Source: Octopus bimaculoides (Eukaryota). From it: 64,000 bases of DNA. Position 1 is the first letter of the stretch, and the number at the start of each line of letters is the position of its first letter. Of this stretch, positions 1-64,000 are shown piece after piece. The DNA is taken from contig NC_068994.1 of NCBI RefSeq assembly GCF_001194135.2, forward strand, positions 36,433,767-36,497,766, given 5' to 3'. The position numbers were made by a program, and so were the translations under genes. The notes beneath the pieces are model-generated. The model was given only the letters and a program-made list of their open reading frames with translations, made no database searches and had not been told where the DNA came from.

Positions 1-27308: not shown

Positions 27309-28399
27309 CAATAAATTGGTGCATTGAACAAAAATACTTCTTGGTATTTATTCTGCTCAAGTTGCATAATCACTCCCTTGATATCACTCTTACCATCATA
27401 AATAATGCTACCATCCTCCAAATGTTTGCTGTACGATAAAAATAAAGATATAGTATGTTTTTCCCTATCTGAGAATCATGTTATGCATGGTATTATGCAG
27501 TTGTTACTTGTATGGAATGCAATGTAATAGTAGAGATATGTTGCATTCTCTGCACTATTCCCTCAATTTTCTTAGTATTTTTGTTGTAGTTGAACCCCAA
27601 GACTCTCTTGATTGAGTTGGCCTATGATAAATGGCATTCCAACCATGACCATTCAATTTTATTTTCATGCATAGTATATCTGGAATTGTATTGACCATTA
27701 AGTTCTGTCTTGTTTAAGATGGTTGAAGGAGATTTAGCTGTCATTTCTGATATTTCAAGCAGCCACTTAGAGGTCTTTCTCACGGTAGTCCCAAACAGAA
27801 GTATCATGTTGGTGGTATACCATGGGTATTAACCAAAGTATATATATTTCTGAAAAGACTAAGTTGGTATAAGTTATATTGAGTGTAGGGTAGAAATAAG
27901 TAATTTATAGAGTGTAGGTAGAGAACTAATTAATATCTTTGTTAAAACAGTTAAAAAGTTTGATAGGTCTAAAAGAAAATTACCCTTTCTAAAAATGCTT
28001 GTTAGTCATTTATTCCTTGTATTCAATACAGTGAATATGCAGATCTGTCATTTTGTATCTTAAACATTTCACATGCAATACATCTCTCTATTACATTATC
28101 ATGTATGAACTGGACACTATAGAACATTGCAGACTCTTTTGTACTGCAGAGTATAAGGTAAAATCACTAGCACTAGTGCCACAACAATGCACTCAATACA
28201 CTCTGTAAAGTGGTTGTGAACGAATGGACACAATGTAGGTTTGAGAGGATTTTTAGTTTTGTCTCTTTTGAGGATATGACAACCCTTCTAGCGCTGGTGC
28301 TACAATTAAATAGACCCAGTACACTCTGTAAAAGCAGCTGATGATAGAAAAAGCATTCAATGAGAACCTGCAGAATGAGGAGCTCTGTCTGGTTTAAAA

Positions 28400-28565
28400 G
28401 TACTCAAGAAACATATATGTAATGTAGTGGTGTTGCAAAATTTGACTTGTGCATATTAATTTCCATTATGTTCTTTATATTGTATCAAAATTTCATGCAT
28501 TTATTTGTAAAGCTGAGGAAGTTATTAAAAATTGAAAAACCATCAGTGACTTTTGGGACACCCTG
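28400..28565. mobile_element. Terminus of a Tc1/mariner-type element
   Basis: Ends in gtgacttttgggacaccctg|ta, i.e. TIR CAGGGTGTCCCAAAAGTCAC next to a TA dinucleotide. Confidence 0.6.
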
Positions 28566-28689
28566 TACATCTGCTATAACACTTAATATGAAAAAGCTCA
28601 TGAGTATGTGGACCAATGATCAGACTGGACATAATATAACAATAAATATGATAATCATTTAAGTCAAAGCTAAAAGTTTGCATGAAGAT

Positions 28690-30280
28690 TTGCTGAAAGA
28701 AGATGCAACTTATGTGAAATATTTTCTGGCCCCTTAAAAGCTGGTTTGAAAACCTTAAGAATTGCTTTAATCTCTGCAACATTGAAAATGACTGATGAAG
28801 CTATTAGTGTCAGTTCAGAGAGTGCAACTTAATGTACTGAAGGGAGTGAAAAAAAGAAAAAAAGTTTGCTGAAGGAGGCTGCACATCAGAACAGTGTTGA
28901 TGAAACCCAGCACTCTGGAAGCATATGCCTGATGGGACTTTTATTTCTGATGAAGAAAAATTAAAATTAGTCTTTAATGCTTCCAAAAATTGTCTGAGGG
29001 TTCTTGTGAATAAAAGTGATGTCGGTGATATGAAGTTAAAGATCCTATTTGTGTTTCACTCTGAAAATCTAAATTCTAGCTTTGACTTATATGACCATGA
29101 TGTTTATTGGTACATTATTTTCAAGGTTTATGATTTGGCATTCAAATAAGAAGGCTTAGATGATTAGGAATTTTTCCAGTACTGATTTACAAACATCTTT
29201 AGCTTGCAACAGAGGAACAGTGCCAGGCATTATACTTTCAACAAAGTCCTGCTCTTTCTGAACAATGCTTCAAGCCATTTAGTGAATTTAAGTGACCTTT
29301 TTGATAATATGAGAGTAGAATAATTGCCCAAGAACACAACTTGTGTGATAGGCCTATTATCTAAGAAGAACTCATAAAAATATTGGATGGTAAGTATAAA
29401 GTAACTGTTTTAGACATGAAGAAAATTTTGCATTAAGGACACTGTGGATTAGCCAAGTCATAGGATGAAGTGAAACCCTTAGTTATGAATACTGTTTGAA
29501 AAAAATCAACACATAGCCAGATTGTATCTATGAATATTATGTGCTTTCAACTCACAAGTCCAGTAAGAAACTGTGTTATTGGCAAATGATGTAGATTTTG
29601 AAGAAGTCATAGATGATGTAGTTCAGTTTCTACAGTCTGTTACAGAAGCTTTATAAAATGAGAACTGATGCTTTTAGATCAAGTGCAACCTTAAGACAAA
29701 AAGAGGAAATGGAAATTTCATTCACTCCACTTCAGTTGACTGCAAAGTATACACCTAAAAATGTTGGCACTTGATAGGAAGATCTTCAAGTCTTTGCTGA
29801 TAATGATTCTGATCATGAACATAAATAAAAATTGCAAAAGGAATTCATAATGAGCTCAGTTCCTATACTGAGCTGTACAAAGAGATGATGCATCATAAAT
29901 GTCAAACAGTTTTGGATAAGTTCATCCCTGGAGCAGATGCCGATAATGATATATAGGGCAGGAGATAGTGCCCGCTTCCTCTCAGTAACTCCTATCACAC
30001 TACTTCCCACCACACAGAAGCCAAAACCTTTTGCTGTGAGTATGTTCACTACTATGATATTTCAGTATTCTTATTCCCCAATGAATTTCTCTTCAAATGC
30101 TTTTGTTTCCCTACTATACTGTGTGTTTAAATCTGTTATTTTCATCAATTAAAGTGTTTTTCTCCCCAGCCCCTAAAAACATACCATCAGAACATATCTT
30201 AATTTATAGCATGGAAGTCAATGGCAAAATACATTTCATATCAGGGAATTCTGTTATTACAGCTTCTACAATATGGTGGA
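28690..30280 (+). mobile_element. Degenerate Tigger/pogo (TIGD1-like) DNA transposon
   Basis: MPDGTFISDEEK...FNASKNCLRVLVN.SDVGDMKLKILFVFHSEN, then WHSNKKA*M, KVLLFLNNASSH, LPKNTTCVI and HNELSSYTELYKE. These are collinear with the pogo DDE domain and C-terminus, with many stops and frameshifts. Confidence 0.8.
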
Positions 30281-30529
30281 TGCCTGTATTTCTAACCACA
30301 CTCTTATGTAGAAAGCTACTTACTTCTCTTCAGTGACATTTTACACAAAAGTGGTGACATATCTGTGTGGCTATGAAATTTGGTCCACAACTAGATGGTT
30401 TTTTTTTTTTTGGTCCCACTGTAAAGCACTAGGTTTCATCTACGGTTGCTGTGAGTTAACCAGTACTTTGTGAATGTAATTTTGTGGAAATTTGGTTGAC
30501 AGAAACTGTAAACAAGCTTCTTCTTCTTG

Positions 30530-30565
<36 letters not shown>

Positions 30566-33500
30566 ATGCGTGCGCGTGTATGTATAATAATCTTAGGGAA
30601 ATAAATCTGTATCAGGATAATAAATATGGGTGTTGAATTTCCATGACATTTTACTACCTGCTACTGCTGCTATAAATTCCCTTTTAAAGTACTTTATATA
30701 ATGCCTATAGACATTAGTGGAATGCTTGGTAAATTAAAACCTAATTTAAACTGAGGTTGTTTGTCTTTATGCAGCATAGAGCACCACCCAAAATAACCAG
30801 TAACTTTCATTTGGAACTGCTAATGAATTCTATTTCACCAGTTAATTTCAAGATTATTTGTGAGTGTACTATCTACAATGATTCCATAACTGCTTTTCAT
30901 TCTAGTGAATTTTTAGCATAACTTGCTGTTTGAAATCAGTGGACAATAGAATCTGTTGATAAATATGTAAGATCTGACATATACAGAGACAAATATATTT
31001 GGCAATTCATTTATAATTGGAATCTCTTCTGCTCATATAAAACTAAAGTAAAGGAAAACCAAAACTCCAATGTTGGCTTCAGCCATAAATCAAACTCATG
31101 CATTGGAAATATTTATGAAGATCCTGAGGTCTATGACTCTGTTCTTCAAGTGGAAAGTTGTACAATAGGCTTTGCTGAAGCAGATAGAAAAAATTTGAAT
31201 TTGAAAAGATATCAAAGCTCAACCATGGTTTTTTGTACAACTGTACCTTAGCAGGACATCAAAGGTGTTATTTCTCTAGAAAATTTCTGCAGTTTCATCA
31301 CAGCAAATATCTAACCTGTGATACTATTTGTTTCAAGTATAAGAAAAAGGAACACTTTCCAAATAGTTGTAGGTCTTTAAATAAACCCATGATTGCTTCT
31401 GTTCTGTCTGAAACACTTGCCTACATCAAAAGATTATATCATTGGCTTAACTATTCATGGAATTTCTCTAAAAGGACTCTTAACAAAGGCTGTTTTGAAA
31501 TTTTCATCTCTGAATTATATGTGTATTAACTTTGCTAGCAAATGAATACAAGAATTTCATTTAATTTCATCCTGCTAATCAAGAAATATTGTGAATTAGA
31601 ACTAAAAGGAGAAATCTGCCTATAGGATACATATATATATATATATATATAGATTCAGGTGAATATGGTACTTAAGTTTAGGCACCAGAATTAAGTATGG
31701 TATTATTCATACAGTTTCAAAATAAGATTGTAATTCTGTAAGTTTACATCATCTGATGCTGAAATTATTCTATCAGATGTGAATAGAATGCATAGAGAAG
31801 ACATTGTCAAGCCAAGTGACTCTGAGTGACCACAAATACATTTTATTAATGATATCAGCTAAAAAGGTGGTGAGCTGGCAGAATTGTTAGCATGCCAGGC
31901 AAAATGCTTTGTAACACCTTTCCCCAAAATTTCAGGCCTTGTGCCTGTCATAGAAAGTATTAATTATAACAGCAAAAGAAAGCTAGCAGTTGATTAATCT
32001 AATGCTTTTTATAAATTCATCTACTTACCTGTCCAAATTAGATGACCATATTAACAAAATAACTTATTACTAGATATATGATATTATTGACATCTGTGGT
32101 GTATACCACTATATTGCATTGAATTCTGATGCTCAAGTATTTATTGCTTTCAAGGCAGACAGTCAGTTCTTTCCATTATTTTTTCCTCCTTAACCATCTT
32201 AGTTTCAACCTTAAAAAATGGTGTTGCAGTCTTACAGATGGCATTGCATGTTTCCAATAAATGATAAACAATCTTATTTCTGACACAAGTTAGAAGACAT
32301 GTGTAACTAAGTTAAATGACATCACCATATGTTGTAAGATCAAAGAGGAACACATCAAAAAATCTAAATTCTTAAGATGTTTGTATATTTAATACGAAGC
32401 TGAAAATAAATTTTCAAGTTAATCTGTCTGTATTCTAGATTATCAAATTGATTAGAATGAATTGCATCTTGATCTCTTAATGTTTTACTCTATTTTAAAA
32501 AAATGCTTATGCCTACTAATAAACAATTTTTATCTTGTATTATACATCTGTTCACTTATTTTCCATAAGTCCCTTGCTTCACCGAAAGATAAGACCTTAA
32601 TCAATATTCAGTTTCTCAAAGGAGACTGTATGACCCTCTATGACTTAAAGGCTGCTGTTATAGAGTCTGTCAAGATTAAAGCTGATGAACATGTCATTTA
32701 CCATTAAAATGGATATTTCTGAGACTACTATCAGAGATACTCTTAATGAAAATAATATGCCTGTATAATGCATTTCTAAGATAGTAAATTCTGCTGAGAA
32801 AAATCATTGCACATTTGAAAAAAAACAAGCAAGCAAAAATAAGTGGCACAAGTCTTTCTGTTATGCAAATGATTAACCCCAGTGATTGATCAGATGTCAT
32901 TGTTTATAAGACATGAAACACAAAATTAAAATTAAAATAAGAAGATATACTTGAAATTAGAACTCCTACCATTCTATTACAAAATTTTACATCCTCATGT
33001 ATTTCTTAATACTGCAGCAGATGTACTATCATGAGACTTTTGAAATATTGCTCTGCAGGGTAACGTCTTAGAACTACAAATTTTTCTGCTGTCCTGGTTG
33101 GTGTTACACTGTTGTTGCATTTTGGGTATGAAAGTTAAAGCTACAATACTATCATCTGGACCAATATCAGTTCATGTGATCCATGCATCCCTTTGACAAC
33201 TGAAGTGTCGACTTTAGGTGTTTGTTATCTTAACTTTCAAGTTATTTCTGACATAAGCTAAGAGAGATATATAACTAGGTAACTGACATCACCCTCAGGT
33301 AGTGAGATAAAAGTAACATAACAAAAAAATTATCTAAATTCTCAAGTTGCAGATTATTAGCAATAAATCATCCCATTTTTTTTTTTTTTTTTTGCTTCCC
33401 TGTCATGAAATTTATTTATCAACTGTCATTTCTTGCTTGATCATGTGTATTTTTTAAATTTCTAATTTTGACTTATCTAGACATGTTCACTTACATAAAA

Positions 33501-36424
33501 AAACTTCTAAACTGAAATCTTTCTTACTTGATAAGTGTGTCTCATTTTGTCACTTAACACCATTCTACCCTACAAGAAATGGGCAACATTTGTATTATAC
33601 TGGTAACATTTAGAAAATCATGACATTAGTTCTCCAGTCTAAAAATATCTCTGTACCATATGTGTATGGGTTTTATTGAATGCCTTACATTCATTGTGAT
33701 CCTTATGTTCATCATCAAATTCAACATTTCATGAATGCCTTTTGATTTCCCCAGAAATATGGCATACCAATCTAACATTTGTCATCAAGAAAGATTCTGT
33801 ACAGGAAATCGAATTGAAATAAGAACTAAAGTTCAAGAGGTTGAACTCATTATCGTCATCATCATCTTTACTTTATGTTTGCTTTTCTGGAATCAAAGCT
33901 TGCATTTGTTTCCCTTAGATTGAGAAGGAATTGTAGCAATTGGATATTTAAACCCACCAGGAGACACCTTAGATTAGGCTGAAATTAGGAACAGGTGTAT
34001 TCCTACTGAAAGTATCAATACTCATGTAACTCACCTTTACTCTTGTTAAAACACCTACACAGCAATCTGTCGAATACTACAATCTAATGAACCAGCTATG
34101 AGTTTTGTGTTCTATTATTCTACTTGACAAATATAACAACACTGAAAAATGTTATATCCAAAATATGTTGCATTGAAATATTGAACTATTGCTTTAGTAA
34201 TATTATAAGCATGTTTTTCAGGGATGGGGTGAAATAATATAATAATTTTATTAAAAAACGCTACATGATAATAACAATAGAAATGGTTATCGAAACTCTA
34301 TGAGATTCTGCAATTACTTCGAGATCCTGCCGTTAAATTAAATGCTGTCAAGCAAGAAATGGTAGTTGATGGATAAATGTCACAAGTTAAAAAAGCAGAA
34401 AACAAGAAGATTCATTGACAAAAGTCAACATTTATTATTGATACTGTTATACCTAGAGATCTGTAAGTAAATGTCATGGAAGTATTTGTAAATTGAAACC
34501 TAATGTAAATTGACATTGTTTTAGGTTATTCACACTTCAGTGTGTATATATATGTATGTCTGCATTTTATCTTGTTTATATTGTGTCTCTTTATATCCCA
34601 TAACATAGAAGTTAGGTAAGTACTGATGATAAATATATATGGAATATATATGTTTGATTAAACCTTTGAAGGTGTTGCTCTTGCATTGTTACAGTCAATG
34701 ACTGAAACAAGTAAAAGTATGCATCGACCATATGCAATGTAAGAGATAACTTCATCAGACATGGAGTAATTTTATGGATAGAAATCATACAAACATCCCA
34801 CAAGGAGAACATGACAACCTTATCTCATTCAGCAGCATTAGATGCTATTATGGAAACATAACAGCATGTGACATCGCTGCTTATGAACAATATGCAACTA
34901 AAACCTTCGAATTTTTTTCAAATGCTAAATTCCAGAAGCTTTGATCTTTCATGATGGAAACACGTAACATTTGCATTACCAAATCCAAAATGTTTTTTCA
35001 GAGTCAGAAAATAATGTTTTCTAAACAACTGTGTACTTTCTTTCTTCATAACATAACCGTAATTCTCATGAGAGTAATCTTCACATATCTGTGAAGATTA
35101 AATGATTCAGGTCTTAGATAAGTGATTCATGTCCAAGCCACTGCACTGTGTGTATCCAAAATCCTTAACCAGCAGTTCACTAAGATGATGATAAATACCA
35201 AAAGAGGGAGGGAGTCATTATCCTAAACTATATGAAGCATTATAAAAGTTACAAGTGTGTTTTTTTTTCATACTACAATGTCAGAGAGGCAAATGCAGTA
35301 CCCATGACCATACTTCATCTAAGAAGGAAGTGCAGTACCCATGACCATTTTCTATTTTTTCAGAACCTTTGAGAAAGGTGAGAGAAAAGGAGAAAGTTTC
35401 TGGCCCAAATTCTTGAAACAAAGAGAATGCCACTGAAGGCAACCAAGAACTAGACAGTGGTGTTAAAGAAGCAATTGATTAAGCTTACGATCCAAGGCTT
35501 CAAATGCCAAATATTTGGAATGAATAGCAGTGAGGTGCTACATATGGAGACATGAAGGCAGACTGACTAAGAGTTGAATATATATAATATTGGCAGCAAA
35601 TTTTGGCACAAGGCCAGCAATTTAAGGGGAAGTGGGTACATTGATTATATCAATCCTAGTGTTCAACTGATACTTATTTTATCAATTCTGAAAGGATGAA
35701 AGGCAATGTCAATCTTGACGGAATTTGAACTCAGAAATATAATGATTGACGATATGCCACTGAGCATTTTGTCCACTGTGCTAACGATTCTGCCAGTTTG
35801 CCGCCTTGAATTTATGTAATATTGAGGGATGAAAGATAATGGAACAAAGAAAGCTTAAGGTAGTGACAGATAAAAAGAAATATAAACATGTGTGAAATGG
35901 AGCAGAAAATTGTATGTGACTGTATAAGAGAGAAGAAAGTTGTGTAAAGAAAACAAGAGGGAAAATGCATCTTTGTGTGTGTGTGAACATGTGCTGGTTT
36001 GTGAGAGAAGTCAGAAGAGGTAATGGGTGGGGGTCGAAAAATGCTTTGCTTTAGTGAATGTTATAGTGCATACTGTTGTAGCTCCTTGATGAAGTCTAAT
36101 CGAGCATACACTTCTATAATTAAATATATTCTGGCTGTGACCATCCTTTCATTTTAAGGATCTCTAGAACTTTCGTTAGCTAATATATGGTGCTCTCCAC
36201 TTTTCTTGGATAAGATGTCATTTTGAAGGAAGATTTGATAGCTATTTGTAGATTTAAACCAAGTCGGGTGACCGTCGAGATGCTCCACCCTTCTAACTCG
36301 TGTGAATGCTTGTAGGATGGATTAATAGTGCAAAAGGAAGGTGGGGAGAGAGATACGGGAGAAAGAGGGATAGGGGAAAAGGAAATATGAATATAAAACG
36401 TAACAGTTTTAAAGTTGTACTTAC

Positions 36425-36621
36425 CTGGAGTGATTTGATTGTTTTTGGTCACTTTATATTATTTATCGGTCATTTAAGTATTTACGACGGATATTTAATA
36501 AATATCTCCCATTTAATTATCGCAGAGGAAAAAATTATCATTGTTCAGCGTTAAAGGGGCATAACTGCAACGTCACTTCGCAAAAATCTTTGCATTTCAG
36601 ATCATATTCTTTTCAATTGAT
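36425..36621 (-). other. Candidate non-coding (5' UTR) exon of the Pcdh gene, 197 bp
   Basis: Strong acceptor cttttgtttctctttcttttattgcag| (AG 36623-36622) and consensus donor CCAG|GTAAGT (intron starts at 36424). It is on the Pcdh strand, in unique CpG-retaining sequence, with no long ORF. Confidence 0.55.
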
Positions 36622-37765
36622 CTGCAATAAAAGAAAGAGAAACAAAAGTTACTAAAGATATAATTCCAATGACCGATTTCAGTTATCCAGAGCTGGAAAT
36701 TATTTACAGTGAAAGGATTTACGGCATCTACCATTCCAAAGAAATTTTGATTTATTCAACATAGAATGAAGATCGGACTTTAAAATAGTATGTATTAAAA
36801 AGTTAGGCAAATAATGCAGTAGATGTGTCTATGTTCATTTTTCAAACGTAAAATTAAAATTGTGGCTTTCACTTTGGCTCGTAATAAAAGCTTTCAGTTC
36901 TCGAAACTTTTGTTTTTGTTTGCTAAATGTCATTCTATAACTCTATTGTTGTGATGAAAATTACTTCTGTGTGTATTTATGCATGTATATATTTGTGTGC
37001 GTGTACATGTATGTACGTATTTATATGCGTATGACAAACAAAAAAATTATATCTAATTCTTATTAAATTTGGAAAAATCCGAAAAAAAAAAAGAATATAA
37101 ATTGCGAATTTTCCACTTGAAAAAAATATGTATTTAAAATAAGTAATAGATAAATTTTAATAGTGTGTGCGTGGGGAAAATAATGTGTGAAATATAACAA
37201 AATTACTTGGTTTTCTTTATTCAAAGTATTTTGTACCAACCCAAAGCGAAAGTCTCCGAATGTGGAACTTTTTAGCTTTCGGTCAGTTGGAACCATTTTT
37301 CATAAACTGTCCTTGAAAATTCATCGCCCTGTTAGGTTTGAAGGTTTGGTATAACCTTAGATAAAAGTTTACCAGTTTTCTTTCTTTCTTTTCATTTTTT
37401 TTTAACGTTAAAGATCGACGGTTATAACAATTATAAGAAATACAGTTTGCTGCTAAATCTGTTTAGCTCTATTCGGTCATGCTTACGGCTGAAATCGTTC
37501 TCCCTTCGCATCTTTCCTTATAGCACGTTGCCAGCACTTTCTTTTAAAACATAAACGAGTACATCATCCATTGTACCCTATCTACTGTCCACTTTTTTTT
37601 TAAAGAGGGTATCATTTTGGGGTTGTTTAGCTATTATTTCTTGCGAATCGAACAACTGTGTAATCTCGCCTTTTAGTTCAAGTACAATTCTTTCAAGAGA
37701 AAGTACAAAACACGCACAACACAGAAAATGATTGAATATCGATATTGTTTTTTTTATACATTGTA

Positions 37766-37877
37766 ACTTTCACTTTTCATCTAAGTGGGAGTTTCATTGT
37801 CTCATCTCAAACAAAATTGAAAGCAGTTTCACTTTGGCCGCCCTCTAGTGCGTGGTTGTGTGATATAAGTGAAAGTG
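37766..37877. promoter_or_regulatory. Three IRF-E/PRDM1-type AAGTGAAA boxes
   Basis: GAAAAGTGAAAGT on minus (37766-37778), AAAGTGAAACT on minus (37825-37835) and AAGTGAAAGTG on plus (37867-37877). Confidence 0.4.
37836..37855 (-). promoter_or_regulatory. CTCF-like motif
   Basis: Minus strand reads CCACGCACTAGAGGGCGGCC. GCACTAGAGGGCGG matches the CTCF core CCRSYAGRKGGCRS at 13 of 14 positions. Confidence 0.5.
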
Positions 37878-38775
37878 TTTATGCGCGCTTGTAAAGTGCG
37901 TTTGTGCTTACAAGCTGAGAAATGCATTGTTTTGTTAATAGAATCTCGGCTCGTTGCATTAACGACACTATTTCGATTTCTTTTTATTGCCATTCCGCTA
38001 TTTTTCCAGCTAGTTCCAGTGAAAATGAATAATCACATTTTCTCGTCGCTAAAATTTGGCGATCTTTCGTTACGATTACTTTTTCTGTCAAAGGACCTCG
38101 TGCATTTGTTTACATCAATTCGGCAGTTTCCGTAAAAAAAATACTAGTATCGAAGGATGGCCCAATATAATTTCTTTCTTTACCTTACTTCTGATCGAGC
38201 AGACTCATGTTTGAAGGCCTTCTGTTTAAAGGATGATAATATTATCCAGCGTGACTTACCTTCTATTTTCTAAAGTGTAAAGTGAGTTCAGGGAGTTTTG
38301 GCTGCTATTTTTAACAGATCGAACCACTGAGTAGTCTCATGTGTTTAGTCAGTTACAAAGTTTTTAGAACTTTCTCTCTTTTCAATAAAAGAAAAGAGAG
38401 AAAGAGAGAGAAAGGCGTGTGATTTAAAGGAGATTTAGCTGTTGTTTGTAGCATATCCCACGACCGGTAAGGTTTAGAGTTGATAGAAAATTTTTTAATA
38501 GCATAAATGAGTTTATGCTATTAATGGGGAGAAAATATCGAAAAACAAATTCTTGTCGGAGTGAGAAAGAAATGAGGAAGGTGATCATAGGATATGCTAG
38601 AAAGAAAAGCCAAATCTTCCATTAGTCACACACCTTACGTCTAAAGATGTATTTTTTTTTTTTTACCGTAAAGGATTCTCCAATAGTTTTTAAGTGCCTA
38701 GTCCTCACCACAAAAATCATTGTACGTAGTGCCCACAAAGTTGATTAAAGCTGGTCGGTTTAAAGATAAAAAAAT

Positions 38776-39134
38776 TCTTTTACTTGTTTCAGTCATTTGA
38801 CTGTGGCAATGCTGGAGCACTGCCTTTAGTCGAACAAATCAACCCCAAGCCTAGTACTTATTCTATCAGTTCCTTTTGCTGAACCGCTAAGTTACAGGGA
38901 CGCAAACGCACCAACATCAGTTGTCAAGCAATGGTGATGGGGACAAATACAGACACACACACACAAATATATACATGTATAGAGATATATATATATTTAT
39001 GTTGGGCTTCTTTAAGTTTCCGTCTACCAAATCCATTCACAAGGCTTGGTCGGCCTGAGGCTATAGTAGAAGACTGAACCTGGAACCATGTGGTTGGGAC
39101 ACAAGCTTCTTACCACACAACCATGCCTGCACCT
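38776..39134 (-). mobile_element. Family A SINE, near full length, small deletion in CORE segment
   Basis: Tail, microsatellite and head as in 48732-49146, but agaagac|tgaacc lacks the acttgcccaagg...ggg segment. Confidence 0.85.
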
Positions 39135-41153
39135 ATAAATTTTTGAAAATTAATATTTTACTAAAAAGAGCATTTCTAACAGCATTTTCAAAGGGCATTT
39201 CCAAGGGCACTGTGTAAACAAAAATCTGAAAAATCTCCCATCAAAGTGGAACAATTCCAACTTGTTGGTGTTTCCTAAGTCCAACATTCACCTTCATTTC
39301 TGCTGAAGTATTTGACTCCAAAGATCTTCAAGCAATCAATTACTTTGGTCAATTACAATTTCTTTTTCTTTTCTCTAAATCTAGAATCTTGTGCACATTA
39401 AAAAAAACCTATTTAGTTTGTGAATGGATGCTTTTTTTCCAGACAAGCAATAGATAAGCCAAGACTGTATCTCTATTTGGATTCACAGTTGTAATAACTT
39501 CACTCCTATTAAGACACTAATTATAATTAGAGTGACATGAATGTTATACATTTTTATTTCTTTCATCTTATAATCCAACTTTGTCCATCTCCAAAAATAA
39601 TGTTTAGCTTGATTTGAGTTGATGAATTAGCAGTCATTTAGAGTATAAGATAGATTACATGCAATATTTGTTCTTGCACTCAGCAGTTCATTTCAACAGT
39701 ATTATAAACCCTTAAGCAAAGTGATGAGCTGTGGACCTCTGGGTAAATACCCAGTGTGTTCATACCTTAAGATGGCACTGGCTCTCTGCTCTCTGAGTTT
39801 AGATCCCACCCAGAACACCTTTGCCTTTTAGGAGCAATAAATAAAGTACCTAACTCTAGTAGAATTGATTCTATCCCTTCTTTCTCCATCTCACTCTGGA
39901 AGAAACTGACTGTGAACAGATCTAGTAAAGGATGGTCTCTGCCAGTTTCAAAAATACTCAAGACGGTGTACATCACTATGTCATCCTTATGACAATATCA
40001 GACATTAAGTGGGAGAGATGAGGCAAGGTTTGTTTAGATTAGGATGGAGGAATGTTCAAAACAGAACAATGGCTTACATTCTATGGAGTATTACTGCAAT
40101 TACCTACCATTTGCTGTTTTGTCATTGATGAAGAATCAAATCTGCTTTATTTGAGTAGATCGAGTAGACTGCTGAGCTGATTACAAATATGCTTAAGATA
40201 AAAAAAAAAAATATGTATATAGTATTCTTGTTTAGAACCAGCTCAACCTTGATAGGACAGACCTATTGTCAAGGCATTTTGGTTGTGACCATCCTGTCAT
40301 TTGAAGGAATATCTAATACTATATTATCTAGTGTATTCATCAAAAATAATAGAGTATAATTTTAAGGAGACTTGGATGCCATTTCATGATTGAGCAACTT
40401 GCATAGAGGCTCCTATGTAGGACAATCTTCAGCATTTGTTTTGTATTTCAGATGTAGTTTTCTTGTCGTTATTGAGGATATATACTTGTACAGTTTAGTG
40501 ACATAACTATATAATCTTTGTTTTAAAGGTGAGTTTATTGAAGAAGTCTGAATTTTTCATTGTTGCTGTAGAAAATAATATCAGGTCTTCAGTATTTGCT
40601 GTACCTAAAGTGTTTGTTTTCTTTTTAGAGTGACCCATTAATATTTTATATTTTTGAAGGTAAGCATTTATATTCATGTTTTATTTGATTAAGCCTTCTA
40701 ATGAATATTATTTTATATTTGTTTTTAATATAACTTTCTGATACATAGAAAAGCAATTGTAGAAAGTTATTGGTAATGTTAGCAATATGTTATACCCACT
40801 GATTTTGTACAGTGTTGACTATCATATTAGTGATGTAGTGTTTTGGCAGCGTACTTGTCTCTTTTATTTTTAAAGAATCTTTCATTCATCAGGAAACTAA
40901 CTTTTGTTTTTTGAATAATGGAGCCTTATTTTTGTATTCTGTTATGCTGTGAGAATTTGCTCTTTCTCAATACCAGCAACATCTCCTTCAAAACTAGCAG
41001 TAATACCTTCTTCAAATCACATCTTAAAATCTTACAAGAAAGAAAGTTCAGATTAGGCAATGTAATTGCTGATAGACAAAAATATGAAATGGTCACAGAG
41101 AGATCGTACTGAAAAACATTTTTTTTTCAGCAGAGCTCTATTCAACATTTCTA

Positions 41154-41380
41154 TTAAAGCCTTTAGCATTTAAACCAGCCATATCTAGCTAAAATATTTT
41201 TCCAGTTTTGTGTTCAAACCAGCCAGATCTGGTCTCTCGCACCTACCATGAACATCATTCTACATATAAACAATTACATCACTGAAATCTCAAAGATATG
41301 AGATAATGCAGTTTAAATCAAAACATTGTGAATAAATAAGTATTATATTTGACAGAGTAAACTTATTGCTAATGGGTTAA
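41154..41380. mobile_element. MITE with TTAA-like ends (piggyBac-type, non-autonomous)
   Basis: Left ttaaagcctttagcatt and right ttgctaatgggttaa are degenerate inverted termini. Confidence 0.5.
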
Positions 41381-41493
41381 ACCCTTTTTTTGAATAGATT
41401 CTTGATTAAGGCTTAAAGTTCAACTGTATGTATCTTTTAGAACATAATTTTCTCTGCTTCCTTGAGGCAGATGGTAGGAAGTCAGATTAGATC

Positions 41494-42036
41494 ATCATCA
41501 TCATCATCGTTTAACGTCCGCTTTCCATGCTAGCATGGGTTGGACGATTTGACTGAGGACTGGTGCAACCGGATGGCTACACCAGGCTCCAATCTAATTT
41601 GGCAGAGTTTCTACAGCTGGATGCCCTTCCTAACGCCAACCACTCAGAGAGTGTAGTGGGTGCTTTTACGTGTCACCCGCACGAAAACGGCCACGCTCGA
41701 AATGGTGTCTTTTATGTGCCACCCGCACAAGAGCCAGTCCAGGGGCACTGGCAACGATCTCACTTGGCTTGCCGGGTCTTCTCACGCACAGCACATTTCC
41801 AAAGGTCTCGGTCAGTAGTCATCGCCTCGGTGAGGCCCAATGTTCGAAGGTCTTGCCTCACCACCTCAGCCCAGGTCTTCCTGGGCCTACCTCTTCCACG
41901 GGTTCCCTCAACTGTCAGGGAGTGACACTTTTTCACGCAGCTATCCTCATTCATTCTCACCACATGTCCAAACCAGCGCAATCGTCTCTCTTGCACACCA
42001 CTACTGACGCTTCTTATGTTCAGCTTTTCTCTCAAG
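41494..42036 (-). mobile_element. 5'-truncated RTE-clade LINE (ORF C-terminus, 3' UTR, (GAT)n tail); young
   Basis: LREKLNIRSV...QERRLRWFGHVVRM...GTRGRGRPRKTW.EVV..DL..LGL...DRDLW is a typical RTE C-terminus. The frame is intact and CpGs are retained. Confidence 0.92.
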
Positions 42037-43056
42037 ATAATTAACAATATTTCATTGGATACCTTCCACCTCTCCAGGATTAACATACCTTGCTTAATTA
42101 ATTATACTACACTACTAAAAATTGTAAAAGAAATAACACATTTCTCATTTAGGTTGAGACTTCTCACTTCTTTACTTGTTTCAGTTAGAGAACTTAGGCC
42201 ACGCTAAGTTACAGAACTTAAGCCATACCTTGAAAAGTTTAGTCAATCATAGAAACTCCTGTTCTTATTTTAAAGTTTGATACCTAAGTTAATAATATGT
42301 ATTTGTCACATCACTAAATTGTGAAATATAAACAAAGGTGCTGTTTTTACAAGCAGTGTCAGCATATAGATAAATGTAGATACAGCTAGTCACATGCACA
42401 CACTCACATATTCATACAAATCTGCATATGTGAATGAATGTGTGTCCGTGTGTGTGTACAAGGTGCTTCTGTACAGTTACCAGGTTTACTCAGCAGGCAT
42501 TGGACCTGAGACCATAATAGAAGACACTGAACCAGAATGCTAGGCTGTGGGACCAAACCTCAGACCAAAATTGTTGCAGAGTTAACTTCATAACCACATA
42601 CCTATGCCTGCAATTGTATACATAAGTGTATATAATAAAATGTAAAATAATACTTAGTGGTCGGCTTGTGGTATTTAGTTACAACCCTTTACTTTTTGTA
42701 TTCAAATCTTACTAAAGTTGACTTTGTCCTTTATTCTTCTGAAGGTCTGTGGCCACATAGACTCTTGCGCCAAAAATAAAACCCTAAATTCTTTATATTC
42801 CCTTTCTATCAGTGTAAAGACAGAATCTCTACACAAGAAAGAATCAACAGGGAGAATCTTTTTATAGAGAAATTCCAAACGCTTCTTAACATACAAACTC
42901 CTCGGTGACCATATTCCTTTCTCTCGCCTACCCATTGAAATACATATAAATTTACCTCTTGTTTCTCTAAGATCAGACATAAACTTCCTGTTGACAAAGA
43001 GTCCAGAACTCCAACTAAAGAGTATAATATCCACAGAATTGTCTTCCCTTACACAC

Positions 43057-43380
43057 ACTTCCTGTTTTGACACCACACTTCCTGTTTAACACAAACTCTC
43101 AGCCTTTTTTAAACACAACATGATTCTTAATTCCATGCATCCTAACATATCTAACAATTTTCTACATGGATTACCATTGAACTCAAAGACAATATAATGT
43201 ATTGGTATATCTATTTTTTCATATTTTTAATATTTTTGTAAAAAAACATTATTTTCATTTCCCCTCTTCTTGAAAATTTGCCGTGCAATGAAAGCCTGTT
43301 AGAAATCCTTTTTAATCCTCCTTATGCACATCTATATTAAAATATGCTTTCAATTTAGCATTCTGCCATATTATTATTAT
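43057..43380. repeat. Dispersed ~320-bp repeat, second copy at 59571-59890
   Basis: cctgttttgacaccacacttcctgtttaacac...gaaagcc(t/a)gttagaaatcctttttaatcctccttatgcacatctatattaaaatatgc is near-identical in both copies and in the same orientation. Confidence 0.9.
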
Positions 43381-43393
43381 TTTTTATTATTTT

Positions 43394-43434
<41 letters not shown>

Positions 43435-44589
43435 GGGTATTAGAATGTCAGTGGGATACACAGAAATCCTTAAAGATACATACATATTGTTGTGAACAGT
43501 TCCTGTACACAACCATACACATCTATGCTCCTGCATACACACACACAAGAACATGACCACACATACACACACACATGCATGCATGAACACATACACAAGT
43601 GTACACATAGACGCTTACCTACTCAAAAACAAAAGGTTTCATCATCCACACAAATAAAAACACATATACATAAGAATGCACTTATGCAAACGTACAGACA
43701 TGCTCAACACAATGTACTCATAAGTAAGCACCCTCAATATTGTGGGCTTGTGGGTGCTGGTTGGATATAAAAAGCACCAGTGCCAGTACTGCGTAAAAGC
43801 ATCCAGTATACTGTAAAGTGGTTGGTGTTAGGAAAGGCATCCAGCTATAGAAACTAGGCTAAAACAGACATGGAGCCCAGGCAGTTCTTTAGCTGGCCAG
43901 CTCCTGTCAAACAGTCCAGTCCATGCCAGCAAAGAAAACAGCTGTTAAATGATGATGATGATGACATCTACATACACACGTACGTATGTACATACATATT
44001 CAAAGGCATATCACTAGTTCTCAGACAGACTCAAAGTGAGGACATGTCATTGATGACATTGTGAATAGCAGCAAAAGGACTCTAACAGAAAACTAACAAC
44101 TGATTTATTGTTCAATCAACACATTAAATAGACCATTGGACAGTTAGTGGGCAAAATAGAGAAGTGGTTTTGAACAAGTGCATGTGTTTATTTTAATTGG
44201 TTTTAACATAGTGACCCTCCCCAGATACAATTGTTTCAACACACAAATTCACATCAAGAATCTTGCAAGCTGCATACAAAAACGTAGTAAAATAAAATAC
44301 CTAAATGTTTTGCATCTGTATTTGTTTCAGCTTGTGTACTTGAAAATTTTAATATTGTAAATATTAGTTTGGGAACTAATATTTACATTAAAACTTCCAT
44401 GTACTCAATGCACAATATTTTTCCAATTAAACTTCCATAATTTTTAGAATTGCTGAGCGTAAGCATTGACCCGATTCACATGGATAATGAGTAGCATTAA
44501 ATGGTTGAATAGCAATGAGCATGAAATACAGGCAAAAACAAAATAAATGCCCAAATCATCTGACAGTTTACTACTATATATTGTACTAT

Positions 44590-44850
44590 TTCAATGGAGA
44601 GGGCCGATACATTGTAGATGCAGAACTTTGTCTTCCAGGCTAAAGTGACTAGATGGCTGGACATGATTGGTGATGATCTCCTGAGGTTCAACATCACCTT
44701 GGAAGATACAGAGGGGCTGGCACTGGACCACCAGCAATGGAGAGTACTGGTGGACCTTGTTGGCTCTGTGCATGATGATGCCTCTGGGACGACTAACTTG
44801 GAATGACCCCAGCCCCTTCAAGCAAGGGCATGAAGCCAAGCCAAGCCAAT
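44590..44850 (+). mobile_element. 3' end of a second RTE-like LINE family with (AAGCC)n tail
   Basis: TRWLDMIGDDLLRFNITLEDTEGLALDHQQWRVLV resembles the RTE W.D.I..DL...A.DR..WR tail; it ends in gaagccaagccaagccaa. Confidence 0.6.
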
Positions 44851-46082
44851 TTCAATGGAAGTATAATGGACTGGTAGAACTGGTAAAGTATCAGACAAAA
44901 CATTTTACATAATTCAGCTGCTACTTTTTATGTTCTGAGTTCAAATCTCATTAGAGTCAAGTTTCCTGTTCATCTTTATATACTGAAGTTAATTTAATTG
45001 ACTAGACCATCACAGTCACCATCCTTATTGTTTTGGGGTTAATTTTATTTTTTTCTCCACACTGGCATGGGTTGCATGAGACTTATTGAGGTAGTATTTC
45101 ATAGCTGGGTGCCATTTCTGTTGCTAACTCTTAGCTGTTTTTCAAGTAAAATATATTTATTCCACTTGTCTCCACATGTTGAAACACCTAGCTACAGAAC
45201 ATTGTTTACACACACACACACATACAACTAGCTTCTTTTGTAATTTTCATCTACTAGTTTTACTCACAATATATTGGTCAACCTAAAACTAAAATAAAAG
45301 ACACTTTCCTATGGTGTTTTATAGTGGGATAGAACCTGAAGCCATGTGGTTACAAAGCAAACTTTAATACCAATTAGTTATGCCGGCCCCTATCCATGAT
45401 TAAAAAAACAGGAAGTCTGAAACCTTGTGTCAATATTAGAAATCAGTATTTCTGAATGGGGACAGGGAATTTTATACACAAAGATGTCACTTTCAGTTCA
45501 TTTTCCATCCACCAAATTCACTAACACAACATTGGTTAACTTGGGGCTAGAAGACACTTGCCCAAGGTGCTGCACTGTGGAAATGAATCCAAAAACCTTG
45601 TTGTTGTGAGGGAGATTTCTTAACCAAATAGCCATGTCTGCAGTTATTCAACTGTTTATTTATTTATTTATTTATTTGTTGCTTAGTCAAGAAGAGCAGT
45701 GCCCATGACTTATTTCAGGGCCTCTGAAACTGGTGAGAGTGAGAGAGGAAATATCCTTAAAAAAGAAAGAAACCTTATCCAAATACTTGCAACAAAGTAG
45801 ACTTCACTGCTAAATGTACATAAGGGAAAGGTAGTGGTGATAAAACAAGCAACAGAGTAAGTTCACCACCCATATAGACCATACTGGAATTTGATTTCAA
45901 AGTGCAAAGAGCTGAATCAAATACTGGGAAGAATCACATCTGATATTCTGACAGTTCTACCTGTCAACTGGCCTAGACTGGTAATTTATTTTCGTGATGC
46001 TAGGCAAAACTTCCTTTAGTGGGATTTGAAATCAGAATTCAAGTAGCCAGAGTAAATATTAATTTCAAATTTTGGCACAAGC

Positions 46083-46178
46083 AAGGCCCTGGGAATAGAG
46101 GGTGCACTTACACCCCCTAAAATTTTGTCGGGGGTGCAAAATTCAATACTGCACATCCTACTTAACTTCCCTAGGCTT
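46083..46178. mobile_element. Short palindromic MITE-like element
   Basis: Termini aaggccctgggaa / ttccctaggctt are imperfect inverted repeats, with an internal CACCCCC...GGGGGTG hairpin. Confidence 0.4.
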
Positions 46179-46294
46179 AGAAAAAAATAAGAACAAAGAA
46201 CTAAAATAAATGAAAAGAAACCCCAACCAAAATCCCTAGAAAGATATATTACTGAGCTAAAGCATCCTCAACATTAAAAAATTGAATTAAATTT

Positions 46295-46325
<31 letters not shown>

Positions 46326-46759
46326 ATATGTGTGTGTATGTATATGTGTAACAACAAAAACCATGGCCACTCCTCAATACTAACACAATTGAAGAAATAT
46401 TAAACTCCACAATCAAGAGCCCTTCACAGTCTAACTGTCCACTTCCTCATTTCCTGGAAATATCACTAGTGACCCATCATTATCATTGTCATTATGTTCT
46501 ACTGCTATTACCCTTACCACAACTAGACAATAGCAACAAGATGATCATCATTGGCTGTCACTCTTCAATACTGGAACAATTGATAACTTATTAAACATCA
46601 CAGTCAGGCCACTTAAATTCTTCTCAGAATAACTTAAGAGATCCATCATCACCATTGTCAGCCTATTCTACTGCTACTACTATTACCACTACTACTATTC
46701 CAATTAGTAAAGAACCACTCCTTTCTCCCCACTATCCACTTCAATCTGAATGTATACCT

Positions 46760-47810
46760 AACAGCTCCATGATAAATTTGCCAACTGTAAATAAAGTAAA
46801 ATCATGAACACATGGAACCCCAAAATATGCCACAACTCACAATGCGAGAGACTGTGCATATACAATGACTATAGCTTCACCCATTTTCCTGGGACAGGAT
46901 GCACAATTCATACAAGTAATACCAGCCAATGCCAAACCACTCATCTTACAGCAACACCACCACCATTACTACTAAATGCTAAATCACACTTAATAATGTC
47001 TACATACATAACCTGGAATCCTAAAAATCTGTTGCTATTCTGAAAATTAATGATATTATGGACGATGACACTATAACTTACAGTTAATGACCAAGATTCA
47101 AACTCAGCATCTAGACTACATGGTCTCCAAGCCATACTGCTAAAAATGTGCAAAAACAACCTCATGAAGCCATTAGAGATACTATTTCAAAAGTCACTAG
47201 ATACCGGAAAATTCCCAGACCTACTTAATGACAATGCTAACACCTATACACAAGGATGGTAACAGGACTGAAGCTAAAAATTACAGACCTGATTCTCTCC
47301 CATCTCAGACTTATCAAATTATCAGAAGCATTATCCCAAATAGAATTAAACAACCTCATAGATGATATACAGCATGGTTTTTGGACTGGATGAAGTTGCC
47401 TTTCACAATTATTACAACACCATAAGACCATTCTTAATAATCTCTTGAGAGGAAAGGACACTGACTGTATATACTTTGATTTTCTTAAGGCATTTAACAA
47501 GATTGGGATCATCAATCATAAGTTAAGGGATCTTAGTATCACAAGAAAACTCAGAGGATGGCTTTTGGATTTCCTACATGGTAGGAGACAATCTGTTGTT
47601 GCAAATGGTTTTCACTCTGCAAAGTCACCTATAATAAGTGGTTTGCCTCAGAGAACAATTCTAGGACTATAATTATTTATCATTGACCTATCACAAGTGC
47701 ACATATCCAAACTATTGAGTTACACTGATGATGCAAAACTATCAATGACTATCCAAACTCCAGAAGATACTGTTACACTCCAAGATGAGCTCAACCTCAT
47801 TTATATGGGA
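46760..47810 (+). mobile_element. Degenerate CR1/L2-group LINE reverse transcriptase
   Basis: KPLEILFQKSLDTGKFP, IHKDGNRTEAKNYRP, QHGF, DCIYFDFLKAFNK, LRGWLLDFLHGRRQSVVANG, SGLPQRTILG and YTDDAKL, with stops and frameshifts. Confidence 0.88.
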
Positions 47811-47839
47811 AAGTAATGCTTCAAATCATTCCAAAAATT

Positions 47840-48085
47840 TTTCTATCCTCACTCATTTTGGTGATGAAGGTTTCCAAGAGGAGGTCTACAGTGTTTTCAT
47901 TGCATAAGTTTTTATGTACATGAATTACAGTACAGTGTGTCAGACGATGTTGCATTATTGTGGTTCAGAGTCAAGTCTTCAAATGGCAAAATGTGCTGAA
48001 CATGACATTTTCGTCATAAAGTCTGGTCCATAGCACTTTGAGAAGAACAGTAATTTGGGGAACAAAGTTCAAAACTAATAGAAAA
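47840..48085 (-). mobile_element. hAT transposase C-terminal (dimerisation domain) remnant
   Basis: Minus frame FSTFCHLKT*L*TTIMQHRLTHCTVIHVHK resembles the hAT motif RSFS.LRRLKT.LR.TM.Q.RL..L..LHVH. Confidence 0.6.
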
Positions 48086-48298
48086 TAAACTAAAGTGGTG
48101 GTCCACCATGGCTGCAGTCCTATGACTAAAACCTCCCACCTACATGGTTTCAGGTTCAGTCTCTCTGTAGGCATCTTGGGCAAATGTCTTTTACTCTAGC
48201 CTTGGGTCAACCAAAAGCCTTGTCACTAAATATGGTAGATCAAAATGAAGCTTGTCATATGTATATATTTATGTGTGTGTGTATACATACATACATAT

Positions 48299-48361
<63 letters not shown>

Positions 48362-48731
48362 TATATACATGTAAAAAAAATTGCGTCTAATGACATAATG
48401 TAATAGGTATGTACTATAAATACTCAGTTTGGTTTGCCACTAAAATTCCAGCTTGAACAACATCTGAAACAAAGGTGTTGTTGAGATCGCCTATCAAAGC
48501 ATTTTGTCTGGTGTGCTAACAATTCTGCTAGCTTGCTGCCTCAATAGTAAATGTTGCAAGGCATTTCATGTGACACTCTAATGAGTTTACGAATAACCTA
48601 AAATATTTAGTTGTGTCTGGGGAGAGTCATTTTCTTATTGTGCCTTAAAATTTAACACACACACTGGTAAAATTTCCACTTAGTTTCTTTTTATTTTCCT
48701 AAAATTTTCATTGCGTCTAAAATATTTACTA

Positions 48732-48943
48732 TTTTACTCTTTACTCTTTTACTTGTTTCAGTCATTTGACTGTAGCCATGCTGGAGCACCACCTTTAGTT
48801 GAACAAATCGACCCTGGGACTTATTCTTTGTAAGCCTAGTACTTATTCTATCAGTCTCTTTTGCTGAACCGCTAAGTTGTGGGGACGTAAACACACCAGC
48901 ATCAGTTGTCAAGTGATGTTGGGGGGACAAACACAGACACACA

Positions 48944-48990
<47 letters not shown>

Positions 48991-49146
48991 GATGGGCTTC
49001 TTTCAATTTCCATCTACCAAATCCACTCACAAGGCTTTAGTTGGTCTGATGCTATAGTAGAAGACACTTGCCCAAGGTGCCATGCAGTGGGACTGAACCC
49101 GGAACCATGTGGTTCATAAGCAAGCTACTTACCACACAGCCACTCC
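48732..49146 (-). mobile_element. Family A SINE, full length
   Basis: tRNA-like head with A/B boxes, CORE-like segment, (TA)n/(TG)n, and a tail ending in (gtaaaaga)n on minus. Confidence 0.88.
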
Positions 49147-52100
49147 ATGATTTAATATATATATGCAGTAATAAATTTACACTAGACAATGATTATATCT
49201 AGAAATATGGCACTGAAAATAATCAGTGACTAAACTTAACACAACACTACAGAGAGAAATTTCTTTTTTTAATTAGCTTAATTACCCAGAAAACCTATAG
49301 TATAACAATAAGGTTATATGTATTTAAAACATTTTTTTGATGTATTCAGAAAACACTTCAAAAAGTTATATTAATAACAATCAATATGCCAAGAGTTGAG
49401 TTTTGAGATTAAATGATTCATTTACCCACTAACCTTTTTTCTTTTTTTTTCAAAGTTTCATCTATCATATTTGTAATACAGCAGCTGCTCACTTATGCTC
49501 TCTTTTCTTATAAAATTAGTAAATACTTAGTGAGTGTTTTGCTTCAGTTGACTGATCTTGGTAAGTGGTAAGAAATTATAAGAAATTTTGAAAACTAGGT
49601 GATGCAATAAATTTTGAATATGACTAAAAATCTTAATTTCTCCACAATAGCAGCAGCAAGTAAATTTGGATAAAACACAAAGAAGTGAGTAGAAATAAAA
49701 GACAGCATCTGTTATGTATATTATGTATCTTTGTAGAAAGGGTTATCATTAGCATCAATGGAATTATTATTTCTTTTTATTTGTTTACTTATTTATTTAT
49801 CTATTCAGGCACTATTAATTTAATCTTTTTCAGATTTTTAAGATTGTATTGAACAATTCAGTTTCTGTTCATCACATGTCAAATAAATGCACATATGTAT
49901 ATATGTATGTCTGGATGGATGGAAAGATGGATGTATGAATGTGTATGTGTGTACATATGTGTTTGTACATGTATGTATAAACACACTCTCTCACACCAAT
50001 GTACACACACACATACACACACACTCACTCACACACACACAGTTGTATTAGATACAAGTATATTTAAAGCATACTGGAATTTGAAGTGCTCTAAATTCAC
50101 ATACATTCACATATCCTTTACATAAACTATTTTCTGAAAGCTCAGCCCTTATTAAATAAATGATTAATATGGAAAAAAAGCAGGTAACATGGTAATGGAA
50201 CGATATTTGTTAAAATTAATTTTAGCTAAGAAATTCAACTTTTTAGAGACTTGGAAACCTCTATATAGCTACTCAACCAGCTGGATATAGCAGCTAAATC
50301 ATCCTAAGGTCACCCAAAGAAAGAAATAATGGATAATTTAGTCAGCCCTATGCAAAAAGACAGGATGATCATATCTGGAATGACTTTACCTCTAGATCTG
50401 TTCACATAGGCTGACTTGGAGCAACAGCAGCTACAAAAACATATTGTTTGCTGCGTTGTTAACATAACTATTTTGTTTTTCATGATACTGGAGTCTTTGA
50501 GTAAGTGGCAGATGAGAACCTCAGTTAAATTATATCAAATTTAAGGAACATTGTTTCAAATTACAGTCAGGATAGCTGAAAATGTCAAAAACAAGAACAG
50601 CTAGTGGGAAATCATGTTCTGTATTTGTTTATATGCTACTATAAAAATACAAATGAAATTAGAAATATGGGAGTTATTAAGAGTAATCTTTACTGTGAGA
50701 GGTGCAACACATGTTCTGATCTTACTTTTTGCCTGTCAATCTTCAAGAAAATTACCCCAAATAATGGTAACAATGAAAAGCCCTCCACACTATACATTCC
50801 TCAGATATATATAATGTGTTTAGTTGGTTGTGATTAGTTGAAAATTCCAGAGTTATAACTCTTGGCTGTCCTTGCAATTTCTTTTGCATATGCCTTGAGG
50901 TACATGTACCATGGCATGAACATCTGATACTATGTACGAGGAATGTTAGAAACTAAGAATATTTAATGATAAAATAAAAGAACTGTTAAATCTATAGTTG
51001 TAATCTCATTGCAAAATAAATACAATAAGATAATATTTTAATGTGCATGTATGCCATATTTATGAGGAAGATAGTTATTGTTATTTTTAGTAATATTGAA
51101 ATATTTATTCATATTGTTATAGTCATATTTATAATGTATTAAGTAATTGAGTATGTAACATTGTATGGACAAAATTAAAATCAATATATATTTATTATAT
51201 TCTATTTTCTAATTTGTTGTGTATGAGTGTGTGTCTTTTTGTGTCTATATTTATTATCTTGATATATTTACTTTACCTTTGTAAAATATTGTAAAGGCAC
51301 TGAAGAAATATTAGAATATAAAGTTGTGTTGACTATTGTATTTTGTTGACAGATGCCACGATTCAATTATTATAGTAAGCAAACAAAAGGATAGGCATGA
51401 ATATATGTTTGTCTGTTGGAAATTAAGATATATACAGTAAAGAAAGTGAAGCTATTGTGACTCAAGGGAGACAAGTTGAATACAAACCATTTGATATGAA
51501 CATATAAGCACGAGAGACAAATATGGTAGAAGTAGAAGCAAGCTGTGAGAGGACTTCAGTATTATTACATAGCTGATGCAGAATATATATGGCAATATAA
51601 GCATATAGAATTAGTGTTTAGATAAAATAAAACTTGAAATTTGGATCTTAACAGCGCTTGATAGAATACTTGTTACAAAATTAAGATTTATGGAAAAACT
51701 CTGCAGTAAAAACTCAAACACAATATATGCTAATATGGAATGATTAGATGTTAATCCAGTGTCTATGTGAGTGTGTGTGTGTGTATGTGTATGTTCTCTG
51801 TCTGCAGTAACTTTGTATACCTCTTTTTATAAAGTGTCATTAAAAATTATTTACGATTAATTTGTAGGATAATTATAGTCTTTTTGAAATCTAAGATTCA
51901 TATAAATTTAGTTCTATATATCATAGGATCAATCTCTAAAGAGCATTTAAAGTCCTGATGTCTTTATTTTACTGCCATCAAAAAAGAAATTTATTATAAT
52001 TTTGTTCCAGATTTTTAGTTTATTTTACAGGGAGATCTAAAGTTGATAGTTTGTTCAACTAAATTCCATTCTCAGATGTCTTGGAGATAAGGATAACTAA

Positions 52101-64000: not shown

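What the first reader, a model, noticed from the sequence alone, without database searches (positions are those of the whole stretch)
37766..37877. CTCF-like site bracketed by inverted IRF/PRDM1 boxes at a putative protocadherin promoter
Seen: GCACTAGAGGGCGG (13/14 match to the CTCF core) oriented in the Pcdh transcription direction. It is flanked by a perfect inverted pair TTTCACTT (37827-37834) / AAGTGAAA (37867-37874), with a third perfect IRF-E GAAAAGTGAAAGT 50 bp away. Established: vertebrate clustered Pcdh promoters carry oriented CTCF sites that drive stochastic promoter choice via cohesin loops, and cephalopod Pcdhs expanded independently. Inference: a possibly convergent CTCF-anchored promoter module, with IRF/PRDM-family factors as competitors or gates. 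This is the most intriguing candidate system in the window, but it rests on one motif instance.
Basis: partly seen in the sequence, partly recalled or inferred. Interest (0 to 1): 0.72.

Follow-up and report, generated by a model that had tools for sequence, protein, structure and literature searches.

The report
Octopus CpG-island promoter-like element with CTCF motif
The CTCF-like and IRF-like motifs are real and lie in the centre of a unique, promoter-like CpG island 32 kb upstream of an Octopus bimaculoides protocadherin gene, but nothing here shows that it is that gene's promoter or a general CTCF-based promoter-choice device.

Summary
Every motif sits at the stated coordinates. The window is Octopus bimaculoides chromosome CM046614.1. 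Its only protocadherin (Pcdh) coding exon (3437-5909, minus strand, "protocadherin beta-12") starts 32 kb from the site.

Alone, the CTCF match is weak evidence: about 5% of random 64-kb windows contain one as good. The context is not random:
- The site lies at the centre of a 2.6-kb single-copy island (36001-38600) with CpG o/e 1.0, against 0.18-0.29 around it.
- The island holds all four window copies of AGTGAAAG.
- On the Pcdh-sense strand it has a TATA box 29 nt before an initiator-like site (about 37729).
- It also has a perfect splice donor, CAG|GTAAGT, at 36425.

All seven octopod Pcdh coding exons examined begin at a splice acceptor. Two O. vulgaris paralogues have annotated exons more than 10 kb upstream. 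A distant promoter with a non-coding first exon is therefore plausible.

This is not shown. No transcript evidence and no orthologous DNA could be reached. No comparable module occurs in 372 kb of other Pcdh-cluster sequence. No element at a fixed distance, like the vertebrate conserved sequence element (CSE), precedes the start codons.

Verdict: a probable real regulatory island of an ordinary kind. The convergent CTCF promoter-choice idea remains a single-instance hypothesis.

The parts
36001..38600 (.). Single-copy island in which CpG is not depleted. It has 73 CpGs, CpG o/e 1.0 (1.31 in the core 37401-38200), TpG/CpA o/e 1.0 and GC 0.34. The finding lies at its centre.
   Evidence: The background has CpG o/e 0.18-0.29 and TpG/CpA o/e 1.33-1.47. 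The island has no non-self BLAST hit in 436 kb. It is flanked by interspersed repeats at 35578-35812 and 38770-39156.
37836..37854 (-). CTCF-like 19-mer CACGCACTAGAGGGCGGCC (core 37838-37851). It lies at about -107 to -125 from the putative transcription start site (TSS), in sense orientation.
   Evidence: 19.0 bits, the best in the window. P is about 0.05 per 64-kb window and about 0.001 inside the island.
37867..37877 (+). AAGTGAAAGTG, an IRF/PRDM1-type box antisense to the Pcdh gene, at about -138 to -148.
37826..37838 (-). GCCAAAGTGAAAC box, abutting the CTCF-like core. The 12-mer GCCAAAGTGAAA recurs at 36867-36878.
   Evidence: (family D14).
37766..37778 (-). GAAAAGTGAAAGT, a perfect match to the IRF-E / PRDI consensus, at about -37 to -49.
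37748..37758 (-). TATAAAAAAAA, a TATA box whose first T is 29 nt upstream of the initiator A.
   Evidence: Read. Of 42 TATAAAA sites in the window (both strands), only 5 have an initiator at +26 to +32.
37736..37745 (.). ATATCGATAT palindrome containing TATCGATA, which matches the Drosophila DRE consensus. It lies between the TATA box and the initiator.
   Evidence: TATCGA occurs 11 times in the window, 4 of them in the island.
37725..37731 (-). TCATTTT, which matches the initiator consensus YYANWYY. The putative +1 A is at 37729.
   Evidence: Read and checked. This is an inferred start site, not a measured one.
36419..36427 (-). Perfect splice donor CAG|GTAAGT with last exon base 36425. It lies 1305 nt downstream of the putative TSS and still inside the island.
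   Evidence: The window has only 3 copies, all on the minus strand, against 0.52 expected on both strands. One of them (535) is the real donor of Pcdh exon 2.
36865..36878 (-). GCCAAAGTGAAAGC, the fourth box, in a second cluster about 950 bp downstream in sense direction.
36708..36715 (+). AGTGAAAG, the fifth box. All 4 AGTGAAAG copies in the window are in the island.
32023..32031 (-). Second perfect minus-strand donor CAG|GTAAGT. A candidate small non-coding exon runs 32211->32029. Another candidate, 34141->34035, has a TTTTTCAG acceptor and an AAG|GTGAGT donor.
   Evidence: Inference only.
5909..5930 (-). Splice acceptor (polypyrimidine tract plus CAG; intron ends at 5910, exon starts at 5909), 76 nt upstream of the Pcdh ATG (5833).
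   Evidence: The same TTTCAG acceptor precedes the ATG in 7 of 7 octopod Pcdh genes. Alignment to Argonauta stops at 5932.
3437..5909 (-). Large coding exon of O. bimaculoides protocadherin beta-12 (XP_014773884.1, XP_052829048.1, XP_052829049.1).
   Evidence: 799 of 799 residues identical to P0121. Exon 2 lies at about 535-712.

Best explanation
The finding is the upstream part of a real, single-copy cis-regulatory island (36001-38600) that has escaped the CpG decay seen in the DNA around it.

The island is most likely an RNA polymerase II promoter that fires on the minus strand, the Pcdh-sense strand. Read on that strand, its order is:
- an inverted AAGTGAAAGTG box (-138 to -148);
- the CTCF-type site (-109 to -122, sense orientation);
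- an AAAGTGAAAC box (-97 to -106);
- a perfect IRF-E/PRDI box (-37 to -49);
- a TATA box (-29);
- a TATCGATA palindrome;
- an initiator at about 37729.

The inferred first exon is non-coding and ends at the perfect donor at 36425. I think the transcript is then most likely spliced, across about 30 kb and possibly through small exons near 34.1 and 32.1 kb, to the acceptor at 5909. That acceptor opens the protocadherin beta-12 coding exon, which would make the island a distal, perhaps alternative, promoter of this Pcdh.

Shown: the motifs, the island, its uniqueness, the core-promoter geometry, the donors, and the acceptor before every Pcdh start codon.

Inferred: that the island is transcribed, that it splices to the Pcdh exon, that CTCF binds the motif, and that an IRF- or PRDM1-type factor binds the AGTGAAAG boxes.
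For: - CpG: o/e is 1.0-1.3 with no TpG/CpA excess, against 0.18-0.29 and 1.33-1.47 in the flanks, at the same GC content.
- Uniqueness: it is the largest CpG-rich patch among 35 found in 436 kb, and one of three with no repeat coverage.
- Homotypic motif cluster: AGTGAAAG occurs 4 times in the island and 0 times elsewhere in the window. The density in six other loci is 1 per 13 kb. Three AAGTGAAA within 110 bp arose in 0 of 4000 simulations.
- CTCF match: the best in the window, P about 0.001 inside the island.
- Core promoter: TATA at -29 from a YYANWYY initiator on the Pcdh-sense strand.
- Donors: the only three perfect CAG|GTAAGT donors in the window are all on that strand. One is a verified Pcdh donor and one lies in the island.
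- Gene structure: 7 of 7 Pcdh coding exons begin at a TTTCAG acceptor. Two O. vulgaris paralogues carry annotated coding sequence that starts more than 10 kb upstream and ends in the Pcdh leader.
- Transcript variants: three RefSeq accessions share this protein, which implies transcript variants with different UTRs.
- Long introns are normal here: coding ranges of 33-112 kb.
Against: - No transcript evidence of any kind. Exact and HMMER look-ups of ORFs in the island found nothing.
- The island is 32 kb from the start codon.
- A strongly conserved non-coding stretch much closer to the gene is a rival seat for the Pcdh promoter. Window 7001-8000 is 99-99.6% identical to O. vulgaris, and blocks of it are also conserved in Argonauta.
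- TATA plus initiator pairs are common in this AT-rich DNA: 5 per window.
- An inferred 1.3-kb first exon is long.
- Strong donor-like sites are also enriched on the plus strand near the island, and one minus-strand donor (38260) lies upstream of the putative start.
- CTCF-matrix hits of this score occur about once per 100 kb in these clusters.
Confidence: 0.4

Rival explanations
1. The island is a distal enhancer or an insulator/boundary element in the gap of more than 58 kb between two Pcdh genes. It would be bound by CTCF and by factors that recognise AGTGAAAG, but it would not be a promoter. The TATA box, initiator and donor would then be incidental.
For: - The island lies between the coding sequences of two tandem Pcdh genes: about 27 kb below the upstream neighbour's last coding exon and 32 kb above the next start codon.
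- It has a homotypic motif cluster plus a CTCF-type site.
- A CTCF-like motif is reported enriched at domain boundaries in the squid Euprymna (PMC9023564).
Against: - The core-promoter geometry and a perfect sense-strand donor inside the island point to transcription.
- No oppositely oriented partner of 13 bits or more lies downstream in the window or in the next 12.5 kb.
- CpG-preserved islands are more typical of promoters. That comparison rests on established knowledge for vertebrates and is only an inference for octopus.
Confidence: 0.2
2. The island is the promoter of an independent transcript, such as a long non-coding RNA or an unannotated small-exon gene on either strand, that has nothing to do with the Pcdh coding exon.
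For: - The same promoter-like features apply.
- Strong donors also lie on the plus strand just beyond the island: 38466, 40528 and 40659.
- There is a TATAAG at 37863-37868 on the plus strand.
- The proximal conserved stretch at 7-8.3 kb could be the real Pcdh promoter.
Against: - No ORF of 70 aa or more outside the Pcdh exon hits any Pfam family except a mariner (Mos1) HTH fragment.
- No Rfam family or tRNA matches.
- No other gene is called within 10 kb of the Pcdh in the O. bimaculoides, O. vulgaris or O. sinensis annotations.
- The Pcdh leader needs an upstream exon from somewhere.
Confidence: 0.2
3. One reading: a convergently evolved, CTCF-anchored promoter module shared by octopus Pcdh paralogues. 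It would drive stochastic promoter choice through cohesin loops, with IRF/PRDM1 factors as competitors or gates.
For: - The motif is sense-oriented, as at all vertebrate Pcdh promoters (PMC7811963).
- CTCF and cohesin exist in cephalopods (PMC9023564).
- The CTCF core contains a CpG inside a CpG island, so methylation-sensitive binding is conceivable (inference).
Against: - No second instance exists in 372 kb around six other Pcdh genes. No other hit of 13 bits or more has an AAGTGAAA within 150 bp.
- The proximal 400 bp of seven genes share no conserved element.
- The only other fully unique island found outside the window lies upstream of the closest paralogue. It has an AAAGTGAAAGTGAA box but no CTCF-like match.
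- Single-cell data report about 19 PCDH genes per cell and cell-type-specific PCDHs in O. vulgaris (PMC9712504). That does not by itself indicate one-promoter choice.
- Paralogue promoters probably lie beyond the 10-kb flanks that could be fetched, so this test is incomplete.
Confidence: 0.07
4. Chance motif co-occurrence in neutral DNA that is CpG-rich only because it is young. Candidates are a low-copy insertion, a nuclear copy of mitochondrial DNA, or foreign DNA.
For: - Other CpG-rich patches in these loci are mostly repeats or insertions. For example, 10251-10750 is absent from O. vulgaris and 53589-54093 is a repeat.
- Whether the island exists in other species could not be checked.
Against: - No copy occurs elsewhere in 436 kb.
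- GC content equals that of the flanks.
- There are no long ORFs under the standard or the invertebrate mitochondrial code, and no transposon protein domains.
- The joint statistics of the boxes, the CTCF match and the donors are far from chance.
Confidence: 0.1

Closest known systems
Vertebrate clustered-protocadherin promoter CTCF site (conserved sequence element, CSE)
   Same: A CTCF-type motif upstream of a Pcdh gene, in the forward (sense) orientation and in CpG-rich DNA with a CpG inside the motif. The gene lies in a tandem array of same-direction Pcdh genes (PMC7811963).
   Different: - The vertebrate CSE sits at about the same short distance before the start codon of nearly every variable exon and carries a CGCT box. 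This site is 32 kb from the start codon, has no CGCT box, and has no counterpart at six other genes.
- Octopus Pcdhs are whole duplicated genes without shared constant exons (PMC9068888).
- Binding and looping are untested.
CpG-island (non-methylated island) RNA polymerase II promoters
   Same: A kilobase-scale patch with CpG o/e of about 1 and no TpG/CpA excess, in a strongly CpG-depleted background. It is unique sequence, has core-promoter elements near its centre and a splice donor downstream.
   Different: - GC content is not raised: 0.34 against 0.32.
- It has a TATA box, which is unusual for vertebrate CpG-island promoters.
- Octopus has a mosaic, invertebrate-type methylome in which intergenic CpGs are reported as comparatively unmethylated (PMC9476566). 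Why the flanks are so depleted is therefore not explained.
- Methylation state and transcription are unmeasured here.
IRF-E / ISRE / PRDI elements (GAAA-repeat sites bound by IRFs and by PRDM1/Blimp-1)
   Same: GAAAAGTGAAAGT and AAGTGAAAGTG match the consensus perfectly, and five AGTGAAA(G/C) boxes cluster in the island.
   Different: - The neighbouring gene is a neuronal adhesion gene, not an immune gene.
- Cephalopod IRF and PRDM1 binding specificities are not established here.
- Two boxes share a longer 12-mer, GCCAAAGTGAAA, which hints at a different or composite factor.
Drosophila DRE (TATCGATA) core-promoter element bound by DREF and BEAF-32
   Same: A perfect TATCGATA inside the palindrome ATATCGATAT, between the TATA box and the initiator.
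   Different: In flies it is known as a motif of housekeeping promoters that usually lack a TATA box (from memory). There is no evidence that it works in molluscs, and here it is a single 8-mer.

Membership tests
Vertebrate-type Pcdh promoter CTCF site (CSE) | Sequence matches the CTCF core motif | tested here: met
   13 of 14 positions match CCASYAGRKGGCRS. About 5% of random windows reach that score.
Vertebrate-type Pcdh promoter CTCF site (CSE) | Forward orientation, on the sense strand of the Pcdh gene | tested here: met
   The motif is on the minus strand, and so is the Pcdh ORF. The definition is taken from PMC7811963.
Vertebrate-type Pcdh promoter CTCF site (CSE) | Present at about the same short distance upstream of the start codon of most paralogues | tested here: not met
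   The site is 32 kb from the ATG. The proximal 400 bp of seven genes share no conserved block. The six Pcdh loci fetched from other species or paralogues, 372 kb in all, contain no CTCF hit (13 bits or more) with an AAGTGAAA box nearby. Caveat: the true start sites of the paralogues are unknown and probably lie more than 10 kb upstream.
Vertebrate-type Pcdh promoter CTCF site (CSE) | CGCT box with a methylation-sensitive CpG | tested here: not met
   There is no CGCT in 37836-37854. One CpG is present, in GGGCGG.
Vertebrate-type Pcdh promoter CTCF site (CSE) | Convergent partner site of reverse orientation at a downstream enhancer | tested here: inconclusive
   No plus-strand hit of 13 bits or more lies at lower coordinates in the window; the best is 12.1 bits at 33951. 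There is none in the 12.5 kb beyond the window start. A partner could lie further away.
Vertebrate-type Pcdh promoter CTCF site (CSE) | CTCF occupancy and cohesin-dependent looping | not testable with these tools
   This needs CUT&Tag or ChIP and Micro-C in octopus neural tissue.
Vertebrate-type Pcdh promoter CTCF site (CSE) | Conservation in orthologous loci | not testable with these tools
   Orthologous DNA was obtained only for window 1-15.7 kb (O. vulgaris) and 55.9-64 kb (O. sinensis). Attempts to reach the 37.8-kb region failed.
CpG-island RNA polymerase II promoter | Local CpG o/e near 1 over at least 500 bp in a CpG-depleted genome | tested here: met
   The 2.6-kb island has o/e 1.0 and its core 1.31, against 0.18-0.29 in the flanks. 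The TpG/CpA excess is absent only in the island.
CpG-island RNA polymerase II promoter | Not a transposable element or recent insertion | tested here: inconclusive
   There are no copies in 436 kb, no transposon domains and no mitochondrial-type ORFs. Presence at the syntenic site in another species could not be checked.
CpG-island RNA polymerase II promoter | Core-promoter elements and a downstream splice donor on one strand | tested here: met
   TATA at -29, the initiator TCATTTT, and a perfect donor at +1305, all on the minus strand. Specificity is moderate.
CpG-island RNA polymerase II promoter | Mapped transcription start and unmethylated state | not testable with these tools
   No RNA or bisulfite data are accessible here.
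IRF-E / ISRE / PRDI element | GAAA-repeat consensus (GAAANNGAAA, AAGTGAAAGT), usually clustered | tested here: met
   Three boxes lie within 112 bp and five in the island. AGTGAAAG occurs 4 times in the island and 0 times elsewhere in the window.
IRF-E / ISRE / PRDI element | Bound by an IRF or PRDM1 protein and controlling an inducible or immune gene | not testable with these tools
   No binding data. The nearest gene is a protocadherin.

The most novel reading that the evidence does not exclude
An octopus protocadherin gene is transcribed from a distal CpG-island promoter, about 32 kb upstream of its coding exon, that carries a sense-oriented and functional CTCF site. Comparable CTCF-bearing distal promoters, out of reach of the 10-kb flanks examined here, would serve other paralogues. 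That would be convergent evolution of CTCF-anchored Pcdh promoter architecture in a mollusc.
Probability: 0.1. Interest if true: 0.75.

Novelty: new member of a known kind. Interest (0 to 1): 0.4.

Why it matters
How cephalopods regulate their roughly 170 independently expanded protocadherin genes is unknown. The literature searches made here found no description of an octopus Pcdh promoter, start site or CTCF site.

If this island is the distal promoter of protocadherin beta-12, two things follow:
- It gives a concrete locus for testing whether CTCF takes part in Pcdh regulation outside vertebrates: CM046614.1 at about 36,469,767-36,472,366.
- Octopus Pcdh promoters would have to be sought tens of kilobases upstream of the coding exons, at unique CpG-preserved islands, and not next to the start codons.

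If it is only an orphan regulatory island, it is an ordinary element.

Tried and rejected
**Fetching the orthologue of the 37.8-kb region**
- A homology search with all ORFs of 28 aa or more from 37.3-38.4 kb joined together gave no hits.
- A HMMER search of the 88-aa ORF against 1.84 billion representative proteins gave no hits.
- An exact look-up of the 77-aa sense ORF inside the putative exon 1 found no record.
- A search with the first 161 residues of the Pcdh protein, meant to find transcript fragments with 5' UTRs, returned nothing. This shows the word index is unreliable for short queries, so the null result is weak.
- The flanks of the neighbouring genes stop 22 kb and 18 kb short of the site.
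- The Argonauta locus is not more compact, so its flank does not reach either.

**Other identities for the element, all rejected**
- Non-coding RNA gene: no Rfam family and no tRNA. The one sub-threshold mir-297 hit is a TG microsatellite.
- Second Pcdh gene or pseudogene near the site: none.
- Tail exons of the upstream Pcdh gene inside the window: none.
- Other protein-coding gene: only a Mos1 HTH fragment.
- Interspersed repeat.
- Nuclear mitochondrial copy or bacterial DNA: no long ORFs under either genetic code.
- RNA polymerase III promoter: a TTTT run lies at +2 to +5 of the putative start (read).

**Other checks**
- A 15-mer shared with O. sinensis L006 (AAGTGAAAGTGTTTA) has no matching context and was judged a chance match.
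- Two O. bimaculoides paralogues returned no DNA because their gene ranges exceed 100 kb.
Full report
**1. The observation**

- GCACTAGAGGGCGG on the minus strand at 37838-37851;
- TTTCACTT at 37827-37834;
- AAGTGAAA at 37867-37874;
- GAAAAGTGAAAGT on the minus strand at 37766-37778.

The 14-mer matches the degenerate CTCF core CCASYAGRKGGCRS at 13 of 14 positions.

- The 19-mer at 37836-37854 scores 19.0 bits. It is the best in the window, and the runner-up scores 13.9.
- 14 of 300 Markov-simulated windows reach that score.
- Equally good hits occur three times in 372 kb of other Pcdh-cluster DNA.
- Two of those three lie in a young repeat of about 400 bp.

The CTCF match alone is therefore what one expects in about one window in twenty.

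The box cluster is different.
- AAGTGAAA is only mildly over-represented in the window: 11 copies against 6.6 expected.
- Three copies within 110 bp never arose in 4000 simulations trained on the local composition.
- The extended 8-mer AGTGAAAG occurs four times in the window, all within 1.2 kb of each other around the finding.

**2. Where this is**

The window is Octopus bimaculoides chromosome CM046614.1; record coordinate = window coordinate + 36,433,766.

It holds one protocadherin ORF, at 3407-5833 on the minus strand.
- Over 799 residues, up to a splice donor, it is identical to "protocadherin beta-12" (XP_014773884.1, XP_052829048.1, XP_052829049.1).
- Exon 2 lies at about 535-712.
- No other Pcdh ORF, pseudogene or tail exon is in the window.
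- No other protein domain appears except a mariner HTH fragment.
- No Rfam family or tRNA matches.

The upstream neighbouring Pcdh gene is the orthologue of O. sinensis P0006. Its coding sequence ends about 1 kb beyond the window's far end. The site therefore lies in a gap of more than 58 kb between coding sequences, 32 kb upstream of the start codon. It is not next to a Pcdh exon.

**3. What surrounds the motifs**

*CpG island.* The window as a whole is strongly CpG-depleted.
- The window's CpG o/e is 0.27. Background segments have 0.18-0.29, with a TpG/CpA excess of 1.33-1.47.
- The stretch 36001-38600 has 73 CpGs, o/e 1.0 (1.31 in the core 37401-38200) and no TpG/CpA excess. Its GC content is unchanged: 0.34 against 0.32.
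- It is the largest CpG-rich patch in the window, and the finding is at its centre.
- It has no similarity to anything else in 436 kb of octopod Pcdh-cluster DNA. Repeats flank it at 35578-35812 and 38770-39156.
- Most of the other 34 CpG-rich patches found are partly or wholly repeats or insertions.
- It shows no long ORFs under the standard or the mitochondrial code.

*Promoter geometry.* Read on the minus strand, the Pcdh-sense strand, the finding resolves into a classical promoter layout:
- inverted AAGTGAAAGTG at -138 to -148;
- the CTCF-like core at -109 to -122;
- AAAGTGAAAC at -97 to -106;
- GAAAAGTGAAAGT at -37 to -49;
- TATAAAAAAAA with its first T at -29;
- the palindrome ATATCGATAT, which contains the fly DRE consensus;
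- TCATTTT, a match to the initiator consensus, with +1 at 37729.

Only 5 of the 42 TATAAAA sites in the window have an initiator at the right spacing.

*Splice donors.* A perfect donor, CAG|GTAAGT, lies 1305 nt downstream of the putative start and still inside the island (last exon base 36425).
- The window has only three perfect donors, against 0.52 expected on both strands. All three are on the minus strand.
- One of them (535) is the verified donor of Pcdh exon 2. The third is at 32029.
- Acceptor-donor pairs that could delimit small exons lie at 34141->34035 and 32211->32029.

*Second box cluster.* Two more boxes lie about 950 bp further on: GCCAAAGTGAAAGC at 36865-36878 and AGTGAAAG at 36708.

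**4. Could a promoter 32 kb away serve the Pcdh gene?**

For:
- The coding exon does not start a transcript. A polypyrimidine tract and CAG end an intron at 5910, 76 nt before the ATG.
- All seven octopod Pcdh genes examined have the same TTTCAG acceptor 10-130 nt before their start codons. They come from O. bimaculoides, O. vulgaris (three genes), O. sinensis (two) and Argonauta.
- In O. vulgaris, two paralogues carry annotated small "genes" of 74 and 89 aa. Their coding range starts more than 10 kb upstream and stops inside the Pcdh leader. That is what one expects from transcripts with far-upstream 5' exons.
- Coding ranges of 33-112 kb show that very long introns are normal in this family.
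- Three RefSeq accessions for one protein imply UTR variants.

Against:
- Window 7001-8000, 1.2-2.2 kb upstream of the ATG, is 99-99.6% identical to O. vulgaris. That is more than the coding exon at 96-98%. Three blocks within 6989-7563 also align to Argonauta.
- That conserved, CpG-poor stretch is an equally good or better seat for the gene's proximal promoter or enhancer.

**5. Is it a family-wide module?**

- Loci around six other Pcdh genes total 372 kb: O. vulgaris P0001 (the orthologue), P0010 and P0025; O. sinensis P0003 and P0006; and Argonauta P0002. Each includes a 10-kb upstream flank, and several include long introns.
- In these loci no CTCF hit of 13 bits or more has an AAGTGAAA within 150 bp.
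- AGTGAAAG is not enriched in their CpG-rich patches: the density ratio is 1.3.
- The proximal 400 bp of seven genes share nothing like the vertebrate CSE.
- The only other fully unique CpG patch outside the window is O. sinensis L005 2001-3500, 6.5-8 kb upstream of the closest paralogue. It has a sense AAAGTGAAAGTGAA box but no CTCF-like match.

The result is negative but incomplete, because the paralogues' true start sites probably lie beyond the flanks that could be fetched.

Conservation of the site itself could not be tested. Orthologous DNA was obtained only for window 1-15.7 kb and 55.9-64 kb, and every attempt to reach the middle failed.

**6. Most likely mechanism and its rivals**

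The joint evidence makes a real regulatory island probable; I put this at about 0.75. That evidence is the unique CpG-preserved island, the homotypic box cluster, the best CTCF match in the window, the TATA-initiator geometry and the strand-specific perfect donors.

My confidence in each reading is:

| Reading | Confidence |
|---|---|
| Minus-strand RNA polymerase II promoter with a non-coding first exon, feeding the beta-12 leader by long-range splicing | 0.4 for the statement as a whole; about 0.3 for the Pcdh link specifically |
| Non-promoter enhancer or insulator | 0.2 |
| Promoter of an unrelated transcript | 0.2 |
| Chance motifs in young DNA | 0.1 |

No partner CTCF site in the convergent orientation lies in the window or in the 12.5 kb beyond it.

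**7. Comparison with what is known**

- In vertebrates, CTCF sites lie at a fixed short distance before nearly every variable exon. They carry a CGCT box whose methylation blocks binding, all point forward, and they pair with reverse sites at downstream enhancers (PMC7811963). Here only the motif match and the orientation are met. The fixed position, the recurrence and the CGCT box are not. Binding and looping are untestable.
- Cephalopod Pcdh diversity arose by whole-gene duplication without shared exons (PMC9068888).
- O. vulgaris cells express about 19 PCDH genes each, and some PCDHs are cell-type specific (PMC9712504).
- CTCF's role in spiralians rests on one report of motif enrichment at domain borders in a squid (PMC9023564 and PMC10658181).
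- The octopus methylome is described as mosaic, with comparatively unmethylated intergenic CpGs (PMC9476566). The strong CpG depletion of the flanks, and the island's escape from it, is an observation I cannot fully explain.

**8. Verdict**

The element is an ordinary kind of thing, a promoter-type regulatory island, in an interesting place. The convergent CTCF promoter-choice reading remains a one-instance hypothesis. It failed the one defining feature that could be tested, though that test was incomplete. It needs transcript mapping and orthologue alignment before anything more is claimed.

Noticed in passing
window 6989-8285: A conserved non-coding stretch lies 1.2-2.4 kb upstream of the Pcdh ATG. 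Window 7001-8000 is 99-99.6% identical to O. vulgaris, above the coding exon's 96-98%. Blocks 6989-7133, 7233-7341 and 7423-7563 also align to Argonauta at 71-85%. The stretch is CpG-poor and AT-rich, and may be the proximal promoter or enhancer.
   Followed up: partly
window 5909-5930; L001-L006 just upstream of position 10001: All seven octopod Pcdh coding exons examined are preceded by a TTTCAG splice acceptor 10-130 nt before the ATG. The O. vulgaris annotation has 74-aa and 89-aa 'genes' whose coding range starts more than 10 kb upstream and ends inside the Pcdh leader. This implies far-upstream 5' exons.
   Followed up: partly
window 32023-32031 and 34035-34141 (minus strand): A second orphan perfect donor, CAG|GTAAGT, lies at 32029. 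Two acceptor-donor pairs could be small non-coding exons: 32211->32029 and 34141->34035. Half of all strong donor-like sites in the window (12 of 24, both strands) fall between 32 and 41 kb.
   Followed up: partly
window 36466, 36670, 37279, 37473: TGACCGA (reverse complement TCGGTCA, which contains the GGTCA nuclear-receptor half-site) occurs 5 times in the window, 4 of them inside the CpG island. Part of this enrichment reflects the CpG inside the motif.
   Followed up: no
L001 16173-16564; L002 12811-13010 and 43161-43551; L003 68383-68800; L005 16457-16880 and 45630-45794; L006 40719-41048: A young interspersed repeat of about 400 bp is present in the O. vulgaris and O. sinensis Pcdh loci. 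The full-length copies are 94-98% identical to one another; two truncated copies (L002 12811-13010, L005 45630-45794) are 82-90% identical. It carries a CTCF-like GCTCCGGCAGGGGRTGGTG (14-19 bits) in mixed orientations and is absent from the O. bimaculoides window. It accounts for most of the other strong CTCF-matrix hits.
   Followed up: partly
L005 2001-3500 (O. sinensis, upstream of P0003): This is the only other fully unique CpG-rich patch found outside the window. It lies 6.5-8 kb upstream of the closest paralogue's ATG. It has a sense-strand AAAGTGAAAGTGAA box at 3310 and a TATAAAA at 2361, but no CTCF-like match.
   Followed up: partly
O. bimaculoides paralogues P0014 and P0105; L002, L003, L005, L006: Pcdh coding ranges are very long: 33, 39, 58, 97, 110 and 112 kb. 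Each has a single large exon, followed by tail exons that are specific to that gene and lie tens of kilobases downstream.
   Followed up: no
whole window versus 36001-38600: The background is strongly CpG-depleted (o/e 0.18-0.29, TpG/CpA o/e 1.33-1.47), including the Pcdh coding exon (0.20). Yet a published methylome describes octopus intergenic CpGs as comparatively unmethylated (PMC9476566). The cause of the depletion is unexplained.
   Followed up: no
window 41557-42101 and 47240-47672; window 10251-10750: Reverse-transcriptase-like ORF fragments lie at about 41.6-42.1 kb and 47.2-47.7 kb. A Mos1 HTH fragment lies somewhere in the window. The CpG-rich stretch at 10251-10750 has no counterpart in O. 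vulgaris and is probably an insertion.
   Followed up: no
window 1773, 8310, 12679, 13790, 54143: The window contains 742 N bases in at least five assembly gaps.
   Followed up: no
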